Source of the DNA: a virus
Length of the DNA: 37,921 bases
Strand: one strand, 5' to 3'
UHGV virus genome: UHGV-0081762
Part shown: one piece after another, positions 1-37,921 of the stretch
Position numbering within the stretch: position 1 is the first letter of the stretch
How the letters are laid out: each line of letters starts with the position of its first letter
Program-made: the position numbers and the translations under genes
The notes under the pieces: model-generated
The model's input: only the letters and a program-made list of their open reading frames with translations
Databases searched by the model: none
What the model was told of the DNA's origin: nothing

Positions 1-6
1 TTCAGG

Positions 7-82
7 GCCGATATAGCTCAGTTGGTAGAGCAGCGCATTCGTAATGCGAAGGTCGGAGGTTCGACTCCTCTTATCGGCACCA
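7..82 (+). tRNA. thrW: tRNA-Thr (anticodon CGU), thrW-like; 3' portion from about position 37 is the prophage-side att copy
   Basis: Cloverleaf readable by eye: acceptor GCCGATA/TATCGGC, D-arm GCTC..GAGC, anticodon loop TTCGTAA (CGT), T-loop TTCGACT, CCA at 80-82. Confidence 0.85.
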
Positions 83-100
83 TTTAAATCAATAAGTTAC
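37..100. repeat. attL direct repeat (tRNA 3' half plus 18 bp downstream)
   Basis: attcgtaatgcgaaggtcgGaggttcgactcctCttatcggcaccatttaaatcaataagttac matches 37818-37881 with 2 mismatches. Confidence 0.85.
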
Positions 101-1257
101 CTCACATTTAAGTAAACCACGTTCTCCTCTTGTGCCGTATTTGTGCCATTGCGACTTATAATCGCATCGATTTTGCTCGCGTGCTCGGTGAGATGCCCGG
201 CTGAAAGGTGAGCGTATCTTTGAACCATTTCGAGAGTTTCCCATCCCCCCATCTCTTTAAGTGCAAGAAGAGAGACTCCGGACTGAACCAGCCAGCTTGC
301 CCAGGTGTGTCTCAGGTCATGGAATCGGAAGTTGCTAATGCCTGCCCGCTTTAACGCTCCCTTCCATGCTTTGTTGCTATCGGTTCTCATCTTCCTTACC
401 GCAGCTGTTTTTGTTCCGTCGCTTCGGTAGGCAGGTTTGGTGTGGACAAATACCCATCTCTTATGGAGCCCCTGCTGTTTTCTTAATATCTGGCATGCGG
501 TTTCGTTAAGAGGAACTCCGATCGCATTGCCAGCTTTTGTTTCATCAGGGTGCATCCATGCCATTTTCTTATCCAGATCGACCTGTGACCACTCAAGGTC
601 TGTAACGTTGGAACGGCGAAGGCCTGTAGTTATTGCGAACATGACCACAGGGAAGAAATGAGGAGCTATTTCTGCAAACAGGCGCTTCGATTCCTCTTCT
701 GTAAGCCATCTAATGCGTCCATTCTTAACGCGTGGTGTTGATATTTTGGGAGCCCTGTCAAGCCATCCCCATTCAACAGCCATATTGAGAATAGCGCGAA
801 GTATTGCCAGATGTCGCGTCTTCGTTCCTTTGCTTGCCAGCTTTGGTTTATACTCCGGCACTGGCTTGCCAAGCCGCAAACACCTGTCCCGGCTCATTTC
901 CCAGTTCAGGCGATGGCGGCGGTTTTCCATCCCGTCTACCGCCTCCATTATTTTTTCTGTTGTTATGTCAGAGAGAATGGTTTCTCTGAAGTGCAACATC
1001 CAGAACGATATAATGCTCTTGTCATCATCAATGGACTTCTTATCCGATTTCTCACGCAGCCACCGTATGCAGGCTTCCTTGAATAGCTTTTTCGGCGATT
1101 CCCCGAGATTTTTTACTCTCCACGCTTCTGCTTTCAGACGATCGTGAAGTTCTTGCGCTTGCCTTTTGTCCGATGTTTCAAGAGAGCGTCTAACTCTTGA
1201 TCCATCTGGCGCGACGAAATCGCAGTGCCACGTGCCACCGCGTAGTTTGATTGACAT
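97..1257 (-). CDS. int: Tyrosine integrase (P22/lambda Int family)
   Basis: 386-aa ORF adjacent to tRNA; C-terminal HDLRHTWAS and LEMVQRYAHL motifs typical of tyrosine recombinase catalytic domain. Confidence 0.9.
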   Translation of the reverse strand: MSIKLRGGTWHCDFVAPDGSRVRRSLETSDKRQAQELHDRLKAEAWRVKNLGESPKKLFKEACIRWLREKSDKKSIDDDKSIISFWMLHFRETILSDITTEKIMEAVDGMENRRHRLNWEMSRDRCLRLGKPVPEYKPKLASKGTKTRHLAILRAILNMAVEWGWLDRAPKISTPRVKNGRIRWLTEEESKRLFAEIAPHFFPVVMFAITTGLRRSNVTDLEWSQVDLDKKMAWMHPDETKAGNAIGVPLNETACQILRKQQGLHKRWVFVHTKPAYRSDGTKTAAVRKMRTDSNKAWKGALKRAGISNFRFHDLRHTWASWLVQSGVSLLALKEMGGWETLEMVQRYAHLSAGHLTEHASKIDAIISRNGTNTAQEENVVYLNVR

Positions 1258-1553
1258 GCTTTAACCTCCTGCACATCAACCGCATTCACCGCGCTATTGT
1301 GTCTCACAGACTTAAGCGCCGCAATGCAGTCTGACTTGCAAATGCGATATGGACTTTTAGGTTTATCTGGATTTATCTTTGCGGCCTGAAGTCGTCCACT
1401 TCGTATCCACTGTGTGATAGTGCCTTTGTCTACCTTCAGATACGACGCAGCTTCTTCACGAGTGAAGATTTCTTCTTCCACCTGGAATCTCCATTTATTG
1501 GATTGACATGATTGCGGTAGGTCTGGATATCTTGAGAAATGAACAGGCCTCAT
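1134..1553 (-). CDS. xis: Excisionase-like HTH DNA-binding protein (start uncertain; overlaps int 5' end)
   Basis: ORF directly upstream of int with FTREEAASYLKVDKGTITQWIRSGRL helix-turn-helix segment. Confidence 0.55.
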   Translation of the reverse strand: MRPVHFSRYPDLPQSCQSNKWRFQVEEEIFTREEAASYLKVDKGTITQWIRSGRLQAAKINPDKPKSPYRICKSDCIAALKSVRHNSAVNAVDVQEVKACQSNYAVARGTAISSRQMDQELDALLKHRTKGKRKNFTIV

Positions 1554-1580
1554 CGAGTGTGAGGCCGTGTGATTCCATAG

Positions 1581-1925
1581 TTAGTCCTTGCGTAGCTCGC
1601 TGATTCTTCTGTAAGTCTCTGGTGCTTTGTTTCCGTGTATCTTCATTTCCGACTTCAACAGAGCAACGAGGGAATCCCATTCGTTGAGGATTCCTTTGAA
1701 TGCCGGAACGCGCTTTGCAACCTTGTCGAATGAATCTCTGATTTCTGGAATCTGCTCGACAAGCGCAACGCATCGCCGGAAATCGGCTGCGTCATGTGGA
1801 GCGCCGAAGTGATGACCATAGATATTCTTTTTCAGTCCACATGCGATTGAGGCAAGAGTTGCGCTACTGATGCCGACATCGCCAGTCGATTGCCATTTCA
1901 AAACCTTCATAGCCAAATCTGACAT
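1581..1925 (-). CDS. Hypothetical protein (early-left accessory region)
   Basis: 114-aa ORF in operon orientation, downstream of intrinsic terminator. Confidence 0.5.
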   Translation of the reverse strand: MSDLAMKVLKWQSTGDVGISSATLASIACGLKKNIYGHHFGAPHDAADFRRCVALVEQIPEIRDSFDKVAKRVPAFKGILNEWDSLVALLKSEMKIHGNKAPETYRRISELRKD

Positions 1926-1959
1926 TTCTTGTCTCCATAAAACAAAACCCGCCGTAGCG

Positions 1960-1993
1960 AGTTCAGATAAAAGAAAACCCGCACTCGGCGGGT
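1960..1993 (-). terminator. Rho-independent terminator (leftward transcripts)
   Basis: Hairpin aacccgc/gcgggtt with 5-nt loop followed on minus strand by T-rich run (plus-strand ataaaagaaaa). Confidence 0.55.
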
Positions 1994-2151
1994 TCGCATT
2001 TGTTCAAATTGCGCTTACTTCTTGGCATTCTTCCCAGACATTTCCATGTATCGCGATTCGCTGACTTTAGGTGGTGTTAACGACTGCTCGCGATAGCATG
2101 TTAACTTTGTCGCGTTCTTCCTATGATTTTGCTGCAATGTTGAAAACAGAT

Positions 2152-2448
2152 TTATTGATCGCTTATAGTCTTAGACATTTCGAATTTTTCACCGATTGGC
2201 TTTAGCTCATCAATAGCCTTATAGATTTCGTCATTTGATGGTTTTTTACCAGAATAAGCATAGTTGTAAGCATAAAAAACATCTCCTCTGGTATCCTTGA
2301 ACTCCATAACAGAAATCTCTTGAACTTTTCCACTGTTATCACTTATTTCGATAGACTTGATGTCTTGGTGGCTTGTGTGCAGTCTTGGTTCTTTTCCTTC
2401 TTCAAAAATTATTTGCTGATACATGATCTGATCCTTGTAATTCATCAA
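2152..2448 (-). CDS. Hypothetical protein encoded in AT-rich moron-like segment
   Basis: 98-aa ORF; markedly AT-rich compared with flanking genes; terminator immediately downstream. Confidence 0.5.
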   Translation of the reverse strand: MMNYKDQIMYQQIIFEEGKEPRLHTSHQDIKSIEISDNSGKVQEISVMEFKDTRGDVFYAYNYAYSGKKPSNDEIYKAIDELKPIGEKFEMSKTISDQ

Positions 2449-2511
2449 ATAGTTAACAACAAAAAGTGAATTTGATTGTACCTAAAAATTCTTTTGCTTT
2501 CTGCTGCTGAT

Positions 2512-2832
2512 TTAGTCATTGATATTCACCTTTATCGCGAACACCTTTACCGGTTTATCTCCGAAGTGTGGATGTGTGATTGTCTTCACTTCATATCCGC
2601 CATACGGGACGTCAATTCTGCGACTGGAATCGTCGCGCTTCGGATATCCCTTTGTGATAATCAGGCGGTCATACTCGCGGAACATAATTCGCTTATTCCA
2701 GTAGTCATTAAACAGGCGATACTCTTCCGTTTTCTCTCCGCGAATCATGGCATCGAAGTATTCACCTTTAACGGCAAGTTGCAGGTTAGCCACGGTTAAC
2801 CTCCTGAGGCGGTTCTGCTGCAAAATACGCAA
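2512..2832 (-). CDS. ASCH/DUF3850-like domain protein
   Basis: 106-aa ORF with GEYFDAMIRGEKTEEYR...REYD pattern resembling ASCH/PUA-like fold proteins common in phages (from memory). Confidence 0.45.
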   Translation of the reverse strand: MRILQQNRLRRLTVANLQLAVKGEYFDAMIRGEKTEEYRLFNDYWNKRIMFREYDRLIITKGYPKRDDSSRRIDVPYGGYEVKTITHPHFGDKPVKVFAIKVNIND

Positions 2833-3691
2833 TACCTTTATCCCAGATGGATTTTATGGTCGTCCACGTGACTGGTACTTTAATTTCAATCCGCCCGCTA
2901 CCGTCACAGGTATCGCAATCATCATCGCCAAAGCATTCCGGGCAGCTGATAAACGTAGTTTCTGAAAATTCACCGGATAGCGCACCCTTAGCGCCGTTCT
3001 CGGCTGTTAGTCTCTTCGGCACCACGACCCAACCATCCGGAGTTACCGGAGAGTTGCCATTTACATCGAAGTTTGGCTCTGCGTCCTGAACCAGGAGGAT
3101 GTAACCATTCTTGGCAGTATCAAGTTCTAACGCCTCGGTGACGGTGCCGAAATAGCGATTGCCTAAATCAGCATCACAAGTGCTTACATCAATGGAAACT
3201 TCCATGCCCTCGATTAATTCTGGCAAGTTGTAAGTTTGGCTTACAGGTTCGGCACCATGAAGCATGGCGTCGCTCCGCTCTATGCCATCCAGCGCGATTC
3301 GCAGTGCCTGAATTGTGGTAATGCTATCGTTTGGGGCTATTCCATATCGCTCGAATACAGCGATATGACCGCGCATAATCTCAGGCGTAAGCTCTTTGTA
3401 AGCATAAGCAAGCGACCCTGATGCATCATCCGGCACAACCGACGCAGGCGCGGCAGCATAAACAGGAATAACGTCCGCTTGCTCTTTATTGCTTTCATCC
3501 GTTAAAGCCCAGAATAATTTCCCGGCCGGATGTTTGAAAATATAAGCAACTGGTTCTGCTTCCAGCGATGCCAGAGCAATTCGTGCCAGTTCTTCCGCTT
3601 CTTCTGCTGGCAGTACAACGTTGCTACCCGGTCCGTATGTTTCGCGCCACTGATTGATTGTCAGTAGTCGATCTTTGGCAATAGTGGTCAT
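2786..3691 (-). CDS. Hypothetical 301-aa protein with C-terminal Cys-rich zinc-ribbon-like motif
   Basis: Long ORF; C-terminal CPECFGDDDCDTCDGSGRIEI motif. Confidence 0.55.
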   Translation of the reverse strand: MTTIAKDRLLTINQWRETYGPGSNVVLPAEEAEELARIALASLEAEPVAYIFKHPAGKLFWALTDESNKEQADVIPVYAAAPASVVPDDASGSLAYAYKELTPEIMRGHIAVFERYGIAPNDSITTIQALRIALDGIERSDAMLHGAEPVSQTYNLPELIEGMEVSIDVSTCDADLGNRYFGTVTEALELDTAKNGYILLVQDAEPNFDVNGNSPVTPDGWVVVPKRLTAENGAKGALSGEFSETTFISCPECFGDDDCDTCDGSGRIEIKVPVTWTTIKSIWDKGIAYFAAEPPQEVNRG

Positions 3692-4203
3692 GCCGCGTTT
3701 CCTTCTTTCTTATTAACAATTACACCGTCATATATTTCATTAAGGTGCCCTCTCAACTCCATACGCCTTAATGCAGATAACATGTAATCGCATTCAACCT
3801 GCTTATTTCCAGTAAATGGCTTATCGTCAGGATTACCCCAACAGCAATTACCCTTGGGCCACCCATGTACTTTCCGTACTCTTCCGTTAACAACGTGAAG
3901 TAATCCCCAGCCAGGTGGTAAATCCTCAATTGAAATAATTCCCGGCTCACTAATAAAGAATCGCCAGTCGCCCATTCCAAGAGACGGATTTTTACGAAAA
4001 CGCTTTTTTCTATCTGCCAACAAGTCAGCACGAGAACATTTCGCCTCTATCAGGCATGATGCTGAATTTCTGAATCCCATAGCATCTGGCTGTTCTCCGG
4101 TACTGGTTACAGCTATAAAGCGGTCATGAAAACAAACCTTGAACCCGTTGCGCTTAAGGAACTTGTACGCAATCTGACAGAGTTCGCGGTGTGTTAACGC
4201 CAT
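3688..4203 (-). CDS. Putative PD-(D/E)xK nuclease-fold protein (MmcB-like)
   Basis: ORF with D...EAK motif (DAMGFRNSASCLIEAKCSRAD); start placed at MALTH with strong AAGGAG RBS; longest ORF extends to 4275. Confidence 0.45.
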   Translation of the reverse strand: MALTHRELCQIAYKFLKRNGFKVCFHDRFIAVTSTGEQPDAMGFRNSASCLIEAKCSRADLLADRKKRFRKNPSLGMGDWRFFISEPGIISIEDLPPGWGLLHVVNGRVRKVHGWPKGNCCWGNPDDKPFTGNKQVECDYMLSALRRMELRGHLNEIYDGVIVNKKEGNAA

Positions 4204-4204
4204 A

Positions 4205-4393
4205 TCACTCTCCTTTAGTGCGCAAGTGGTTTTTCCAGCGGTTTTGCGCCGCGCTGGGCTTTTTGCAAAAACCACAATCCATCATCCCGTAATATTTCAT
4301 CAACCCCATCCGTCGGTTGCTGAGTCTCACCCACTGCCAGACGCCAGGAGCGTTTCTACGAACTAACAGAATCTTTGCTTTACGGTTTTTCAT
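4205..4393 (-). CDS. Small basic protein, paralog B (MKNRKAK...)
   Basis: 62-aa ORF; N-terminus and KKPSAAQNR segment paralogous to adjacent 58-aa ORF. Confidence 0.45.
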   Translation of the reverse strand: MKNRKAKILLVRRNAPGVWQWVRLSNRRMGLMKYYGMMDCGFCKKPSAAQNRWKNHLRTKGE

Positions 4394-4566
4394 CTTACAG
4401 CGTACCCTTTCTTCCGCCTGTTCTGTGACGCAGTAGGCTTACGCTTTGCGGCAAAAGCCACCTGACCAAATGGATGGAGTACCGCTATCTTATGGTTGCT
4501 AATAACCAGCTCCACCACACGCACAGGTCGCTGTAAAAAAAGTCGTTTTGCCTTACGGTTTTTCAT
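4390..4566 (-). CDS. Small basic protein, paralog A (MKNRKAK...)
   Basis: 58-aa ORF hand-translated from minus strand; AGGAGAG RBS; ATGA overlap with paralog B. Confidence 0.4.
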   Translation of the reverse strand: MKNRKAKRLFLQRPVRVVELVISNHKIAVLHPFGQVAFAAKRKPTASQNRRKKGYAVR

Positions 4567-4738
4567 CGCTTTGCTCTCCTGCGTCTCTTTGCTGCTCGTC
4601 GTGCCGCTGCAATACCGGTATGGCGGCGCTTTGGTGCCGGGATGATGTTGTCAGCCATCAGGACATGTGGCTTTGCAATTAGCGCAGAAGCCCAAAAACG
4701 AGTCGGGTACGGTAACAAGCCGATACATGCCACACGCA

Positions 4739-5494
4739 CTACTCACCTCCGTTGATGCGAATGCCAGCGGCACGGGAATCATTCCATCGCTTTACTTCTT
4801 CACGAATTACGTCAATGCATTCTTTCGAATCCATTAGGTAATCTTCATCAAAAAGCCTTTCCTGTTCGTTTTCTATCGCAACAATGATTGCTTCAACTAA
4901 CTTTTGTGCCTGAGAACCACTTTCTAACTCTGCAATGCGCTTCTCTGCGGCTTCCAGCTTCTCGCGCATATCGTCAACGTACTCGACCAGAGATCCGCCA
5001 GCAGGAATTTCGCACTCCTCGACCAGTTGGAAGTAGATATCAGCTGCGGCCCGTGTGTTGCTATGCCTAGCGTCGCCCATCTCACCTTCACGAAGAGCAT
5101 CGCGTTCGGCGGTAAGATTGGCTATTTTGCTGTCTTTGCCTTCCAGCTCAACGCGAAGCCTCCCTACCGTTAGCGCAATTTCCTCGTTCTCCTGGTCACG
5201 GCGTTTGATGTATTGCTGGTTTCTTTCCAGTTCATCCAGTAATGCCGTCACGGTAGCTGGATTGGCTGCGGCGATGAATTCAGCATTGGCCTGCTGTTCT
5301 ATTTGGAAATCTTCATCGAAACCGCTTTCAGGATGCGCTCCTTCAATTCTGCAAATGGGAATATATCCAGCAACTTCACGATGAATTAGCGCATCATCAC
5401 CATCAAATCAGCTCTTTCCATATTCGAGCGACCACTCGCCACACGTTGCTTTTTCTGCCTTAGCACGCAGTGCCTGATAATCAATCTTGCTCAC
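4739..5494 (-). pseudogene. Ead/Ea22-like gene interrupted by in-frame TGA (N-terminal 28 codons, stop, then in-frame continuation; GTG at 5251 could restart)
   Basis: Minus-strand frame reads [28 protein letters not shown]-stop-FDGDDALIHREVAGY... continuing into the 170-aa ORF 4739-5251; coiled-coil Ea22-like C-terminus. Confidence 0.5.
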
Positions 5495-6093
5495 TGGTTG
5501 CCTCCTTTGCGAAGCTGGGCAGCAAAGTCAACTAACCACTCAGTCATTTCAACCTTCCCTACCAGGTCTGAACCAGGGTGCATACAGCAATCACTCTGCG
5601 CCGCTTTGAAATCCTTATACTCATATTCTTGGGCCACCAGATTTTTTGCAGCTTCTATAGCAGCATCCACCCCCTGCGCCCGAACTTCAGCCAGGAAAGC
5701 ATCAGTGGCTGACATATTTCCTGTTGCCTTCATGGCCTTCAAAATAACCAGAACGCCATCTCGCCCAACCACCTCAGCGATAACCTCGGTGTTGTCGCCA
5801 ACAACATCGCAGAATGCCTGAACTGCCTTACGAGCCAGCTCATTCTCCGCCGCAAGCGCCGAAAACTTCTCGTGTGCCAACTTAACAACTGCATCAGCCT
5901 GCTTAATTGACTCAATCGCTCTCTGCTGGTCTTCGGACAGAGCCGAAATCTTGGCCTCCGCTTCAGCAAATTTGCGCACCAGATATTCAGCGTTTGTTTC
6001 GTTAACCTTTAAATCTCGTGGGATGCATTTACCTTTCAGAAATCCACCCATCTCAATTAGTGACATTTGTTTCATTTTTTCCCACTCCGCCAC
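5491..6093 (-). CDS. Ead/Ea22-like family protein
   Basis: 200-aa ORF with Ala/Glu-rich coiled-coil region, position in ea region. Confidence 0.5.
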
Positions 6094-6232
6094 ATCGCAT
6101 TCAGATATTTGTTTTGATTCACTGACGGAAAAGAATTTCTCTTAAGCAATTCCTCTCTCGATGGCATTGGCTTTACGCGTTGGCGAATAATCATTTCTGC
6201 CGGAAGAATGCCGGGATTGTATGCAAGTCCTC

Positions 6233-6514
6233 TCATGATTTACTCTCCACGAACTGGTCAATAGCCATGCTAAGTGACACACCTAAATTCTCGATATGTT
6301 GCTGAATATCCTGTAGCGTCTGCGCCTGAGATAACAGGATTTCACGGTTGCATAATTCTTTAACCAGATGCTCAAACTTGCTGTAATAACCGATACGGCT
6401 TAGTGTTTCTTTCCCTGCATTCTCGCCTTCTTTGATAATTCCTCTTTCGCTAAGAATCAGGTCGTGTTTGGTTCCGGTAATAACGTATTTTCCGAGGTCG
6501 ATGTTTAGCTTCAT
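6233..6514 (-). CDS. Hypothetical protein
   Basis: 93-aa ORF in operon orientation. Confidence 0.45.
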
Positions 6515-6530
6515 TGTTAATTACTCCATG

Positions 6531-6845
6531 TTAATTTATTCGTATGCCTGCTCTTTCTTCATCGAGTTTTTTTAGCTTGTATCGCATAGCTCTCACTGAA
6601 TAAATTGAGCGGCAGGTTGCAATTGCTATTTCTTCTGCGGAGAACTTACCGAAAAGTGATACTTCGGCTCTTGTCCAGCGTCTTCCACGAAGTCGGCTAA
6701 CAATGTCAGCGCCAATCCTTGTTGCTTTCGCCATTACTGCTTTTTCAGTCCTTTCCAGTTTTTCAGCGATAACTTCAACTGGCATTGTTGCCGCTACTTC
6801 GCGCAAGAAATCGACTTCCCATTTCTCCCAAGGAGTCTTTTTCAT
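6531..6845 (-). CDS. Hypothetical protein
   Basis: 104-aa ORF in operon orientation. Confidence 0.45.
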   Translation of the reverse strand: MKKTPWEKWEVDFLREVAATMPVEVIAEKLERTEKAVMAKATRIGADIVSRLRGRRWTRAEVSLFGKFSAEEIAIATCRSIYSVRAMRYKLKKLDEERAGIRIN

Positions 6846-6856
6846 AGGCGATACCG

Positions 6857-7345
6857 TTATTTGATAAGAAGTGAAGGTTTCCCAACTTTGAGTTGAGCAC
6901 CGGGGATATTTATTCCTGCTTTTAGTTGGTGTTTGATTGCCAACTTGTCGGCTTTAATTGTCGTTTCAAACTCAACGTATTCAGGAGGAAGGGCGCTTGA
7001 GTCGATGATTTCTACAGTTTCTGACGGTTTGCGGATTGTTACCTGGTGAATACCTGCTCTAATCTTTTTCTTGCCAACCATTTCAAGCGATGACGCTATA
7101 TACGCCATAATGCTATCAATCTTATTTTGAATTACTGCTGCTCGTTCATTTAGTGACTTTGCCTCTTCCTTGAGGCGTTCAGCATAACCAGATTCATTTT
7201 TAATAATGGCGAGAAGTTGCTCTATTTTATCGGTAAATTCTCCTTCCATGCCTTCTATTGTGTCAGCAATCATCTCTGGCTCTAAATCTGAATCCATCAA
7301 TTTTGCGTATTCATTGGCTATTTCATATAGTTTGCTCACTGGCAA
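6857..7345 (-). CDS. Siphovirus Gp157-like protein (recombination-associated)
   Basis: 162-aa ORF immediately downstream of recT; resembles Gp157 family as recalled. Confidence 0.45.
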   Translation of the reverse strand: MPVSKLYEIANEYAKLMDSDLEPEMIADTIEGMEGEFTDKIEQLLAIIKNESGYAERLKEEAKSLNERAAVIQNKIDSIMAYIASSLEMVGKKKIRAGIHQVTIRKPSETVEIIDSSALPPEYVEFETTIKADKLAIKHQLKAGINIPGAQLKVGKPSLLIK

Positions 7346-8225
7346 CCTCCAGTTTCGCTTTGCATTCTATGTAAATGGCTTGTACGTTCTGCTGCAATTT
7401 CATTCCAGATGTCAGGCGATATGCTTCTGCAAAATATCGCTTCAAATCATCCATGTTTTCTGCCTGAGCCATTTCATCACAAAGAAGTTGTGCTTTATCC
7501 ATTATTTCCTGCTGGCGTTTCCGTTCATCTTCGCGGATATCTTCCTCTGATTTGTGCGGCATAACTGGCTCCTGATGCATACCTTCATCTTCGTTAAGCA
7601 GGTGAATGGCATTATCCAGTCGCTGGGCTTTAGGCCAGTATTTGCTGGCGCGTTTAACTATTGTTTTACGTGCCATCTCTTCCCAGAATGTTTTCCACGG
7701 TCCATTCTTTGCCTTGCTCGTTGCTTCCACAGCTTTAATTTCTGCCAGACTCATTTCTTCAGTCAGGTAGTCACCATCTGCTGTTTTAACCGTGCAATAA
7801 CCACCAACAATAGAGCCTCGCTCACCAAATGCGTTGTATTTGTGGGTTGGTGCTGAATCAAGGCCATTTGATTCATAGGTGTCGTTTGAGTACACCAGTT
7901 TGCATTGCCCCCACTTAATTGAACCTGTCGATTGCGCAAGGTGAAGTAATCCCATGTAACTGATATCAAGGCACACCATGCCGTCGCGAGGAACCAGATA
8001 AGCCAGTTTGCTGGCCGGGTTTAAGGTGATGCCGATCGCCGCAACATTGATGATAGCGTTCTGTGCGCTGGTTGGATTTGCCAGTGCCGTTTTAGCCAGG
8101 TAATCATTTTTCTGGAAATACTGAATTGCAAACTGGCTTTCCTTAGCCCATGTCACCGTCTGTTCAGTCAATGCTCCGCAGAATAACTGCTCCTGCTGTT
8201 TAACGAATTCAACGATATTGCTCAT
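7323..8225 (-). CDS. recT: RecT-family single-strand annealing recombinase
   Basis: 300-aa ORF; position equivalent to bet/erf in early-left operon; sequence recalled as RecT-like. Confidence 0.75.
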   Translation of the reverse strand: MSNIVEFVKQQEQLFCGALTEQTVTWAKESQFAIQYFQKNDYLAKTALANPTSAQNAIINVAAIGITLNPASKLAYLVPRDGMVCLDISYMGLLHLAQSTGSIKWGQCKLVYSNDTYESNGLDSAPTHKYNAFGERGSIVGGYCTVKTADGDYLTEEMSLAEIKAVEATSKAKNGPWKTFWEEMARKTIVKRASKYWPKAQRLDNAIHLLNEDEGMHQEPVMPHKSEEDIREDERKRQQEIMDKAQLLCDEMAQAENMDDLKRYFAEAYRLTSGMKLQQNVQAIYIECKAKLEVASEQTI

Positions 8226-8533
8226 GCTGCTTCTCCAAAAATGTGTCTGCGTTTGAATATTGCGAAGGCATATTCAGCCTTAACTCTTTTGGTTATTGCA
8301 TCCCAGAACCATTTAGCGGCTTCTTCCTGATAGTCACAGTCATCATCTTCCAGCCAGTCGATAGCGTCCTTAGTGTGTTCATCTGGTTTATATGAGCGAA
8401 GCATTTCGCTTATTGGGTCGCAACGTTTGCAGAGGCGATCAACTTCACTGTTGATTCGTTCGTAATCTTCATCAGTAAAACTTGCGATTATTTGCGATAT
8501 TTCACGCTTATCATTCAGAGTCAGAATCATCAT
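8222..8533 (-). CDS. Hypothetical acidic protein upstream of recT (Abc/anti-nuclease position)
   Basis: 103-aa ORF with acidic tract DWLEDDDCDYQEE; translationally coupled to recT. Confidence 0.45.
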   Translation of the reverse strand: MMILTLNDKREISQIIASFTDEDYERINSEVDRLCKRCDPISEMLRSYKPDEHTKDAIDWLEDDDCDYQEEAAKWFWDAITKRVKAEYAFAIFKRRHIFGEAA

Positions 8534-8614
8534 CTTTCTCCTGTTCTTTGTGCTGATTGAGCATTTTGTTCATCTGACGAATGAATTCTTCGTCTGACCA
8601 GTTATCTGTAAAAC

Positions 8615-8767
8615 TCATTTCCTGCGATACCACGGAAGGTTGATAGCTGATTTCATCGCTTTATTTGCTTCAAGCCACATTTTGGAATCACCAATAAATC
8701 TGGCTATTACTGCTTTGTTCTGTGCAGCACGAAGCATCTGGTGATTGATGGCTATTTCATTGCGCAT
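8615..8767 (-). CDS. kil: Kil-like host cell-division inhibitor (50 aa)
   Basis: Hand-translated MRNEIAINHQMLRAAQNKAVIARFIGDSKMWLEANKAMKSAINLPWYRRK; FIGDxKM core resembles lambda Kil; sits next to cIII. Confidence 0.45.
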   Translation of the reverse strand: MRNEIAINHQMLRAAQNKAVIARFIGDSKMWLEANKAMKSAINLPWYRRK

Positions 8768-8883
8768 AATAAGACCTCAACTCTTTTCCATCTGTCACGT
8801 AATTTACGGGTGATTCGTTCAAGTAAAGATTCATTTAGTTGGAAGACACCCATGCGAGCGCCTCCCGCGATTGCGTAAATCAT
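8752..8883 (-). CDS. cIII: CIII-like FtsH(HflB) protease inhibitor (43 aa)
   Basis: Hand-translated MIYAIAGGARMGVFQLNESLLERITRKLRDRWKRVEVLLCAMK; core ESLLERITRKLRDxWKR matches lambda CIII. Confidence 0.75.
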   Translation of the reverse strand: MIYAIAGGARMGVFQLNESLLERITRKLRDRWKRVEVLLCAMK

Positions 8884-8910
8884 GGGTGGTTCCTTATGTT
8901 GGTTTTATTA

Positions 8911-9261
8911 GTAGATTATTTTTGTTGCGAATACTTCGCCTTTTACGATGGCTGTTATGATATTTTTAGCAACATCTTCTGATGCACCAACCTTGATAAG
9001 GTCAGCAAGTATTTTGTTATTTACTTCTTTCCGGTGAGCTTTATCCTTTGCTCTACGCTCTTCTTCGTCCTTGATTCTTTTTTCTTCTGCTATTCTGGCT
9101 TGCTCTTTTGCTTCAGCCTCGCGACGGATTCGTTCAGCCTCCTCCTGTGCTTTTCTGCGTTCTGCTTCAATTGCTGCCTGCTTTTCTCTTTCAGCTCGTT
9201 CTGCTGCCTCTTTTGCTTCGCGCTGTGCTCGTTGCTCGGCTTGCCGTCGTGCAGCTGCACT
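8911..9261 (-). other. Start-less 117-codon open frame (Glu/Ala/Arg/Lys-rich, low-complexity) in the expected N-gene position immediately downstream of nutL
   Basis: Minus-strand frame open from in-frame TGA (9262-9264) to TAA (8908-8910) with no ATG/GTG/TTG; translation SAAARRQAEQRAQREAKEAAERAEREKQAAIEAERRK...KIIY. Confidence 0.4.
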
Positions 9262-9292
9262 TCACGTCACCCCAAAGCCAACTACTCTTTGG

Positions 9293-9335
9293 TTCCCGCA
9301 TTTCGGCGGGACAATCCCATCAATGTTAAAGAGCC
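9293..9335 (-). promoter_or_regulatory. nutL-like site (boxA GGCTCTTTAACA, boxB hairpin TTCCCGCCGAAATGCGGGAA)
   Basis: boxA-like motif and hairpin identical to the boxB-like hairpin after cro. Confidence 0.65.
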
Positions 9336-9379
9336 TGCCAATCTGTTCCGTTTGGCTACCAGCGTCCTGCTGATGGCTA

Positions 9380-9470
9380 AAGAATACTGTAGGTATTTTA
9401 TTGTGTAAATACCCAAGGTATTTATTTTTGGTGAAATAATGATAAGCAAATGAATACAAAGGATATTTAT
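9380..9470 (-). promoter_or_regulatory. oL/pL region with three 15-bp operators of form AATAC-N5-GTATT
   Basis: AATACTGTAGGTATT (9383-9397), AATACCCAAGGTATT (9418-9432), AATACAAAGGATATT (9453-9467). Confidence 0.6.
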
Positions 9471-9554
9471 TTTTTTCGGTGTCTGCTTGTTCAGTGCTTT
9501 TTATGCGGGATATGTGAAGTGGATCCCGATAGCTATTGCTGCCGGGATTATGGG

Positions 9555-9944
9555 TTAGTCAGCGAAGGTTAAGACGAGAATTACCTTAATGATGTCTGCT
9601 ACAACAGACACGGCCATAGATAAACCAAAGACAATCCAAGCCATAGAGATGTCTTCACTACCATCGTATAGAGTTCCGTAATCACTGGTGTAAGGCGTAA
9701 ATGTCGCGCCTTGATACAATAGGTATAAGCTTGATCCATAGAGAATAAATGCAGATATCCCTTGTATTGCCATGATCACCAGAATCATGAAACGAGCTGA
9801 TCTATGCGCCCAAGCCTGGCTTATTTTTTCTGATAGAGATTTCGCAATAAAAGCATGCGCTAAGCCGTAAATTGTCGAGATTGCCAACATCCCAAAAAAG
9901 CTTGCTATAGCGGTTCCAACCATAAGCGCCCCTTGCGTGATCAA
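9555..9944 (-). CDS. Small integral membrane protein (about 4 TM segments) co-transcribed downstream of cI (rex/sie position)
   Basis: 129-aa ORF, ATGA overlap with cI stop; hydrophobic segments. Confidence 0.6.
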   Translation of the reverse strand: MITQGALMVGTAIASFFGMLAISTIYGLAHAFIAKSLSEKISQAWAHRSARFMILVIMAIQGISAFILYGSSLYLLYQGATFTPYTSDYGTLYDGSEDISMAWIVFGLSMAVSVVADIIKVILVLTFAD

Positions 9945-10657
9945 ACCAGCCTTAGTTTTGTCTCAATTGCAACGCCTATAATCTTGCAGTTTCCATTGAT
10001 TGGCACGAGAGGCCATGCAGGGTTAAGTCCCTTGAGGTATTTATTTCCGCCGTCGATTATCAGCTTCTTGAATGTTGCTTCGTTAGAGTCAGAAAGTTTT
10101 GCTATGACCAAGCTGCCGTTGATCGCCTCCCTTCCGGTATCGAAAAGAACGAATGTTCCCTCTGGAATGCTTAACCCAACCGGTGCCGTCATTGAATCAC
10201 CTTCCACTTTAAGCCAAAACGCATTACCTTGAATATGCGCGTCAGACTCAAGCCAAACATCTATGTCTTTAATGGTGTATGGTTCGCATGCTTCACACCA
10301 CGAGCCAGCCTGGATACTGCTTAACACCGGATACCTCTTTCCTGCTCTGTATTCCCCTGCATACCTTACGTTGGCATCGCTCTTAAGGCTTTCTGCCTGT
10401 TCTGCAACCTTGGCAGCAATTGACTGGCTAAAATCAGCAATTGAGACTTGCAACAATCGTGCAAAACCAGATGCAACCTCAACGTTTAGCGCATTTCTGC
10501 CATTAAGATAATGCCCTACCGCTCCTTGGGTGATACCCAGTTCATCAGCGATTGAGTATTGGGTTATTCCCAATTCTTTCTTTTTTGACTCATACAAAGC
10601 CTTAAGCCGCTTAGCGTCTTCCAGCTGTTCTGTCGTCAGTGATTTTTTATTTTCCAT
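9941..10657 (-). CDS. cI: CI-type repressor (HTH plus S24 LexA-like peptidase domain)
   Basis: 238 aa; N-terminus TTEQLEDAKRLKALYESKKKELGITQ closely resembles lambda CI; C-terminal FWLKVEGDSMTAP and FKKL motifs. Confidence 0.9.
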   Translation of the reverse strand: MENKKSLTTEQLEDAKRLKALYESKKKELGITQYSIADELGITQGAVGHYLNGRNALNVEVASGFARLLQVSIADFSQSIAAKVAEQAESLKSDANVRYAGEYRAGKRYPVLSSIQAGSWCEACEPYTIKDIDVWLESDAHIQGNAFWLKVEGDSMTAPVGLSIPEGTFVLFDTGREAINGSLVIAKLSDSNEATFKKLIIDGGNKYLKGLNPAWPLVPINGNCKIIGVAIETKLRLV

Positions 10658-10763
10658 AGCTTAATTCTAATAGCTAAGGTACTTAAACTAAAAATACCCT
10701 GAGTATTGATTGCTTTGAATACCTGTAGTATTCTTTATTCATGGTTAATAACGGAGAGTGCAT
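10658..10763. promoter_or_regulatory. oR/pRM/pR divergent control region with three AATAC-N5-GTATT-type operators
   Basis: AATAGCTAAGGTACT (10669-10683), AATACCCTGAGTATT (10693-10707), AATACCTGTAGTATT (10718-10732); candidate pR TTGATT-17-TATTCT. Confidence 0.6.
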
Positions 10764-10958
10764 ATGATTCGAATGACACTTGCCGATTACGCCAAAATCC
10801 ATGGACAGGCTAAAGCAGCCAGTGACTTTGGTGTAATCCAGTGCGCTATCAGCAAGGCCATTCTGGCAGGCCGTAACATCATGGTTACGGTAAAGCCTGA
10901 TGGCAGTGTGATTGGAGAGGAAGTTCGTCCTTTCCCAAGCAACAAGAAAAACAAATAG
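10764..10958 (+). CDS. cro: Cro repressor
   Basis: [24 protein letters not shown]...FPSNKK aligns with lambda Cro; GGAG RBS; longest ORF starts at GTG 10758. Confidence 0.85.
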
Positions 10959-10964
10959 TAACAC

Positions 10965-11009
10965 CGCTCTTTAACAGTCATGGTCATCATTCCCGCCGAA
11001 ATGCGGGAA
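10965..11009 (+). promoter_or_regulatory. nutR-like site (boxA CGCTCTTTAACA, boxB hairpin TTCCCGCCGAAATGCGGGAA)
   Basis: Canonical boxA sequence followed 13 nt later by 8-bp stem hairpin identical to nutL copy. Confidence 0.7.
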
Positions 11010-11066
11010 TACAACGCGCATAAGTTGATGCGCATAACTTCTTATTTGTTAAGGAAATACTTACAT

Positions 11067-11345
11067 ATGCAACTTACAAGTACTCGCAAGAAAGCGAATG
11101 CAATTACAAGCAACATCCTGAATCGAATTGCTGTACGTGGTCAGCGAAAGGTTGCCGACGCGTTAGGGATTAATGAATCGCAAATTTCGCGATGGAAAGA
11201 CAGCTTCATCCCCAAAATGGGAATGCTTCTGGCTGTTCTTGAATGGGGTGTTGAAGACGAGGAGTTGGCGGAACTGGCTAAGAAAGTAGCCAGAATGCTG
11301 ACAAAAGAAAAAGCCCCGAAGAACGGCGAATTCTTCGAGGCCTGA
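11067..11345 (+). CDS. cII: CII transcriptional activator
   Basis: ESQISRWKDSFIPKMGMLLAVLEWGV matches lambda CII core; start at MQLT with AAGGAAA RBS; longest ORF from 10980 overlaps nutR. Confidence 0.8.
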   Translation: MQLTSTRKKANAITSNILNRIAVRGQRKVADALGINESQISRWKDSFIPKMGMLLAVLEWGVEDEELAELAKKVARMLTKEKAPKNGEFFEA

Positions 11346-11379
11346 TGTAGAAAGACTGGATCAATCCACAGGAGTCATT

Positions 11380-11541
11380 ATGACAAAACGTCGTAAGAAA
11401 TACCAGGAAAAAGAAGAGATTCGACACCCTGATTCACCTGAGGGATTAGTGGTAGCCGCAGCAAATAACAGGGCGTTCGCAGAGCGCCTTGTTGGTGTTT
11501 ACAGACTAGCCAAAGCAGGAGTGAAACATGGGCGTCGTTAA
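11380..11541 (+). CDS. Small basic hypothetical protein (53 aa)
   Basis: Hand-translated MTKRRKKYQEKEEIRHPDSPEG...GVKHGRR; GGAG RBS; between cII and replication gene. Confidence 0.35.
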   Translation: MTKRRKKYQEKEEIRHPDSPEGLVVAAANNRAFAERLVGVYRLAKAGVKHGRR

Positions 11542-12349
11542 GTTAGCTGATTACAGGCCTCAACTGGAGGTCGTGGAGCATCGCGTGGCAGATACCGAAG
11601 ATGGTTTCATGCGCGTTGCTAACGAGATTACCGACAGTCTGCTGATGGCTGATTTAACCGTCCGGCAGTTGAAGGTGATGCTCGCTATCATGCGCAAGAC
11701 ATACGGATTCAATAAGCCGATGGATCGACTCACAAACACGCAGATAGCAGCCATGACAGGTATTCATCACACTCATGTTTGCGCTGCCAAGCGCCAGCTT
11801 ATTGAGCGTAAATTCCTCATTGCTGATGGCGTGAAAATCGGAGTGAACAAGGTGGTTTCGCAGTGGATTAGCCAGGATAGCTTAACATTAGCTAAAACAG
11901 CTAATAAAACATTAGCCAAGTCGGCTAATGGGTATAAGCCAAGTCAGCTAAACACAAAAGACAATATACAAAAGACAATAAATACAAATACCCCCTTACC
12001 CCCTAACGGGGGCGGCGATGGGCAGGTTAAACCTGAACGTCGCAAGGCAGAACGAATCGACTACGAATCCTTCCTGAACGCCTACAACACCGAAGTCGGT
12101 GACAGACTGCCACACGCTGTTGCAGTCAACGAGAAACGCAAACGCCGCCTGAAGAAAATCATCCCGCAACTGAAAACGCCAAACGTGGACGGTTTCAGAG
12201 CGTATGTCAGGGCGTTTGTACATCAGGCCAAGCCGTTTTACTTCGGAGACAACGACACGGGCTGGACGGCCGATTTTGATTACCTGCTGAGGGAAGATTC
12301 GTTAACGGGAGTACGGGAAGGGAAGTTTGCAGACAGGGGGATTGCATGA
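11528..12349 (+). CDS. Replication initiator, lambda O-like (replisome organizer)
   Basis: N-terminal [32 protein letters not shown] resembles lambda O DNA-binding domain. Confidence 0.8.
11885..12025 (+). repeat. Candidate origin (iteron-like repeats plus AT-rich tract inside O-like gene)
   Basis: Repeats agccaagtc/agctaa several times, acaaaagacaata twice, then cccccttaccccctaacggggg. Confidence 0.45.
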
Positions 12350-13722
12350 AACAGGATATCGAAGCGAGCGTTATCGGTGGCCTGCTGATTGGTGGATTAA
12401 CACCAACCGCCAGCGACGTTCTGGCAACGCTGGAGCCGGAAGCGTTTTCAATTCCGCTCTACCGGAAAGCCTTCGAAGTTATCCGCAAGCAGGCGAGAAA
12501 CAGAAACCTAATCGACGCGCTGATGGTTGCCGAGGAGTGCGGAGAGGAGCATTTCACGTCAATCCTGATGACCAGTAAGAACTGCCCGAGTGCCGCAAAC
12601 CTGAAGGGATATGCCGGAATGGTCGCGGATAACTATCACCGCCGTCTGGTGCTGGAAATCATGGATGAAATGCGTGAACCAATTCAGAGCGGAACCATCG
12701 ACGCATCGAGTCAGGCGATGGATGAGCTTGTAAAGCGTCTTTCAGCCATCAGAAAGCCCCGTGACGAGGTTAAACCTGTACGGTTAGGGGAAATCATTAC
12801 TGACTACACTGACACGCTTGACAGGCGTCTGAGGAACGGAGAAGAGTCCGACACCCTGAAGACCGGAATCGAAGAACTTGATGCCATCACCGGAGGGATG
12901 AACGCAGAAGACCTGGTGATAATCGCTGCTCGTCCTGGTATGGGGAAAACCGAACTAGCGCTGAAGATTGCCGAAGGCGTTGCAAGCCGCGTTATTCCTG
13001 GTTCTGACGTCCGGCGCGGGGTATTGATTTTCTCAATGGAAATGAGCGCATTGCAGATTGCAGAGCGAAGCATTGCCAACGCCGGGAGGATGTCGGTTAG
13101 CGTACTGCGAAATCCTGCATCGATGGATGACGAAGGCTGGGCGCGCGTTGCTAACGGCATGAGTCAGCTTGCAGATTTGGATGTATGGGTAGTCGATGCC
13201 TCGCGGTTATCGGTCGAAGAAATACGCTCAATCGCAGAACGGCACAAACAGGAAAATCCAAACCTGTCACTCATCATGGCGGATTATCTTGGCCTGATTG
13301 AGAAGCCGAAAGCAGACCGCAACGACCTCGCAATTGCTCACATCTCCGGAAGCCTGAAGGCGATGGCGAAAGACCTGAAAACGCCAGTTATCTCCCTGAG
13401 TCAGCTTTCGCGCGATGTTGAGAAGCGACCAAACAAACGCCCGACAAACGCAGATTTGCGTGATTCAGGAAGCATTGAGCAGGACGCAGACTCAATCATC
13501 ATGCTCTATCGGGAAGCGGTATATGACGAGAACAGTAGCGCCGCGCCATTTGCTGAAATCATTGTGACAAAAAACCGTTTTGGCTCGCTTGGTACGGTTT
13601 ACCAGCGGTTCTGTAACGGACACTTTGTTGCATGTGACCAGGATGAAGCCAGACAGATTTGCACAACATCAAATGCACCCGCTGCACGTGGCAGGCGATA
13701 TGCACAAGGGGCTGACGTATGA
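12346..13722 (+). CDS. Replicative DNA helicase (DnaB family; P22 gene 12-like)
   Basis: 458 aa; Walker [13 protein letters not shown], DnaB-like motifs. Confidence 0.85.
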
Positions 13723-13747
13723 CCATCTACATCACTGAGCTAATAAC

Positions 13748-13779
13748 AGGCCTGCTGGTAATCGCAGGCCTTTTTATTT
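13748..13779 (+). terminator. Rho-independent terminator after replication genes (tR2-like position)
   Basis: aggcctgc-8 nt loop-gcaggcct followed by TTTTTATTT. Confidence 0.6.
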
Positions 13780-13794
13780 GGGGGAGAGTAAATC

Positions 13795-14001
13795 GTGGCT
13801 GAGTTTATGCTCGTCGCATTCAAATGCGTTGGCGTTGGATGGATTCTTCTGACGTTTTTTATTGTTCTGCATAGCTACATTCGTCTTGTGAATGACGGTA
13901 AAGACCCATGGTATACGTTGTTTGGCGCTGCATTTGTCTGGGTGATTATCGGTGTTATGCCTGTTGTCGTAGCAAAAATGGCGTGGCGTTTTGTGAGTTG
14001 A
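13795..14001 (+). CDS. Small hydrophobic membrane protein
   Basis: 68-aa ORF with two hydrophobic segments. Confidence 0.45.
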   Translation: MAEFMLVAFKCVGVGWILLTFFIVLHSYIRLVNDGKDPWYTLFGAAFVWVIIGVMPVVVAKMAWRFVS

Positions 14002-14018
14002 ACTGAGGGTAAGTATCG

Positions 14019-14303
14019 ATGGACGAATCAAGAAAGCAGTTTGAAGAAAGTTGGTTGCGACGTGGAGGCGAATCATCAGACCTTATCCGTTATCCTGAAA
14101 ATCACCATGAAATTGGCAGTGGTGATATTGGTGGTCAATACGTGATGGACGATGTTCAAGGCCACTGGCAAACGTGGCAGGCATCGCGAGCAGCTATTGA
14201 AATTGAGTTGCCTGTATGGTTTGTCAGTGATGCTATTGCTGTGTACGACCGTGACGATATCGATGAATCCATCCGCGCCGCTGGAATCAAAGTGAAGGAG
14301 TAA
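14019..14303 (+). CDS. Hypothetical nin-region protein
   Basis: 94-aa ORF, operon orientation. Confidence 0.5.
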   Translation: MDESRKQFEESWLRRGGESSDLIRYPENHHEIGSGDIGGQYVMDDVQGHWQTWQASRAAIEIELPVWFVSDAIAVYDRDDIDESIRAAGIKVKE

Positions 14304-14305
14304 CG

Positions 14306-14752
14306 ATGAAGCAAATATACATGCTTCGCAACGAAGAAATCAGAAACAACGCCATAGACGCAATACTCTCACTTCCCATCGACGACAAGTCACCTCACGA
14401 AGTCCACGTTAGAGAACCCAAACGCAGCAAAGCGCAGAATGACCGTATGTGGCCGATGCTGAACGATGTTTCGCGTCAGGTGCTATGGCATGGTCAACGG
14501 CTGGAACCGGAAGACTGGAAAGACCTGTTCACTGCCCTGTGGCTTAAGACCAAAAAACTAGAGCAACGAAGTGTGCCTGGTATCGACGGTGGCGTTGTCA
14601 TGCTTGGCGTGCGTACCAGCAAAATGCGAAAGGCCAGCATGACTGAGCTTATCGAAATCATGTTCTGGTTCGGCTCAGAGCGCAACGTGCGGTGGAGCGA
14701 TGACTCCCGGAGAGAGTATGAATGGTCACAACGAAAAGGGATGGCTGCATGA
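14306..14752 (+). CDS. ninB: NinB (Orf-family recombination mediator)
   Basis: QNDRMWPMLNDVSRQVLWHG...WSDDSRREYEW resembles lambda NinB. Confidence 0.8.
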   Translation: MKQIYMLRNEEIRNNAIDAILSLPIDDKSPHEVHVREPKRSKAQNDRMWPMLNDVSRQVLWHGQRLEPEDWKDLFTALWLKTKKLEQRSVPGIDGGVVMLGVRTSKMRKASMTELIEIMFWFGSERNVRWSDDSRREYEWSQRKGMAA

Positions 14753-15276
14753 CTATCAAATCAAATACGCCAGCACACGACAAGGACTGCTGGCAAACGC
14801 CGCTTTGGCTTTTTGATGCACTGGATATTGAGTTTGGATTCTGGCTGGATTCGGCAGCGAGCGACAAAAATGCTCTGTGCGCTCACTGGCTAACTGAGGC
14901 CGACGACGCGCTCAATTCTGAGTGGGTAAGTCACGGTGCAATCTGGAATAACCCACCGTACAGCAATATCAGGCCGTGGGTGGGAAAAGCCGCTGAGCAG
15001 TGCATACAACAGCGACAGACGGTAGTTATGCTTGTGCCAGAGGATATGTCAGTCGGATGGTTCAGCAAGGCTCTGGAGAGTGTTGACGAAGTTCGCATCA
15101 TCACTGATGGACGGATTAATTTTATCGAACCATCGACAGGGCTGGAGAAGAAGGGAAACAGCAAAGGCTCCATGCTGCTGATTTGGCGACCGTTCATCAG
15201 TCCTCGACGGATGTTTACTACCGTATCCAAAGCGGCATTGATGGCGATCGGGCAGGGCGTCAGGAGGGCGGCATGA
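14749..15276 (+). CDS. Phage DNA N6-adenine methyltransferase (Dam-family)
   Basis: NPPY catalytic motif ([10 protein letters not shown]); nin-region location; start at MTIKSN. Confidence 0.75.
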
Positions 15277-15455
15277 GACGACAGCGACGAAGTATCACCG
15301 ACATAATCTGTGAAAACTGCAAATACCTTCCAACGAAACGCTCCAGAAATAAACGCAAGCCAATCCCAAAAGAATCTGACGTAAAAACATTCAATTACAC
15401 GGCTCACCTGTGGGACATCCGGTGGCTTAGAGAACGTGCGAGGAAAACAAGGTGA
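15273..15455 (+). CDS. ninE: NinE
   Basis: [52 protein letters not shown] near-identical to lambda NinE as recalled. Confidence 0.85.
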
Positions 15456-15622
15456 TTGACCAAAATCGAAGTTACGAACAAGGAAGTGTCGAGCGAGCTT
15501 TAACGTGCGTTAATTGCGGTCAAAAGCTGCATGTGCTGGAAGTTCACGTGTGCTCAGATTGCTGCGCAGAACTGATGAGCGATCCGAATAGCTCAATGTA
15601 CGAGGAAGAAGACGATGAGTGA
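15452..15622 (+). CDS. ninF: NinF (GTG start)
   Basis: Hand-translated [56 protein letters not shown] matches lambda NinF. Confidence 0.75.
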
Positions 15623-15884
15623 TTTCTCTGAGCTTATTTCCTTCAAAAAAGACAGAGAAGAAATGCGGACTGAATCTGTCTATTACGTTCAACACCGGAA
15701 TAAACGCTCGGTGCTTGATCAGGAGCTGGTTATTACCGGAGACCTGGCGTTCAGAACATATAAGGCCAGCATGGAAATGAAGGATTTCCCTAAATGTGGT
15801 TCTGAAAGAGAAGCCGCGTTAAAGCTGGCTGAGTGGATGCAGAGAATGGCTGCTGCAATTGAGAATTACTGGAGCGAACCATAA
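15615..15884 (+). CDS. Hypothetical nin-region protein
   Basis: 89-aa ORF. Confidence 0.5.
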
Positions 15885-16495
15885 TGGCTAAACAAGCGCG
15901 AAGGCGATGTAAAAACGAAGAATGTCGGGAATGGTTTCACCCTGCATTCGCTAATCAGTGGTGGTGCTCTCCAGAGTGTGGAACAAAGATAGCACTCGAA
16001 CGACGAAGCAAAGAACGCGAAAAAGCGGAAAAAGCAGCAGAGAAGAAACGACGACGAGAGGAGCAGAAACAGAAAGATAAACTTAAGATTCGAAAACTCG
16101 CCTTAAAGCCCCGCAGTTACTGGATTAAACAAGCCCAACAAGCAGTAAACGCCTTCATCAGAGAAAGAGACCGCGACTTACCATGTATCTCGTGCGGAAC
16201 GCTCACGTCTGCTCAGTGGGATGCCGGACATTACCGGACAACTGCTGCGGCACCTCAACTCCGATTTGATGAACGCAATATTCACAAGCAATGCGTGGTG
16301 TGCAACCAGCATAAAAGCGGAAATCTCGTTCCGTATCGCGTCGAACTGATTAACCGGATCGGGCAGGAAGCAGTAGACGAAATCGAATCAAACCATAACC
16401 GCCATCGCTGGACTGTCGAAGAGTGCAAGGCGATCAAGGCAGAGTACCAACAGAAACTCAAAGACCTGCGAAATAGCAGAAGTGAGGCCGCATGA
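15884..16495 (+). CDS. ninG: NinG/Rap-like recombination endonuclease
   Basis: 203 aa; Cys-rich N-terminus and length match lambda NinG. Confidence 0.8.
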
Positions 16496-16698
16496 CGTTC
16501 TCAGTAAAAACCATTCCAGACATGCTCGTTGAAGCATACGGAAACCAGACAGAAGTGGCACGCAGACTGAAATGTAGTCGCGGCACGGTAAGAAAATACG
16601 TTGATGATAAAGACGGGAAAATGCACGCCATCGTCAACGACGTTCTCATGGTTCATCGCGGATGGAGTGAAAGAGATGCGCTATTACGAAAAAATTGA
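16492..16698 (+). CDS. ninH: NinH
   Basis: 68-aa ORF with HTH-like segment, position after ninG. Confidence 0.7.
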
Positions 16699-17341
16699 TG
16701 GCAGCAAATACCGAAATATTTGGGTAGTTGGCGATCTGCACGGATGCTACACGAACCTGATGAAAAAACTGGAGACGATAGGATTCGACACCAAAAAAGA
16801 CCTTCTTATCTCGGTTGGCGATTTGGTCGATCGCGGTACAGAGAACGTTGAATGCCTGGAATTAATCACATTCCCCTGGTTCAGAGCTGTACGTGGAAAC
16901 CATGAGCAAATGATGATTGATGGCTTATCAGAGCGCGGAAACGTCAATCACTGGCTGCTTAATGGCGGTGGCTGGTTCTTTAATCTCGATTACGACAAAG
17001 AAATTCTGGCTAAAGCTCTTGCCCATAAAGCAGATGAACTTCCGTTAATCATCGAACTGGTGAGTAAAGATAAAAAATATGTCATCTGCCACGCCGATTA
17101 TCCTTGTGACGAATACGAGTTTGGAAAGCCAGTTGATCATCAGCAGGTAATCTGGAACCGCGAACGAATCAGCAACTCACAAGACGGGATCGTGAAAGAA
17201 ATTAAAGGCGCGGACACGTTCATCTTTGGTCATACGCCAGCAGTGAAACCGCTCAAATTTGCCAACCAGATGTATATCGATACCGGCGCAGTGTTCTGCG
17301 GAAATCTCACATTGATTCAGGTACAGGGAGAAGGCGCATGA
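16676..17341 (+). CDS. Ser/Thr protein phosphatase (lambda PPase/NinI-like metallophosphatase)
   Basis: GDLHGCY and GDLVDRG metallophosphoesterase motifs; start at MRYYEK. Confidence 0.85.
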
Positions 17342-17961
17342 GACTCGAAAGCGTAGCTAAATTTCATTCGCCAAAAAGCCCGATGATTAGCGACTCACCA
17401 CGGGCTACGGCTTCTGACTCTCTTTCCGGTACTGATGTGATGGCTGCTATGGGGATGGCGCAATCACAAGCCGGATTCGGAATGGCTGCATTCTGTGGTA
17501 AGCACGAACTCAGCCAGAACGACAAACAAAAGGCTATCAACTATCTGATGCAATTTGCACACAAGGTATCGGGGAAATACCGTGGTGTGGCAAAGCTTGA
17601 AGGAAATACTAAGGCAAAGGTACTGCAAGTTCTCGCAACATTCGCTTATGCGGATTATTGCCGTAGTGCCGCGACGCCGGGTGCAAGATGCAGAGATTGC
17701 CACGGTACAGGCCGTGCGGTTGATATAGCAAAAACAGAGCTGTGGGGGAGAGTTGTCGAGAAAGAGTGCGGAAGATGCAAAGGTGTCGGCTATTCAAGGA
17801 TGCCAGCAAGCGCCGCATATCGCGCTGTAACGATGCTAATCCCAAACCTTACTCAACCCACCTGGTCACGCACTGTTAAGCCGCTGTATGACGCTCTGGT
17901 GGTGCAATGCCACAAAGAAGAGTCAATCGCAGACAACATTTTGAACGCGGTCACACGTTAG
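17338..17961 (+). CDS. Q: Late gene antiterminator Q (lambda Q-like)
   Basis: 207 aa; [16 protein letters not shown]... essentially lambda Q as recalled. Confidence 0.9.
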
Positions 17962-18003
17962 CAGCATGATTGCCACGGATGGCAACATATTAACGGCATG
18001 ATA

Positions 18004-18032
18004 TTGACTTATTGAATAGAGTTGGGTAAATT
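18004..18032 (+). promoter_or_regulatory. Late promoter pR' (TTGACT-17-TAAATT) with qut region
   Basis: Sequence matches lambda pR' region as recalled. Confidence 0.7.
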
Positions 18033-18173
18033 TGACCCAACGATGGGTTAATTCGCTCGTTGTGGTAGTGAGATAAAAAGAGGCGGCGCTTACTACCGAT
18101 TCCGCCTAGTTGGTCACTTCGACGTATCGTCTGGAACTCCAACCATCGCAGGCTGAGAGGTCTGCAAAATGCA

Positions 18174-18232
18174 ATCCCGAAACAGTTCGCAGGTAATATT
18201 AGAGCCTGCATAACGGTTTCGGGATTTTTTAT
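18174..18232 (+). terminator. tR' terminator (6S RNA 3' end)
   Basis: cccgaaac...gtttcggg long hairpin followed by ATTTTTTATTT. Confidence 0.7.
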
Positions 18233-18234
18233 TT

Positions 18235-18309
18235 GGGTCAGTCGTATAAAGGTCATTACGGAAGGCTGTTAACCTTCTTATCGTGGTTCGAGTCCACGCT
18301 GTCCCGCCA
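18235..18309 (+). tRNA. tRNA-like gene, probable anticodon GUU (Asn); one acceptor-stem and one D-stem mismatch
   Basis: Hand-folded: acceptor GGGTCAG/CTGTCCC, anticodon stem GAAGG/CCTTC with loop CTGTTAA, T-arm CGTGG-TTCGAGT-CCACG, GCCA end. Confidence 0.45.
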
Positions 18310-18314
18310 AATAT

Positions 18315-18390
18315 GCTGGTTTAGCTCCAATGGTAGAGCAGTCGCCTTGTAAGCGAATGGGTAGCGGTTCAAGTCCGTTAACCAGCACCA
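18315..18390 (+). tRNA. tRNA, probable anticodon UGU (Thr)
   Basis: Hand-folded: acceptor GCTGGTT/AACCAGC, D-arm GCTC-CAATGGTA-GAGC, anticodon loop CTTGTAA, T-loop TTCAAGT, ACCA end. Confidence 0.6.
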
Positions 18391-18632
18391 TAACTGAGCC
18401 GTAGCCACTGGCTATCCTGAATTCATCAGTGATAGTTACGCTGCGGCCTTCTACACATGACCTTCGTGAAAGCGGGTGGCATGAGGTTGCGCTAACAACC
18501 TCCTGCCGTTTTGCCCGTGCATATCGGTCACGAACAAATCTGATTACTAAACACAGTAGCCTGGATTTGTTCTATCAGTAATCGACCTTATTCCTAATTA
18601 AATAGAGCAAATCCCCTTATTGGGGGTAAGAC

Positions 18633-18956
18633 ATGAAGATGCCAGAAAAACATGACCTGTTAGCCGCCATTCTCGCGGCAAAGGAACAAGGCATCGGGGC
18701 AATCCTTGCGTTTGCAATGGCGTACCTTCGCGGCAGATATAATGGCGGTGCGTTTACAAAAACAGTAATCGACGCAACGATGTGCGCCATTATCGCCTGG
18801 TTCATTCGTGACCTTCTCGACTTCGCCGGACTAAGTAGCAATCTCGCTTATATAACGAGCGTGTTTATCGGCTACATCGGTACTGACTCGATTGGTTCGC
18901 TTATCAAACGCTTCGCTGCTAAAAAAGCCGGAGTAGAAGATGGTGGAAATCAATAA
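18633..18956 (+). CDS. S: Holin S (lambda S107/S105 dual start)
   Basis: [25 protein letters not shown]... essentially lambda S. Confidence 0.92.
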
Positions 18957-19416
18957 TCAACGTAAGGCGTTCCTCGATATGCTGGCGTGGTCAGAGGGGA
19001 CAGATAACGGACGTCAGAAAACCAGAAATCATGGTTATGACGTCATTGTTGGCGGAGAGCTATTTACTGATTACTCCGATCACCCTCGCAAACTTGTCAC
19101 GCTAAACCCCAAACTCAAATCAACAGCAGCCGGACGTTACCAGCTTCTTTCCCGTTGGTGGGATGCCTATCGTAAGCAGCTTGGCCTGAAAGACTTCTCT
19201 CCGAAAAGCCAGGACGCTGTGGCACTGCAACAGATTAAGGAACGTGGCGCTTTACCGATGATTGATCGCGGTGATATCCGTCAGGCAATCGACCGTTGCA
19301 GCAATATCTGGGCTTCACTGCCGGGGGCTGGTTATGGTCAGTTCGAGCATAAGGCTGACAGCCTGATTGCAAAATTCAAAGAAGCAGGCGGAACGGTCAG
19401 AGAGATTGAGGTATGA
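18940..19416 (+). CDS. R: Endolysin R (lytic transglycosylase)
   Basis: [24 protein letters not shown]... essentially lambda R. Confidence 0.92.
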
Positions 19417-19850
19417 GCAGAGTAACCGCGATTATTTCCGCTCTGGTTATCTGCATCATCGTTTGCTTGTCATGGGCTGTTAATCATTACCGGGATAACG
19501 CCATCGCCTACAAAGCCCAGCGCGACAAAGCCACATCCATCATCGCTGACATGCAGAAGCGTCAACGTGATGTAGCAGAACTTGACGCCAGATACACAAA
19601 GGAGCTTGCTGATGCTAACGCGACTATCGAAAGTCTCCGTGCTGATGTTTCTGCTGGTCGTAAGCGCCTGCAAGTCGCCGCCACCTGTGCAAAGTCAACG
19701 ACCGGAGCCAGCAGCATGGGCGATGGAGAAAGCCCAAGACTTACAGCAGATGCTGAACTCAATTATTACCGTCTAAGAAGTGGAATCGACAGGATAACCG
19801 CGCAGGTTAACTACCTGCAGGAATACATCAGGACGCAATGCCTGAAATGA
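19413..19850 (+). CDS. Rz: Spanin inner-membrane subunit Rz
   Basis: [31 protein letters not shown] matches lambda Rz N-terminus. Confidence 0.85.
19612..19776 (+). CDS. Rz1: Spanin outer-membrane lipoprotein Rz1 (embedded in Rz, +1 frame)
   Basis: Embedded ORF with lipobox LVVSAC followed by proline-rich segment; longest ORF starts 19582. Confidence 0.65.
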
Positions 19851-19886
19851 TCGGGCGATGAAAACCAAAAAAAACAGGAGCAATAC

Positions 19887-20162
19887 ATGACTAAGCTTTA
19901 TCACCGCATCTCAACTTTTCTCTCTGGTTGCTGGGCGTTTATCACGTCTATTTCGTTCGCCATCTTTAGTTTCGGTAGCACAGCATGCTCGCTTAGTCGG
20001 GGTCTGTGGCGTGCTATTTCAGCACTAGCGCCGAAATTTTTACCTGAAAAGGCTGTTTGGCGAATTGTAGAGCGAATGTGTAGTGAGAGCGTTCGCGAGA
20101 AGATTAACGTATTTGGACGTCATCCTCGAAATACAGGCGCATTGTGCAGTCCGTTACTGTAG
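19887..20162 (+). CDS. Hypothetical protein with hydrophobic segment (moron position between lysis and packaging genes)
   Basis: 91-aa ORF with AGGAG RBS 7 nt upstream. Confidence 0.45.
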   Translation: MTKLYHRISTFLSGCWAFITSISFAIFSFGSTACSLSRGLWRAISALAPKFLPEKAVWRIVERMCSESVREKINVFGRHPRNTGALCSPLL

Positions 20163-20456
20163 CCATTACAAAGCCTATCTACGGGTGGGCTTGATAATGA
20201 AACCAGAATTTATTCTTGGCAACCAGTTACGGCAGTACAGCGAAACAACCCAAGCCAGTAAGTGGGGAAATAACACTGGCAGCCACTGAAAGATGAACCT
20301 CCAGCCTTATGGCAAAAAAGATTCTTTGTGGTGGCGGACTGATGGAAAGACATCGGTTATTGCAGAGACCATTCAATGAGTGGTCTCGACAATGGCTTAT
20401 ACCCTACACGGGATAACTTAACTGATATCCCTTTTAACGGATAAACGGAGCCAACA

Positions 20457-20699
20457 ATGGCAGAGATTATTCCCATGACTGAAGAACAGAAATTCCAGTT
20501 AGAGATTTACAAACTGGTCATGAACCAGAACGCAGCCGCAGAAGAAGCATTTCAATTCATCGGCACTGACGAGTTGAAGCTTGAGCTATTCAAAATTCAC
20601 TTCCAGTCAGGCGGCGCTAATTCAGATATCACGATCCGCACATTTGAAGCGGTGCGTAAATCGAAGGAAGCGTTAGACCTGTTCACCACAGGAGCATAA
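20457..20699 (+). CDS. Hypothetical protein upstream of terminase
   Basis: 80-aa ORF, GGAG RBS, coupled to terS. Confidence 0.5.
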   Translation: MAEIIPMTEEQKFQLEIYKLVMNQNAAAEEAFQFIGTDELKLELFKIHFQSGGANSDITIRTFEAVRKSKEALDLFTTGA

Positions 20700-20701
20700 A
20701 C

Positions 20702-21142
20702 ATGGCGCGCCCAACAAAGTATCAAGAGGCGTATGCCGAACAGGCACGCAAACTGTGCTTGCTGGGCTACACCGATGCAGAACTTGCTGATTTCTTTGAA
20801 GTCAGTGAGTCAACTATTAACAAGTGGAAGATTGATTATCCTAAGTTTTCGGAGTCCATAAAAAAGGGTAAGGCCGTCGCTGATGCAGAAGTTAGTGATC
20901 GTCTTTATCAACGCGCTATGGGATTCGTGGCTCCAGACATCGATATTCGTGTTATTGAAAACAGAATTGTCGAAACTCCGCTTGAGAAGTATTACCCGCC
21001 TGATACAACCGCCGCCATCTTCTGGCTTAAGAACCGACAGAAGGATAAATGGCGCGACAAGGTTGATCACGAGCTAACAGGCAAAGACGGCGGCGCAATT
21101 CAGATTGAAACATCACCGATGAGCACTCTATTTGGAAAATGA
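20702..21142 (+). CDS. Terminase small subunit
   Basis: 146-aa ORF with N-terminal HTH-like region immediately upstream of and overlapping large terminase. Confidence 0.7.
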   Translation: MARPTKYQEAYAEQARKLCLLGYTDAELADFFEVSESTINKWKIDYPKFSESIKKGKAVADAEVSDRLYQRAMGFVAPDIDIRVIENRIVETPLEKYYPPDTTAAIFWLKNRQKDKWRDKVDHELTGKDGGAIQIETSPMSTLFGK

Positions 21143-22554
21143 CCTCGATTAATCCTATCTTTGAACCGTTCATTGAGGCGCATCGCTACAAAGTCGCCAA
21201 AGGCGGTCGAGGTAGCGGTAAATCATGGGCAATTGCCAGGCTGCTTGTTGAAGCGGCGCGTCGGCAGCCGGTGCGTATTCTCTGCGCTCGCGAGCTGCAA
21301 AACAGTATCAGTGATTCGGTAATCCGGTTGCTTGAAGACACCATCGAGCGGGAAGGGTATTCGGCTGAGTTTGAAATTCAGCGTTCCATGATTCGTCATC
21401 TCGGAACGAATGCTGAATTCATGTTCTACGGCATCAAAAACAACCCGACGAAGATTAAATCGCTCGAAGGCATTGATATCTGCTGGGTGGAAGAAGCGGA
21501 AGCGGTAACGAAGGAATCATGGGATATCCTGATACCAACCATCCGCAAGCCGTTTTCCGAAATATGGGTGAGCTTTAACCCTAAGAACATCCTCGACGAT
21601 ACCTATCAGCGATTCGTCGTAAATCCTCCTGATGATATTTGTCTGCTGACGGTGAACTACACCGACAACCCGCACTTTCCTGAAGTTCTCCGTCTGGAGA
21701 TGGAAGAGTGCAAACGCAGAAATCCGACACTGTATCGTCACATCTGGCTGGGTGAGCCGGTAAGCGCAAGTGATATGGCAATCATCAAACGTGAATGGCT
21801 TGAAGCTGCAACCGATGCGCACAAGAAACTCGGATGGAAGGCGAAAGGCGCTGTTGTCTCTGCGCATGACCCATCAGATACAGGGCCAGATGCTAAAGGT
21901 TATGCATCGCGTCACGGTTCGGTAGTTAAGCGCATTGCCGAAGGTCTGCTGATGGACATCAACGAGGGTGCTGACTGGGCTACTTCGCTGGCAATTGAAG
22001 ACGGCGCTGACCATTACCTGTGGGATGGTGATGGTGTTGGTGCCGGGCTACGCAGACAGACAACGGAAGCATTCTCCGGTAAGAAAATCACCGCCACGAT
22101 GTTCAAGGGCAGCGAATCGCCATTCGATGAAGATGCGCCTTATCAGGCCGGAGCATGGGCTGATGAAGTCGTACAGGGCGACAACGTTCGCACTATTGGC
22201 GATGTATTCCGCAATAAGCGAGCGCAATTCTATTACGCGCTGGCTGACAGGCTGTATCTGACATATCGGGCGGTTGTTCACGGTGAGTATGCATACCCCG
22301 ACGACATGCTGAGTTTCGACAAAGAAGCGATAGGCGAGAAGATGCTGGAGAAGCTGTTTGCAGAACTGACGCAGATTCAGCGCAAATTCAATAACAACGG
22401 GAAGCTGGAGCTAATGACTAAGGTCGAAATGAAGCAGAAGCTCGGTATTCCATCTCCTAACCTGGCTGATGCGCTGATGATGTGTATGCATTGCCCGGAG
22501 TCGGCTGCGCAACCCGACTATTCCAGTTACTCAATTCCTTGTGGTGTAGGTTGA
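21139..22554 (+). CDS. Terminase large subunit (headful, P22/Sf6-type)
   Basis: 471 aa; Walker A KGGRGSGKS; size and position match. Confidence 0.9.
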   Translation: MTSINPIFEPFIEAHRYKVAKGGRGSGKSWAIARLLVEAARRQPVRILCARELQNSISDSVIRLLEDTIEREGYSAEFEIQRSMIRHLGTNAEFMFYGIKNNPTKIKSLEGIDICWVEEAEAVTKESWDILIPTIRKPFSEIWVSFNPKNILDDTYQRFVVNPPDDICLLTVNYTDNPHFPEVLRLEMEECKRRNPTLYRHIWLGEPVSASDMAIIKREWLEAATDAHKKLGWKAKGAVVSAHDPSDTGPDAKGYASRHGSVVKRIAEGLLMDINEGADWATSLAIEDGADHYLWDGDGVGAGLRRQTTEAFSGKKITATMFKGSESPFDEDAPYQAGAWADEVVQGDNVRTIGDVFRNKRAQFYYALADRLYLTYRAVVHGEYAYPDDMLSFDKEAIGEKMLEKLFAELTQIQRKFNNNGKLELMTKVEMKQKLGIPSPNLADALMMCMHCPESAAQPDYSSYSIPCGVG

Positions 22555-22555
22555 T

Positions 22556-24754
22556 ATGGCAGAAAAAAAGATGGCTGACTGGCATCGCAAGGTGCTGTGC
22601 AACTTTGATAATGCCTGGTCAGCAACGCAGGATATGCGTGAGCAGATTATTGAGGCTCAACGTTTCGTCAGGGTGTCCGGCGCACAGTGGGAAGGTAGCA
22701 CAAACGCTGGTTACTCGTTTGATGAGGGCAGGTTTGAGCATTATCCGCGCTTTGAACTGAATAAGATTGCCCGTGAATGTGATCGCATCATTGGCGAGTA
22801 TAGGCAGAATCGCATCAGCGTTAAATTCAGGCCGAAGGACGATAAGGCATCGGAAGCGTTAGCCGAAAAGATGAACGGCAAATTCCGCGCTGACTATCAG
22901 GAAACATCCGGTGGCGAAGCGTGTGATAACGCATTTGATGATGCTGTAACGGGCGGATTCGGTTGTTTCCGCATGTGTGCCGATTACGAAGATGAAATGG
23001 ATCCGAGTAACGAGCAGCGACGCATCAGCCTTCTTCCTGTTTACGACCCAGCGACATGCGTCTTCTTCGATCAGGACAGCAAGCAATATGACCGCTCTGA
23101 TGCTATGTGGGCTATGGAAATGTTCTCCATGACGCCTAAAGCGTTCGAGGCTGAATACCCTGATTCCATCGCGGCAAGCCTTTCTCGTGATGACACTGGC
23201 ACTCAATATGACTGGTCAACTCCTGATGCTATCTATGTTGGACGCTACTACGAAGTTCGCATAGAGAAGGTGAAGCTCACGGCGTGGCGTAACCCTGTTA
23301 GCGGAGAAACGGCAATCTATGATGAAGAGCAAATCAAAGATATTGTCGACGAGCTGACCGATGGTGCATTCGAACTGATCGGTGAGCGGACAGTGAAGAA
23401 ACGCCGCGTTTATTGCGGTCTTCTGTCTGGCGCTGAATGGCTGGAAGAACCGAAGCGTATTCCGGGCGAACATATTCCTCTCATCCCGGTATATGGGCGT
23501 CGCTCATTTGTTGATAATCAGGAGCGAATAGAAGGCCACGCAGCAAAAGCGATGGATGCACAGCGTCTTGAGAACCTCATGGTTTCTATGATTGCAGATA
23601 ACGCTACTCAGGCTGGCGGTGATGGCATTCCTGTAGTTGATGTTGACATGATTCCTGGTCCTCTCGCCAATCATTGGGCGGAGCGCAACAAAAAGCGCCC
23701 GGCGTTCCTGCCGATGGTAAGTCTGAAAAACAAAAACGGAGATATTACTGCGCAGGCTCAGGTCAGCAGTTATACACCTCCGACACAAATGCCTCCTGCT
23801 CTTGCCGGGTTATTGCAGTACACCGGAACGGCTATTCAGCAAATTACCGGGGCTTCGCAGCTTGAGAACATGCCGAGCAACGTCGCCACCGATACCGTTG
23901 ATAGTATCTTTAACCGGATGGATACGCAGTCCTATATCTACATGGACAACATGGCTAAATCCATGCGTCGCGCTGGCGTTGTGTGGCTTTCTATGGCGCG
24001 TGAGGTCTATGGCAGTGATACGCCGATGCGTATCGTTAATGAGGACGGCAGCGATGACGTGGCGCTGATGACTGGTGAAGTGGTTGATCGTCAGGCAGGG
24101 CAGGTTATCGCGCTTAATGACCTTTCGCAGGGTAACTATGAAGTGACTGTCGATGTTGGTCAGTCGTTCGCTACTCGCCGTGATGCAACGGTTAAGTCGT
24201 TACTTTCCATGCTGGCACTTATCCCACCAGGAACGCCGAAGCACGACCTTGTATCGTCGATGATTCTCGACAATATGGACGGCGAAGGGATGGACGACCT
24301 TAAAGAATACAACCGCAATCAGTTGCTTCTGTCTGGAGTTATCAAGCCGAGAACTCCAGAAGAGCAGCAGATGGTTGAGCAGGCGAAACAACAACAGGCC
24401 AGTCAGCCAGATCCGGCTATGGTTGCTGCGCAAGGTCAGCTTCTTGCTGGTCAGGCTGAATTGCAGAAAGCGCAGAACGAACAGGCAGCCATTCAGGTTA
24501 AAGCATTCCAGGCACAGACTGATGCTCAGGTTGCAGCGGCAAATGTTGTGAAAATCCTCGCATCTGCCGATAGCCAGCAGAAATCTGATATCCGCGAGGC
24601 TCTGAAACTGCTCGGACAGTTCCAGCAACAGCAAGGAGACAATGCCCGTGCTGATGCAGAGCTTGTCCTGAAAAGTCAGGCACAGGGCCATGCGCAGCGC
24701 ATGGACATCAGCAGCATCCTGCAAAAATCAACTCAGCAACAACCACAGCAGTAA
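22556..24754 (+). CDS. Portal protein (P22 gp1-like)
   Basis: 732 aa; KRRRVY, GEHIPLIPVYG and C-terminal Gln-rich helical barrel resemble P22 portal. Confidence 0.9.
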   Translation: MAEKKMADWHRKVLCNFDNAWSATQDMREQIIEAQRFVRVSGAQWEGSTNAGYSFDEGRFEHYPRFELNKIARECDRIIGEYRQNRISVKFRPKDDKASEALAEKMNGKFRADYQETSGGEACDNAFDDAVTGGFGCFRMCADYEDEMDPSNEQRRISLLPVYDPATCVFFDQDSKQYDRSDAMWAMEMFSMTPKAFEAEYPDSIAASLSRDDTGTQYDWSTPDAIYVGRYYEVRIEKVKLTAWRNPVSGETAIYDEEQIKDIVDELTDGAFELIGERTVKKRRVYCGLLSGAEWLEEPKRIPGEHIPLIPVYGRRSFVDNQERIEGHAAKAMDAQRLENLMVSMIADNATQAGGDGIPVVDVDMIPGPLANHWAERNKKRPAFLPMVSLKNKNGDITAQAQVSSYTPPTQMPPALAGLLQYTGTAIQQITGASQLENMPSNVATDTVDSIFNRMDTQSYIYMDNMAKSMRRAGVVWLSMAREVYGSDTPMRIVNEDGSDDVALMTGEVVDRQAGQVIALNDLSQGNYEVTVDVGQSFATRRDATVKSLLSMLALIPPGTPKHDLVSSMILDNMDGEGMDDLKEYNRNQLLLSGVIKPRTPEEQQMVEQAKQQQASQPDPAMVAAQGQLLAGQAELQKAQNEQAAIQVKAFQAQTDAQVAAANVVKILASADSQQKSDIREALKLLGQFQQQQGDNARADAELVLKSQAQGHAQRMDISSILQKSTQQQPQQ

Positions 24755-24844
24755 TTAACCCATAACGTGCAATGGCTGTCTTTATGAGGCCTGGCACCCT
24801 ATTGCCTTCCGATGGGCTGAACATCGAGTAAACAGGGGTAACAA

Positions 24845-25738
24845 ATGGACCAGATGGCAGAAAACACACCAGAAGTTGAAATCGAAACCGACGCGTCAGA
24901 GCAGATTCCTGATGATGTCGAACTGGCTGAAGAAGTCGAAACAGAAGATGGCAGTGAGTCCTCCGGCAATGATGCAGAGGAAGCTACTGAAACTGATGAC
25001 GACGAATCAGAGCAGGAATTCTACTTTGGTGACGAAAAGCTGGATTCGCCAACCAGCGAAGATGGCGCAGAGCATGGACTGGTAAAACACCTGCGCAAGA
25101 CGATTAAAGAGAAAGACCGCGAACTGAAAGAGCTGATGCGTCAGTCTCAGAAACCCGTCGAGCAGCAGCCGGTAATCACTCAACCACCGCGAATGCCAAA
25201 ACTGGATGATGAGGACATCGGTTTCGATGAAGAAATCTACCAGCAACGCATGGCTAAGTGGGCAGAGGATAACGGCAAGTACCAGCAACAGGAGATGGCT
25301 CGCAAGCAGAAGGAGCAGGAGCTTCAGGCTGCCTATCAAGAGCGATTATCCAAATATCAGCAACGTGTTAAGGCTCTCAAAGTTCCTGGCTATCAGGAAG
25401 CAGAACAGGCCGTACTCGAGGAAATCCCCATCGAGACACAAAACGCGATCCTGTTTGAGTCAGAGAAGCCGGAAATCGTTGTTCTGGCGCTCGGCCGCAA
25501 CGCTGAACTGCGCAAGCAACTGGCAGAAGCTACCAATCCCGTAGCAATTGGTCGTCTGCTGGAACGTATCGAATCGAAGGCCAGAATCATGCCAAAAGCA
25601 AAAACCACGGCAGCCACAACCCCGACAGTTAAGGGGAGCAACGGCGCAGTAATCAACAACCTCGACAAACTGAAAGCCAAGGCGCTGGAAACTGGTGACT
25701 GGACGCCGTATTTCGCCGCTAAAAAGGCAAAAAAATAA
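24845..25738 (+). CDS. Scaffolding protein (P22 gp8-like)
   Basis: 297 aa, acidic N-terminus, coiled-coil, position between portal and coat. Confidence 0.8.
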   Translation: MDQMAENTPEVEIETDASEQIPDDVELAEEVETEDGSESSGNDAEEATETDDDESEQEFYFGDEKLDSPTSEDGAEHGLVKHLRKTIKEKDRELKELMRQSQKPVEQQPVITQPPRMPKLDDEDIGFDEEIYQQRMAKWAEDNGKYQQQEMARKQKEQELQAAYQERLSKYQQRVKALKVPGYQEAEQAVLEEIPIETQNAILFESEKPEIVVLALGRNAELRKQLAEATNPVAIGRLLERIESKARIMPKAKTTAATTPTVKGSNGAVINNLDKLKAKALETGDWTPYFAAKKAKK

Positions 25739-25756
25739 CATATCGGAGCATTAAGC

Positions 25757-27010
25757 ATGGCTAACCAATTAGCAAAAGACCTTGAAATCATGTTCGAAAA
25801 CTACGTTGAAGGCTTTGAGGCCGCCTGCGTAGTTTCCCGTAACGCTAAAAAATTCCGTCCCGGTGATACTGCAATGCAGCGAGCAGGTGATGTTCTGTAT
25901 CGTCCGCAGCATTACCACATGAACATTGAAGAAGGCCTCGATCTCAGCAGCAAAACGCCAACAGCACTGGTTCAGCGCCTTGTTCCTTCTGTGTTCAAGG
26001 AGCCGAAAAACATTCTGTACACTCTGGATGCGCGTGAAATGCGTGACCCTGAACATAAAACTGAAGCTGGTCGCGCCGCAGGTATGCGCCTTGCTGCACA
26101 GATTGACTCTGACCTGATTTCCATGGTCACGCAGCGTGCTACTAACGTGATCACAATGGCTGACTCAACCACTGGTTCACAGGGCCGTGATTTGTGGAAC
26201 TGTGCGGCAGGTATTGATGCCACCATGACGGCGATTGGTGTACCACAGGGTATCAACCGCCGCTCTTTCTGGAACCCATTCAACTATAAAGACCTTGCTG
26301 GCGAGCTTGGTCACCGTGCCTATGCTCAGGGCGCAACCCTGACAGCATACGAAAAAGCGCAAATCCCTCCGGTTGCGTCCTTCGATAGCTACAAGACCGA
26401 TATTTCTGGTCGTGTTCCGAAGGGTACAGCAACTTCCATTACGCTGGCAGCAGCACCTGCGCACAAGGTTGAAGCGAAAGATGCTAACGATATGCCAGTG
26501 GATAACCGACAGGGGACCATTACGGTATCTGCTGAAGGTTTGCAGGTTGGCGATGCGTTTACCATAGCAGGGGTGAATTCCGTACACCAGATCACCAAAG
26601 ATACCACCGGGCAGCCGCAGGTATTCCGCGTTCTGGCAGTTAGCGGAACGACAGTAACTATCTCCCCGAAAATTCTGCCGCCTGACAACGCGGATGTCGC
26701 CAGCCGTCCATATGCAAACGTTGATGCTAATGCGGCAAGTAGCGCAGCAATCACCATTCTCAACAAAAATGCCGCACCGGCCAACCTGTTCTGGGCTGAT
26801 GGTTCTGTTGAACTGATGTACGGCAAACTGGCGTTCCCAACTGGTCAGGGTCCACAGGTAATGACGGCAACCACCGAGCAGGGCGCTACGCTGATCATGT
26901 CTTACGCCTTCGACCACATCAAAGGCGTAACCACTGCGCGTTTCACCACTCTGTACGGTTGCTCTGTACTGGTTCCTGAATATACGGGCATCGTTATTGC
27001 CGGGCAGTAA
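25757..27010 (+). CDS. Major coat protein (P22 gp5-like)
   Basis: 417 aa; segments resemble P22 coat (e.g. NLFWADGSVELMYG); followed by strong terminator. Confidence 0.85.
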   Translation: MANQLAKDLEIMFENYVEGFEAACVVSRNAKKFRPGDTAMQRAGDVLYRPQHYHMNIEEGLDLSSKTPTALVQRLVPSVFKEPKNILYTLDAREMRDPEHKTEAGRAAGMRLAAQIDSDLISMVTQRATNVITMADSTTGSQGRDLWNCAAGIDATMTAIGVPQGINRRSFWNPFNYKDLAGELGHRAYAQGATLTAYEKAQIPPVASFDSYKTDISGRVPKGTATSITLAAAPAHKVEAKDANDMPVDNRQGTITVSAEGLQVGDAFTIAGVNSVHQITKDTTGQPQVFRVLAVSGTTVTISPKILPPDNADVASRPYANVDANAASSAAITILNKNAAPANLFWADGSVELMYGKLAFPTGQGPQVMTATTEQGATLIMSYAFDHIKGVTTARFTTLYGCSVLVPEYTGIVIAGQ

Positions 27011-27016
27011 TTTTGG

Positions 27017-27040
27017 TGGGGCTTCGGCCCCATTTTTATT
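27017..27040 (+). terminator. Rho-independent terminator after coat gene
   Basis: ggggc-ttcg-gcccc hairpin followed by ATTTTTATT. Confidence 0.7.
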
Positions 27041-27051
27041 GGGAGAAGACA

Positions 27052-27240
27052 ATGGCACGAACAATGCTCTATAAGCCTGGCAACATGATCACCTGTGGTC
27101 AGTTTGCTGTCGATTACATCATTGTTGATGACGAAGAAGTTAAATCTCACCTGAAAAAAGGTTGGGTAAAAACTCCTGAAGAAACCGCAACGAAGCAAAA
27201 AGTGGCTAAGGCGGAAGAAGATGGCGAAAACGAAGGGTGA
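27052..27240 (+). CDS. Small hypothetical protein (62 aa)
   Basis: ORF starting MARTMLYK with GAGAAG RBS; overlaps gp4 start. Confidence 0.35.
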   Translation: MARTMLYKPGNMITCGQFAVDYIIVDDEEVKSHLKKGWVKTPEETATKQKVAKAEEDGENEG

Positions 27241-27682
27241 TATCGTTCTAAAGGCTTTACGAAAAGCCGGGCTGTATTCCAATGCCACGTTGACAGATGC
27301 TGACCCTCAGGCAATTGAAGATGCCATTAATGACCTCGAAGACATGATGGCAGCATGGCAGGCGAAAGGTATCGAGCTTGGGTATCAGTTTGCTGATACA
27401 GAAAACGGCATCATGCCGTTACCTGACGATGATTCAGGCATCCCTGCATGGGCAAATGATGGCGTCGCTTTGAAACTCGCTGTGCAAGTGTGCATGGATA
27501 ACGTCATTCAGCCGTCAGACGCTCTCCTTACCGCTGCTGACAGTGCATATCAAACAATCTGTATCGCTTTAACCAAAATACCACCACTTGAGCGGCGAAA
27601 TGACATGCCTCGCGGTAGTGGTAACAAAAGCGCGTTTACGTGGAATCGGTTTTACATCGAGAAAGATGATCCGAGTACGTGA
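27221..27682 (+). CDS. Head-to-tail adaptor (P22 gp4-like)
   Basis: TKGDIVLKALRKAGLYSNATLTDADPQAIEDAINDLEDMMAAWQ resembles P22 gp4 N-terminus. Confidence 0.85.
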   Translation: MAKTKGDIVLKALRKAGLYSNATLTDADPQAIEDAINDLEDMMAAWQAKGIELGYQFADTENGIMPLPDDDSGIPAWANDGVALKLAVQVCMDNVIQPSDALLTAADSAYQTICIALTKIPPLERRNDMPRGSGNKSAFTWNRFYIEKDDPST

Positions 27683-27691
27683 GGTGAATAA

Positions 27692-29110
27692 ATGCCGATT
27701 CAGCAACTTCCGCTTATGAAAGGTGTCGGCAAAGACTTTCGAAACGCCGACTATATCGACTATCTTCCAGTGAATATGCTGGCTACACCCAAAGAAATCC
27801 TCAACAGCAGCGGATATCTTCGCTCATTCCCGGGCATTGCCAAACGCTCTGATGTGAACGGTGTATCTCGCGGCGTCGAGTACAACATGGCGCAGAATGC
27901 TGTTTATCGCGTGTGTGGCGGCAAACTCTACAAAGGCGAAAGCGAAGTCGGCGATGTTGCCGGAAGTGGTCGCGTATCAATGGCGCATGGTCGGACATCA
28001 CAGGCGGTAGGCGTTAATGGTCAACTGGTCGAATATCGCTATGATGGCACGGTTAAAACCGTCTCAAACTGGCCTACAGACAGCGGATTCACTCAGTATG
28101 AGTTAGGTTCAGTTCGCGACATTACGCGCTTACGTGGGCGTTATGCATGGTCAAAAGACGGTACTGATTCATGGTTTATCACTGACCTTGAAGACGAATC
28201 TCATCCTGACCGTTACAGCGCACAATATCGTGCCGAGTCTCAGCCTGACGGAATCATCGGCATCGGAACATGGCGAGACTTCATCGTCTGCTTTGGTTCA
28301 TCGACGATTGAATATTTCTCCCTGACTGGGGCAACCACCGTTGGTGCCGCTTTGTATGTCGCACAGCCATCACTGATGGTGCAAAAAGGCATTGCCGGAA
28401 CTTACTGCAAAACGCCGTTTGCTGATTCCTATGCGTTTATCAGCAATCCGGCAACGGGTGCGCCGTCTGTATACATCATCGGTTCCGGTCAGGTATCACC
28501 AATCGCCAGCGCGAGCATTGAGAAAATCCTCCGCTCCTACACTGCTGATGAACTGGCTGATGGCGTGATGGAGTCTCTGAGATTTGATGCTCATGAGTTG
28601 CTGATTATCCACCTTCCACGCCATGTTCTCGTGTACGACGCATCTTCAAGCGCCAATGGTCCGCAATGGTGTGTGTTGAAAACTGGCTTGTATGACGATG
28701 TGTACCGCGCTATCGACTTCATTTACGAAGGCAATCAGATAACGTGCGGCGATAAGCTGGAATCTGTTACCGGGAAACTGCAATTCGACATCAGCAGCCA
28801 GTACGACAAGCAACAGGAACACCTGCTGTTTACTCCGTTGTTCAAAGCGGATAACGCCAGAGTTTTCGACCTTGAGGTTGAATCGTCAACTGGCGTTGCG
28901 CAGTACGCCGACCGCCTGTTCCTCTCTGCAACCACTGACGGCATAAATTACGGTCGTGAGCAGATGATTGAGCAGAATGAACCGTTCGTTTACGACAAAC
29001 GCGTTTTGTGGAAGCGAGTCGGGCGCATCAGGAAAAATGTCGGCTTCAAATTGCGCGTTATCACGAAGTCACCTGTCACTCTGTCTGGCTGCCAGATAAG
29101 GATTGAGTAA
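27692..29110 (+). CDS. Tail hub protein (P22 gp10-like)
   Basis: 472 aa, synteny gp4-gp10-gp26. Confidence 0.8.
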
Positions 29111-29811
29111 TGGCTGATTCGAATCTCAACACCCCTGTTATTGTGCAGGCGACGCGGCTCGATACATCAATCCTTCCACGCAATATATTCAGCCAGTCTT
29201 ACCTGCTGTATGTCATTAATCAGGGGGCTGATGTCGGCGCAATTGCCGGGAAGGCAAATCAGGCTGGTCAGGGCGCTTACGATGCTCAGGTGAAAAACGA
29301 TGAACAGGACGTCGAACTGGCTGATCACGACGCAAGAATCACCGCAAACACAAAAGCGATAAATCTACTTGAGGTCAGGTTAACAACTGCCGAAGGGAAG
29401 ATAGTCGTACTGCGTAGCGATGTTGATTACTTGCTGGATGAGGTTATCGATATTCAGGCGCATCTGGTCACTGTTGACCAAAGACTGGATGACGTAGAAA
29501 ACGATGTCTCTGGCATTAAGAGTGATTACGTATCGAAAACCGTAACCGAATTGCAGTCTCTTGAGTCACCGCTGGATGTAAAAACATCATATTCAGTTGA
29601 TGGAATTCAGGTTGTTGGAGCAAGAAATACCGGATGGACTGCAGCCACAGGTACGCCACTTCTTGGCTCATTCAACGCTAACCAGTCATACACGGTCGGC
29701 ACTACGTACACACAATCCGAAGTCGCAGCTCTCGCTACAGGTTTGCAGCAGGCGCGGCAGCGTATTCTGGCGCTTGAAACAGCACTTAGATTACATGGGC
29801 TGATTGACTGA
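29110..29811 (+). CDS. Tail needle protein (P22 gp26-like)
   Basis: 233 aa; N-terminus [36 protein letters not shown] and C-terminus [16 protein letters not shown] closely match P22 gp26. Confidence 0.9.
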
Positions 29812-30266
29812 TGATTACATTCAAACCAACGCGAAACATCGACCTGATCGAAGCAGTAGGAAATCACCCTGACATCATCGCCGGGAGCAACAACGGTGAT
29901 GGATACGACTACAAACCTGATTGCCGTTACTTTGAGGTGAACGTGCACGGGCAGTTCGGCGGCATTGTTTACTATCAGGAGATTCAGCCGCTGACATTCG
30001 ATTGCCACGCCATGTACCTGCCAGAGATTCGCGGATTCAGCAAGGAAATCGGGCTGGCGTTCTGGCGATACATTCTGACTAACACCACCGTTCAGTGCGT
30101 CACATCGTTCGCTGCACGCAAATTCCGCCACGGTCAGATGTACTGCGCAATGATTGGCCTTAATCGTGTAGGAACCATCAAGAAATACTTCAAAGGCGTG
30201 GATGACGTGACGTTTTACAGCGCAACACGCGAAGAACTAATCGACTTCCTGAATCACGGGAGATAG
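29811..30266 (+). CDS. Head assembly / DNA stabilization protein (P22 gp14-like)
   Basis: 151-aa ORF in gp14 synteny position. Confidence 0.6.
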   Translation: MITFKPTRNIDLIEAVGNHPDIIAGSNNGDGYDYKPDCRYFEVNVHGQFGGIVYYQEIQPLTFDCHAMYLPEIRGFSKEIGLAFWRYILTNTTVQCVTSFAARKFRHGQMYCAMIGLNRVGTIKKYFKGVDDVTFYSATREELIDFLNHGR

Positions 30267-30268
30267 CC

Positions 30269-30964
30269 ATGTTATATGCATTTAAGCTGGGCAGAAAACT
30301 GCGCGGCGAGGAACCTTGGTGCCCTGAAAAAGGCGGGAAAGGTGGTAGCTCTGATAAAAGCGCAAAGTATGCCGCAGAAGCTCAGAAGTATGCAGCAGAC
30401 CTGCAAAATCAGCAGTGGCAGACGATCATGAAAAACCTTGCTCCGTTCACGCCTCTTGCGGAGCAGTATGTTAACCAGCTTCAGAACCTTTCCAGTTTAG
30501 AAGGTCAGGGGCAGGCACTTAATCAGTATTACAACTCTCAGCAGTATAAAGACCTTGCAGGTCAGGCGCGTTACCAGAGTCTTGCTGCTGCGGAGGCGAC
30601 GGGTGGACTTGGTTCGACAGCCACAAGCAATCAACTGGCTACGATCGCGCCGACACTCGGTCAGTCTTGGTTATCAAATCAGATGAGCAATTACAACAAT
30701 CTGGCAAACGTTGGGCTTGGTGCGCTGCAAGGTCAGGCAAACGCCGGGCAGACGTACGCCAACAACATGAGCAGCATTGCACAGCAAAGCGCAGCTCTTG
30801 CCGCTGCTAATGCTAATAAACCATCAGGTCTTCAGACAGCAATTAGCGGCGGAGCTTCAGGAGCTATGACTGGCGCTGCTCTTGGCTCTATTGTTCCTGG
30901 ACTGGGCACTGGATTAGGTGCGGCAATTGGCGGCGGACTTGGTCTGCTTGGCTCGTTGTTTTAA
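30269..30964 (+). CDS. Ejection (internal) protein (P22 gp7-like)
   Basis: 231 aa, Gly/Ala-rich C-terminus, synteny. Confidence 0.75.
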   Translation: MLYAFKLGRKLRGEEPWCPEKGGKGGSSDKSAKYAAEAQKYAADLQNQQWQTIMKNLAPFTPLAEQYVNQLQNLSSLEGQGQALNQYYNSQQYKDLAGQARYQSLAAAEATGGLGSTATSNQLATIAPTLGQSWLSNQMSNYNNLANVGLGALQGQANAGQTYANNMSSIAQQSAALAAANANKPSGLQTAISGGASGAMTGAALGSIVPGLGTGLGAAIGGGLGLLGSLF

Positions 30965-30973
30965 GGGGTAATC

Positions 30974-32269
30974 ATGGCTACTTGGCAAGGAACAAATGGC
31001 GGATTGTTGGCTGGTATCGGTGGTGTCAACTCAAACGCTCCGAGCGTAAATGACATCGGCAATACGCTTCAGCTTATCAGGCAGAACAATGATATTGAGC
31101 GTTCAGGCGCTAACAATGTTGGGCTGACTGCTTTGCAAGGTCTTTCAGGTATTGCGGGTGTTTTTCATCAGGAAAAGCAGGCTCAGCGGCAGAAAGAATT
31201 TCAGCAGGCATACGCTAATGCTTATGCGTCTGGTGATCGCGGAGCTTTGCGTCAGTTGGCTACTCAATATCCAGACCAGATTGAATCTATTCGTAAAGGC
31301 ATGGGGTTCATTGATGAAGACCAGCGCAATTCTATCGGCACCTTAGCGGCTGGCGCTCGTCTTGCGGCATCGTCTCCAGAAGCAATGCAATCATGGCTGC
31401 AAAACAACGCCAAGGAACTGACTCGCGTCGGTGTTGACCCTAACAACGTTGCTCAGATGTATCAGCAGAATCCTTCAGGATTTGGTGAGTTTGTTGATCA
31501 CCTTGGAATGGCTGCTCTTGGTCCGATTGACTACTTCAATGTTCAGGACAAGATGGCTGGTCGTGAGATTGACCGAGGCAGGCTGGCAGAGACAATCCGC
31601 AGCAATCAGGCTGGCGAGGCACTAACAGCACGAGGTCAGGACATCCAGATACGTGGTCAGAACATCAGCGCACAGAATGCTGCGCTTTCCCGCGAAATAC
31701 AAAGAGCAGAATTACAAGAAAAGGCTCTGGACAGACAGATAGCCAGAGAAAGCAATCAGTTAAAGCTTGAAGAGCTAAAACAGAAACAGGCAGATGTTCG
31801 GCAAAAGGCTGACATAGCCCGCGCTGACAGGCAGGCCGCCGCTCAGGGTGCAGTTGATACGTTCAGCACCGCGCTTGATTCTCTCAACGAGATAGAGCAA
31901 AGCCCCGGCCTTTCAAAAGCAGTAGGAATTCGCTCAGCGTTTCCGACAGTTCCTGGCTCTGATGCGGCTAACTTTGAAGCAACGCTCGACACCTTTAAAG
32001 CTCAAACTTTCCTTCCTATGGTGCAGTCCCTTAAGGGGATGGGGGCTCTTTCAGATGCTGAGGGTAAAAAATTATCCGATGCGGTTGGTGCCCTAAGCCC
32101 CAAAATGAGTGAAAAGGCTTTTCGTGACTCTATCGGAAAGATTAGAAATCAGCTTGAAAGCAAGTTGAGCACTGTTAAAAAACAGTTTGATTATCAGGAG
32201 CCAGTACAGAATACGCCAGGGCAACAATCTACTACTGGCAGTAACTTTTCTTCACTATGGGGTGATTAA
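30974..32269 (+). CDS. Ejection protein (P22 gp20-like)
   Basis: 431 aa, synteny. Confidence 0.75.
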   Translation: MATWQGTNGGLLAGIGGVNSNAPSVNDIGNTLQLIRQNNDIERSGANNVGLTALQGLSGIAGVFHQEKQAQRQKEFQQAYANAYASGDRGALRQLATQYPDQIESIRKGMGFIDEDQRNSIGTLAAGARLAASSPEAMQSWLQNNAKELTRVGVDPNNVAQMYQQNPSGFGEFVDHLGMAALGPIDYFNVQDKMAGREIDRGRLAETIRSNQAGEALTARGQDIQIRGQNISAQNAALSREIQRAELQEKALDRQIARESNQLKLEELKQKQADVRQKADIARADRQAAAQGAVDTFSTALDSLNEIEQSPGLSKAVGIRSAFPTVPGSDAANFEATLDTFKAQTFLPMVQSLKGMGALSDAEGKKLSDAVGALSPKMSEKAFRDSIGKIRNQLESKLSTVKKQFDYQEPVQNTPGQQSTTGSNFSSLWGD

Positions 32270-34266
32270 TGGCTAAAGCATGGAAAGATGTTATCGCCTC
32301 TCCACAGTATCAGGCGTTAGCACCAGAACAAAAAGCTCAGGCTCAGGAGCAATACTTCAATGAAGTCGTGGCCCCGCAAGCCGGAGAAAATGCAGAGCAG
32401 GCTAAGCAAGCTTTCTATGCTGCCTATCCATTGCCATCTGTGCAGTCAGTGGAGACACAGCAACCAGTAGCACAGCAACAACCACAGCAAAGTGGATTTA
32501 TGTCTGATCTTGGCGAAGCAGTAAAAGAGACTGGTCGCGGACTGGTGCAGGCTGGCGTGAATGTGGCAAACATACCTGCATCAGTTGCCGATGCTGTCAC
32601 AAGCGCAGCGGCATGGGCTGGCGGTAAACTCGGTATTGGTGATGGTACATATCAACCAGCGCCACGAGTAACAACTCAGGGATTAGAGCAGGACTTTAGA
32701 CTTCAGCAAGGTGCGCTGACTCCACAAACGACAGAGGGCAGGGTATTTGCTGAAGCATTGCCTTACCTCACTCCTGCTGGCGTTGAGAGAGTGGCAACAC
32801 AGGCACCAACAATTGCTGGTCGAATTGCTCAGGTGGCAACTCGCCTTCTCGCAGAAAACGCAGTTGGATCACTTGCTGCAAACAGTGCGAAAGATGATGC
32901 GGAAGCACTCGCCACCGATTTAGGCGTTGGTGTGCTGGCTGGCGGTGCTATTAACGCTGCCGGACGTGGATTAGGTGCTGCTTATCGTGGTGTTCGTGGT
33001 TCGATAGCACCAGAAGCGCAACAGGCTATCAGATTTGCAGAGCGTGAAGGAGTTCCTCTGCACACCACAGACCTGTTACAACCCACTTCCCGCGTCGGAA
33101 AAATGGCGCAGACTACAGCAGAAAATATCCCTCTGGCTGGCACAAGCGGAATGAGAGCAACGCAACAAGAAGCGAGAAGCCAGTTGGTGCAGAGCTTTGC
33201 CGATAAATTCGGTGAGTATGATCCAGCGGTTGTTATTGACAGCCTTAAAGCGAAAACATCAGGAATTCGTCGTGCTGCAGGGAACCGTCTTGAGCAGGTT
33301 CAGAATGCAATGGCGGGAGTCAATATCCAGCCTGCGCGAGCAATTCAGCAGATTGATACTGAGATATCTAATCTGCAGAAGCTTGGTAAGGTAGCTGATA
33401 ACGAGACAATTTCAAAACTTCAGTCATATCGTGATGAGCTTGTTCGCAATGCTGGCCCTGATGGTCCGGTAAATCTGGATTTGAAGCAATTAAGCGACCT
33501 GCGCAGCCAGTTCAGAATGGACGTGAAGGGTGAGCGACCAGTGTTACCAAACCGTTCCGATGCTGCCATTCAGCGCGTTTACAAGGCAATGACTGACGAT
33601 ATCAATGGTGCCATTGGTCAGAATCTTGGCAACGATACTCTCCGTAAATATCAGCAGGCCAATGCCGTCTACGCTGACGAAGCGGCGAAACTAAAGAATA
33701 CCAGGCTGAAGAATGTTCTCATGAAAGGCGACCTGACACCGGAAGTTGTCAACAACATGCTATTCAGCAAGAACAAATCGGAAATTAAGACGCTGTATAA
33801 CTCAGTTGGTCGTGTTGGCAGGGCGCAAATGCGCAATGGCATCATTGGAAAGGCGATGGAGAAATCTGGCGGATCCCCTGACCAGTTCCTTCGGCAGCTT
33901 AACATCCTGCAAAACCAGACTGGCATCACATTTAAGGGGCAGGACGCTGCTTATCTGAAAGGATTAAAAAACTACCTACAATCCACGCAGCAGGCTGCAA
34001 AAGCGGCAGTAACAACACCCACAGGGCAGCAAACTATCCCGTTCATTATTGGGTATGGGACGGCAATGAACCCGGCGACAACTGGCGCAGCAGTAAGCTA
34101 CGGACTTCTTACTCGCGCCTATGAGAGCGAGCCATTCAGAAATGCAATGCTCCGAATGGCAAACACCCCACGCGGATCAACAGAGTTTGAGAAAACCATG
34201 CAGCAGGCACAAAAGGCAATTAACGCCCTGACGCAGGGTGCGAAGTCTGATTCGTTGTCAGAATAG
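32269..34266 (+). CDS. Ejection protein (P22 gp16-like)
   Basis: 665 aa, synteny. Confidence 0.75.
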   Translation: MAKAWKDVIASPQYQALAPEQKAQAQEQYFNEVVAPQAGENAEQAKQAFYAAYPLPSVQSVETQQPVAQQQPQQSGFMSDLGEAVKETGRGLVQAGVNVANIPASVADAVTSAAAWAGGKLGIGDGTYQPAPRVTTQGLEQDFRLQQGALTPQTTEGRVFAEALPYLTPAGVERVATQAPTIAGRIAQVATRLLAENAVGSLAANSAKDDAEALATDLGVGVLAGGAINAAGRGLGAAYRGVRGSIAPEAQQAIRFAEREGVPLHTTDLLQPTSRVGKMAQTTAENIPLAGTSGMRATQQEARSQLVQSFADKFGEYDPAVVIDSLKAKTSGIRRAAGNRLEQVQNAMAGVNIQPARAIQQIDTEISNLQKLGKVADNETISKLQSYRDELVRNAGPDGPVNLDLKQLSDLRSQFRMDVKGERPVLPNRSDAAIQRVYKAMTDDINGAIGQNLGNDTLRKYQQANAVYADEAAKLKNTRLKNVLMKGDLTPEVVNNMLFSKNKSEIKTLYNSVGRVGRAQMRNGIIGKAMEKSGGSPDQFLRQLNILQNQTGITFKGQDAAYLKGLKNYLQSTQQAAKAAVTTPTGQQTIPFIIGYGTAMNPATTGAAVSYGLLTRAYESEPFRNAMLRMANTPRGSTEFEKTMQQAQKAINALTQGAKSDSLSE

Positions 34267-34430
34267 CTTTGCAAACACCAGAAATGTGCAAAAACCAAAT
34301 ATATAGAACGCAATATTCAACAGATCTTTTTGCATAGACTCATCTCATAGTTAACAAATCATAACTTACATTAATGCAATGCCGGGCAAGTTGCATCTTG
34401 TTCCGCATTGCTACGTCTGGAGAAAATTAA

Positions 34431-36797
34431 ATGACAGACATTACAGCCAATGTTGTAGTGAGTATGCCTTCGCAACTTTTCACTATGGCGCGTTCTTTTA
34501 AAGCAGTAGCCAACGGCAAAATTTATATCGGAAAAATTGACACTGACCCGGTAAGTCCAGAAAACCAGATTCAGGTTTATGTAGAGAACGAAGACGGCTC
34601 TCATGTTCCTGTTTCGCAACCAATCATCATTAACGCTGCTGGATATCCGGTATATAACGGGCAGATTGCCAAATTCGTAACTGTGCAAGGCCATTCTATG
34701 GCTGTATATGATGCATATGGCACTCAGCAGTTTTATTTTCCAAATGTATTAAAATACGATCCTGATCAACTTAGGGAAGAGATTTTTTCTGACCGTATGC
34801 TGCTAATTACGCCACAGCATTATGGGGCGAAAGGTGACGGTGTTAACGATGATACGGTGGCATTTATTGCAGCAGCAAATGCTCTTGGAGATGGTGGAAA
34901 GTTATATATTCCAACTGGAACATATAATTTAATTGGACCAGTTAATATACCACCAGTGAATATGTGTGGCGATGGACAGGGTAAAACGGTTATTGTGTTT
35001 GATAATACCACATCACCAAAAGATGGATTTGTTTTCGCTGCACCAACTAAGCATGATGTTGAATTTGGTTTAAGTCACCTTACAATTAAAAGCAAAGGCG
35101 GGAATGGCGCTAATGCCATATATACCCCAAGAGGTGTCGGGCTTAATCATCTAAGGCCAAAACCAACATTTAGATTTTTATCTTTCTGTTCTGAGACTGC
35201 AAATATTGATTCTGATGAATTCGCACAGAAGTACGGTTGGGAATGGTCTTTTAACTGTGGTGATAGTTGGCAGTTCACAATCGAACGCATTGATGCTGTT
35301 GGATGTTATCAGATAGCCAAAAGTTATAATGAACAGTTCCTTGATGGATTCATTCGCACCGCTCCAGAAGAAGGTATTTTATCCATGCGTGTGAGTGATA
35401 TCACAACGCATAACGTTGCCAATTTTTTTGAAATTAAGCAGAAGACATATTTCAATCTTACCAATGTCGATGTTGCTAGATCCCTAAACGGTGTTTATGA
35501 TGCTCAGGATAGAGTGTTCGAATCAAATCGCTATGCGTATGGTGAGTCTATATGGACAAACGTTATCATTAATAGCCAGCTTCACCCTATTAATCTTGAT
35601 AACAGATTTCTTTTGATTGCTAATGGACTAGCCATACATAGAGCAGGAGGAGGATATGACCACGGAAATGAATGGGTAGGAATTAGACTCATCAGACCAA
35701 GAGTGTGCACCATTAATGGATTGGAGATTAGCAGTGCATCAGGTTATACGACGACTAAAAAAGGAATAATTATAGATGGTGGCGATGCAAACAACTTCAT
35801 TAATGTAAGTTTTGGTACATTGGATATTGGAGCTCAGATAGGAGTAACATCATCAATACATGGAGCAAATCAGGCGACAAACTTTTCCAATATTAGCATT
35901 AATGCTAATGTCACAACATTACTTAACATACAAAACGCACGTGGTTTTAATTGCAGCCAGTATACTGCATCTCCTCTCTACACTCTTGCCAATTTCATGG
36001 TCAATGATGACAAAGTAAAAAACACATTTACACTTACAAATATTGATGGCAAAAATAATTACACTGATAACTCTATTTATCTTTATAATCAGGAAGCATC
36101 AGAAGATACCAAAAGATGGAGGATAGATACTCGTACCGGATACACACTATCCACTCAGAAAGACAATGGTGCACAAGGTAATAACGCTATTATTATTCGT
36201 CGCAGTGGAATAATTGTAGACTCTATAGAATTACGCACAAAAAACGATTCTGGCGGATATCTTCTTCATACATCACCTGAAACTCATTTTTCTGGCCTTA
36301 TAAAACCAACTGTTGATAATGTTAACTCAAACGGAACATCAGCATTTCGATGGTCACAGGTATACGCTGGTACTGGCAGTATCAACACGTCGAATGAAGA
36401 GCTGAAATTGCGTATTGAGGCTGACGAGAAAACAACAGAATCAGAGCGTCTTGCTGCGCTTGAAATAAAGAAAAATATCTGGAGGTTTAAATTTAAAGAT
36501 GCAGTAAAGATCAAGAGTGATGGCGCTCGGATTCATTTCGGTGTTGGTGCACAAACTGTAGGTAATATTCTCAGAAAATACGGTCTTGACCCTAATAACT
36601 ATGCGTTCTGGTGTTATGATGAATGGGATGATATTTATGCTCCAGAGGTATTAATTAGGAGTGTTAAAAACAATGAAACAGGAGAGTGGTACGACGAGGA
36701 ATATTACACAGGAAGGCAGGTTATTATTAAACCTGCTGGTTATCAGTATGGTATCAGATACGAGGAACTTCTGATGTTTATTCTTATGTTTATTTAA
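34431..36797 (+). CDS. Tailspike: P22-like N-terminal head-binding domain, pectate-lyase-like beta-helix, C-terminal S74-type intramolecular chaperone
   Basis: N-terminus [40 protein letters not shown]...KYDPDQ matches P22 gp9; [17 protein letters not shown] motif; C-terminal [10 protein letters not shown]...GIRYEEL. Confidence 0.85.
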
Positions 36798-36800
36798 AAT

Positions 36801-36820
36801 ATAGCGCAGGGATGCGCTAT
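36801..36820. terminator. Bidirectional hairpin between convergent tailspike and acetyltransferase genes
   Basis: Perfect inverted repeat atagcgc-aggga... gcgctat. Confidence 0.5.
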
Positions 36821-37488
36821 TCAACAATTTCACCGGATGGAAGAATTGTAAATCTCTTATAAGATGCCTTCTTTTTATCTTTTACAGCATTAAACTGCTC
36901 TAAAAAAGTAGTCGGTGTCCTTGTATCAATCCCAATAAATGAGCTTAAATCATATTCCCACCATTGGCTATCCAGTAACTCTTTGATGATTGATTCCTCA
37001 AATCTGTACCCTAGGTGTTTTGCAGAAACGCCACCTACGATTGAATATGGCTCGACATTTTTGGTGACAATAGCGCCAGCAGCAATAACAGCGCCAGTAC
37101 CAATAGTTATACCTCGCCTGATAACCGCATTTGCACCTATCCATACGTCATGACCAATTCTTGGTATACCATGCTTCTGTTGAGAGAGGTCGCGTTGCAT
37201 TCCTATACCATCAGGGATTTTAAAACCATTTTTTGAGCCAAAGAAAAAAGGATGCGTAGAAAAATACCCAGTTTCATGCTCGCCAAGGCCAATTTTTACT
37301 CCTGGAGCAACTGAACAAAATCTACCCATCGTAAAGCCGCCGAGCATACAATTAGCGCCAAAGTAGGAGAATGCTCCAACATTTATTGGGGCAACAACAA
37401 GACCTGAAGCATGAAAAAAACATTGCTCCTCGAAGCTAACTTTTGCTTGTGGAGTCATCTGAACGCTTAACATTGCATCAATCACCAT
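36817..37488 (-). CDS. Hexapeptide-repeat acetyltransferase, XAT family (CatB/Vat-like)
   Basis: [45 protein letters not shown] and [16 protein letters not shown] align with CatB-type chloramphenicol acetyltransferase as recalled. Confidence 0.7.
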
Positions 37489-37817
37489 ATCTTAAACACA
37501 AACTTTGACAAGCTAACATATTAATCATGAACGGAAAACCATAAAACAACGAGACGTGCGTCTGGTGACAGATTCCTGCATCGCAGTTAAAGCAGAATTA
37601 CCTATGAGACAAAACTAAGGTACACAAAGCTTTGCACTGGATTGCAAGGCTTTGTGCTCTTCTATGCTGGGTGGCTACATGTTTGAAGATCGTTGTGCCG
37701 TATTTGTGACATACACATGACAACATCATGCATCAACTTTCTGTTTGTGCCATCAACTATTGCTTGGTGAATGCGGTTAATGCTTGCTAAAACAGATAGT
37801 TATGATTGGTTCTACAG

Positions 37818-37881
37818 ATTCGTAATGCGAAGGTCGTAGGTTCGACTCCTATTATCGGCACCATTTAAATCAATAAGTTAC
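37818..37881. repeat. attR direct repeat containing displaced native 3' half of tRNA-Thr (ends CCA at 37866)
   Basis: attcgtaatgcgaaggtcgTaggttcgactcctAttatcggcaccatttaaatcaataagttac; no matching tRNA 5' half upstream. Confidence 0.85.
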
Positions 37882-37921
37882 ACATCATTAGTACCTTCCT
37901 TATTTTTTGACTGGGACAAAT

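Follow-up and report, generated by a model that had tools for sequence, protein, structure and literature searches.

An AT-rich segment in the early-left operon of the lambdoid prophage UHGV-0081762 raises the question of whether it holds a gene that was acquired, and is expressed, independently of the operon around it. The original prediction, made from the letters of the sequence, answered that it does: it described a 98-aa ORF (2152-2448) with an AT-rich putative promoter upstream and a minus-strand terminator of its own downstream, in a context typical of lysogenic-conversion or defence/anti-defence genes. The whole 37,921 nt stretch of DNA that was analyzed is called the window, and all positions refer to it.

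Genomic setting and base composition

The window is a lambdoid prophage integrated at tRNA-Thr(cgt), and the features that frame the segment are as follows.

7-82: tRNA-Thr(cgt), the integration site
97-1257, minus strand: integrase (386 aa)
1134-1553, minus strand: HTH excisionase-like gene
1581-1925, minus strand: 114-aa gene (phrog_1229)
1944-2514, minus strand: probable mobile cassette of 571 bp, between the ASCH gene and the 114-aa gene
2512-2832, minus strand: ASCH-like gene
beyond ASCH and before the repressor, minus strand: Ea22-like, Gp157 and RecT genes
9941-10657: S24/HTH CI-type repressor
after the repressor, plus strand: CII gene, replication O gene and DnaB-type helicase

The ORF lies within the leftward operon and is co-oriented with it, so its assignment to the early-left operon stands, and windowed GC content agrees that the segment is distinctly AT-rich. 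Positions 1982-2514 have 36.8% GC versus 47.5% across the whole window, a value equalled or undercut by only 1.65% of all 533-bp windows. For 300-bp windows centred on 2200-2500 the GC fraction is 0.32-0.36, with about 0.48 on either side; ORF 2152-2448 itself has 34.3% GC, and the flanking genes 48.1% (114-aa gene) and 46.4% (ASCH). The sole further zone of comparably low GC in the window lies at 35.4-37.1 kb.

That second zone (35368-37125, minimum 34.7%) takes in the 3' half of a 788-aa tailspike-like ORF (34431-36797, plus strand) and also spans a convergent 223-aa ORF (36817-37488, minus strand), which by the look of its sequence is hexapeptide-repeat acyltransferase-like; the zone could represent an O-antigen-modifying moron located at the prophage's right end. 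The phage also carries two tRNA genes of its own, Asn(gtt) and Thr(tgt), mid-prophage at 18235-18390.

Limits of the cassette and its empty site

A prophage of E. coli G4/9 provides the empty site. Its backbone matches the window (int, xis-like, 114-aa and ASCH genes, at tRNA-Thr), and just 72 bp separate its 114-aa and ASCH genes. In the alignment with G4/9, the left junction falls in the U-tract between two tandem terminators (T1 and T2, see below), with similarity reaching window position 1980. At the right junction similarity resumes at TCATTG within the last ASCH codons, and the ASCH protein ends in ...VNIND* in the window versus ...VNIGNE* in the empty-site prophage. A BLAST comparison with related loci gave these limits: exactly 2514 to 1944 is common to four Salmonella loci, including Gifsy-1 and Gifsy-2, while the match to a Citrobacter prophage runs from 2513 to 2100 and E. 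coli copies share the cassette plus varying lengths of flank. The 5' boundary of the Salmonella and Citrobacter homology is the stop codon of whichever gene stands upstream. The parts within and at the edges of the unit are listed below.

2512-2520, minus strand: right junction, in the last ASCH codons
2425-2514, minus strand: leader, from the cassette 5' boundary to the start codon
2503-2498, minus strand: candidate -35, CAGAAA (poor match), 17-nt spacer to the -10
2480-2475, minus strand: candidate -10, TACAAT
2432-2436, minus strand: Shine-Dalgarno sequence AAGGA, 7 nt upstream of the ATG at 2424
2152-2424, minus strand: gene for a 90-aa acidic orphan protein (phrog_7123)
2015-2144, minus strand: decayed theta (HolE/HOT-like, PF06440) pseudogene, detected by tblastn with prophage theta
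1966-1995, minus strand: T1 intrinsic terminator, stem 1995-1975 plus U-tract
1936-1964, minus strand: T2 intrinsic terminator, stem 1964-1945 plus U-tract

Independent acquisition is thereby confirmed, with the site empty in G4/9 and the cassette sitting in a different operon in Gifsy-1 and Gifsy-2. The unit is placed between genes that are adjacent in a close relative, its base composition deviates from that of the window, and it has a downstream terminator, T1 falling within the unit and T2 on its border. Window 1944-2514 is probably a mobile accessory-gene cassette and an ordinary moron, and the alignments show it to be composite, consisting of the leader, the 90-aa orphan gene, the wreck of a theta gene, T1 and T2.

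Distribution of the cassette

In Salmonella the cassette belongs to the rightward operon, where it occupies a nin-region site flanked by dinI and an Ea22-like gene (STM1017/STM2623). Its position in E. coli is always early-left, near int and xis, behind at least five integrase/attachment backgrounds: torS, the ybhC / att-lambda side, a yniD-side integrase, an HK022-like integrase by a cusB-like RND efflux gene, and the window's own 386-aa integrase. It is rare there, being present in one of 5,426 complete E. coli genomes (strain Rb-50, where the gene is frameshifted); the flanks match in 3,072 of the 5,426, and most of these matches are without insert. A scan of GTDB representative genomes found no relative, and scans of metagenomes and IMG/VR returned mostly Gifsy-like copies. 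Since other prophages hold different cargo at the same place (theta, DnaJ-like, cytosine methyltransferase and DUF4752 genes), the site is a moron slot.

The equivalent slot of Gifsy-1 in S. Typhimurium D23580, beside dinI, holds a different, 633-bp gene, STMMW_26411, which is induced anaerobically (up to 879 TPM) and was highlighted as a candidate accessory gene (PMC7067206). It shares the slot and was rejected as an ortholog, the gene being a different one; because D23580 Gifsy-1 carries it there, the dinI-side slot is itself a moron hotspot.

The 90-aa gene and its product

The gene of the original prediction is real, but it begins at the ATG at 2424 and encodes 90 aa, not 98. Citrobacter and the distant homologs lack the upstream TTG/ATG that the longer reading requires, and the distant homologs all start at the methionine equivalent to that of MYQQ; the gene is therefore taken as 90 aa. 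The Shine-Dalgarno sequence is kept in all aligned leaders. The ORF is also conserved, as the original reading needed it to be. It matches the phrog_7123 profile over its full length (E=1.4e-53; residues 2-97 against profile positions 1-96 of 96), within a family of about 42 protein clusters whose named sources are all Enterobacterales (E. coli, E. albertii, Salmonella, Citrobacter and Obesumbacterium) and whose examined genomic contexts are without exception temperate phages or prophages. Members down to 34% identity retain the length and the motifs F7, D44-x-R46-x-D48, P62 and AID-x-LKP-x-G. Relative to the Citrobacter allele dN/dS is 0.13, and longer-range values are 0.11-0.14.

Homology and structure searches gave the phrog_7123 family and nothing beyond it. 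No match was found among Pfam, NCBIfam or PDB sequences. An AlphaFold2 model built on 20 diverse sequences (pLDDT 84.3) has six beta strands, one helix and a short C-terminal strand, and a fold search with it returned no match, including none to known anti-defence proteins. PADLOC-DB profiles gave no hit at E<=0.1, leaving the suggested defence/anti-defence role unsupported. Two long repeat proteins recovered by exhaustive HMMER search (P0031 and P0032) were rejected as homologs, their matches being spurious and summed over repeats; their Pfam content is a tail-fibre chaperone and leucine-rich/receptor-L repeats.

The E. coli and Salmonella alleles are mosaic, with 99% DNA identity in the C-terminal half and 85% in the N-terminal half, where dN/dS is about 1 on counts too small to claim positive selection. 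Two Salmonella alleles differ by 8.5 nonsynonymous versus 0.5 synonymous changes, also small counts and not significant. Two sites of instability were observed within the ORF. The octanucleotide CTTGATGT has undergone a five-copy expansion in Rb-50 (L003, around 3131-3461) that causes its frameshift, and P0018 has an in-frame 16-aa insertion at the same spot, which suggests a slippage-prone sequence in the variable N-terminal half of the gene. The other site is a homopolymer (2274-2279, an A run on the plus strand and a T run on the coding strand), where a number of alleles of the Salmonella type (P0023, P0025, P0041 and P0042, the last alone representing 12 contigs) have shifted frame and end in ...MLTTMLILVKNHQMTKSIRLLMS; they may be real pseudogenes, phase variants or sequencing errors.

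A theta pseudogene and tandem terminators

Between the stop codon of the ORF and T1 there are 157 nt that, judged by sequence similarity, are a theta remnant in origin and not a 3' UTR. With the theta of L005 as tblastn query, an N-terminal piece (FNIAAKS*EERDKVNM, with an in-frame TAG) was found at 5e-4, and the C-terminal 26 codons plus stop, YREQSLTPPKVSESRYMEMSGKNAKK*, in another frame at E=2e-8; a Citrobacter theta matched the stretch at 4e-5. No intact ORF for DNA_pol3_theta (PF06440, about 76-80 aa) is left, only the two fragments in different frames and the in-frame stop. DNA homology to the theta 3' end and the T1-T2 pair of L005 spans window 2099-1923, and E. coli AHB29 / L005 has an almost full-length theta, annotated as frameshifted, followed by the same pair of terminators. 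In Citrobacter and L034 an inactivated theta of full length stands downstream of the 90-aa gene, and the Gifsy-2 remnant has a further 42-bp deletion. A 40-aa ORF within the remnant (2015-2137) was considered as a small protein and rejected, as it is the theta C-terminal remnant and its substitutions in Gifsy-2 are all nonsynonymous.

The terminator that had been predicted at about 1960-1993 on the minus strand is present and strong, and a second one, missed in the first reading, follows it. T1 has the stem GAACCCGC-CGAGT-GCGGGTTT and then the U-tract TCTTTTAT (also given as UCUUUUAU), with a fold of -12 kcal/mol (z -2.96); T2, with the U-tract TGTTTTAT / UGUUUUAU, folds at -11 kcal/mol (z -4.65). 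In each case 0 of 200 shuffles were as stable, so that both combine the hairpin, the U-tract and the stability expected of Rho-independent terminators. The T2 U-tract extends into the ribosome-binding site of the 114-aa gene. The two are near-duplicates, and an alternative nested two-helix fold across 1936-2000 (minus strand) reaches -28.5 kcal/mol (z -4.9). In an Rfam scan no family reached threshold; hits to isrJ, rsmX and similar families were rejected as sub-threshold terminator look-alikes.

Whether the gene owns these terminators is a separate matter. They do lie within the mobile unit or at its edge, but neither originated with the ORF. Because T1 directly follows theta in L005, it is theta's native terminator, carried along with the cassette, and it also stands directly behind the theta remnant in Gifsy-2. 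T2 is a backbone element and the left recombination anchor: it is 98% identical to the 'tL4 terminator' annotated in the HK022 record X51962, recurs in about 95 lambdoid phage records and is present in the empty-site G4/9 prophage.

Theta neighbourhood and the role of the protein

A phage theta gene or theta pseudogene directly adjoins the 90-aa family in four of its five sequence lineages, and in three of these the stop of one gene and the start of the other are counted as overlapping. In an 84-aa lineage (P0027, P0028 and P0034; L035, L036, L037 and L056) the end of theta overlaps the gene in an ATGA, and in a 76-aa lineage (P0029 and P0038; L027, L028, L032 and L033) theta ends 5 nt before it. 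The window/Gifsy and Citrobacter/L034 lineages have a theta pseudogene directly after the gene, the distance being 22-27 nt in L029-31 and L034. Only the P0026 lineage (L025/L026) has no theta nearby. Other frequent neighbours of the family are DinI, Dam and SSB genes. In L025 a 153-nt intergenic leader with a TATAAT precedes the gene, and a strong terminator of its own lies 19 nt downstream (1770-1789).

Because theta adjoins the gene in four of five lineages, a role at the replisome is proposed: the protein may be a small, acidic cytoplasmic one that, together with theta-type proteins, targets the Pol III core of the host (epsilon/theta) or a neighbouring DNA-damage pathway. The proposal is tentative and, taken by itself, rather improbable, although it is the single most likely function, with a lysogen-expressed exclusion or anti-defence role an equally open rival. 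The link to theta is guilt by association and no more; these variable prophage regions often carry theta in any case, and in the window cassette theta itself is dead. A more specific version, which we regard as speculative, is that the family is an unrecognised partner of phage theta, forming with it a two-gene module, often translationally coupled, that would act on the host epsilon-theta; the version in the window would have become autonomous and lysogen-expressed, and would now work with the host's own theta.

The rival, a lysogen-expressed phage-exclusion, defence or anti-defence factor whose proximity to theta simply reflects shared cargo slots, is unlikely as well. It would fit a small, acidic protein that is expressed constitutively in lysogens (as the Salmonella ortholog is, see below), the presence of methyltransferases among the slot cargo and of Abc2 nearby, the recurrent frameshift and repeat-expansion alleles, and the divergence of the N-terminal half (dN/dS about 1; 8.5 nonsynonymous versus 0.5 synonymous changes), although those counts are small and not significant. 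Against it, no hit in PADLOC and no fold match to a known anti-defence protein were obtained, and the adjacency to theta with overlapping codons in several divergent lineages would be hard to obtain by chance.

Expression in the lysogen and the candidate promoter

The Gifsy-2 ortholog of the 90-aa gene is STMMW_10291 (= SL1344_0956 = STM1018 = the Gifsy-1 copy STM2622; PMC6333337 S2 Table), and the gene lengths and gaps of 312 / 77 / 291 / 291 / 234 bp agree with the Gifsy-2 locus (L001, L007). In published RNA-seq data it reaches 62-581 TPM in 17 of 17 conditions, while across the same 17 conditions the gene immediately upstream, STMMW_10281, has 5-33 TPM and the next one, STMMW_10271, two genes upstream, 0-3.7 TPM; the downstream lytic genes ninG and Q are near 0 TPM (PMC7067206 Table S5), and the authors state that the Gifsy-2 lytic genes are unexpressed (PMC7067206). 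Raw counts for strains 4/74 and D23580 show the same contrast between the ortholog and its neighbours (PMC6333337 S2 Data). The gene was flagged in the published RNA-seq as highly expressed and of unknown function but is absent from the paper's text, and a full-text literature search by the names of the Salmonella ortholog found no paper discussing it. Since the ortholog is transcribed while the genes upstream are near silent, there must be a promoter close upstream of it, and the only upstream sequence that it has in common with the window gene is the leader. Independent expression in lysogens is thus shown for the Gifsy-2 ortholog, and for the window gene it is predicted by analogy.

The leader always accompanies the ORF and is conserved in all six aligned contexts, irrespective of the upstream gene. 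Its intergenic part (2449-2511) has 28.6% GC. An invariant block, AAATC..CAGCAGAA, precedes the -10-like TACAAT, which is identical in five E. coli/Salmonella contexts and is TATAAT in Citrobacter; transcription is predicted to start from it at about 2467-2468. A two-hexamer sigma-70 consensus scan found no sense-strand promoter in the leader of the window, Gifsy-2 or Citrobacter, and for that reason the candidate promoter was placed by conservation only. Where the original prediction put its putative promoter there are thus the AT-rich leader and a conserved candidate -10, TACAAT. A promoter role for TACAAT would follow, by analogy, from the fact that the ortholog is transcribed in lysogens. 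The gene of the distant lineages stands behind theta within an operon, so that a promoter of its own is not shared by the whole family.

Within the first 8 kb, the sequence closest to a sigma-70 promoter is TTGAAA-18-TATAGT (10 of 12) on the plus strand at 2140-2169, which is directed against the ORF from its 3' end, in antisense; a 1-nt indel gives it a 19-nt spacer in relatives.

The gene could instead be a plain early-left accessory gene without a promoter of its own, made only lytically from antiterminated pL, with its low GC reflecting merely a foreign origin and the terminators being ordinary tL-type sites overridden by antitermination. The failed consensus scan, the shared orientation of gene and operon, the translational coupling of the gene in operons of distant lineages and the existence of T2 in cassette-free backbones are all compatible with this. 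We nevertheless consider it improbable, as an ortholog with 88% leader identity and the same -10 is expressed at least 10-fold above its upstream neighbours in lysogens in which the Gifsy-2 lytic genes are at <=10 TPM, and the leader is kept across unrelated upstream genes. That the ORF is spurious or decaying and the real product a non-coding RNA, sense to T1/T2 or antisense from 2140-2169 (plus strand), is very hard to credit, since the sub-threshold Rfam isrJ hit (1974-2044; 17.4 bits versus a cut-off of 37), the plus-strand TTGAAA-18-TATAGT site and the frameshifted alleles that might be cited for it are set against purifying selection at longer range (dN/dS 0.11-0.14), homologs at 34-45% identity that retain length and motifs, a confidently predicted fold (pLDDT 84.3), a 19-nt spacer at the plus-strand site in relatives and no Rfam family above threshold.

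Under the preferred reading, that of a mobile moron with its own promoter, the leader promoter (-10 TACAAT, poor -35) would drive roughly constitutive transcription in the lysogen, and T1 and T2 would end that transcript and so spare xis, int and the 114-aa gene any run-on. After induction, pL transcription under antitermination would probably read through T1/T2 in the lytic cycle, and the gene would also be expressed early. As its junctions lie in conserved terminator and boundary sequences, the cassette probably moves by recombination, and it would spread by homologous recombination at those sequences, which are shared among lambdoid phages.

Comparison with known systems

The concept of the moron reportedly goes back to Juhala and Hendrix, and is reviewed in 'The moron comes of age' (PMC3594210); bor and lom of lambda are morons of a lambdoid phage. 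The window cassette resembles these in being an extra unit of deviant composition between genes that are adjacent in relatives, with a downstream terminator and, as the ortholog shows, transcription in the lysogen. It differs from them in being composite, dragging along a dead theta and a terminator inherited from it, in being co-oriented inside the early-left operon where they occupy the late region, and in having a non-canonical candidate promoter.

Its closest counterparts are STM1018 of Gifsy-2 and STM2622 of Gifsy-1, orthologs with 83% amino-acid identity that are carried on the same 571-bp cassette with leader, theta remnant, T1 and T2. Unlike the window copy, those of Gifsy are in the rightward nin region upstream of dinI and have the extra 42-bp deletion in theta. 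The likeness to HK022 tL4 (X51962) extends over window 1932-1980 (98% identical) and to the equivalent leftward position upstream of xis and int, but in the window T2 is preceded by a near-duplicate, T1, brought by the cassette. Window 2015-2144 is recognisably derived from a gene like those of HolE theta and phage P1 HOT (PF06440), from which it differs in that the start codon is gone, a TAG interrupts the frame and an internal deletion shifts it. In other lineages the 90-aa family has an intact theta gene as its immediate neighbour, but the 90-aa protein does not itself resemble theta.

Significance

As a moron the cassette is ordinary, yet genuine, and a well-documented case that carries an uncharacterised protein. 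It is a clean and fully delimited example of how a moron is built, from a gene together with the remains of a former neighbour and that neighbour's terminator, and it documents how unrelated lambdoid phages exchange material at conserved terminator and boundary sequences, from the leftward early operon of one to the rightward early operon of another or the reverse. Having two terminators in tandem offers a simple reason why a constitutively transcribed gene would be tolerated so close to xis and int on their upstream side. The protein belongs to the unexplained set that Gifsy-2 of Salmonella expresses strongly in lysogeny, and its recurrent pairing with theta is the first testable lead to its function.

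Follow-up and report, generated by a model that had tools for sequence, protein, structure and literature searches.

The locus and its gene context

The window analyzed here is the whole 37,921-nucleotide stretch of a viral genome (UHGV-0081762), and it belongs to a P22-like phage, the setting that the original prediction had suggested. On its minus strand lies an open reading frame (ORF; 2786..3691) that is initiated by ATG at 3691 and encodes 301 amino acids followed by a TAA stop. The ORF is real, as its conserved copies and low dN/dS ratio show. The identical full-length protein (P0001) was found on four metagenomic contigs, and one further full-length copy is 95% identical. For the C-terminal module, dN/dS is 0.08 to 0.16, with dS of up to 1.5; thus, the ORF encodes a genuine protein. 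Of 5,426 complete E. coli genomes, 2,108 (~39%) carry parts of the gene. The protein is acidic, with a pI of 4.3 and 48 Asp and Glu vs 22 Lys and Arg residues.

The ORF is located between int (97-1257) and the RecT gene (7323-8225), both on the minus strand, which is the early-left location of EaA-type genes, and the gene order in phage L, from the recombination genes to xis and int, matches this arrangement. It is the longest ORF of the int-to-recT accessory stretch, as had been predicted; the runners-up encode 200 and 195 amino acids. Both adjacent genes are on the minus strand and have PHROG matches of unknown function. The upstream gene (3688..4203; 171 aa from its own ATG) ends where the ORF begins, its stop codon overlapping the ATG of the ORF in the sequence ATGA at 3688-3691. 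The downstream gene (2512..2793; 93 aa, phrog_625) has a Shine-Dalgarno sequence, AGGAGG, at 2800-2805 and a GTG start at 2791-2793, which is also the start called in a metagenomic copy; both elements lie inside the 3' end of the ORF, and the two genes overlap by 8 nt (GTGGCTAA). Within the leftward early operon of this E. coli P22-like phage, the ORF is translationally coupled to both neighbors. A search for internal minus-strand promoters at the locus found none, and no Rfam RNA family overlaps it. A distinct Ead/Ea22-like ORF is found at 4739-5251 (Ead_Ea22 match, E = 1e-9). Searches of Pfam, NCBIfam, and PHROGs with the neighbors in the ea region returned only "unknown function," and few parts of the very well studied lambdoid and P22-like phages are as poorly understood as their early-left ea genes.

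Modular architecture of the protein

Searches of Pfam, NCBIfam, PADLOC, and PDB sequences with the ORF produced no significant match. A single-sequence search of the PDB returned nothing at E <= 10, and the best PADLOC match (PDC-M01B, E = 0.048 over 25 residues of the cysteine cluster) is at chance level; neither Pfam nor PADLOC revealed a recognized counter-defense or host-manipulation domain. All PHROGs matches were to families of unknown function, including phrog_60 (E = 2e-59 over aa 1-300), and we found no functional study of EaA, DUF551, or the LTAENGAK motif in the literature. The statement that no function can be assigned to this protein therefore stands, and homology to a characterized housekeeping phage protein, which had been named beforehand as the finding that would speak against the original prediction, was not found. 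What has to be revised is the picture of an isolated protein. Judging from sequence comparison, the ORF belongs to the large, uncharacterized P22 EaA/DUF551-type family as one of its mosaic proteins, composed of five modules and conserved linker peptides. Its membership in PHROG 60, the P22 EaA-type family, is indicated both by the phrog_60 profile and by the identity of one of its modules to a phage L protein (see below). In a representative search, the best 150 matches were all at least 56% identical to the query, and ~800 weaker relatives lie beyond these.

The modules, all encoded on the minus strand, follow one another with short joints. Module A (aa 1-45; 3557..3691) is helical, corresponds to phrog_3323, phrog_660, and phrog_5117, and ends in the joint ...IALASLEAEPV. 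Module B (aa 46-85; 3437..3556) is a "PVAYIF...IPVYAAAP" mini-domain corresponding to phrog_6847. Residues 1-78 of the ORF are 94% identical to Upf89.5 of phage P7, HK022 and lytic phages of ~145 kb match residues 47-78, within module B, at 87-100% identity, and Pseudomonas relatives carry analogous "GEPVAW...PLY" modules. Module C (aa 86-147; 3251..3436), delimited by PHROG matches and relatives, is also helical and ends in the joint ...AMLHGAEPV, where a GAACC(A/T)GT repeat forms the second copy of a pair, the other copy being at the A/B joint. Module D (aa 148-212; 3056..3250) is very acidic (13 Asp and Glu vs 2 Lys and Arg residues); it is shared with the C-terminal part of P22-type EaA, the identity to eaA-2 of phage L being 78%. 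The linker that follows, NSPVTPDGW (aa 213-221; 3029..3055), is a common joint, recognizable in relatives both as a peptide and as near-identical DNA. It leads into module E in 170 proteins and into a DUF551-like domain in ~64. The ORF itself has no match to DUF551 (PF04448); its close relatives, e.g., P0010, have DUF551 after the same linker, in the place of module E. Module E (aa 222-293; 2813..3028) is an autonomous domain defined by stand-alone homologs and by an AlphaFold2 model, and it is followed by the C-terminal tail PPQEVNRG and the stop codon (2786..2812), which relatives keep behind differing C-terminal modules. All modules are acidic (pI 4.05-4.9).

The A-B-C-D-E order was seen in 2 of the 384 proteins that we collected, and dozens of other module combinations occur among the relatives, in which sequence comparison shows clean swaps of modules. 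In phage L, eaA is split into two ORFs, eaA-1 and eaA-2. The linkers are short and contain Pro, Ala, Ser, and Gly, and the DNA that encodes them is conserved even between unrelated flanking modules. These linkers may serve as recombination joints at which the modules are reshuffled. The module boundaries defined here are suited to separate expression, and module E, at ~76 aa, is a tractable target.

Module E and its cysteine cluster

Module E is autonomous and under strong purifying selection, and it represents a previously undescribed family that is widespread in phages. In multimodular proteins it is nearly always terminal (in gp47 of Pseudomonas phage pAN it is N-terminal), and it also occurs as stand-alone phage proteins of 74-94 aa, whose range takes in Enterobacterales, Pseudomonas, and a few non-proteobacterial genomes. 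Some of the stand-alone homologs are encoded in structural clusters, between the large terminase gene and a 506-aa ORF that is presumably the portal, judging from where it lies and from the Peptidase_S49 gene that follows; this placement is not an obvious fit to an early host-interference role. The residues L228, T229, N232, G233, A234, K235, G240, W276, and K280 are invariant in the family alignments. They fall in the LTAENGAK and VPWTTIK segments, outside the insert that contains the cysteines.

The C-terminal CxxC...CxxC motif that had drawn attention to this protein is present: the string CPECFGDDDCDTCDGSG occupies residues 250-266, and its core, CPECFGDDDCDTC, residues 250-262. Four of the five cysteines of the protein lie within these 13 residues, in the arrangement C250-x2-C253-x5-C259-x2-C262 (2906..2944, minus strand), presumably a single zinc site; the fifth is C172. 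The tip of the knuckle is a poly-Asp stretch. The cluster is not a chance feature, because the pattern C-x-E-C-x-G-x3-C-x-T-C is present in 277 of the 384 collected relatives and the cysteine columns are invariant or nearly so in two family alignments. On the other hand, the cysteines occupy an insert that varies across the family. Sb31 of ST64B has Phe in place of the first Cys, and CxxC pairs are missing from P0418, P0419, P0421, and P0422, which are nonetheless found with E-values of 4e-7 to 2e-4. As far as conservation can tell, the cysteine cluster lies outside the conserved core of the domain and would be an optional brace.

Structure prediction combined with a fold search, which had been proposed as a check, gave a confident fold for module E. 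Modeled alone with AlphaFold2, it has a pLDDT of 87.4 and a pTM of 0.66. In the predicted structure, the LTAENGAK segment is extended and, together with a short helix, packs on a beta-hairpin and a C-terminal helix; this one hairpin carries both CxxC pairs in its tip loop. Foldseek comparison of this model with the PDB gave no significant match, to zinc-ribbon structures or otherwise (best E = 2.5, TM ~0.35), and none with BFVD at E <= 0.001, where the best matches are unnamed phage proteins of 63-81 aa. The full-length model, built from a 49-sequence mosaic alignment, has a mean pLDDT of 37.8 with no confident structure for modules A-D; it was unusable for this reason and was left out of the fold search.

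Possible roles and relation to known systems

Several relatives place module E in the company of recognizable domains, by fusion or by gene neighborhood. The Lar restriction-alleviation domain is fused to module E in 4 of 38 cases and in P0402, and in Pseudomonas prophage proteins it sits N-terminal to module E. Fusions to dATP/dGTP pyrophosphohydrolase account for 5 of 80 cases, and DUF551 and ASCH/DUF3850 are further recurrent fusion partners or neighbors. In one relative, the gene that follows directly encodes dATP/dGTP pyrophosphohydrolase, and an NT5C nucleotidase is encoded three genes beyond it. A second relative has DUF551 (a faint match) encoded two genes downstream and a DNA methyltransferase on its upstream side. 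The architectures that carry fusions are a minority, and several of the partners are themselves uncharacterized.

The explanation that we tentatively put forward, at close to an even chance, is that of an early accessory protein built like "beads-on-a-string," with shuffled modules, a zinc-braced module E, and a host-interference or counter-defense role. The four cysteines would bind one zinc ion that braces the hairpin, a structural role that would be dispensable because some homologs lack the cysteines. T229, N232, K235, W276, and K280 may form the functional surface of module E, which would bind a target conserved across Proteobacteria, and the remaining beads would act independently on other targets. 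Since the modules are acidic, binding of a protein or a ligand is favored over binding of DNA. The whole would be a small polyvalent host-interference or counter-defense protein, non-essential for laboratory growth. An anti-defense or host-takeover role is plausible, with fusions and gene neighborhoods as the hints that make the ORF a candidate. A bolder version, which we consider rather doubtful, would make module E a novel phage domain of wide distribution, an inhibitor or a sponge, and EaA-type proteins combinatorial arrays of such warheads, whose linkers evolved as recombination joints and let phages quickly re-assort modules for counter-defense or host takeover.

An unlikely alternative is that the ORF is an Ea22-like developmental regulator that biases the lysis-lysogeny decision, with module E as an interchangeable C-terminal domain of that class. 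Ea22 proteins vary at the N-terminus, contain a coiled coil, and carry exchangeable, "portable" C-terminal domains, DUF551 among them (PMC10834534; PMC7093339). The Pfam Ead_Ea22 coiled coil is found in some module-E proteins (P0163; 5 of 80), and phage records label some E-bearing proteins as "Ea22." However, the ORF has no match to Ead_Ea22 (PF13935) at E <= 1, a separate Ead/Ea22-like ORF is encoded nearby, and the C-terminal domain of lambda Ea22 by itself fails to reproduce the phenotype (PMC10834534). Nor does the Foldseek search of the PDB point to Ea22 (best E = 2.5), in a library that may or may not hold its C-terminal domain. A reading of the ORF as a true Ea22 ortholog was rejected for want of an Ead_Ea22 match.

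It also seems improbable that module E is mainly an oligomerization domain for the upstream modules, with the stand-alone forms making rings or bundles with a role of their own. A hairpin and a helix are a minimal fold that often needs partners, the pTM is just 0.66 against a high pLDDT, the terminal position is nearly constant, and the C-terminal domain of lambda Ea22 is dimeric (PMC10834534). The top PDB matches are to a small-terminase oligomerization domain, although all are non-significant (E of at least 2.5, TM ~0.35). An oligomerization tag does not readily explain the many stand-alone genes, nor the polar residues that are invariant from Enterobacterales to a few non-proteobacterial genomes.

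If module E bound a nucleotide, a signaling nucleotide, or another small molecule, it would act as a sponge or sensor that works alongside nucleotide-metabolizing modules. The pyrophosphohydrolase fusions are consistent with such a role, as is the relative with pyrophosphohydrolase and 5'-nucleotidase genes downstream, and so are two Lys residues, an Asn, a Thr, and a Trp that are invariant although the domain is otherwise acidic. However, this argument is one of residue types, and no known sponge family or nucleotide-binding fold was matched; we consider it quite unlikely.

The likeness to DnaJ-type or zinc-ribbon motifs that was part of the original prediction survives in part: weak, sub-threshold DnaJ matches exist, and a classical zinc ribbon, in which two beta-hairpin knuckles each give a CxxC pair to one zinc, is not demonstrable from the model. 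NCBI names relatives of 197-199 aa "molecular chaperone DnaJ," and the second knuckle, CDTCDGSG, fits CxxCxGxG. The matches to the DnaJ cysteine-rich (CR) domain, Anti-TRAP, and BSD2 are weak: the ORF matches Anti-TRAP in Pfam with E = 0.67, and the sole match of the module E profile among PDB sequences is the DnaJ CR domain 1exk (E = 0.11). DnaJ_CXXCXGXG (PF00684) is detected in 7 of 64 family members (best E = 1e-4). All of these matches fall under the curated thresholds. A zinc-finger co-chaperone is nevertheless very unlikely, as there is one putative zinc site vs two and two CxxC pairs, with only the second fitting CxxCxGxG, vs four repeats, and the cysteine insert is dispensable in homologs, the conserved core lying elsewhere. 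DnaJ identity was rejected because the ORF has no J domain (no Pfam DnaJ match), no HPD motif, and no PF00684 match, which corrects a misannotation that is propagating. Weakest of all, a nucleic-acid-binding zinc-ribbon regulator, acting on transcription or on RNA, is extremely unlikely and was rejected as a DNA-binding reading: CxxC...CxxC is common in DNA- and RNA-binding zinc ribbons and the gene sits in an early regulatory region, but every module is acidic, the knuckle tip is poly-Asp, and neither a helix-turn-helix or zinc-ribbon family nor a fold was matched.

The favored reading, a string of shuffled accessory modules, can be compared with several known systems. The DnaJ cysteine-rich domain, Anti-TRAP, and BSD2 have a similar cysteine-knuckle motif, and the predicted position of the knuckles at a beta-hairpin tip is a further likeness; in module E, the knuckles are optional within the family. 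Lar/Ral proteins (PF14354) are small and zinc-ribbon-type, come from early-left prophage regions, and are linked to module E by the fusions described above; the ORF itself lacks a Lar domain, and PF14354 does not match module E. Ea22 of lambda and Stx phages is non-essential and, like the ORF and its relatives, is encoded early-left and has C-terminal domains that can be exchanged, whereas its coiled-coil Ead_Ea22 domain is absent from the ORF. P22-type EaA (phage L eaA-1/eaA-2; PHROG 60) shares with the ORF the early-left ea region near xis and int, the MTTITKE-type N-terminus, and the ...ALASL.AEPV and ...GNSPVxPxGW joints. Phage L EaA differs in that its eaA-1 part appears DUF550/MazG-like by eye and in that it ends in a DUF551-like domain, whereas the ORF has modules B and C and the cysteine-containing module E. 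Polyvalent proteins of phages and conjugative elements likewise unite several small, independent domains in a single chain, in combinatorial architectures (PMC5512222); the ORF, with five modules that recombine independently in relatives, has the at least two independent domains that define them, although it is much smaller and only its relatives share the Lar domain. The survey of these proteins (Iyer et al. 2017, PMC5512222) makes no mention of DUF551, DUF550, Ea22, or lambdoid phages. If module E turns out to be an inhibitor or a ligand binder, the shuffled architecture would illustrate how one gene of a temperate phage can serve to re-assort small effector domains.

Gene and operon

The ORF under study runs from an ATG at 3691 to 2786 on the minus strand and encodes 301 amino acids. 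It was originally predicted to be the largest ORF of the accessory region, with a C-terminal cysteine cluster, and both points hold: it is the longest ORF from int (97-1257) to the RecT gene (7323-8225), and CPECFGDDDCDTCDGSG occupies residues 250-266, where cysteines 250, 253, 259, and 262 (four of the five in the protein) fall inside 13 residues. The gene is real. At its 5' end, the ATG overlaps the upstream gene's stop codon (ATGA); at its 3' end, it shares 8 nt with the downstream gene, whose AGGAGG Shine-Dalgarno sequence and GTG start lie within its last codons. Gene calls are identical in a metagenomic copy of the locus; the exact protein is encoded on four metagenomic contigs, and one further copy is 95% identical.

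No promoter-like sites were seen on the minus strand in or near the ORF, and strong terminator-like hairpins on this strand occur only at ~1995-1945; thus, the ORF lies inside a long leftward early operon. These two consecutive hairpins, between the ea cluster and ORF 1581-1925, probably terminate leftward early transcription before it reaches xis and int. The genome is that of an E. coli P22-like podovirus: CUS-3, Kapi1, and vB_EcoP-720R6 are 95-97% identical to it over 55-59% of a 24.9-kb query. A tRNA-Thr gene (anticodon CGT; 7-82, plus strand) directly adjoins the integrase gene (minus strand) and probably represents either the attachment site of the prophage or a fragment of a tRNA; if so, the left end of the prophage is at the start of the window.

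Pfam, NCBIfam, and PHROGs assign the neighbors of the ORF no function. The upstream coupled gene (3688-4203, minus strand; 171 aa, phrog_9263/631) has by eye a PD-(D/E)xK-like motif (QPDAMGF...LIEAKCS), with no supporting match in Pfam or NCBIfam. The product of the downstream coupled gene (2512-2793, minus strand; 93 aa, phrog_625) starts with ...LAVKGEYFDAMIRGEKTEEYR and by eye resembles ASCH/DUF3850, with no Pfam match at E ≤ 0.01; in other genomes, ASCH/DUF3850 is fused to module E, the C-terminal domain of our protein. Two adjacent, overlapping minus-strand ORFs (4205-4393 and 4390-4566; 62 and 58 aa), both basic and starting with MKNRKAK..., may be tandem paralogs in the same operon.

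A shuffled chain of modules

The original prediction that no function is assignable from sequence was confirmed: the whole protein has no significant match in Pfam, NCBIfam, PADLOC, or PDB sequences, and its strong PHROGs matches (phrog_60 over the full length, phrog_6847 over residues 44-147) are exclusively to families of unknown function. DNA and protein searches found parts of the gene in 2,108 of 5,426 complete E. coli genomes and in 369 phage records. By megablast, no phage record or complete E. coli genome covers at least 80% of the gene; by tblastn, 80% coverage is reached only in two records of Klebsiella phage VLCpiS13b, at 49% identity.

Comparison with relatives divides the protein into five modules: A (residues 1-45, a helical N terminus), B (46-85, "PVAYIF...IPVYAAAP"), C (86-147, helical), D (148-212, common to P22-type EaA proteins), and E (222-293), which is preceded by the linker NSPVTPDGW and followed by the tail PPQEVNRG. 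The protein is a shuffled chain of these modules. Dozens of architectures occur among 384 collected relatives, including ADE, ABCE, BCD with another C terminus, and module E behind 30-270 unrelated residues; the order A-B-C-D-E is found in two. Short conserved peptides (...ALASLEAEPV..., ...AMLxGAEPVSQTY..., and ...GNSPVxPDGW...) connect the modules, and such linkers would be recombination joints. DNA at the D/E joint (GGCAACTCTCCGGTAACTCCGGATGGTTGGGT) is almost identical despite unrelated flanking modules; of the proteins with the GNSPVxPDGW joint, 170 continue into module E and ~64 into a DUF551-type domain. The common ADE variant of 197-199 aa matches exactly a deletion between two GAACC(A/T)GT repeats within the gene. 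Unrelated phages, namely HK022 and several lytic phages of ~145 kb from Escherichia, Salmonella, and Serratia, encode part of module B (residues 47-78; 3457-3552, minus strand) with 87-100% protein identity, which suggests very recent horizontal spread of this mini-domain of ~32 residues.

The PPQEVNRG tail is kept behind differing C-terminal modules because the DNA encoding it (2786-2812, minus strand) also supplies the next gene with its ribosome-binding site (AGGAGG) and start codon (GTG). Ea22 proteins, also encoded in early-left accessory regions, have a conserved and unexplained terminal tripeptide, "+GE" (PMC7093339); by analogy, we speculate that a similar gene overlap might conserve it.

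Module E and its facultative cysteine cluster

Module E is a domain in its own right, widespread and under strong constraint. A search with module E alone yields many enteric proteins of 125-140 aa with short unrelated N termini, and the domain is usually C-terminal in proteins of widely differing length. Most of its length is present in only ~19 of 50,697 phage records, among them Salmonella phage ST64B (Sb31) and Klebsiella and Enterobacter phages, and its DNA is present in 190 of the 5,426 E. coli genomes. It also occurs at 48% identity in a Serratia phage and in a Pseudomonas stutzeri phage, where it forms the N terminus of its protein; the latter copy as query retrieved a diverse set of 38 relatives, many of which stand alone (74-94 aa). 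When species-representative genomes were scanned, 59 proved to contain the family; they belong to Enterobacterales, many Pseudomonas, Burkholderiales, Alphaproteobacteria, Cellvibrionales, and a few Bacteroidota, Verrucomicrobiota, Planctomycetota, and Acidobacteriota. For five phages and prophages, dN/dS was 0.08-0.16, with dS up to 1.5.

The invariant residues (L228, T229, N232, G233, A234, K235, G240, W276, and K280) sit in two segments, MPxxLTAENGAKxxLxGEF and VPWTTIKxIY, and the cysteine cluster is a facultative, length-variable insert between them. Both CxxC pairs are absent from four significant homologs (P0418, P0419, P0421, and P0422; E = 4e-7 to 2e-4), and others have CxC or CGCxxCxxC arrangements. 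ST64B Sb31 (locus L007, 1934-2767) has Phe for the first cysteine (FPEC...CESC), a natural three-cysteine variant whose sequence is consistent with a dispensable or degenerate zinc site.

Structure prediction with a fold search, one of the checks proposed with the original prediction, gave a confident model of module E and no significant fold match. AlphaFold2 gave no usable model of the full-length protein (pLDDT 37.8); when given module E by itself and the diverse alignment A3, it reached a mean pLDDT of 87.4 and a pTM of 0.66. The model consists of an extended N-terminal segment, a short helix (residues ~234-238), a β-strand (~243-249), a loop with both CxxC pairs (~250-266), a second strand (~267-273), and a helix (~276-290), a predicted fold of hairpin plus helix that places the two knuckles in the hairpin's tip loop. 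Foldseek found nothing significant in PDB (best E = 2.5) or BFVD (best E = 0.07, to small unnamed phage proteins).

Possible function and relation to known phage proteins

The reading we favor, at slightly less than even confidence, is a composite: a module chain with recombination joints, in which one zinc ion would brace the module E hairpin, the invariant LTAENGAK/W-x3-K surface would bind a conserved target, and the whole protein would be a small polyvalent host-interference or counter-defense factor. Its architectural part is much more certain than its functional part.

Among 80 enteric module E proteins, fusion partners include dATP/dGTP pyrophosphohydrolase (five), Ead_Ea22 (five), DUF551 (two), and ASCH/DUF3850 (two). 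An Ea22-like developmental regulator is an unlikely reading of our protein, and module E serving as an oligomerization tag is equally so. Outside enteric bacteria, an N-terminal Lar restriction-alleviation domain precedes module E in 4 of 38 proteins and in P0402; Pseudomonas proteins share the beads-on-a-string design, with "GEPVAW...PLY" modules resembling module B and an "IPDGYCLMP" joint.

Genomic contexts also vary. One relative lies in an early-left region beside YqaJ, xis, and int; another, in a nin-like region, has a DNA methyltransferase encoded upstream and, two genes downstream, a gene with a faint Pfam match to DUF551; some occupy moron-like positions in structural clusters. One of them, a stand-alone 76-aa module E gene (locus L010, 4743-4973), is located between the large terminase gene (GpA_ATPase) and a 506-aa ORF, presumably the portal, which has no Pfam match and is followed by Peptidase_S49. 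In lambda, gpW occupies the slot between large terminase and portal. This slot is unexpected for an "early accessory" domain. In yet another relative, a dATP/dGTP pyrophosphohydrolase gene directly follows the module E gene, with an NT5C nucleotidase gene three genes further; that module E binds nucleotides is a still less probable reading.

A DnaJ-like chaperone is very improbable. The DnaJ-type resemblance in the original prediction is real; it is also local and weak, since a profile search of PDB sequences retrieved only the DnaJ cysteine-rich domain (E = 0.11) and Pfam matches to the knuckles were sub-threshold (DnaJ_CXXCXGXG, Anti-TRAP, BSD2, and GRXCR). Neither a J domain nor an HPD motif was found in the ORF, which has one potential zinc site. 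RefSeq labels ADE relatives of 197-199 aa that lack a J domain "molecular chaperone DnaJ" (locus L001, 2958-3551; P0036, P0040, and P0043), probably a misannotation propagated from the CxxCxGxG knuckle; in E. coli, module E is inconsistently annotated as "ead/Ea22-like," "DUF550," or "hypothetical." A DNA-binding ribbon can be virtually dismissed, as the acidity of the whole protein and of each module (pI 4.05-4.9) argues against nucleic acid binding.

None of this would greatly surprise a phage genomicist. The by-products are a module map, a corrected "DnaJ" label, and a domain family not described before, whose fold is predicted with confidence and matches nothing significantly in the PDB and BFVD libraries searched; module E is a compact, testable candidate phage effector domain.

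In the annotation of phage L, where eaA is split into two ORFs, module D corresponds to the "C-terminal part" of P22 EaA; thus, our ORF is a member of the P22 EaA/DUF551-type mosaic family. We found no paper on EaA function or the LTAENGAK motif in the library searched. The ORF is no orthologue of Ea22, since the Ead_Ea22 coiled coil is present not in it but in the Ea22-like gene of this phage (4739-5251, minus strand; 170 aa, Pfam Ead_Ea22 E = 1e-9). It is a new domain combination in a family already known but uncharacterized, and an analogous swapping of "portable" C-terminal domains, DUF551 among them, is described for Ea22 (PMC10834534).

Follow-up and report, generated by a model that had tools for sequence, protein, structure and literature searches.

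A tandem pair of small basic paralogs of phage family PHROG 1380 in the early-left region of a lambdoid Escherichia coli prophage

The tandem pair and its neighbours

Two small open reading frames lie in tandem on the minus strand of the window, the whole 37.9-kb stretch of DNA analysed here. ORF58 (4390..4566, minus strand) encodes 58 residues (MKNRKAKRLFLQRPVRVVELVISNHKIAVLHPFGQVAFAAKRKPTASQNRRKKGYAVR) and ORF62 (4205..4393, minus strand) encodes 62 (MKNRKAKILLVRRNAPGVWQWVRLSNRRMGLMKYYGMMDCGFCKKPSAAQNRWKNHLRTKGE). In RefSeq they are WP_000797289.1 and WP_000797279.1, respectively, both 'hypothetical protein', and every source name for a protein of their family is either 'hypothetical' or 'prophage protein'. 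The exact ORF58 sequence is present on at least 1000 contigs. Both proteins start with MKNRKAK. BLASTP aligns ORF62 with ORF58 at 37% identity over 54 residues (E = 5e-10), with KRKPTASQNR paired to KKPSAAQNR; the overall identity of the two is 33–37%. The 14-nt repeat TTACGGTTTTTCAT has exactly two copies in the window, against 0.02 expected in shuffles: the first (4553..4566, minus strand; ATGAAAAACCGTAA on the coding strand) spans codons 1–5 of ORF58, the second (4380..4393, minus strand) codons 1–5 of ORF62. Both proteins match the profile of phrog_1380, a catalogued phage orthologous group without assigned function, from end to end [ORF62: E = 1e-40, positions 1–62 of 62; ORF58: E = 6.5e-23, positions 1–60 of 62]. 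The BLASTP match, the repeat statistics and the end-to-end profile matches together establish that the tandem pair is real, far beyond chance. The earlier note on this DNA had described two paralogs with a common N-terminus, a shared ...KKPSAAQNR... segment, a DNA repeat at both starts and an ATGA overlap between them, and each of these features is borne out by the alignment, by the repeat count or, for the overlap, by direct reading of 4390–4393.

At this overlap (ATGA, 4390..4393, minus strand) the ATG of ORF62 (4393–4391) lies on the TGA of ORF58 (4392–4390), from which we infer that translation of ORF62 is probably coupled to that of ORF58. The Shine–Dalgarno sequence of ORF58 (AGGAG, 4576..4580, minus strand) is 9 nt 5' of its ATG and falls within the codons for the RRRRAKR tail of the upstream ORF. 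On the other side, the stop codon of ORF62 (TGA, 4207–4205) is followed after one base by the ATG (4203–4201) of a 171-residue ORF, so that these two do not overlap, and the Shine–Dalgarno sequence of the 171-residue ORF (AAGGAG, 4210..4215, minus strand) is contained in the last codons of ORF62 (TKGE).

The window as a whole is a mosaic E. coli prophage of the P22-like/lambdoid kind, with vB_EcoP-611R6, Kapi1, mEp213 and HK446 as its nearest records. A minus-strand block runs from a CI-like repressor (9941–10657) through RecT (7323–8225) and Gp157 (6857–7345) to the integrase (97–1257), all on the minus strand, and ORF58 and ORF62 are situated between RecT and the integrase. They thus belong to the pL-side leftward early operon, at the equivalent of the lambda exo-xis region; the positions of integrase, RecT and repressor agree with the early-left accessory location that had been proposed. 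Around ORF58 and ORF62 there are no promoter- or terminator-like signals beyond chance, and because the pair has no detectable promoter or terminator of its own, it is most likely co-transcribed with the operon. An Ead/Ea22-like ORF (4739..5251, minus strand; Pfam PF13935, E = 9.8e-10) lies further upstream. A TAGTG overlap links its stop to the start of the next ORF, two ATGA overlaps follow, and another ATGA joins the 171-residue gene to the gene after it. Since every junction in the stretch is tight, the close packing is a property of the operon and not peculiar to ORF58 and ORF62.

Between the Ea22-like ORF and ORF58 is a further small basic ORF, missing from the earlier note (4563..4739, minus strand; 58 residues, GTG start, net charge +14; MRVACIGLLPYPTRFWASALIAKPHVLMADNIIPAPKRRHTGIAAARRAAKRRRRAKR). 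It begins MRVACIGLLPYPTRFW and ends KRRHTGIAAARRAAKRRRRAKR (MRVAC...RRRRAKR), and is called the MRVAC ORF here; it shares an ATGA overlap with ORF58. It matches phrog_13831 (E = 8.6e-42) and is found directly 5' of about 105 of 143 arrays of the PHROG 1380 family. Its pN/pS is 0.29 in its own frame versus 3.7 and 0.87 in the other two, which marks it as a coding partner ORF in its own right, although PGAP leaves it unannotated in two RefSeq relatives of the window (L001 and L002). Despite the similar basic tail it is not a third paralog: the family HMM at maximum sensitivity gives zero matches to it in any frame. The ...RR(A/T)KR ending before the stop is retained even at loci that lack the MRVAC ORF. 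The conserved module consists of the MRVAC ORF plus one to three copies of the family. In Stx phages a variant of the MRVAC ORF with an in-frame deletion of seven codons (51 residues) is observed.

The downstream gene is the 171-residue ORF (MALTHRELCQ..., 3688..4203, minus strand), which had been called a nuclease-fold gene and thought to be translationally coupled to the pair. It matches phrog_9263 and phrog_631, neither with an assigned function, and gives zero matches in Pfam, NCBIfam, PADLOC and PDB. A nuclease fold is putative: a PD...E-A-K motif (PDAMGF...CLIEAKCS) and a weak PHROG match to a 'DNA repair protein' (E = 0.003) are suggestive of one. The junction has a one-base gap instead of an overlap, and the coupling is not conserved: the gene follows only 46 of about 140 arrays; other arrays are followed by a Cys-rich ORF of 69–71 residues (about 60) or by one of a dozen others. 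In L001 and L002 (3414–4054), two relatives that are identical in other respects, RefSeq marks the 171-residue ORF as frameshifted or partial. Varying as it does among arrays, the ORF is an interchangeable neighbour outside the conserved module. A functional operon with a downstream 'nuclease' was rejected on the same grounds, the downstream gene being variable and, in some relatives, a pseudogene. The junction ...CACTAAAGGAGAGTGATATGGC (4201..4222 in the window; also in L003, L004 and others) is kept before unrelated downstream genes, which is why most of them start with Met-Ala. For many phages the edge of DNA similarity to the window coincides exactly with the family's conserved C-terminal block (query 1–73 or 1–112), a typical lambdoid mosaic boundary. 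The next gene in the window (301 residues, 2786..3691, minus strand) matches PHROG 60 and PHROG 6847; relatives have the corresponding gene annotated as encoding a DUF551-domain protein. Its C-terminus is Cys-rich [CxxC...CxxCxGxG (CPECFGDDDCDTCDGSGRIE)] and resembles a DnaJ/Anti-TRAP-type zinc motif, with a Pfam Anti-TRAP match at E = 0.67 only.

Coding evidence, sequence types and arrays

Some 200 related loci, taken from phage records and from IMG/VR contigs, were translated in six frames and searched with a profile HMM for members of the family. The signature of PHROG 1380 is an M-K/N-N-R-K-A-K/R-x-L start, an S-N-(R/H)-(K/R) turn, one Gly and a K-x-S/T-A-A/S-Q-N-R segment near the C-terminus, in proteins of 55–70 residues; alignments and a codon table show that ORF58 and ORF62 each carry all of these elements. 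Other members are p50 and p51 of phiV10, the C-terminal 62 residues of VT2-Sakai orf8, and Min27 ORF09.

The frame is open over 58–65 codons in all 79 distinct DNA variants. Invariant residues are written with different codons: Ser26 with AGC, TCA or AGT, Gly37 with GGT, GGA or GGG, Arg59 with CGC, AGG or AGA, Asn27 with AAT and AAC in roughly equal shares, and positions 3–7 (N-R-K-A-K) with two codons each. The dN/dS ratio (Nei–Gojobori) of the whole gene is 0.35 within and 0.39 between sequence types. It falls to 0.008 and 0.066, respectively, over the first nine codons (pS = 0.51 between types) and peaks in the middle region at about 0.47–0.48. The codon turnover and the N-terminal dN/dS indicate that the shared N-terminus is conserved as protein and not as DNA, and conservation at the protein level rules out chance ORFs, RNA elements and pure recombination linkers. 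These data show ORF58 and ORF62 to be genuine protein-coding paralogs of the small orphan phage family PHROG 1380. Conservation in related phages, on which the earlier note had made its proposal depend, is found in 146 of 50,697 phage records, under purifying selection.

It is very improbable that the frames lack a protein function of their own and are chance frames, translational-coupling spacers or recombination linkers at mosaic boundaries. Such a reading could draw on the 3' ends and 5' flanks, which coincide with ribosome-binding sites and mosaic junctions and are kept before unrelated genes, and on the rare copies with frameshifted middles (P0054, P0060) or pseudogenes (L150, L189); the codon analysis has nevertheless already largely refuted it. 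The frame is open in 79 of 79 variants with two to three codons per invariant residue, the N-terminal dN/dS is 0.008–0.066, and synonymous sites are half saturated between types, a pattern that conservation at the DNA level cannot give. For the N-terminus and the core motifs, the idea of the conserved ends as a DNA-level linker is rejected by synonymous codon turnover; a DNA-level constraint is accepted only for the last five to seven codons and the immediate flanks (ribosome-binding sites and junctions). A structured RNA element (small RNA or cis-regulatory RNA) in place of a coding sequence, whose sole point in favour is conserved ends around a variable middle, has a negligible probability in view of the codon periodicity of the substitutions; Rfam gives zero matches at E ≤ 1 within 3000–6500 on either strand.

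About seven sequence types make up the family, and their middles diverge strongly. They are named A (ORF62-like), A', B (ORF58-like), B', C, C' and D. Copy number, for which the earlier note had suggested a survey of related phages, is variable: there is one copy at 69 loci, two copies at 73 and three at 2. Of the two loci with three copies, L108 is a true triple tandem and L016 has its third copy about 750 bp from a tandem pair. The tandem arrays surveyed are always head-to-tail with an ATGA overlap. Types B and B' stand at the head of every array in which they occur and were not seen as single copies, a rule that held even when loci were chosen by a B-type start; types A, C, C' and D also occur as single copies. 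The arrangement in the window, B-type followed by A-type, is the commonest two-copy order (at least 39 loci).

The C-terminal tails follow position in the array. Copies that are not last end in ...SQNRRKKGYAVR before the stop, a tail that carries the start of the next copy, while the last copy ends in ...AQNRWKNHLRTKGE, a tail that includes the AAGGAG used by the next gene. ORF58 is thus a B-type protein with an 'internal' tail and ORF62 an A-type protein with a 'terminal' tail, and type A as such is found with either tail. The last five to seven codons vary with array position because they carry the ribosome-binding site or start of whatever follows, and the last five to seven residues are thus set largely by the following sequence.

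A few members depart from this plan. In P0054 and P0060 the A-type middle is read in another frame and the family frame is regained before KPSAAQNR. Other rare variants, L150 and L189 among them, are plainly frameshifted or pseudogenised, and some are fused to the 171-residue gene. The frameshifted or fused rare variants are either sequencing errors or cases of occasional pseudogenisation or remodelling. P0001 and P0049 consist of an Ea22-like N-terminal stretch running into a full family member, P0035 of the family N-terminus joined to DUF4014 sequence, and P0089 of the family N-terminus joined to the 69-residue Cys-rich downstream protein; these four joined gene calls are recombination or read-through calls in or beside family genes.

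Distribution among phages, prophages and plasmids

Of 5426 complete E. coli genomes, 1197, about a fifth, have a match to the two-gene segment, at up to six places per genome, and 127 have both genes together. Plasmids account for 402 of the 1793 matching places. The phage records with tblastn matches (146 of 50,697) come from several unrelated phage groups: the Stx phages EDL933-Stx, VT2-Sakai, Min27 and phage 86; P1-like phage-plasmids such as RCS47; phiV10, O157 typing phage 9 and TL-2011c; and the Salmonella phages Sasha and Sergei, vB_EcoM-Ro157c2YLVW and the Vequintavirinae phage Av-05. ORF62 shares 98–100% identity with copies carried by Stx phages and by P1-like plasmids. This spread over several unrelated phage lineages argues for a selectable function.

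An exhaustive profile search of 1.84 billion representative proteins returned only 48 clusters, nearly all of 55–70 residues, including one spurious repeat protein (P0085) and several fusions or fragments. Among 185,579 species-representative genomes the sole match is a 228-bp contig (L006; JQCU01000388.1) labelled Acinetobacter idrijaensis, which holds one gene of the ORF58 type and the beginning of another copy; the contig most likely stems from contaminating E. coli phage DNA. By these searches the family is confined to Escherichia, Shigella and Salmonella phages and prophages, yet mobile among phage types. The block from the MRVAC ORF through ORF58 to ORF62 is 100% identical on plasmids of about 85–119 kb (L002 is pSA186_4), and likewise in phage records labelled P1. 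The identical block on plasmids and prophages points to recent movement between lambdoid prophages and the plasmids of this size.

Predicted fold and candidate functions

All seven types are strongly basic (net charge +11 to +18, pI 11.2–12.0, about 27% Lys plus Arg). An AlphaFold2 model of ORF62 from a 34-sequence alignment has a pLDDT of 83.4 and a pTM of 0.55; with a 14-sequence alignment the pLDDT was only 65. The predicted elements are a helix (4–11), three strands (19–25, 28–33 and 38–43) and a second helix (48–60). In the model the first hairpin carries the S-N pair and the second turn the Gly. Conserved side chains of Asn, Arg, Lys and Gln cluster on both terminal helices and on this hairpin. 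No relatives of the ORF58/ORF62 family were found in Pfam, NCBIfam, PADLOC or PDB; in PADLOC-DB, ORF58, ORF62, the MRVAC ORF and the 171-residue ORF have zero matches at E ≤ 1.

From the strong basicity and the placement of conserved polar residues on the helices and first hairpin, binding of a polyanion (DNA or RNA) is most likely. The reading that we favour, with a probability of roughly 40%, is that these are small nucleic-acid-binding (DNA or RNA) early proteins, the B-type acting with a partner copy. Each protein would fold as helix/three-stranded sheet/helix; the conserved basic terminal helices would bind DNA or RNA, and the variable sheet would set specificity or the choice of partner. 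Copies of the ORF58 type would act only with the copy that follows, possibly as a heteromer. Early after infection or induction, they would thereby modulate the expression of host or phage genes, as is reported for other exo-xis proteins.

The exo-xis genes of lambda (orf60a, orf61, orf63, orf73/TraR-like, ea22 and ea8.5) have the same position between the recombination genes and xis/int. Like them, the family genes are small, adjoin an Ea22-like gene and undergo mosaic shuffling, and early expression is to be expected. The family is without sequence similarity to any of these genes, however, and tandem arrays of diverged copies are reported for none of the characterised exo-xis proteins. The exo-xis genes modulate the lysis–lysogeny decision and RNA polymerase (PMC8614690). 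The region in Stx phages is said to contain additional genes as well as complete or partial duplications of genes (PMC8614690); the one additional gene modelled there is gp05, its expression not being known (PMC8614690).

An alternative to nucleic-acid-binding early proteins is that the family acts in anti-defence or inhibits host proteins, with defence nucleases or other prophages as targets; on this account the helix scaffold is common and the sheet has diverged in an arms race with variable host targets. We regard this as unlikely, though far from negligible. The accessory region shuffles fast, diverged types are stacked in arrays of one to three copies in many unrelated phage lineages, and the middle of the gene has the highest dN/dS (about 0.47–0.48). 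Even there the ratio is below 1, however, hence without sign of positive selection, and a PADLOC match is absent. In contrast to the extremely basic family proteins, many of the well-known anti-restriction proteins mimic DNA and are acidic. The supplementary text of two accessory-gene screens does not contain the family sequences.

The family might also be a modular set of small early proteins, binding nucleic acid or some other target, in which the two invariant basic helices form a platform and an exchangeable sheet confers specificity, with one to three types stacked per array and B-type copies forming heteromers. We consider this rather improbable. If true, it would represent a class of host-takeover or counter-defence factors not described before, carried by Stx, P22-like, P1-like and epsilon15-like phages and by the Vequintavirinae phage Av-05, and could affect lysogeny or the induction of toxin phages.

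A toxin-like or host-killing role, whether as a HicA-like RNA-cleaving toxin or as a Kil-like growth inhibitor, is a long shot. HicA resembles the family in size (about 58–62 residues), in basicity and in the predicted helix/three-strand/helix order, which is also that of the dsRBD. Where HicA has G-S-H the family has S-N-H/R, in both a conserved polar turn after strand 1, with a Gly after strand 2; types B and B' have SNHK at the first hairpin, the place of the catalytic His of E. coli HicA (...GSNHLKL...). Against homology, none of 34 members matches HicA_toxin (PF07927) at E ≤ 5 (a control HicA sequence matches PF07927 at 3e-7), and hhalign of the family with HicA gives a probability of 0.4%. 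The His after strand 1 is confined to types B and B' (20 of 79 DNA variants), with Arg in types A, C and D, including ORF62; unlike HicA, therefore, the family has no conserved catalytic His. Nor does it have a HicB partner: no HicB, RHH or HTH match was found among the neighbours (the MRVAC ORF, the Ea22-like ORF and the 171-residue ORF). Fold searches gave no significant structural match to HicA or the dsRBD, and the alpha-beta-beta-beta-alpha arrangement of the dsRBD is not matched in three dimensions. Homology to HicA or the dsRBD is thus rejected by the Pfam scan, hhalign, the fold searches and the non-conserved His. Further candidates for comparison are the arm-type DNA-binding domains of tyrosine integrases and AP2-like DNA binders built of three strands and a helix. 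A type I toxin (Hok-like) or holin-like membrane peptide was likewise rejected for want of a hydrophobic transmembrane segment: there is no stretch of at least 15 hydrophobic residues, and the Lys and Arg residues (about 27%) are spread along the chain.

The Stx phages that carry the family (933W/EDL933-Stx, VT2-Sakai, Min27 and others) have it in their exo-xis-type region, which influences lysogenisation and prophage induction and hence toxin release. The invariant basic ends, the variable core, the ordered arrays and one type that is never alone offer a handle for genetics and biochemistry, and the family is worth a test at the bench in Stx-phage biology.

Set beside PHROG 1380, the window ORFs show nothing different in kind; on the available data the pair is a further instance of a catalogued phage accessory gene family and not a new kind of system. 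What the present analysis adds is the proof of coding, the rules of type and order in the arrays, the dual role of the tails as coding sequence and ribosome-binding site, the partner ORF, and the rejected assignments. Searches of the literature and of supplements by sequence, accession and gene name found no mention of PHROG 1380 proteins, and the exo-xis review mentions duplications without characterising the PHROG 1380 ORFs (PMC8614690). The database record of phiV10 already notes the resemblance of p50 and p51.

Follow-up and report, generated by a model that had tools for sequence, protein, structure and literature searches.

RecBCD is a central hub of the conflict between phages and bacteria, and OLD, retrons and Gabija sense its inhibition. 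One phage inhibitor is Gam of phage lambda, where the gene order is kil-gam-bet-exo. We take lambda Gam (GamS) to be the PF06064 protein of PDB entry 2UUZ and, in complex with RecBCD, of 5MBV. Gam uses acidic side chains to imitate the phosphates of duplex DNA, and its N-terminal helix plugs the single-stranded DNA channel of RecB (PMC5218532).

Two further systems are relevant here. Phages phi80 and Lula encode GamL (PF28165, 'gam-like host nuclease inhibitor'), which is toxic without Mog. The phi80 order is gamL, a rec gene of the RecT type and exo. GamL is accepted as a Gam-fold protein (PMC12315714) and sets a precedent for an inhibitor of this fold that has diverged beyond the family models. 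P22 uses Abc2, which takes over RecBCD via RecC and does not block the DNA site (PMC9836394, PMC12315714).

Four anti-RecBCD types, Gam, GamL, Abc2 and MuGam, are distinguished in a 2025 survey of lambdoid recombination modules, and 43 of the 246 genomes with a module are counted there as having no anti-RecBCD gene (PMC12315714). The HK140 module appears there as a SAP-4 annealing protein plus MuGam with no nuclease, and modules of its type are scored MuGam-only, Gp157 being the sole anti-RecBCD candidate recognised in them before (PMC12315714). Here we describe a gene, labelled X, that lies directly upstream of recT in such a module. No source names it, and it is absent from the anti-RecBCD types of the survey (PMC12315714). 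Judged by its predicted fold and its genomic position, X is probably a divergent Gam-fold inhibitor of RecBCD.

A conserved acidic gene overlapping recT

The DNA analysed, referred to as the window, is the whole of virus genome UHGV-0081762 (37,921 nucleotides). It is a nearly complete P22-like or lambdoid prophage of E. coli, with an integrase at the left end and a tailspike near the right. Its closest relatives in the region of X are HK140, mEpX1, Kapi1, Gally and Louie. The leftward early transcript runs cI, cIII, kil, an Arf-like ORF, X, recT, Sipho_Gp157 and a gene for a D5-like regulator (Table 1). The recT gene is of the kind called SAP-4 in Zheng et al. 2025, and its product shares 57% identity with the phi80 rec protein. 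An exonuclease gene is absent from the recombination module, in agreement with the published HK140 class (PMC12315714).

Table 1. Features of the early-left region of the window, in order of transcription
Feature	Position	Strand	Remarks
cI	9941-10657	-	
cIII	8752-8883	-	PF02061 E 9e-15; upstream landmark
kil	8615-8767	-	PF06301 E 1.7e-20; upstream landmark of the recombination module
Arf-like acidic 35-aa ORF (MSFTDNWSDEEFIRQM...)	8511-8618	-	PHROG 17766, 2123; weak Arf PHROG 2445
X	8222..8533	-	candidate RecBCD inhibitor; 103 aa from first ATG, 102 aa from second
Acidic tract DWLEDDDCDYQEE of X	8321..8359	-	X residues 59-71; 8 of 13 residues acidic
X/recT stop-start overlap ATGA	8222..8225	-	TGA stop 8222-8224, recT ATG 8225-8223; 4 nt
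recT	7323-8225	-	PF03837 E 2.5e-33; PHROG 148; single-strand annealing protein
Sipho_Gp157, 'Mu Gam-like end protection'	6857-7345	-	PF05565 E 1e-36; PHROG 253; Phage_Mu_Gam weak, E 0.008
D5-like regulator	6531-6845	-	104 aa

A first-pass annotation of this DNA had drawn attention to an acidic ORF of 103 amino acids upstream of recT and overlapping it, with an acidic tract. Both the overlapping ORF and the tract are there, with the coordinates given in Table 1. That description gave no strand, which is the minus strand. Since homologues of X begin MxLT, translation more likely starts at the second ATG (8530). The ATGA overlap indicates that translation of X and recT is coupled. The GGAG Shine-Dalgarno sequence of recT falls inside the last codons of X (the Gly-Glu codons, 8233-8238), and the need to keep this ribosome-binding site probably constrains the C-terminal E-[AV]-A that the family conserves.

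The small ORF between kil and X overlaps the start of X by 23 nt. Its first 16 residues are identical to those of HK75 Gp33, which has been reported as a trigger of OLD defence. Gp33 was considered as a homologue of X and rejected; it relates to this small upstream ORF. X was likewise rejected as a counterpart of P22 Arf, a protein of about 47 residues whose FSDEEFI-type N-terminus and position after kil fit the 35-aa ORF.

X is a genuine conserved gene. It matches PHROG 3486 (function unknown) at E 5e-58, and its profile, searched against 1.84 billion representative proteins, gave a family of 54 representative clusters, nearly all of about 100 residues. The 36 full-length members that were aligned are 25% to 93% identical to X, and their length, their helix pattern and many acidic positions are kept across the alignment. 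The gene occurs in 268 of 5,426 complete E. coli genomes (~5%), each time labelled "hypothetical protein". Close relatives and sister sequences of X have a dN/dS of ~0.23, a value based on few substitutions that supports purifying selection of the sister sequences and nothing beyond. The copy in the window carries four clustered charge-swap substitutions.

The protein is strongly acidic (24 D/E versus 16 K/R; pI 4.73), predicted to be all-helical, and its acidic positions are conserved. Family members have a mean length of 102 aa, a median pI of 4.64 (range 4.37-5.45) and a mean net charge of -8.9, and 14 positions carry an acidic residue in 60% or more of them. Within the acidic tract, the positions of D65, D67 and E70 are acidic in 67-83% of the 36 aligned sequences, and Q69 is kept in 32. 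Searches of Pfam, NCBIfam and PDB sequences with X and with the family profile gave nothing meaningful, and neither Pfam nor NCBIfam has a model for the family. A zinc site formed by the CxxC at residues 36-39 with H53 and C66 was considered and rejected, because the family does not keep C36 and C39.

Predicted fold and resemblance to Gam

Structure prediction had been proposed in the first-pass annotation as a check on whether X is a host-nuclease inhibitor. AlphaFold2 gave a model with pLDDT 83 from five sequences, and one with pLDDT 91.7 from the 36-sequence alignment, for which all five models exceeded 90. The predicted helices span residues 6-17, 21-35, 40-47, 54-64 and 66-102. In two independent models the best PDB match is an inhibitor, lambda GamS. 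Gam was the single top match in both structure searches, no other protein coming close to it in rmsd and coverage combined, and the models have the predicted fold of the Gam monomer as in 2UUZ. The best match is therefore the same protein that gene position predicts. Foldseek run against the PDB with the X model did not find Gam. Fold searches found no similarity of X to Ocr, gp5.9 or Abc2.

The two proteins are also alike in size and charge. GamS has 98 residues and a pI of 4.99, against 102 residues and a pI of 4.7 for X, and GamL has 93 residues and a pI of 4.7. There are also differences from Gam. The N-terminal helix of X is predicted to be broken at residues 18-20, which differs from that of Gam, and the conserved N-terminal residues of Gam (Y4, W15, Y19 and others) are missing. 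X has no counterpart of the long N-terminal extension found in the 138-aa isoform of lambda Gam, and its C-terminal helix (66-102) is longer than Gam's. GamL keeps the MNAYL..DRIE N-terminus of Gam, whereas X does not.

The sequence resemblance is local. X and lambda Gam share a helix-DDD-helix motif, DDDxx[YF]Q[ED]xAA, read as DDDCDYQEEAA in X and DDDVEFQERAA in Gam, and this match outscores all 200 shuffles. When the X family profile was compared with Gam by hhalign, TKDAIDWLEDDDCDYQEEAAKWF aligned to SKNAISKAFDDDVEFQERAAEF with a local P of 0.0015. The local match covers 25 columns, in which X residues 53-77 (HTKDAIDWLEDDDCDYQEEAAKWFW) align with Gam ASKNAISKAFDDDVEFQERAAEFIR and the acidic tract falls on Gam AFDDDVEFQER. 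Its score was 22.1, against a mean of 11.1 (sd 2.1, maximum 17.6) for 200 column-shuffled controls. In the X model the motif is predicted to form a helix, a DDD turn and a long helix, with the tract DWLEDDDCDYQEE running from the last part of helix 4 through the turn into the long C-terminal helix. In the GamS crystal structure, the motif of Gam presumably falls at the junction between H3 and H4. The first-pass annotation had named an acidic, DNA-mimic-like inhibitor of a host nuclease as a reasonable function, a reading that the predicted fold, the gene slot and the Chi counts strengthen. The acidity of X stands, and the link to Gam now runs through the whole predicted fold and the helix-DDD-helix motif rather than the acidic tract alone.

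Over the full length, the comparison is not significant. The hhalign probability was 17% for X versus Gam and about 4% (3.9%) for X versus GamL, and a global hhalign comparison with the combined Gam and GamL alignment gave P 0.04, which we do not count as significant. Neither X nor any of the 36 family members matched the Pfam Gam model (PF06064) at E <= 1, and Gam was absent from the results of the PDB-sequence profile search with the X family. The missing Pfam match is weak evidence against homology, because GamL itself reaches only E 0.085 with that model. X thus falls outside PF06064 and GamL by sequence, whereas it agrees with them in predicted fold, size, charge and position.

These full-length results, together with the Foldseek search, count for the view that the resemblance to Gam is a coincidence and X a small helical early protein of unrelated function, such as a regulator or a moron, that happens to lie beside recT. 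We regard this as very improbable. A chance match would not readily single out Gam in both structure searches, the one protein expected a priori from the position of the gene. It would also leave unexplained the motif match above every shuffle and the invariant position of X in 14 contexts at identities down to 25%.

Gene position across recombination modules and Chi avoidance

All 14 contexts collected (the window and 13 others, at 25-96% identity) have X at the head of the recombination module. They were gathered by look-ups of the exact protein, and a scan of genome contigs gave one locus. Either cIII or kil precedes X wherever the upstream sequence reaches far enough, and in every lambdoid context examined cIII borders the recombination module. 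X therefore has the position of gam: in the early-left operon, after cIII or kil and directly upstream of the recombination genes.

What follows X varies. RecT and then Gp157 come next in the window, HK140, Gally, an Enterobacter prophage and locus L022, and an unannotated 281-aa protein and then Gp157 in L010-L012. RecT is followed by a YqaJ exonuclease in ENT47670, Midgardsormr38 and L014. In L013 and L021 a RecE-like DUF3799 exonuclease precedes RecT, and in SEN22 a DUF3799 exonuclease is followed by a 189-aa unknown protein. RecT or DUF3799 is the last gene seen in L019 and L020, where a short contig ends. This variation ties X to recombination modules generally, not to RecT specifically, and so favours a host-directed function over that of a dedicated RecT cofactor.

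A cofactor role would make X an accessory factor of the phage recombinase, similar to P22 Arf or a loader or modulator of RecT, and not aimed at a host nuclease. The tight ATGA coupling with recT fits this role, as does the presence of RecT as the next gene or the next but one in most contexts, and in P22 it is arf that fills the slot directly upstream of erf. We nevertheless consider it quite improbable. A separate Arf-like ORF with the FSDEEFI-type motif lies upstream of X in the window, SEN22, ENT47670 and the Enterobacter prophage. Several lineages have the RecE-like exonuclease directly after X, and no RecT was detected in SEN22. A Gam-like fold is not what such a role predicts.

The exchange of X for Gam also speaks against a cofactor. 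Phage Dewey has a recT 85% identical and a gp157 96% identical to those of the window, and upstream of this same pair a true Gam (PF06064, E 1.5e-50) replaces X. X and lambda Gam thus share a slot, after kil or cIII and directly upstream of the gene for an annealing protein, and they interchange in it. The GamL arrangement is matched as well: X immediately precedes an annealase gene of the RecT (SAP-4) type, and ENT47670 and Midgardsormr38 reproduce with X the phi80 layout of inhibitor, RecT-type annealase and exonuclease. The analogy with the lambda gam slot drawn in the first-pass annotation is therefore well founded, with Gam of Dewey and gamL of phi80 both occupying the slot of X. One difference from phi80 lies just upstream, where the Mog/agt modifier gene precedes gamL and a small Arf-like or Kil-like ORF takes its place in the X phages. 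No tblastn match linked GamL to the X loci, and Gam, GamL and Abc2 were not found, tblastn included, in the window or in any X-bearing locus examined.

In P22, Abc2, Abc1 and Arf are small proteins of the same early-left module with the same purpose of handling RecBCD for the phage recombinase. The P22 pL transcript runs c3-kil-arf-erf-abc1-abc2. The first-pass annotation had the abc genes upstream of erf, which is incorrect: abc1 and abc2 are downstream, and arf is upstream. X, in contrast, lies upstream of recT. Sequence comparison and tblastn found no similarity of X to Abc1, Abc2 (PF11043) or Arf. With neither sequence similarity nor a position downstream of the annealase, X was rejected as an Abc2.

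The content of Chi sites offers an indirect view of how these phages deal with RecBCD. Lambdoid phages with a RecBCD inhibitor avoid Chi, with observed/expected ratios of 0-0.3, and those with a recombinase and no inhibitor have an excess, with a ratio of about 2.5 (PMC3784561, PMC12315714). SEN22, ENT47670 and Midgardsormr38 carry X, and Gam, GamL, Abc2 and Gp157 were not found in them. Taken together, these three genomes contain no Chi site where a trinucleotide model expects 8.2 (Poisson P ~3e-4; SEN22 and ENT47670 complete, 50,000 of the 50,485 bases of Midgardsormr38). Chi is likewise absent from the window (2.0 expected) and from the P22 control (1.9 expected). In Chi content the X-only phages resemble inhibitor-bearing phages. 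The argument covers three or four genomes, in which other unrecognised inhibitors could be present, and it assumes that the Chi sequence is identical in Cronobacter and Erwinia.

X could instead be a DNA mimic or Gam-fold protein with another target, such as SbcCD, a restriction or defence nuclease or an SMC-type complex, or could modulate RecBCD in the manner of Abc2, leaving Gp157 to protect the DNA ends. The coexistence of X with the MuGam-like Gp157 in the window leaves room for a different job of this kind, and multiple targets are known for phage DNA mimics. T7 gp5.9, for example, reportedly acts on both RecBCD and MukBEF. Gam has itself been reported to affect SbcCD (PMC5218532). The N-terminal helix, unlike that of Gam, and the charge-swap cluster in the window copy, which hints at an evolving interface, could be read in the same way. 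We hold such a role to be unlikely. The exchange with Gam and GamL in one slot and the Chi avoidance of the X-only phages point to RecBCD, and the fold searches gave no likeness to Ocr, gp5.9 or Abc2.

A proposed role for X and its meaning

We consider it reasonably likely that X is a highly diverged protein of the lambda Gam fold and a candidate RecBCD inhibitor, forming a third sequence type beside Gam and GamL. Homology with Gam, dimerisation, RecBCD binding and inhibition are what we infer by analogy. X would be expressed early from pL, at the head of the recombination module (kil, the Arf-like ORF, X, recT, gp157). Coupled translation would have it made in step with RecT. The acidic, helical and probably dimeric protein may then bind the DNA-end-binding site of RecBCD, acting both as a DNA mimic and as a steric plug. 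RecBCD would thereby be kept from degrading linear or rolling-circle phage DNA and would no longer compete with RecT for DNA ends. Recombination by RecT and the formation of concatemers could then follow.

The neighbouring Gp157 bears on this proposal. Sipho_Gp157 (162 aa, PF05565), related to Mu Gam, is encoded two genes downstream of X in the same module. Proteins of this kind bind DNA ends in a Ku-like manner, whereas X is a candidate enzyme-binding DNA mimic. X occurs both with and without Gp157. Counting against a second inhibitor, the presence of X beside a MuGam-like Gp157 in the window and its closest relatives looks redundant. Dewey, however, pairs Gam with Gp157, and HK639 pairs GamL with MuGam (PMC12315714).

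A variant of the proposal keeps the Gam fold for X and changes its use. X would have been retargeted or re-tuned, either so as to inhibit or modulate RecBCD while escaping the defences that guard it or so as to block another host nuclease or defence complex, with Gp157 protecting the ends. The guarding defences that come into question are P2 OLD, retron Ec48 and Gabija-type sensing. The break in the N-terminal helix, the routine company of an Arf/Gp33-like peptide with an OLD-triggering relative in HK75, and the charge-swap cluster of the window copy would in that case reflect an arms race centred on RecBCD. We judge this variant distinctly unlikely.

If X is a third Gam-fold lineage, it would fill the anti-RecBCD gap in SEN22, ENT47670 and Midgardsormr38 and would account for the zero Chi sites in these phages. 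It would also give a function to a "hypothetical protein" of about 5% of complete E. coli genomes. A new small inhibitor of RecBCD may serve in recombineering, cell-free expression and work on quinolone potentiation. The mechanism itself would be unsurprising; the finding would be of use for annotation and for research on the defences that guard RecBCD.

Variation and rearrangement of the candidate inhibitor

The acidic ORF upstream of recT (X, 8222-8533), a candidate Gam-like RecBCD inhibitor, differs from its copies in phages Gally, HK140, and SEN22 by four charge-changing substitutions, N67D, K71E, E74K, and E82K. These cluster where a long C-terminal helix is predicted to begin. They push dN/dS between the window's X and its relatives up to 0.5-1.2, compared with about 0.23 among the other copies, the changes being too few for selection to be called. 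In the alignment of the X family (A3), the C-terminal E-[AV]-A-stop is conserved. This stretch coincides with two signals of the coupled gene that follows, its Shine-Dalgarno sequence and its start codon (window 8225-8240). Conservation of the stretch probably reflects constraint at the nucleotide level, not protein function.

Natural rearranged variants of X occur in E. coli genomes. One of these (P0027, 69 aa) carries an N-terminus closely related to that of the small upstream ORF, fused to the C-terminal half of X. The joint is located at a shared DDD (GATGATGA) repeat, and the variant looks like a deletion product. The other (P0022) keeps X residues 1-48, followed by an unrelated C-terminus.

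Chi sites, module content, and the ORF next to cI

Chi (GCTGGTGG) is absent from both strands of the whole window (1-37921), where about 2 sites are expected. It is likewise absent from SEN22, ENT47670, and Midgardsormr38, which also carry X, giving 0 sites against 10 expected when combined with the window.

The window's recombination module (6857-8225) encodes RecT and Gp157 and lacks an exonuclease gene. More distant X-bearing modules encode a YqaJ or RecE-like exonuclease. In SEN22 and in loci L010-L012, proteins of 189 and 281 aa, respectively, are found where an annealing protein would be expected. Neither has a match in Pfam or NCBIfam, and they could represent unrecognised annealase types.

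Outside this module, the 129-aa ORF next to cI occupies the position of rexAB in lambda, and its counterpart in HK140 is the hypothetical gene gp48. It may be an exclusion or moron gene expressed in the lysogen.

Features of the window and of compared loci
Feature	Locus	Coordinates	Strand	Location and remarks
104-aa protein	window	6531-6845	minus	downstream of gp157; Gally counterpart GALLYPH_26 (L002 1754-2068)
35-aa acidic ORF (MSFTDNWSDEEFIRQMNKMLNQHKEQEKDDDSDSE)	window	8511-8618	minus	between kil and X
129-aa ORF	window	9555-9944	minus	directly downstream of cI, same strand; several hydrophobic segments
189-aa protein	SEN22 (L004)	4630-5199		after RecE-like exonuclease
281-aa protein	metagenome (L010)	4318-5163		between X and Gp157

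Possible RecBCD-related neighbours of X

The annotation of phage Gally names GALLYPH_26, the counterpart of the 104-aa protein, 'Anti-RecBCD protein 1, similar to P22 Abc1'. BLASTP detects no similarity between the 104-aa protein and P22 Abc1, and PHROGs classes it as a D5-like regulator. A true Abc1 homologue (51% identical) follows gp157 in an Enterobacter adelaidei prophage (L009); abc2 was not detected within the 8.3-kb locus of that prophage.

On the other side of X, the 35-aa ORF is identical over its first 16 residues to HK75 Gp33 (56 aa) and has an FSDEEFI-type motif in common with P22 Arf. SEN22, ENT47670, and an Enterobacter prophage each have a small ORF resembling it upstream of X. 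According to a 2026 preprint, HK75 Gp33 by itself triggers the P2 OLD defence, and the same work proposes that it newly joins the proteins that inhibit or manipulate RecBCD. On this basis, the window's recombination module may hold three RecBCD-related genes.

Follow-up and report, generated by a model that had tools for sequence, protein, structure and literature searches.

The DNA that we analyzed, a stretch of 37,921 nucleotides that we call the window, is very probably a P22-like prophage that has lost approximately 2.16 kb of its early left operon by a simple deletion with 2 bp of microhomology, and we are equally confident that the start-less reading frame beside its nutL site is the leftover of a gp33-like gene. 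As we reconstruct the event, the deletion would have started in an untranslated leader, 54 bp upstream of the start codon of the N antiterminator gene (55 bp in HK620), and would have ended inside a 322-codon gene of the Sf6 gp33 family. It would have removed the N gene, the small accessory ORFs after N, intrinsic terminators of the tL type, and the first ~211 codons of the gp33-like gene.

By its sequence, the window is a Lederbergvirus-type prophage integrated at thrW. A tRNA-Thr(CGT) gene (7-82, plus strand) adjoins the integrase gene (97-1257, minus strand), and because the two lie directly side by side we regard the DNA as an integrated prophage and not as a free phage genome. The genes are arranged in the order integrase, early left operon, cI, cro, cII, O, DnaB-type helicase, nin region, Q, lysis, head and tailspike, with cI at 9941-10657 on the minus strand and cro at 10758-10958. 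Directly downstream of cI, in the position of lambda rex, there is an hkaS-like gene for a predicted membrane protein of 122 amino acids (9555-9923, minus strand; PHROG 6534), which is conserved in all the HK620-immunity prophages that we saw. Two tRNA genes, Asn(GTT) and Thr(TGT), are located at 18235-18390 on the plus strand between the Q-like gene and the lysis genes; Stx phages carry tRNAs and toxin genes between Q and the lysis genes. Just after the tailspike gene there is a 223-aa ORF (36817-37488, minus strand) whose matching region in RefSeq is annotated as a CatB-related O-acetyltransferase, and which is possibly an O-antigen-modifying lysogenic conversion gene.

Identity of the start-less frame

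On the minus strand, positions 8911-9261 form an open frame of 117 codons in which our translation of 8908-9420 found no in-frame ATG, GTG or TTG. The frame is bounded upstream by an in-frame TGA (9262-9264) and ends at a TAA stop codon (8908-8910); it reads SAAARRQAEQ...ATKIIY*, i.e. SAAARRQAEQRAQREAKEAAERAEREKQ to VKGEVFATKIIY, and is preceded by ...GFGVT. Alanine (21%), glutamate (19%), arginine (14%) and lysine (12%) dominate its composition, and the other two frames contain only short ORFs. Retranslation therefore agrees with the description in an earlier note on this DNA, which reported a charged frame of 117 residues with no start codon and with a TGA upstream. Two further ORFs cross the same region in other frames, one of 56 aa initiated by GTG (9090-9260) and one of 36 aa initiated by ATG (9191-9301); neither has a match in a set of 15 billion proteins, and both are in our view due to chance.

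A tblastn search aligned the frame with residues 210-322 of Sf6 gp33, a protein of 322 aa (97% identity, E = 3e-59), and in a PHROG scan the frame matches the C-terminal ends of PHROG 21365 (E = 4e-63) and PHROG 1376 (E = 1e-37), with alignments that reach the ends of both profiles. Profile searches of the 117-aa frame, as the earlier note had proposed, found no N family and led to these two PHROGs instead. From tblastn, the PHROG matches and nucleotide comparison together, the gp33-like 3' remnant extends over 8908-9240 on the minus strand and comprises the last 110-111 codons plus the TAA. Over 333 nt it differs from intact genes by 2 mismatches, without an indel or a frameshift; it carries one private substitution (Thr to Ile at 8915), and at the DNA level it is 99.4% identical to the gp33-like gene of the Escherichia coli DETEC-P61 prophage. 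Because the frame is the native reading frame of a gene fragment that aligns to intact genes over 333 nt with 2 mismatches and no indel, its openness is not a chance event. Retention of the native frame of the last third of the gp33-like gene explains why the frame is long, open and start-less, with a leader stop upstream; the start codon went with the first two thirds of that gene. Codons one to seven (SAAARRQ) belong to the non-coding leader of an HK620-type N gene, on the other side of the junction, and the upstream TGA also derives from this unrelated N leader and not from the gp33-like gene.

The position of the remnant is that of the family. The gp33-like gene usually lies immediately before cIII, at a distance of 1-2 kb downstream of N, and the window has the remnant directly upstream of cIII-kil, in the same order as in Sf6, 683R2, E200086, DETEC-P61 and DP051. 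In one comparison prophage locus the 322-aa gp33-like gene is at positions 5487-6455, and four more have orthologs of it. What the remnant lacks is the full length of the family (~322 aa, with an ATG and an N-terminal PHROG 17211 region); the 5' 634 nt are deleted, and there is neither a start codon nor a ribosome-binding site of its own. Because only the last ~111 codons are kept, we view the remnant as a fragment and not as a functional member of the gp33 family, and 8908-9240 is best called a pseudogene fragment. The earlier note had also suggested looking in related phages for an ortholog initiated by ATG; a homologous frame does exist there, with its ATG ~209 codons upstream, but it is not N.

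RefSeq names members of the gp33 family 'cell envelope biogenesis protein TolA' or 'coiled-coil domain-containing protein', and the gene is called "TolA" in vB_EcoP-683R2. For the parent gp33-like protein we found no relative in Pfam, in NCBIfam or in the PDB (searched by sequence), and its only matches in these databases were compositional and below threshold: the CAF1A acidic region, Zuotin and NlpC_P60. Because Pfam and NCBIfam give no support and the PDB matches are only compositional, the 'TolA' label looks compositional and is probably misleading.

Could the frame nevertheless be translated from a non-canonical start, such as the ATT at codon 31, to give an Arg/Ala/Glu-rich peptide that acts on boxB as a substitute N or in a Nun-like way? 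Near-cognate ATT, ATC and ATA codons are indeed present in frame, and the frame contains ARRQAEQRAQRE, which loosely resembles an arginine-rich motif (the cognate N has RRRARRQAQRE). Yet there is no significant similarity to N. A BLASTP comparison between the frame and the cognate N gave E = 0.36, and the frame had no match to Pfam N_peptide, PHROG 271 or NCBIfam, whereas the cognate N of a relative matches PHROG 271 at E = 5e-37 in the same PHROG scan. Moreover, the frame is 99.4% identical to coiled-coil sequence inside a 322-aa protein that intact phages encode alongside N, part of its Arg-rich start is non-coding leader, a TGA lies directly upstream in frame, and there is no canonical start. 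We consider this explanation extremely improbable. The frame is not similar in sequence to lambda-type N (PF25694/PHROG 271), is not a translatable gene with a start and an N-terminal arginine-rich motif, and is not the first gene after nutL at the conserved offset.

The earlier note had already remarked that the frame is not recognizable as the N of lambda, phi21 or P22, and our tblastn, profile and BLASTP searches, all without a significant match, bear this out. The three explanations it had offered do not hold: the frame is not a degenerate N, being residues 210-322 of gp33 with E = 0.36 against the cognate N; it is not an N with a non-canonical start, being a gp33 fragment with no similarity to N; and it is not a different antitermination factor, since the gene it comes from normally coexists with N. 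Its idea that the Arg-rich N-terminal part could be an RNA-binding motif is disfavored as well, because part of that stretch, SAAARRQ, comes from the non-coding leader.

The missing N gene and the deletion junction

The window retains the sites at which N would act. The boxA sequence GCTCTTTAA occurs once on each strand, at 9334-9326 (minus) and 10966-10974 (plus), and so does the boxB core CCGCCGAAATGCGG, at 9309-9296 (minus) and 10993-11006 (plus); the sequence search thus agrees with the earlier note that nutL and nutR have identical boxA and boxB elements. Using a pattern search, folding and the HK620 annotation, we placed nutL at 9294-9334 on the minus strand, with boxA GCTCTTTAACA at 9334-9324 and the boxB hairpin TCCCGCCGAAATGCGGGA at 9311-9294. 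The same sequence forms nutR at 10966-11008 on the plus strand (boxA 10966-10976, boxB hairpin 10991-11008). Both boxB elements fold as hairpins, both sites have boxA followed by boxB and lie downstream of pL and cro, respectively, and the left site coincides with the annotated nutL of HK620. A pL promoter of the HK620 type (9381-9409, minus strand; TTTACA-17-TATTCT) was identified by a promoter scan and aligns with the annotated pL of HK620. An Rfam scan of 8000-11600 gave no match. A TTG-initiated ORF of 65 aa (9262-9459, minus strand) overlies pL, the operators and nutL. Many records of E. coli, Salmonella and phages list it as a 'hypothetical protein', and it falls in a cluster of 45 members, but it is almost certainly an annotation artefact over regulatory DNA.

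An identical copy of this nutL-leader ORF is present in 24 public contigs, which represent 10 distinct contexts. The gene that follows it encodes 87-101 aa in all 10 contexts, begins 76 bp downstream in 9 of them, and has a Pfam N_peptide match in 6. The earlier note's expectation that N should lie directly after nutL therefore stands for the relatives, every one of which has a gene of 87-101 aa there, but in the window this slot is without N. The N gene of relatives begins 54-55 bp past the junction described below, in DNA that the window does not have.

To look for N elsewhere we searched the whole window by tblastn with seven N proteins and found nothing significant. Four of these queries were of the HK620 type, phi21-like hybrids and the lambda-like Sf6 gp37, and the other three were the N proteins of lambda, P22 and phi21. 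A profile of seven database-derived N proteins, compared to all 1,129 six-frame segments of the window, had a best E-value of 0.21, and the 117-aa frame was not among its matches at E ≤ 10. An N homolog elsewhere in the left operon, which the earlier note had named as a result that would overturn its reading, was not found in the window. By these searches, nutL is an orphan site with no cognate N gene in the window, and the absence of N from the whole window probably leaves the prophage defective for antitermination, as the earlier note had suggested among its options. The HK620-type N gene has the sequence MTVVITYLADDNARNRRRARRQ..., and genes of this type are common in E. coli prophages.

Three-way alignments place the deletion junction at 9240-9242; the last base of HK620 type is 9241, and the first of gp33 type falls at 9242-9240. 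Base by base, the match to the HK620-type parent is perfect to ...CACGACGGCAA and the match to the gp33-type parent is perfect from AAGCCGAGCAACG...; the two share only AA. This dinucleotide, at 9242-9241, is common to both parents and constitutes a 2-bp microhomology at the junction 9241|9240, where there is no foreign or scar sequence. On one side, 9241-9960 (cI, hkaS, oL/pL and nutL) is 98% identical to HK620, a similarity that breaks off 55 bp short of the N start codon in that phage (54 bp in DETEC-P61). This side includes an untranslated remnant of the leader between nutL and N (9241-9293, minus strand), which the three-way alignments show to be identical to HK620 and DETEC-P61 up to 9241. 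On the other side, 8500-9242 matches Sf6 and vB_EcoP-683R2 at 98.5% identity; this match begins within Sf6 gene 33 and extends through cIII and kil.

Both flanks are found together in a single prophage, that of E. coli DETEC-P61 (NZ_CP116152.1), where they are collinear and in the same orientation with 2,160 bp between them. Window positions 9241-13200 (the left flank) are 98.3% identical to positions 1-3960 of the DETEC-P61 prophage, and positions 8569-9242 (the right flank) are 98.8% identical to its positions 6121-6794. The intervening segment contains 54 bp of leader, an N gene of the HK620 type (90 aa, MTVVITYLADDNARNRRRARRQAQREQ...), three small ORFs and the first 634 nt of a gp33-like gene that is 969 nt long; its transcribed strand also has three hairpins that resemble terminators. 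The E200086 prophage is arranged alike, its segment measuring 1.85 kb and including a strong tL2A-like terminator. Because the remnant has no frameshift and only one private substitution, we take the deletion to be recent and strain-specific.

Illegitimate recombination between two co-infecting or co-resident lambdoid phages could have made the same junction, and N would have been lost all the same. Early left operons of lambdoid phages are highly mosaic, and the DNA just downstream of boxB (the equivalent of 9260-9292) is a mosaic hot spot among the relatives: JNE120393 and DP051 have an insertion of ~250 bp at the place that corresponds to 9291/9292, and the divergence of E200086 begins at 9260. 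However, functional mosaic joints here retain N in each of the 10 contexts, and because the DETEC-P61 prophage alone carries both flanks, at 98-99% identity, one deletion suffices. We therefore prefer a deletion within one prophage and regard recombination between two phages as unlikely.

We compared 8500-9960 by megablast with 50,697 phage records and 5,426 complete E. coli genomes; hundreds of these match one half of the query or the other, but none matches across the middle. An exact 40-mer spanning the junction was absent from the viral, genome and metagenome collections searched, and there was no junction-spanning ORF among 15 billion proteins. Because we found no related genome with the exact junction, the deletion event rests on one sequence. 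These results are what would be seen if the junction were an artefact of assembly or sequencing, a chimeric join or a collapse, and the real prophage still had N. On the other hand, the two sides have only 2 bp in common, which makes misassembly driven by a repeat unlikely, the order and orientation of the flanks are those of single intact prophages, and the junction is clean of foreign or scar sequence. An artefact is, in our judgment, very unlikely, and a real deletion by illegitimate recombination remains the preferred reading.

Expected consequences for transcription

The first intact gene downstream of nutL is cIII (8752-8883, minus strand; 43 aa), which we identified from the ORF list, ortholog annotations and Pfam Lambda_CIII matches in relatives; it is followed by kil (8615-8767, minus strand; 50 aa), identified from the ORF list and ortholog annotations. 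A terminator scan of the minus strand from 9241 to about 5766 found no terminator-like site. Because no such site lies between the junction and about 5766, pL transcripts would be expected, on derepression and by analogy with lambda and P22 genetics, to run through the remnant into cIII, kil and recT without N. The gp33-like fragment would then be transcribed from pL as the 5' leader of cIII-kil, and we do not expect it to be translated. At 1945-1995, close to where the left operon ends and upstream of the integrase region, both strands have a cluster of strong terminator-like hairpins.

Rightward transcription would be affected differently. A consensus scan detected a strong intrinsic terminator on the plus strand at 13748-13781 (AGGCCTGC...GCAGGCCT TTTTATTT at 13748-13771), with an 8-bp stem that includes 6 GC pairs. 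It lies directly after the helicase gene (12346-13722), between pR and Q and upstream of the nin genes, in the position of lambda tR2, and it would need N for read-through. In lambda that is defective for N, the nut sites are left without their factor and early transcription is expected to halt at the first strong terminators, and therefore Q and the late genes are not expressed. In the window, the only antiterminator gene left is a Q-like late antiterminator (17338-17961, plus strand; PHROG 127, E = 5e-83). Q, NinG, NinI, O, the helicase, TerL, the portal, the coat, the tailspike and the integrase are all present at full length. N itself acts by binding NUT RNA through an arginine-rich motif, and together with NusA, NusB, NusE and NusG it renders RNA polymerase resistant to terminators (PMC4496710).

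Lambda and P22 genetics lead us to infer that pR transcripts would stop at the terminator after the helicase gene, giving too little Q, and that lytic growth would fail unless an HK620-type N were supplied in trans. Because the strong terminator remains between pR and Q, late-gene expression probably fails without such a supply. The retained nut sites could be used by a matching N from another prophage in the same host. The window has lost a gene that is essential for lytic development and present in the related contexts, as is the case for defective lambdoid prophages.

Alternatively, the prophage might still be lytic without its own N, either by read-through of the remaining terminators or through the HK620-type N of a co-resident prophage acting on nutL and nutR. 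In favor of this, both nut sites are intact and the other main genes all look so, E. coli prophages commonly carry N genes of the HK620 type, and the deletion took the left-operon terminators too. Set against this are the strong terminator that persists between pR and Q, the presence of the nin region (NinG and NinI), when growth of lambda without N reportedly needs a deletion of that region, and the failure to find the junction in any phage isolate or virome searched. We consider continued lytic growth improbable, and a block to late-gene expression the better reading.

It is also conceivable that the element, otherwise intact, is maintained in its N-less state on purpose, as a case of domestication that blocks the late genes and lysis. 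In that event cIII, kil and the RecT recombination module would lie directly under pL without terminators, and a related phage, superinfecting or co-resident, could rescue the element by supplying N to nutL and nutR, which would make it a satellite-like element that depends on the N of a helper. We saw no evidence of selection for the N-less arrangement of the window, and we think its deliberate maintenance distinctly unlikely.

Interpretation and relation to known systems

The window is an ordinary, recently crippled prophage; it holds no new kind of antiterminator. A start-less charged frame beside a nut site can mimic a candidate for a new antiterminator, and here it is the deletion remnant of a neighboring gene. 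Separate comparison of each flank with related prophages settles such cases quickly. For annotation, 8908-9240 should be marked as a pseudogene fragment, and the region should not be called N. The prophage looks complete by gene content, yet because N is missing it should be flagged as probably non-inducible for phage production.

Compared to the HK620/phi21/H-19B-type N system (PF25694, PHROG 271), what the window retains (pL, nutL, nutR and 53 bp of leader before N) is 98% identical, but the N coding sequence is entirely absent. The remnant resembles the Sf6 gp33 family in sequence and in its location directly 5' of cIII-kil, and differs from it by the loss of the first ~209 codons, the ATG and the ribosome-binding site. 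The window is like N-defective lambda prophages in that its nut sites are left without their factor and its late genes are expected to be silent. It is unlike the N-defective, nin5 and byp forms of lambda in that a natural deletion took its N and the left-operon terminators together, and unlike the N-independent nin5 and byp mutants in having no compensating nin deletion (NinG, NinI and the terminator at 13748 are present). On its left arm the window also resembles engineered pL constructs. In the pSIM-type pL-Red recombineering plasmids, the segment from N to kil is deleted together with its terminators, and pL drives the recombination genes without N. In the window, likewise, pL and nutL are followed directly by cIII, kil and recT, without the terminators that had stood between them, but its deletion is natural, keeps kil and cIII, and leaves a gene fragment behind.

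Follow-up and report, generated by a model that had tools for sequence, protein, structure and literature searches.

Among exclusion proteins, small polytopic proteins of the inner membrane are encountered repeatedly. RexB of phage lambda (144 aa, four transmembrane helices), known for the exclusion of T4 rII and other phages by membrane depolarisation, is encoded together with RexA in the slot that follows cI and precedes OL/pL. This slot, which was described as a hotspot for superinfection-exclusion or abortive-infection genes in an earlier note on the DNA analysed here, is indeed documented as variable: it holds rexAB in lambda, bstA, with high lysogenic expression by transcriptomics, in the Salmonella prophage BTP1 (PMC8585504), and two orphan genes, 44 and 45, in epsilon34 (PMC2629481). 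The slot is empty in P22 and mEp213. At another position, P22 encodes the superinfection-exclusion protein SieA, for which escape mutations of P22-like phages lie in the ejection proteins gp16/gp20. SieA is a prophage-expressed inner-membrane protein with three predicted transmembrane domains, by which DNA delivery is blocked (PMC10883804). SieB of lambda and P22 and Imm of T4 are further small membrane-associated phage proteins with a role in exclusion.

The gene described here fills the rexA/rexB slot, as the earlier note had placed it, in a lambdoid prophage on the UHGV virus genome UHGV-0081762 (37,921 nt; the whole stretch of DNA that was analysed, referred to as the window). It was identified as hkaS of coliphage HK620 (AF335538, AAK28867; PHROG 6534; RefSeq WP_000233126) with 96.7% amino acid identity. 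HkaS of HK620 represents the same gene, with the same length of 122 aa and the same slot between cI and OL, and differs from it in nothing material. The gene has been catalogued since 2001 as hkaS, and its product was labelled as 'unknown' or 'hypothetical' in all the records and sources examined. The literature was searched for hkaS and its accessions, for HK620 together with rexB, for the carriers HK140, HK630 and mEpX2, and for immunity groups that exclude T4rII; no study of hkaS was found.

Gene identity and translation start

An open frame of 129 codons was located at 9555..9944 on the minus strand, directly 3' of a lambda-type cI (9941..10657). The frame itself and its hydrophobic character (by hydropathy analysis) were confirmed as described in the earlier note. 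The start given there, an ATGA overlap with the stop codon of cI through which both genes would be translationally coupled, did not survive inspection of the junction. The last codons of cI are GTT TGA, and the mechanical frame is opened by a TTG at 9942..9944 (minus strand), which overlaps the cI stop codon as TTGA and is not a conserved start. The whole junction reads ...CTG GTT TGA TCACGCAAGGGGCGCTT ATG GTT GGA..., in which the first ATG (9923) stands 17 nt past the cI stop. The 17-nt spacer between cI and hkaS (9924..9940, minus strand) contains a Shine-Dalgarno (SD) sequence, AAGGGG (9929-9934), 5 nt before the ATG, which provides hkaS with a ribosome-binding site of its own. Coupling through an ATGA is not supported.

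The ATG at 9923 was taken as the real start for the following reasons: PHROG 6534, a 122-position profile aligned over positions 1-122 of 122, matched residues 8-129 of the mechanical frame (E 5.7e-79); a 369-nt gene starting from ATG is given in the HK620 record and by RefSeq for all three E. coli genomes that were checked; the TTG is put out of frame by the 18- or 19-nt spacers of near-identical E. coli alleles; and an in-frame TAA is present immediately 5' of the hkaS ATG in the Salmonella relatives. Judged from these comparisons, the start of hkaS is ATG 9923 and the protein is of 122 aa, and the coding sequence (122 aa plus TAA) was assigned to 9555..9923 on the minus strand on the basis of PHROG 6534, HkaS of HK620, the AlphaFold2 model and the dN/dS value. 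A TTG start with coupling by overlap was ruled out by the spacer lengths in the relatives. The practical value lies in a corrected annotation with an ATG start, 122 aa, three transmembrane helices and no overlap with cI.

An AAGG-type SD sequence was always present in the spacers of the relatives (17-20 nt). Among near-identical alleles, the spacer was of 17, 18, 19 or 20 nt, with a variable G-run within the SD sequence (GGGG, GGGGG, GGGGGA), and this variation could tune the translation of hkaS.

Organization of the immunity operon

The first gene of the immunity operon is cI (9941..10657, minus strand), encoding a repressor of 238 aa with HTH_3 and Peptidase_S24 domains (Pfam E 5e-24 and 8e-10); its DNA shows 98.6-99% identity to the immunity regions of HK620, HK140 and mEpX2. 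Beyond the divergent OR/pRM/pR region lie lambda-type cro and cII. The order of the module is cI, hkaS, a hairpin and OL3-OL1/pL, with hkaS as the sole gene between cI and the OL/pL operators. This agrees with the single membrane gene devoid of a RexA-like partner that had been noticed before: cI is followed directly by hkaS, and no other ORF is present in the operon.

A candidate -10 hexamer of pRM, TAGAAT (10664..10669, minus strand), was read from the sequence and ends 6 nt before the cI ATG (10655-10657). OR1 and OR2 were found as repeats, and OR2 (10693-10707) abuts a weak pRM -35. Since the hexamer ends so close to the ATG, a leaderless cI mRNA as in lambda is implied, and the arrangement thus implies a lambda-like pRM as far as promoter elements can be read. 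If the cI message is leaderless, the SD sequence of hkaS could allow this gene to be translated without dependence on cI, perhaps even with greater efficiency.

The scan gave no terminator-like site that would separate cI from hkaS on their strand, and because both genes share this strand, co-transcription of hkaS from pRM/pRE is to be expected. The same was presumed by the authors of the HK620 record, by whom tIMM was put after hkaS. Based on this anatomy, hkaS is probably co-expressed with cI in the lysogen.

A stem-loop (9523..9548, minus strand; dG -13.7 kcal/mol, z -2.9) is located 7-32 nt past the hkaS stop codon and carries no U-tract. The Hafnia-type, Salmonella and metagenome lineages also have a hairpin at this place after hkaS, and in the Salmonella and metagenome lineages its stem is unrelated in sequence. 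The stem-loop is a candidate for the 3' end of the cI-hkaS transcript, as a terminator or as a stabiliser. A scan for a canonical intrinsic terminator after hkaS gave none and found only this U-less hairpin, and a search of Rfam gave no match in the region.

Downstream of hkaS, three operator sites of the type AATAC-N5-GTATT were recognized (9453-9467, 9408-9422 and 9383-9397). The first of them, an operator-like site of the same repeat family that reads AATAC-N5-ATATT, AATACAAAGGATATT (9453..9467, minus strand), is a candidate OL3; it is 45 bp from OL2 and was present at this position in all four diverged loci examined. In the HK620 GenBank record, OL3 and tIMM are put elsewhere, at less consensus-like places (equivalent to 9429-9445 and 9442-9472, respectively). 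From the sequence and the HK620 annotation, OL1 (9383-9397), OL2 (9408-9422) and pL, with its -35 TTTACA (9404-9409) and -10 TATTCT (9381-9386), were assigned within 9381..9422 on the minus strand. They are followed by nutL (9295..9334, minus strand), composed of boxA GCTCTTTAA (9326-9334) and a boxB hairpin (9295-9310), for which nutL is annotated at the equivalent place in HK620.

Predicted topology and conserved residues of HkaS

Four transmembrane segments had been claimed in the earlier note. By the topology check, three hydrophobic segments were obtained with the Kyte-Doolittle method, and three long helices (residues 2-29, 41-74 and 89-121) with AlphaFold2. The AlphaFold2 model, built from an alignment of 8 sequences, had a mean pLDDT of 89.5 and a pTM of 0.76 and also contained a short amphipathic helix (31-38) and a beta-hairpin (78-86). 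The loop 28-44 is basic (K28, K33, R41, R44), the loop 72-92 is acidic (D81, D87, E90, D91) and contains neither K nor R, and the C-terminal tail (...LTFAD) is almost absent. Because of the distribution of these charges, an N-out/C-in orientation follows from the positive-inside rule, and HkaS is predicted by these models as an inner-membrane protein with three transmembrane helices in that orientation. A class I holin (three transmembrane helices, N-out/C-in) was considered in view of the similar topology but rejected, since the C-terminus ...TFAD has no basic tail and the gene lies outside the late lysis region.

In the HkaS family, 36 positions are invariant. The best conserved segment is the cytoplasmic loop with 9/17 residues invariant, among them K33, I34, W38, H40 and R44. 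Q54 is invariant in TM2, together with a YLLY..TF motif at the periplasmic end of this helix, and the invariant S106, D110 and K113 share one face of TM3.

Comparison with known exclusion and defence proteins

A likeness to RexB beyond that of a 'small membrane protein', as suggested in the earlier note, was not recovered by profile comparison, in which an hhalign probability of 0.6% was obtained and no Pfam RexB match appeared. The corresponding hhalign values against lambda SieB and P22 SieA were 1.6% and 0.3%, respectively, and thus no relationship was detectable with any of the three proteins. In Pfam at E<=1 there was no match to RexB, SieB or Imm, and only a sub-threshold match to TssN was returned. 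None of the families among the 5,027 defence-protein models of PADLOC-DB v2 was matched at E<=1. Sequence searches of NCBIfam and PDB with HkaS gave nothing, no viral structure was matched by Foldseek with an E value under 0.26, and the structure searches as a whole retrieved generic helical bundles only.

HkaS resembles lambda RexB in its slot between cI and OL/pL, in the presumed transcription from pRM/pRE and in being, by prediction, a small polytopic inner-membrane protein, but it is shorter (122 aa vs 144 aa), has three predicted transmembrane helices instead of four and is encoded with no RexA partner. The closest functional and mechanistic analogy would be that with P22 SieA, a small prophage-expressed inner-membrane protein with three predicted transmembrane segments, with which the topology predicted for HkaS agrees. 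SieA, however, is of 162-164 aa, has its own promoter and adjoins gene 16/mnt in the late region, and the comparison was made with the P22 type only, one of the three SieA sequence types (PMC10883804). BstA of BTP1 shares the slot, but HkaS differs from it as a predicted small membrane protein with no match in PADLOC. With the exclusion proteins SieB of lambda and P22 and Imm of T4, HkaS would have in common that all of them are small membrane-associated phage proteins; the gene for SieB belongs to the pL operon and is read from the other strand.

Carriers, linkage to cI and family size

The cI-hkaS-OL segment was 98.4-99.1% identical at the DNA level to that of 16 phage records, and this cI type was accompanied by hkaS in all of them (16/16). 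The carriers are HK620, HK630, HK140, mEpX2, HF4s, HZ41, phi296, phi367, 611R6 and two Stx2c-converting phages, and they include P22-like podoviruses and Stx phages, as well as HK630, HK140 and mEpX2, which we take to be lambda-like siphoviruses. The virions of the carriers being of differing kinds, the cI-hkaS module is not bound to any single one of them. In a set of 5,426 complete E. coli genomes, 146 contained cI and 146 contained hkaS, each at 147 places, so that hkaS is carried by 2.7% of these genomes, which are from many hosts. Both genes were adjacent in every E. coli hkaS match among the matches listed.

Homologues were identified with 82% identity as a Hafnia paralvei-type protein on metagenome contigs, 61% in Salmonella and 52% in a further metagenome contig. 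At every locus recovered for them, the gene stood 17-20 nt past a cI of 86-96% identity, and the same operators and an N gene came after it. Members of the family were obtained from E. coli, Salmonella, Enterobacter and Hafnia. By a word-indexed search of 5.8 billion proteins, only 12 clusters were retrieved, all from Enterobacterales, and by an exhaustive profile search of 1.84 billion representatives (at 50% identity), only 2 matches. With only 2 representatives matched, there are no remote relatives from which a function could be borrowed.

Placed between cI and the OL operators to which the repressor has to bind, hkaS is physically trapped in the immunity module and moves together with this module between phages, be they podoviruses, siphoviruses or Stx phages. 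The linkage to cI is to be expected from this trapping, and, perfect as it is, it says little about the function of hkaS.

Selection and damaged alleles

The dN/dS value was ~0.15 for hkaS and 0.03 for cI, at a dS of ~0.66-0.7, and the length of HkaS was exactly 122 aa in lineages in which synonymous sites are saturated (pS about 0.8). Because this length is fixed at synonymous saturation and dN/dS is ~0.15, hkaS is, on the evidence of these alignments, a real gene under purifying selection and not a chance ORF. Non-synonymous change was 4-5 times faster in hkaS than in cI, which is ordinary for a membrane protein, and positive selection was not demonstrated. The GC content of hkaS (0.417) is slightly below that of cI (0.453).

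Two types of damaged alleles were encountered. An A6 run in codons 32-34 (9824..9829, minus strand) is, by alignment, the site of a 1-nt deletion in HF4s, by which HkaS is truncated after residue 33. On either side of the run is an ATCAG repeat, the two being spaced by 33 nt (9830-9834 and 9797-9801, minus strand). In the 111-aa alleles, a 33-nt in-frame deletion removes EKISQAWAHRS, which represents the conserved cytoplasmic helix. Judging by the protein sequences and by the distance between the repeats, these would be the endpoints of the deletion. Products of 77 aa were counted in ~15 contigs and those of 111 aa in ~18, against roughly 800 contigs with intact alleles (each damaged type ~2%).

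Disruption of the ORF in near-identical prophages with no effect on fitness had been named in the earlier note as a finding that would speak against its proposal. Such disruption does occur, as a frameshift in the viable HF4s and in ~2% of contigs, but a lack of function is not shown by it. Since the phage with the frameshifted allele is viable, hkaS is dispensable for phage growth; it is nevertheless usually kept, as expected of an accessory gene. For experiments, the damaged alleles offer naturally occurring nulls or hypomorphs, and HK620, HK140 and mEpX2 lysogens are available as model systems.

Proposed role of HkaS

In the model that is tentatively preferred, hkaS would be the second and last gene of the cI operon in a prophage of HK620 immunity, sharing its transcript with cI, which would start at pRM in the lysogen and at pRE while lysogeny is being established, and translated from its own ribosome-binding site rather than through a stop-start overlap. 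The product would be placed in the cytoplasmic membrane with a periplasmic N-terminus, a basic cytoplasmic loop with the short amphipathic helix, an acidic periplasmic loop with the beta-hairpin, a very short cytoplasmic C-terminus and the invariant D110/K113 inside TM3. There it may act as a 'moron-like' accessory protein to the benefit of the lysogen, in the most probable version by excluding superinfecting phages or defending against heteroimmune ones, as it might do by hindering DNA entry across the inner membrane. This reading as a whole, a cI-operon accessory inner-membrane protein most likely engaged in superinfection exclusion or defence, is given a chance approaching, and not reaching, an even one. 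The anti-phage role taken by itself, argued from position and analogy, is possible but should be regarded with slightly more reserve than that. Should a role of HkaS in exclusion or defence be demonstrated, a sequence-unrelated single-gene family would be added to the few repressor-linked prophage defences (rexAB, bstA), and a gene that about 2.7% of complete E. coli genomes possess, and that Stx2c-converting phages are among those to carry, would receive a function; otherwise HkaS is an ordinary hypothetical membrane moron.

An abortive-infection effector in the manner of RexB, that is, a membrane channel that depolarises the cell on infection, either by itself or through a sensor encoded by the host or at a distant locus, would suit the slot and the presumed promoter, which are those of rexAB, and the conserved polar or charged residues Q54, S106, D110 and K113 within the transmembrane helices would suit an oligomeric pore. 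Such an effector is nonetheless decidedly improbable, given the hhalign probability of 0.6% against RexB, the failure to match Pfam RexB and PADLOC, three transmembrane helices in place of four and an operon with no RexA-like gene; a constitutive pore former with no sensor would also need some other gating. A contribution to the phage's own lysis-lysogeny circuit, for example by modulating FtsH/HflKC (CII/CIII stability), repressor cleavage or envelope-responsive induction, would fit the transcription with cI at establishment and maintenance that the anatomy suggests, the cytoplasmic loop as the best conserved segment (9/17 invariant) and the association with a single lineage of cI that extends over E. 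coli, Salmonella, Enterobacter and Hafnia. That association, however, is explained by trapping between cI and OL, HF4s was isolated as a phage with its hkaS frameshifted, and hkaS is lacking in lambdoid phages of other immunity, the slot being empty in P22 and mEp213; as these phages do with no such gene, the circuit does not need a component of this kind, and a circuit role seems unlikely. Still more speculative, and put forward as a very slim chance, is the idea that HkaS is a membrane sensor partner of this cI switch, by which incoming phage DNA or envelope damage would be relayed to repressor activity or induction, or else the founder of a single-gene, sensor-less Rex-type abortive-infection family with on/off switching at the A6 run. 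A sensor partner of cI, if true, would explain both the association with a single cI lineage across genera and the best-conserved cytoplasmic amphipathic loop.

The superinfection exclusion or defence favoured above has also to be weighed against a conversion factor unrelated to phage, acting in tolerance to stress, colicins or antimicrobials or in the modulation of a transporter. Expression from the prophage is suggested by position, E. coli from many hosts carry hkaS (2.7% of complete genomes), and the gene is intact in the window though the prophage has lost N and is probably defective. One defective prophage is an anecdote, however, HkaS has no similarity to a known membrane regulator or resistance protein, and the known occupants of the slot are anti-phage systems, so a conversion factor of this kind is considered an unlikely explanation as well. 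That hkaS might be a functionless or decaying ORF, kept merely by its seat in the immunity module, would accord with the lack of a known function, the rare frameshift and deletion alleles and the GC content slightly below that of cI. This has hardly any chance of being correct and is largely refuted by the selection analysis, in view of the dN/dS of 0.15 and of 122 aa with 36 invariant residues at a pS of about 0.8, to which the conserved SD sequence and start and the confident AlphaFold2 model are to be added.

Other features of the prophage

No N antiterminator gene was found in the window by tblastn with nine N/gp24 proteins, and the prophage is probably defective for lytic growth, with cI and hkaS intact. 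Within 8911-9334, the nutL leader is fused, with the joint at 9240/9241, to the last 113 codons of an Sf6 gp33-like ('TolA/Agt-like') gene that has no start codon. The joint lies ~55 nt upstream of the position at which N starts in HK620, HF4s and mEp213, and the 9240/9241 junction was absent from the 5,426 complete E. coli genomes.

A hexapeptide-repeat acetyltransferase gene (36817-37488, minus strand) is located just after the tailspike gene and on the strand opposite to it, and is likely a gene for surface-polysaccharide O-acetylation (lysogenic conversion). At the left end, a tRNA gene (7-79) adjoins the integrase gene (97-1257) and matches the thrW-type attachment site annotated in mEp213, and two more tRNA genes are present within the prophage at 18235-18387, upstream of the late region.

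Follow-up and report, generated by a model that had tools for sequence, protein, structure and literature searches.

The 37,921-nt stretch of DNA analysed here (the window) carries two adjacent tRNA genes, one for tRNA-Asn(GUU) and the other for tRNA-Thr(UGU), between a lambda-type late terminator and the holin gene of a prophage. We consider it likely that they form a functional, mobile late-operon tRNA pair, in which the Thr tRNA, and most likely the Asn tRNA as well, serves as a nuclease-resistant replacement for its host counterpart. The pair is known already as a cassette widespread among lambdoid and P22-like phages, and its discussion in the literature goes back to the Sf6 and SfI genome papers; the SfI paper of 2013 described the same tRNA arrangement (PMC3636060). 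It is no new kind of element, being annotated in dozens of phage records, and it offers a clean example of a small mobile module at the start of a late operon that would help temperate phages to survive the tRNA-cutting defences of rival prophages and satellites.

ARAGORN called three tRNA genes in the whole window, namely the two genes of the cassette and a tRNA-Thr(CGU) near the left end (Table 1). The sequence-only reading had folded the two cloverleafs by hand, had read their anticodons as GUU and UGU, and had proposed a tRNA predictor as the check; ARAGORN accepted both genes with the same coordinates and the identities read by hand. With the Rfam covariance model RF00005, which has a gathering score of 29, Asn and Thr scored 55.3 and 61.5 bits, corresponding to E-values for the whole window of 2e-9 and 4e-11. 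Single-sequence folding yielded cloverleaf-like minimum free energy structures for both tRNAs with modest z-scores of about -1.7, the D arm of the Asn tRNA being weak in this fold. The stem mismatches noticed by hand in the first tRNA were found again in the Rfam structural alignment as two non-canonical pairs, of which U4·U69 belongs to the acceptor stem and U13·U22 to the D stem; in the Thr tRNA there is a single such pair, G27·A43, at the upper end of the anticodon stem. Asparaginyl-tRNA synthetase identifies its substrate by G34, U35, U36 and G73, and the identity elements of threonine tRNAs are G1-C72, C2-G71, G35 and U36. All of these were found in the two sequences (GUU and G73 in Asn; G1-C72, C2-G71, G35 and U36, and also A73, in Thr). 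Judged by their sequences, both cassette genes should be functional tRNA genes.

Table 1. Features of the tRNA cassette, its surroundings and the left end of the window.
Feature	Position	Strand	Description and evidence
thrW, tRNA-Thr(CGU)	7..82		ARAGORN; beside the integrase gene
Integrase gene	97..1257	-	adjoins intact thrW at the left end
Q antiterminator, lambda type, 207 aa	17338..17961	+	ORF list; near identity with lambda into the 3' end; HK446 and Kapi1 equivalents annotated Q
pR' late promoter	18004..18032	+	-35 TTGACT, -10 TAAATT; consensus scan; nearly identical to lambda pR'
6S leader region and tR'	18040..18234	+	about 98-99% lambda identity to 18232; hairpin at about 18174-18226, TTTTTTATTT at 18225-18234
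tRNA-Asn(GUU)	18235..18309	+	75 nt, CCA encoded, discriminator G73, anticodon stem GAAGG/CCUUC; ARAGORN, Rfam, identity with phages, covariation
Spacer AATAT, 5 nt, between the tRNAs	18310..18314	+	sequence; phage comparison (AACAT in phage 21 and Sf6)
tRNA-Thr(UGU)	18315..18390	+	76 nt, CCA encoded, G1-C72, C2-G71, A73; ARAGORN, Rfam, identity, anticodon-arm table, covariation
Block downstream of the tRNAs, common with phage 21	18391..18452	+	ungapped homology extension (phage 21, Sf6, BTP1); lambda-type S leader from about 18392
Holin S, lambda type, S107/S105 dual start	18633..18956	+	ORF list, lambda identity, Sf6 and Kapi1 annotations; first late protein gene downstream

The window represents a P22-like (Lederbergvirus-type) prophage of mosaic make-up, located at thrW; its closest relatives are vB_EcoP-611R6, Kapi1, mEp213, CUS-3 and HK446. 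From the end of Q to the S gene it aligns with lambda at about 98-99% identity, the cassette excepted. The alignment breaks after the U-run of tR' at about 18233 and resumes at AACTGAGCCGTAGCC, at about 18392, so that a tRNA cassette of about 158 nt stands in place of about 162 nt of lambda that form part of the orf-64 region. The alignment agrees with the earlier placement of the tRNAs between a lambda-type pR'/6S/tR' region and the S gene. The 194-nt 6S leader folds into a long terminal hairpin followed by the U-run (minimum free energy -68.1 kcal/mol, z = -3.75; 0 of 200 shuffles as stable); a simple-pattern scan had not flagged tR', whose loop exceeds what the pattern allows, whereas folding shows the terminator. 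The first nucleotide of tRNA-Asn lies directly 3' of TTTTTTATTT.

A consensus scan of both strands from 17600 to 18700 detected no sigma-70-like promoter besides pR', and a separate tRNA promoter or a minus-strand promoter was rejected on that result. Since no other promoter is predicted in this interval and there is no room for one after TTTTTTATTT, transcription from pR' through tR' would be the obvious main route of expression. It had been claimed that the tRNAs are made only when Q allows readthrough of tR'. The main route agrees with this claim, but the word "only" is too strong: the tRNA pair of BTP1, identical to that of the window, was among the highly expressed features (TPM>100) in RNA-seq of lysogens (Owen et al. 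2020, PMC7067206). Leaky readthrough of tR' or N-modified transcripts from pR could also feed such stable tRNAs, and because the spontaneous induction rate of BTP1 is high, lysogen RNA-seq cannot separate these routes. As also proposed earlier, the slot is the one in which Stx phages carry ileZ-argN-argO, which in 933W lies between Q/pR'/terminators and stxA2. The 933W array differs from that of the window in that it provides tRNAs for rare Ile and Arg codons, has its own annotated promoter, pT, and is several hundred bases away from tR'.

The two tRNAs of the window are identical over their full length (Asn 75/75, Thr 76/76) to those of phage 21, Sf6, Kapi1, HK446 and BTP1, five phages that span three virion types. 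The complete 156-nt cassette is identical in HK446 and Kapi1 and differs by one spacer base in phage 21 and Sf6; tRNA-Asn and tRNA-Thr downstream of Q, pR' and tR' are annotated in the records of Sf6, phage 21, Kapi1 and BTP1. All of these phages and SfI share the order of the genes, the 5-nt spacer and the slot between late terminator and holin gene, yet the context is mosaic, with a lambda-type Q/tR' and S in the window, HK446 and Kapi1 and a 21-type Q in phage 21, Sf6 and BTP1. In near-identity mode (megablast), the 301-nt region around the cassette has matches in 97 phage records; in distant mode 210 phage records match the cassette, many of them with one tRNA only or with unrelated phage tRNAs. 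Of 5426 complete E. coli genomes, 369 (about 7%) contain the cassette, which the NCBI pipeline annotates there.

To sample variants, IMG/VR was scanned with the distinctive Asn D-arm, which returned at least 120 viral contigs that were then analysed with ARAGORN. At least 96 of the arrays were Asn-Thr. Among the matches listed, fewer arrays were Asn-Phe-Thr(-Arg UCU)(-Gly UCC), Asn-Thr-Arg or Asn-Thr-Gly, at least seven were called as Asn-Gly(UCC), and a few contigs had Asn alone. The 150 nt upstream of the cassette fell into at least 16 classes and the 200 nt downstream into at least 20, giving at least 31 combinations among the viral contigs listed. The main upstream classes among these matches were lambda-type tR', terminators of the phage 21 and P22 gp23 types, and a Klebsiella type; in the listed classes from E. 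coli and Salmonella, TTTTTTATTT invariably borders directly on the cassette. The window has the block from 18225 to 18452 in common with phage 21. The tRNA pair and its flanks thus appear to be a mobile module of about 230 bp.

We propose that the pair works as follows. Lying directly after tR', the cassette would be co-transcribed with the late genes from pR', and RNase P together with 3' trimming would release the tRNAs, whose CCA ends are already encoded. Thr(UGU) would then be a nuclease-resistant stand-in for the product of host thrU, a single-copy gene whose tRNA reads the ACA codon over-used by the phage and is the main target of P2 Old, a Toprim anticodon-stem nuclease, as well as a prime target of AriB, the nuclease of PARIS. 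Resistance would come from the altered anticodon stem, in which there is no paired CNG and G27·A43 shortens the stem. The phage Thr tRNA would not inhibit the nuclease; it would replace the destroyed host tRNA, so that late proteins could still be made. Asn(GUU) would most likely do the same job for host tRNA-Asn(GUU), as a secondary target of AriB and a slower substrate of Old.

For the Thr tRNA this proposal can be compared with published experiments. In P2-lambda interference, P2 Old kills by cutting the host tRNA-Thr(UGU), thrU, and phage tRNA-Thr(UGU) genes rescue cells from Old (Govande et al. 2025, PMC12445682). One of them, the phage 21 tRNA "Thr21", protects from P2 Old toxicity and resists cleavage, and its anticodon stem has been described as shorter, with a changed CNG motif (C28U/G42A; PMC12445682). 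Likewise, the Thr(UGU) tRNA of HK446 brought the plating of Old-sensitive phages back to near wild type (Derzhaev et al. 2026, bioRxiv 10.64898/2026.07.10.737580). Unlike the phage variant, an extra host-type thrU gave no protection (PMC12445682; bioRxiv 10.64898/2026.07.10.737580), and the phage Thr tRNA was found to replace the host tRNA rather than to protect it (bioRxiv 10.64898/2026.07.10.737580). Among the Old-resistant Thr tRNAs of these studies ("tRNA-Thr21" and "Thr6" of Govande; those of HK446, T4, Bas32 and Bas33 of Derzhaev), the Thr tRNA of the window has the Thr21/HK446 sequence: it is base-for-base identical to the Thr tRNAs of phage 21 and HK446, the match with Thr21 having been read from the genome record of phage 21. 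It is thus for an identical sequence that published work has shown both protection against Old and resistance to it.

Comparison of the anticodon arms is consistent with these reports. The host stem is ACUGA/UCAGU, with CUG and CAG on its two strands, versus GUCGC/GCGAA in the window, with UCG, CGA and the G27·A43 mismatch, which leaves effectively 4 bp and no CNG motif. The window Thr tRNA therefore combines the features of Old-resistant tRNAs, that is, the thrU anticodon, the absence of a paired CNG and a shortened stem, and fits the published Thr21. By its identity with these tRNAs, it would be expected to act against Old in the window prophage too. Thr(UGU) alone rescued neither lambda itself nor recB toxicity, and HK446 encodes Oad2, a protein that inhibits Old, as well (bioRxiv 10.64898/2026.07.10.737580). 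In the window there is no convincing homologue of gp33, the Old trigger of HK446, and Oad2 has a homologue at 38.5% identity only.

The pair might instead serve pure codon supplementation, for ACA and for AAU/AAC, speeding up bulk late-protein synthesis without any relation to defence; we regard this as unlikely, though it deserves weight. ACA is the third most enriched codon of the late genes, with 18.5 per 1000 codons against 5.4 per 1000 in 41 K-12 genes (3.4-fold), which would explain the Thr gene simply, and host thrU is a single gene. SfI has the same ACA bias (17.3 vs 7.1; PMC3636060). Asn codons amount to 49.8 vs 37.8 per 1000 and reach 84 per 1000 in the tailspike, and some arrays among the matches listed add Arg(UCU), the reader of the rare codon AGA. 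However, the early genes, whose translation precedes late transcription, show nearly the same ACA enrichment (15.3 per 1000), and AGA (6.1-fold) and AGG (5.8-fold) are more enriched than ACA and AUA (2.8-fold) is enriched as well, yet the cassette supplies a tRNA for none of them. The enrichment of Asn codons is only 1.3-fold, and E. coli has four asn tRNA genes. The authors of the SfI study saw no Asn codon bias and considered it unclear what significance the tRNA-Asn has (PMC3636060). Moreover, host-type thrU failed to protect where the phage variant did, and therefore the sequence differences matter. Codon supply alone explains neither this failure nor the presence of the Asn gene. Codon supply and nuclease evasion are nevertheless compatible and not mutually exclusive, since, with such high ACA use, the phage would be killed by losing the tRNA of single-copy thrU.

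For the Asn tRNA, nuclease evasion would concern PARIS as well as Old. AriB cleaves host Lys(UUU) and Thr(UGU) and, less efficiently but in a biologically relevant manner, Asn(GUU), cutting at 40|41 within U36-A-A-U39-C40; the T5 variants of the Lys, Thr and Asn tRNAs are all needed to neutralise PARIS (Belukhina et al. 2025, PMC12409363). PARIS restricts lambda (PMC9122126). The host tRNAs depleted more than 2-fold by Old do not include Asn(GUU), and Gly(UCC) is also depleted by Old (bioRxiv 10.64898/2026.07.10.737580). Gly(UCC) is added in some arrays at the cassette site among the matches listed, which fits the Old-evasion reading. Old has been described as cleaving Asn(GUU) more slowly than ThrU.

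Host asnT has a CNG on both strands of its anticodon stem (CGG, CCG), whereas the window Asn tRNA has none (AAG, CUU). In the region from 36 to 41, the window Thr reads UAAGCG against UAAUCA in the host, and the window Asn UAACCU against UAAUCC; both window tRNAs have lost U39 and are changed at position 41, as are the T5 variants, all three of which have U39 replaced. As proof of nuclease resistance, such anticodon-stem motifs were judged weak on their own. Phage and host tRNAs are alike at only about 60% of positions in the alignments, and hence a missing CNG (about 15/16 by chance) or U39 is weak evidence alone. There are counter-examples besides: 12 of the 118 Asn variants among the matches listed, which are of the type found in Klebsiella phage Mulock, show a CNG on each strand, and in P1 the Thr tRNA keeps CNG and the Asn tRNA keeps UAAUCA.

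With the anti-PARIS set of T5 (Burman 2024; Belukhina 2025), the window has two of three anticodons and the substitutions at 39 and 41 in common; it differs in having no Lys(UUU), and the sequences are not homologous in detail. Lys(UUU), the main target of AriB, was encoded neither in the window nor in any of the at least 120 related viral contigs listed. Thus the substitutions near 40|41 are present without the full supply of Lys, Thr and Asn tRNAs, and since the arrays listed have no Lys(UUU), the pair alone should not defeat B185 PARIS. A literature search found no experiments with AriB on lambdoid Asn or Thr tRNAs; any activity of the window tRNAs against PARIS is putative.

Tentatively, and without favouring it yet, we consider it possible that the Asn tRNA is a cleavage-resistant stand-in for host tRNA-Asn(GUU) and the tandem a two-piece kit against Toprim tRNases of the Old family. 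Its targets would be P2 Old and AriB variants of PARIS, carried by P2-like prophages and P4-like satellites; U4·U69, U13·U22 and the GAAGG/CCUUC stem without CNG or U39 would be determinants of evasion. On this view, the same pressure would also lie behind the Asn-Thr pairing that recurs in P1. P1 and P7 have adjacent Asn(GUU)-Thr(UGU) genes with the same specificities, order and tight spacing (2 nt), but in another genomic context; their Thr tRNA is about 80% identical to that of the window and their Asn tRNA much less, and the P1 Thr tRNA has CNG and a 5-bp stem. The 2026 preprint on the HK446 Thr tRNA (bioRxiv 10.64898/2026.07.10.737580) overlooked the adjacent Asn gene. If the Asn tRNA resists AriB or Old, a 20-year-old annotation puzzle would be explained, and the idea of phage tRNAs as anti-defence factors would extend from large virulent to small temperate phages.

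An Asn tRNA that replaces its host counterpart has to be functional, and the sequence-only reading had suggested that the first tRNA could be a pseudo-tRNA. Taken further, Asn would be a decaying pseudo-tRNA or a mere passenger and Thr alone would matter, which we now hold to be highly improbable. The suggestion drew on the two non-canonical stem pairs, and the weak D arm (z = -1.7) points the same way, as does decay at the same locus elsewhere: phage L and ST64T have a degenerate second gene, which has a deletion in the anticodon arm and is rejected by ARAGORN, and Asn/Gly fusions occur on some contigs. Within the phage L lineage, however, it is the Thr-derived gene that decays, while the Asn gene is intact and still identical to that of the window. 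The Asn sequence is 100% conserved in distant phages, its anticodon GUU and discriminator G73 are intact, and with 55 bits in Rfam it scores as genuine tRNAs normally do.

Covariation was evaluated on the distinct variants among the matches listed. The score was 0.159 for Asn against 0.064 after shuffling, and 0.133 for Thr against 0.074, with 0 of 500 shuffles reaching the observed value in either case; controls in which the pairing partners were slid gave much lower scores for Asn and Thr alike. Stem pairs changed on both sides numbered six in Asn and four in Thr. This covariation supports the two cloverleafs and speaks for genes kept by selection. Among the same matches, U13·U22 was kept in 17 of 17 and U4·U69 in 15 of 17 distinct Asn variants, and G27·A43 in 20 of 20 distinct Thr variants. 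The mismatches thus appear to be conserved features and not decay. Given their conservation, the compensatory stem changes and the identity across phages, the pseudo-tRNA idea was rejected.

Both genes could also act as punctuation in RNA processing, with RNase P/RNase E sites that detach the 6S/tR' leader and set the 5' end of the late mRNA, decoding being secondary. tRNA-like processing signals serve in this way in other operons, and among the matches listed, whatever the mosaic context (there are many), the cassette always lies between the terminator, which it directly follows, and the first late gene. We nevertheless find such a role very hard to credit, because lambda has no tRNA at this position, because anticodons and identity elements are strictly conserved among these matches, which processing alone does not require, and because the Thr tRNA is active in trans when supplied on a plasmid.

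Least probable of all, the Thr tRNA might be carried to make up for insertion into thrW, as has been raised for HK446 (bioRxiv 10.64898/2026.07.10.737580). The window prophage, with its tRNA-Thr(CGU) beside the integrase gene, and HK446, by its attP annotation, both lie at thrW. This compensation was rejected, as thrW at the end of the prophage is an intact copy (71 bits in Rfam) and has the anticodon CGU, not UGU, as the identical cassette occurs in Kapi1, which is integrated at argW, and in phage 21 and Sf6, which integrate at sites other than thrW (icd and argW), and as the Asn gene would be left unexplained.

An exact copy of the 156-nt cassette formed by tRNA-Asn(GUU) together with tRNA-Thr(UGU) is present in phage HK446 (14598-14753 of our comparison sequence L013; NC_019714 / JQ086372). 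Both HK446 records lack any tRNA annotation, and for this reason a 2026 preprint credited HK446 with a single tRNA, Thr(UGU), overlooking the adjacent tRNA-Asn (bioRxiv 10.64898/2026.07.10.737580). Phage P1 (L009, 1425-1578) also carries tRNA-Asn(GUU) next to tRNA-Thr(UGU), separated by a 2-nt spacer. Specificities and gene order in P1 are the same as in the lambdoid cassette, whereas the sequences have diverged; the P1 Thr gene keeps both CNG motifs and an anticodon stem of 5 bp. In Klebsiella phage Mulock (L008, 1201-1520) and similar IMG/VR contigs, the array is enlarged to Asn-Phe(GAA)-Thr-Arg(UCU). The enlarged array occupies the same slot as the cassette, with a Q-like gene on one side and the holin gene on the other.

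Chimeric tRNA arrays were found in six further comparison sequences (L120, an IMGVR_UViG contig, locus extract 301-534; L021; L044; L090; L092; L101). The 'Thr' gene of L120 has phage sequence at nucleotides 1-25 and matches E. coli thrU exactly at 26-76; a mere 3 nt further on comes a Gly(UCC) gene matching host glyT at 74 of 75 positions. Such an arrangement looks like a product of recombination between the phage tRNA-Thr gene and the host thrU-tyrU-glyT operon. Among the 120 or more IMG/VR viral contigs matching the D-arm of the Asn gene, at least seven carry 'Asn-Gly' arrays, in which the chimeric Thr gene in the middle has a broken anticodon stem. Two IMG/VR contigs, L048 and L051, contain Asn/Gly fusion genes for which ARAGORN makes no call. 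In these genes the T-loop (GGTTCGA) is the point where phage tRNA-Asn, represented by its 5' part, passes into the 3' end of a Gly tRNA, apparently after a deletion caused by T-loop x T-loop recombination. Decay of the second gene is also seen in Salmonella phage L (L007, 1281-1352), where it is a degenerate Thr derivative with a 4-nt deletion in the anticodon arm; it is labelled 'tRNA-Leu (TAA)' in GenBank and rejected by ARAGORN, and likewise occurs in ST64T and ST160. The Asn gene beside it in phage L is still 100% identical to that of the window.

Published RNA-seq data on Kapi1 show clear antisense signal over the tRNAs as well as over the interval between them and the holin gene, with a reference to BTP1 (PMC12922286). 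The corresponding region of the window is the minus strand at about 18235-18632. A consensus promoter scan of the minus strand from 17600 to 18700 detected no sigma-70-like site to account for the antisense signal.

Other features of the prophage are listed below.

Features of the prophage outside the tRNA cassette
Feature	Window position	Strand	Remarks
tRNA-Thr(CGU), thrW	7-82	+	intact; Rfam 71 bits
Integrase ORF, 386 aa	97-1257	-	directly adjoins thrW
Oad2-like ORF, 200 aa	5491-6093	-	38.5% identity to HK446 gp27 (Oad2)
Recombination module	6857-8225	-	RecT-like + Mu Gam-like
Mu Gam-like end-protection protein	6857-7345	-	recombination module
RecT-like gene	7323-8225	-	recombination module
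Hexapeptide-repeat acyltransferase ORF	36817-37488	-	Pfam Hexapep, E = 1e-11

HK446 gp27 (Oad2) was reported in 2026 as a protein inhibitor of P2 Old (bioRxiv 10.64898/2026.07.10.737580). The window ORF is a distant homologue of Oad2; the homologues of HK446 gp28 and gp29 beside it show 96-99% identity. The HK75 homologue of Oad2, 54% identical, reportedly does not inhibit Old. For gp33, the Old trigger of HK446, no convincing homologue was found in the window, the only match being one of 21 aa at 8556-8618.

The thrW gene with the adjoining integrase ORF marks the prophage's left attachment end, and integration at thrW is common to this prophage, HK446 and SfI. The recombination module differs both from lambda Exo/Bet/Gam and from the Erf/Abc2 set of HK446, which bears on whether this prophage would trigger defences that sense RecBCD, such as Old. 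Just past the tailspike gene, and on the opposite strand, lies the acyltransferase ORF, probably a serotype-conversion moron coding for an O-antigen acetyltransferase, of the kind known from Sf6-like phages.

Follow-up and report, generated by a model that had tools for sequence, protein, structure and literature searches.

A chimeric P22-type tailspike with a beta-helix receptor domain and S74-type chaperone, genomically associated with a K107-like capsule locus of Escherichia coli

Modular tailspikes, in which a conserved anchor is joined to an exchanged receptor domain, are textbook knowledge, and enzymatic tunnelling through surface polysaccharide by the tailspike is established for P22, K1F and CUS-3. 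CUS-3, the K1-specific Lederbergvirus prophage of E. coli RS218, uses the capsule and not the O-antigen as its receptor; its tailspike, siaK1, has a GH58 endosialidase catalytic domain, and its copy of neuO is out of frame. O-antigen is instead the target of most characterised Lederbergvirus tailspikes (PMC10408124, PMC11990801), and the tailspike of Bas106 depends experimentally on O16 (PMC11990801).

Here we compare with these systems the tailspike encoded in a stretch of 37,921 nucleotides (virus genome UHGV-0081762), hereafter called the window. Its gene lies precisely where the earlier note had placed it, at 34431..36797 on the plus strand, as an ORF with an ATG start coding for a precursor of 788 aa plus stop, and a protein identical to its product is found in RefSeq as WP_186186917.1, named 'phage tailspike protein'. 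According to the RefSeq annotation of the identical locus and the ORF map, the gene closes the virion module, 3' of the ejection-protein genes. The module upstream is of P22 type (portal, coat, gp4/gp10/gp26 and ejection proteins) and has ~95% DNA identity to CUS-3 and phiv205-1, the structural genes being likewise ~95% identical to those of Sf101. The tailspike belongs to a complete P22/CUS-3-like (Lederbergvirus) E. coli prophage integrated at thrW: this tRNA-Thr (CGT) gene, detected by ARAGORN at 7..82 on the plus strand, constitutes attL beside the integrase ORF (97-1257, minus strand), while attR (37806..37881, plus strand) comprises a partial 3' copy of the tRNA-Thr and an exact 30-nt repeat of the attL flank, the longest substring common to both prophage ends being 30 nt, at 71 and 37852. 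No tandem repeats of note occur in or near the tailspike gene.

The head-binding (virion anchor) domain covers aa 1-113 (34431..34769, plus strand), a region matched by the full-length model of PF09008 with E=8.9e-67. Of its solved relatives, Sf6 gp14 (7SG7, E=1.7e-64) scores best, followed by P22 gp9 at about 1e-50; Foldseek puts the identity at about 88% for Sf6 and about 73% for P22. The first ~115 residues, previously described as nearly P22 gp9, hence form a P22-type domain, but with the Sf6/HK620/CUS-3 type as its nearer relative. At the DNA level, similarity with other Lederbergvirus tailspikes ends at gene nt 314-342, and the sequence similarity to the P22, Sf6 and HK620 proteins is absent past about residue 120, which bears out the view that the remainder is unrelated to the P22 endorhamnosidase. 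The tailspike is thus a mosaic of a standard anchor and a swapped-in receptor domain, as the chimeric architecture proposed earlier would have it. The AT-richness noted for the remainder is also found, since GC is 0.38 in the receptor-binding part and 0.375 in the C-terminal domain versus 0.505 in the other structural genes, even if the head-binding part is low too (0.41).

Structure prediction of the receptor part, a check proposed in the earlier note, confidently returns a right-handed parallel beta-helix at aa ~125-601 (34803..36233, plus strand), the receptor-binding and putative depolymerase domain. It begins with an N-terminal coil of PF12708 type having a G-x-GDG..DDT motif; PF12708 itself matches residues 130-204 with E=1.6e-9, above the cut-off for this family. 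The pectate-lyase-like motif reported before, [11 protein letters not shown], can be read from the sequence at aa 132-142 (34824..34856, plus strand), in the first coil of the beta-helix and within the PF12708 match, and its G132 is invariant in the alignment of the tailspike family. Relatives of 860 aa are named 'glycosyl hydrolase family 28-related' in RefSeq. Sliding identity delimits an allelic cassette in the beta-helix, at aa 341-620 (35451..36290, plus strand), of which the window carries allele 1. The cassette of allele 2, present in A10, GF43 and AR_0085, is equal in length and shows about 58% DNA and 60% protein identity to that of allele 1, with near-identical flanks; mismatches between the two alleles rise from 0-8 to 16-30 per 60 nt between gene nt 1021 and 1860.

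The following segment, aa 602-653 (36234..36389, plus strand), is the stalk before the predicted cleavage site, probably a triple beta-helix that forms only in the trimer. Its sequence lines up with the segments preceding the cleavage site in 3GW6, 4UW8 and 7Y5S and has a weak match to PF12219 End_tail_spike at 621-653 (E=0.0019), and residues 616-655 have pLDDT <50 in the monomer AF2 model. Then comes a C-terminal intramolecular chaperone domain of S74 type, aa 654-788 (36390..36794, plus strand), for which phmmer retrieves 7Y5S (E=1.2e-19), T5 pb1 (4UW8, 1.4e-14) and the K1F endoNF chaperone (3GW6, 1.3e-10). Foldseek comparison with 3GW6 and 4UW8 gives a probability of 1.00 and E about 1e-7, with low TM-scores and a model pLDDT of only 50-87. 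PF13884 reaches 18.9 bits on the tailspike, below its gathering cut-off of 22, and many members of the family have precomputed PF13884 hits. The resemblance to autoproteolytic chaperones had originally been noticed from two strings, [10 protein letters not shown] and GIRYEEL, which are found at 654-663 and 774-780, respectively, and the homology detected by phmmer and Foldseek agrees with it. The predicted autoproteolytic dyad (36390..36407, plus strand) is formed by Ser654 (36390-36392) and Lys659 (36405-36407), which are in register with A911 (S911A) and K916 of the K1F endosialidase in 3GW6 and with the S(A)/K pair of 4UW8. Among 24 aligned family members, the Ser is present in 20 and the Lys in 21, two members being devoid of the domain and two divergent. 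The tailspike shares with the K1F endosialidase and T5 pb1 (Peptidase S74; 3GW6, 4UW8) the Ser-x4-Lys dyad and the HFG..AQ and YD.W motifs, whereas the functional domain upstream in those proteins is unlike the beta-helix found here. Homology of the dyad and the S74-type chaperone to the K1F endoNF and T5 pb1 domains is supported by these alignments, and autocleavage is predicted before Ser654.

The window itself does not contain the host kps locus, and region 2 of this locus was read from the genomes of the hosts. The P22-type tailspike gene is present in 10 E. coli genomes, all of which (10/10) lie within the 22 of 5,426 genomes that possess the group 2 kps region 2 of host AH21A060 (hypergeometric P~1e-25); the receptor domain is carried by only about 0.3% of genomes, some hosts having 2-3 copies of it. 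The other 12 genomes with this region 2 lack the P22-type prophage; carriers of a K107-like locus include TUM9803 and, without the prophage, ST131 strain 2822 and S103EC. Prophages with the tailspike have integrated variously at bio, thrW and torT, and their hosts differ in source and O-type, indicating that they were acquired independently. Region 2 has an ORF of 1169 aa with a Bcs3-like ribosyltransferase/HAD part (E=2.8e-28) and an ORF of 329 aa with an alpha/beta-hydrolase plus TPR, which agree in length and domain positions with K107_10 and K107_9, and the kps locus measures 14,254 bp versus 14,255 bp in the K107 reference (GCF_035831355, NZ_JAYMNE010000021.1:75644-89898). On the basis of these ORF lengths, domains and locus length, the region matches the kTYPr 'K107' locus with its Rib/Kdo-family polymerase. 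Searching the PDB with the N-terminus of the polymerase (1-424) produced no match and so gave no confirmation of homology to the KrkA GT140 domain. Two other assignments were rejected. The Bcs3 homology brought a capsule of the K18/K22/K100 kind (ribosyl-ribitol-phosphate) into consideration, but region 2 consists of just two genes, neither of which shows a nucleotidyltransferase domain, so that a CDP-ribitol synthase appears to be absent; Kaptive KL112, which is frequent in ST131, has an atypical architecture that differs from the AH21A060 kps locus. The association is a genomic one, strong for the P22-type copies, with one intact non-P22 copy in a K1-type host: AR_0085 has an intact 860-aa non-P22 protein, in which the allele-2 cassette is 100% identical, together with a kps region 2 of K1 type (polysialyltransferase). 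Two other carriers of the 860-aa version are also without a K107-like region 2, one of the copies being disrupted by IS4. Moreover, the 22 genomes with the same region 2 might have more in common, for instance the surrounding pheV island, the flanks of which are alike between hosts.

These data have to be weighed against other possible receptors. An ordinary O-antigen-specific tailspike of the P22, Sf6 and HK620 kind, directed at one E. coli O-serogroup, would conform to the majority of characterised Lederbergvirus spikes; it would fit the O16 type of host AH21A060 and the resemblance of the beta-helix to the O-antigen endoglycosidases of Sf6, HK620 and CBA120. However, the identical protein WP_186186917.1 occurs in both an O16 and an O21 host, which makes a serogroup-specific O-antigen unlikely, and allele 2 is found in a host of the O17/O44/O73/O77/O106 family. 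Besides, the receptor domain of Bas106, validated for O16, has no similarity to that of the window tailspike, the two proteins having only the anchor domain in common, and the P22-type copies are perfectly associated with one kps region 2. O-antigen as the receptor is therefore unlikely, and we regard the one-serogroup version as highly improbable. The spike might also recognise another surface component (ECA, colanic acid or a structure encoded by the island), the link with kps then being an indirect effect of the pheV island, niche or lineage. While the intact copy in the K1-type host and the similar pheV-island flanks would suit such an indirect link, universal glycans like ECA and colanic acid leave unexplained why the domain has a frequency of ~0.3% and why its P22-type copies are confined to one rare kps type, and the differing O-types and prophage att sites of the hosts speak against lineage as the cause. 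The tailspike also matches PHROG 8280, which is labelled 'colanic acid degradation', but the O16-dependent spike of Bas106 bears the same label, which we consequently dismiss as a propagated annotation and an artefact. We judge a receptor of this sort to be unlikely, if less so than the O-antigen of a single serogroup.

The beta-helix may, alternatively, belong to an adhesin-type spike that binds its glycan without catalysis. Catalytic residues of a defined CAZy family are not assignable in it, fold searches do not separate hydrolases from lyases, and non-enzymatic beta-helix adhesins such as PfbA are among its top structural neighbours. Nevertheless, the nearest of these neighbours are mostly depolymerases, and many acidic residues (D278, D288, D305, E334, D347, D357, D360, E364 and E372) are invariant in homologues that are 34-81% identical overall; a podovirus having the tailspike as its only receptor-binding protein normally needs, moreover, enzymatic tunnelling through the capsule. 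A purely adhesive spike consequently appears very unlikely.

The other element of the locus is a gene convergent to that of the tailspike, at 36817..37488 on the minus strand, which encodes a hexapeptide O-acetyltransferase of the Vat/CatB class (XAT) and is a candidate glycan-modifying conversion gene. A hairpin with an 8-bp stem at 36801..36820, between the two genes, resembles a terminator and is likely shared by them. The class assignment derives from NCBIfam and PDB relatives: Vat/CatB families of NCBIfam match with E about 1e-28, which is far below their equivalog cut-offs, and Vat/CatB enzymes in the PDB with E=1e-20 to 1e-26, versus only E=9e-5 for NeuO. Since the gene is also without the poly-psi heptanucleotide repeat, orthology with NeuO is rejected and its product is considered an analogue of NeuO. 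The acetyltransferase is strictly linked to the tailspike, divergent phages included; the E. coli genomes that have it are the very 10 that carry the P22-type tailspike, and in viral contigs it lies downstream of homologous tailspikes, including a 58%-identical copy that adjoins a 72%-identical receptor domain. The K13 capsule has its own, 'vatD'-like acetyltransferase (PMC12887879). A distant blastn search with our gene did not reach the K13 'vatD', its hits being confined to genes related to CatB at other sites of E. coli chromosomes, with O127:H6 strains as one example; given these relatives, the target of the enzyme could be another glycan.

Taken as a whole, the explanation that we consider probable is that of a Lederbergvirus spike, processed in S74 fashion and most likely targeting the K107-like group 2 capsule, with the acetyltransferase in the same module. 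The tailspike would be made as a 788-aa precursor, in which the C-terminal domain (654-788), by homology, would trimerise and nucleate the folding of stalk and beta-helix; Ser654 and Lys659 would subsequently cut the chain just before Ser654, separating a chaperone of ~15 kDa from a mature spike of ~653 aa. The N-terminal domain (1-113) would attach the trimeric spike to the tail hub, and binding and cleavage of a surface polysaccharide by the beta-helix (~125-600) would enable the virion to reach the outer membrane. This polysaccharide is most likely the specific group 2 (kps) capsule of the kTYPr K107 locus, a polymer of the Rib/Kdo family. The convergent acetyltransferase would belong with the tailspike to one mobile module and probably O-acetylate the capsule glycan in lysogens, as does NeuO of CUS-3 for K1.

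To our knowledge, K107 is a capsule type defined only in 2026, for which we know of no structure, serum or phage, and prophage-driven capsule O-acetylation has so far been known only for K1. The genomic data provide a specific candidate enzyme for this K107-like capsule type, which the kTYPr authors associate with bloodstream or invasive isolates, and such a depolymerase could be used as a typing reagent, a tool for polysaccharide structure, or an anti-virulence or phage-engineering part. The linked acetyltransferase suggests that capsule O-acetylation by prophages may extend beyond K1, which bears on K serotypes whose sole difference is an acetyl group with its gene located outside the kps locus. 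A bolder and rather doubtful proposal, which we advance tentatively, is that the spike is the first K107 depolymerase and forms with the acetyltransferase a mobile 'infect and convert' module, the second such case of an acetyltransferase after NeuO of CUS-3. If this were true, prophage O-acetylation would rewrite a group 2 capsule, and the two cassette alleles (aa 341-620), each of them found in hosts that have this capsule locus, would reflect adaptation to the modified versus the unmodified form.

Compared with known systems, the tailspike has in common with P22 gp9, Sf6 gp14 and HK620 gp9 the head-binding domain (73-88% identity) and the general layout, in which a linker joins the anchor to a right-handed beta-helix that would be trimeric here as well, but their C-terminus is a beta-sandwich or interdigitated instead of an S74 chaperone predicted to be cleaved, and their receptor is O-antigen. 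Its closest phage-encoded relative is the tailspike of the T7-like, lytic Escherichia phage PSK1 (PP541512), with 54% identity over 97% of residues 116-788; this protein of 900 aa has, however, a T7-type N-terminal adaptor and its gene is not followed by an acetyltransferase. A literature search retrieved nothing on the receptor of PSK1. The similarity with CUS-3 is broader, for it includes a virion backbone of ~95% DNA identity over 76% of the structural module, the P22-type head-binding domain of siaK1 (89% DNA identity over nt 1-338), a C-terminal S74 chaperone, a gene for a hexapeptide-family O-acetyltransferase that directly follows the tailspike gene where the prophage ends and, probably, a capsule as receptor. 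Outside the anchor, siaK1 shows only 26% identity, over residues 396-669 of the 673-aa fragment searched (aa 116-788), corresponding to aa ~511-784, and domain and solved-structure searches with our tailspike gave no GH58 or sialidase match, its receptor domain being a pectate-lyase-like beta-helix. NeuO of CUS-3, in turn, has a poly-psi heptanucleotide repeat for phase variation, whereas the acetyltransferase here is convergent, of Vat/CatB (XAT) class and without the repeat. The architecture alone is ordinary, because CUS-3 already provides a P22-like spike that ends in an S74 chaperone; known in kind from that prophage, it is accompanied here by what is new, the candidate receptor, a K107-like capsule in place of K1.

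The window is a complete prophage of the Lederbergvirus type, extending from attL to attR, since an intact thrW gene (tRNA-Thr CGT, 7-82) lies at its left end, adjoining the integrase, and a partial, slightly divergent copy of the tRNA 3' end, together with a 30-nt exact repeat, lies at its right end (about 37806-37881). In its virion genes it shares about 95% identity with CUS-3, phiv205-1 and Sf101, and prophages with the same tailspike occupy bio and torT in other strains. The tailspike gene is the final virion gene, downstream of that for a gp16-like ejection protein; only 164 nt separate the two (34267-34430) and therefore the immI region (arc/mnt/ant) is absent from this interval of the window. 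Arc and antirepressor genes are found at the corresponding position in the A10 and GF43 prophages, which carry allele 2 of the tailspike (see below). The prophage also contains genes for tRNA-Asn GTT and tRNA-Thr TGT (18235-18390, plus strand), between the early/regulatory and the lysis/late regions.

The tailspike ORF (34431..36797, plus strand) lies exactly where the earlier note had placed it and encodes 788 residues. Its N-terminus, claimed to be a P22-type head-binding domain, gives a full-length match to Pfam Head_binding at residues 1-113 (E=8.9e-67). The description of this region as nearly P22 gp9 holds as to homology (E about 1e-50), but Sf6 gp14 is closer (E=1.7e-64), with identities by Foldseek of about 88% for Sf6 gp14 and about 73% for P22 gp9. 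The 11-residue pectate-lyase-like motif is present at residues 132-142, within a PF12708 match (130-204; Pfam, E=1.6e-9), and sub-threshold Pfam matches to End_tail_spike (621-653) and Peptidase_S74 (654-718), both with E=0.0019, follow towards the C-terminus. The gene is indeed AT-rich, its GC being 0.38-0.41 versus 0.505 in other structural genes; E. coli AH21A060 has the identical gene, and three further complete genomes have copies with at least 98.6% identity.

Structure prediction with AlphaFold2, the kind of check proposed beforehand, was based on an alignment of 24 sequences (mean pLDDT 76) and produced a beta-helix at about 125-600, with pLDDT >90 over 130-510. This predicted fold was confirmed by fold searches; its neighbours, 7-16% identical, include epimerases as well as lyases and hydrolases and do not single out one chemistry. 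Residues 616-655 are disordered in the model, as expected of a stalk that acquires its fold only in the trimer, and precede an alpha/beta C-terminal domain, the chaperone domains 3GW6 and 4UW8 being among the Foldseek matches of the model. The proposal of an S74-like C-terminal chaperone is borne out by the last 188 residues, which match 7Y5S (E=1.2e-19), T5 pb1 (1.4e-14) and the K1F endosialidase chaperone (1.3e-10). In the alignment, INTSNEELK of the tailspike is in register with IVTANGERK in 3GW6 (S911A mutant, K916) and INTADARLK in 4UW8, and Ser654 and Lys659 are kept in essentially all family members retaining the chaperone domain. From this correspondence, cleavage would occur just before Ser654, leaving a mature spike of about 653 residues.

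The gene is mosaic at three levels, and the observation and interpretation of the earlier note are both supported. DNA similarity to other Lederbergvirus spikes stops at nucleotides 314-342 of the gene, the joint between anchor and receptor domain, and the receptor-plus-chaperone module (residues about 125-788) is found behind other adaptors. E. coli prophages have this module in a protein of 860 aa (the 860-aa form), and metagenomic proteins, 41-79% identical, have it with N-termini of PF18668, PF03906 (T7) or PF12571 type. Within the beta-helix, a cassette with sharp bounds (residues 341-620, window 35451-36290) has two alleles of equal length, about 58-60% identical (DNA about 58%), between near-identical flanks. 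Both alleles occur in hosts sharing one kps region 2, and which allele is present does not follow the division of kps into 100% and 99.7% subtypes.

The distribution of the tailspike argues for a capsule as its receptor. Were the O-antigen recognized instead, the identical protein (WP_186186917.1) would not be expected in both an O16 host (AH21A060) and an O21 host (TUM9803), nor allele 2 in a host of the O17/O44/O73/O77/O106 family (A10); moreover, the Bas106 tailspike, experimentally O16-dependent (PMC11990801), has only the anchor in common with it. For receptor domains spanning serogroups, K antigens have been proposed as targets (Pas et al., PMC10408124). The kps locus of AH21A060 belongs to group 2, and its region 2 consists of two genes. 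This 4.6-kb region is present in only 22 of 5,426 genomes, always with at least 99.7% identity, and all ten carriers of the P22-type tailspike are among those 22 (hypergeometric P about 1e-25). Since the prophages lie at varied attachment sites (bio, thrW, torT) and their hosts came from blood, chicken meat, river water and a wild bird, the link between tailspike and kps is not clonal.

An exception to this capsule association is the 860-aa form whose allele-2 cassette is 100% identical, intact in AR_0085 (NZ_CP029741.1; L004 and L018), in which region 2 is of K1 type (polysialyltransferase); two further carriers of the 860-aa form lack the K107-like region (that of AH21A060, resembling the K107 locus), one of these copies being disrupted by IS4. 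The known recombination hot spots include kps region 2 (PMC13171598, PMC12488582), which makes a capsule switch following lysogeny a plausible source of the exception. KpsE of AR_0085 has the same protein accession as that of AH21A060, which would fit replacement of region 2 after lysogeny. Some K107-like hosts have two to three copies of the receptor-binding domain, namely 2018-10-1CC (NZ_AP021894.1), GF4 (NZ_CP172217.1; in three places) and NRZ14408 (NZ_LT599825.1 / NZ_LT599830.1), which combines an 860-aa chromosomal form with a P22-type copy in a 41-kb record of its own, which may be a phage genome that is extrachromosomal or unplaced.

Region 2 of AH21A060 (L017:3629-8246, in its kps locus) contains only two serotype-specific genes, encoding proteins of 1169 and 329 aa. 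The larger, a Bcs3/KrkA-like polymerase, shows homology to Hib Bcs3 in the part with ribofuranosyltransferase and phosphatase (E=2.8e-28), and a search of solved structures yielded no relative of its residues 1-424. The smaller shows weak, sub-threshold alpha/beta-hydrolase and TPR matches, positioned as in K107_9 (kTYPr supplement), and might be an esterase or an O-acetyltransferase belonging to the capsule locus itself. In the kTYPr catalogue, K107 belongs to group 2A, with K107_10 of 1169 aa (HAD 450-661), which shares 25-28% identity with the Rib/Kdo polymerases of K16 and K74, and K107_9 of 329 aa (alpha/beta-hydrolase 21-144, TPR 241-329; PMC13171606). The K107 reference locus measures 14,255 bp versus 14,254 bp for the kpsM-kpsF stretch of AH21A060, whose capsule is probably K107, as assigned from protein lengths and domains only. 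K107 was a previously unknown type, for which the kTYPr authors report a positive association with invasiveness (PMC13171606); no link between this capsule type and a phage was found in the literature. Separately, the JBC paper on KrkA describes an undocumented KrkA-like capsule in O16:H5-ST131 (PMC12887879).

Convergent with the tailspike, a gene at 36817-37488 (minus strand) encodes a hexapeptide O-acetyltransferase of the Vat/CatB class that scores far under resistance-gene cut-offs. Among the E. coli genomes, precisely the ten with the P22-type spike carry it, and an acetyltransferase gene sits at the same position in five of the six viral contigs extending past the spike stop codon, L023 being the only one with none there. 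The enzyme is 99-100% identical in L022, L027 (with the 860-aa spike) and L028; in L025 and L026 a homologue with 58% identity adjoins a receptor domain that is 72% identical and follows a different N-terminus. The retention of this pairing across backbones and divergence indicates that spike and acetyltransferase form a functional module. By analogy with siaK1 and neuO of CUS-3, and with the 'vatD'-like acetyltransferase of the K13 locus (PMC12887879), the enzyme may acetylate the receptor glycan; it is likely a lysogenic-conversion gene. Relatives also reside at other chromosomal places in E. coli, O127:H6 strains being an example. A long, perfect-looking hairpin with a 14-bp stem (37623-37656, plus strand) lies within the AT-rich 320 nt that separate the start of the acetyltransferase gene from attR.

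The receptor hypothesis is concrete and testable, the receptor domain itself being uncharacterised, with its best phage relative, in the T7-like phage PSK1, 54% identical. The architecture of the tailspike is of an already known kind: its anchor is common to P22, Sf6 and HK620, and CUS-3, with its K1-specific endosialidase tailspike, provides the direct precedent.
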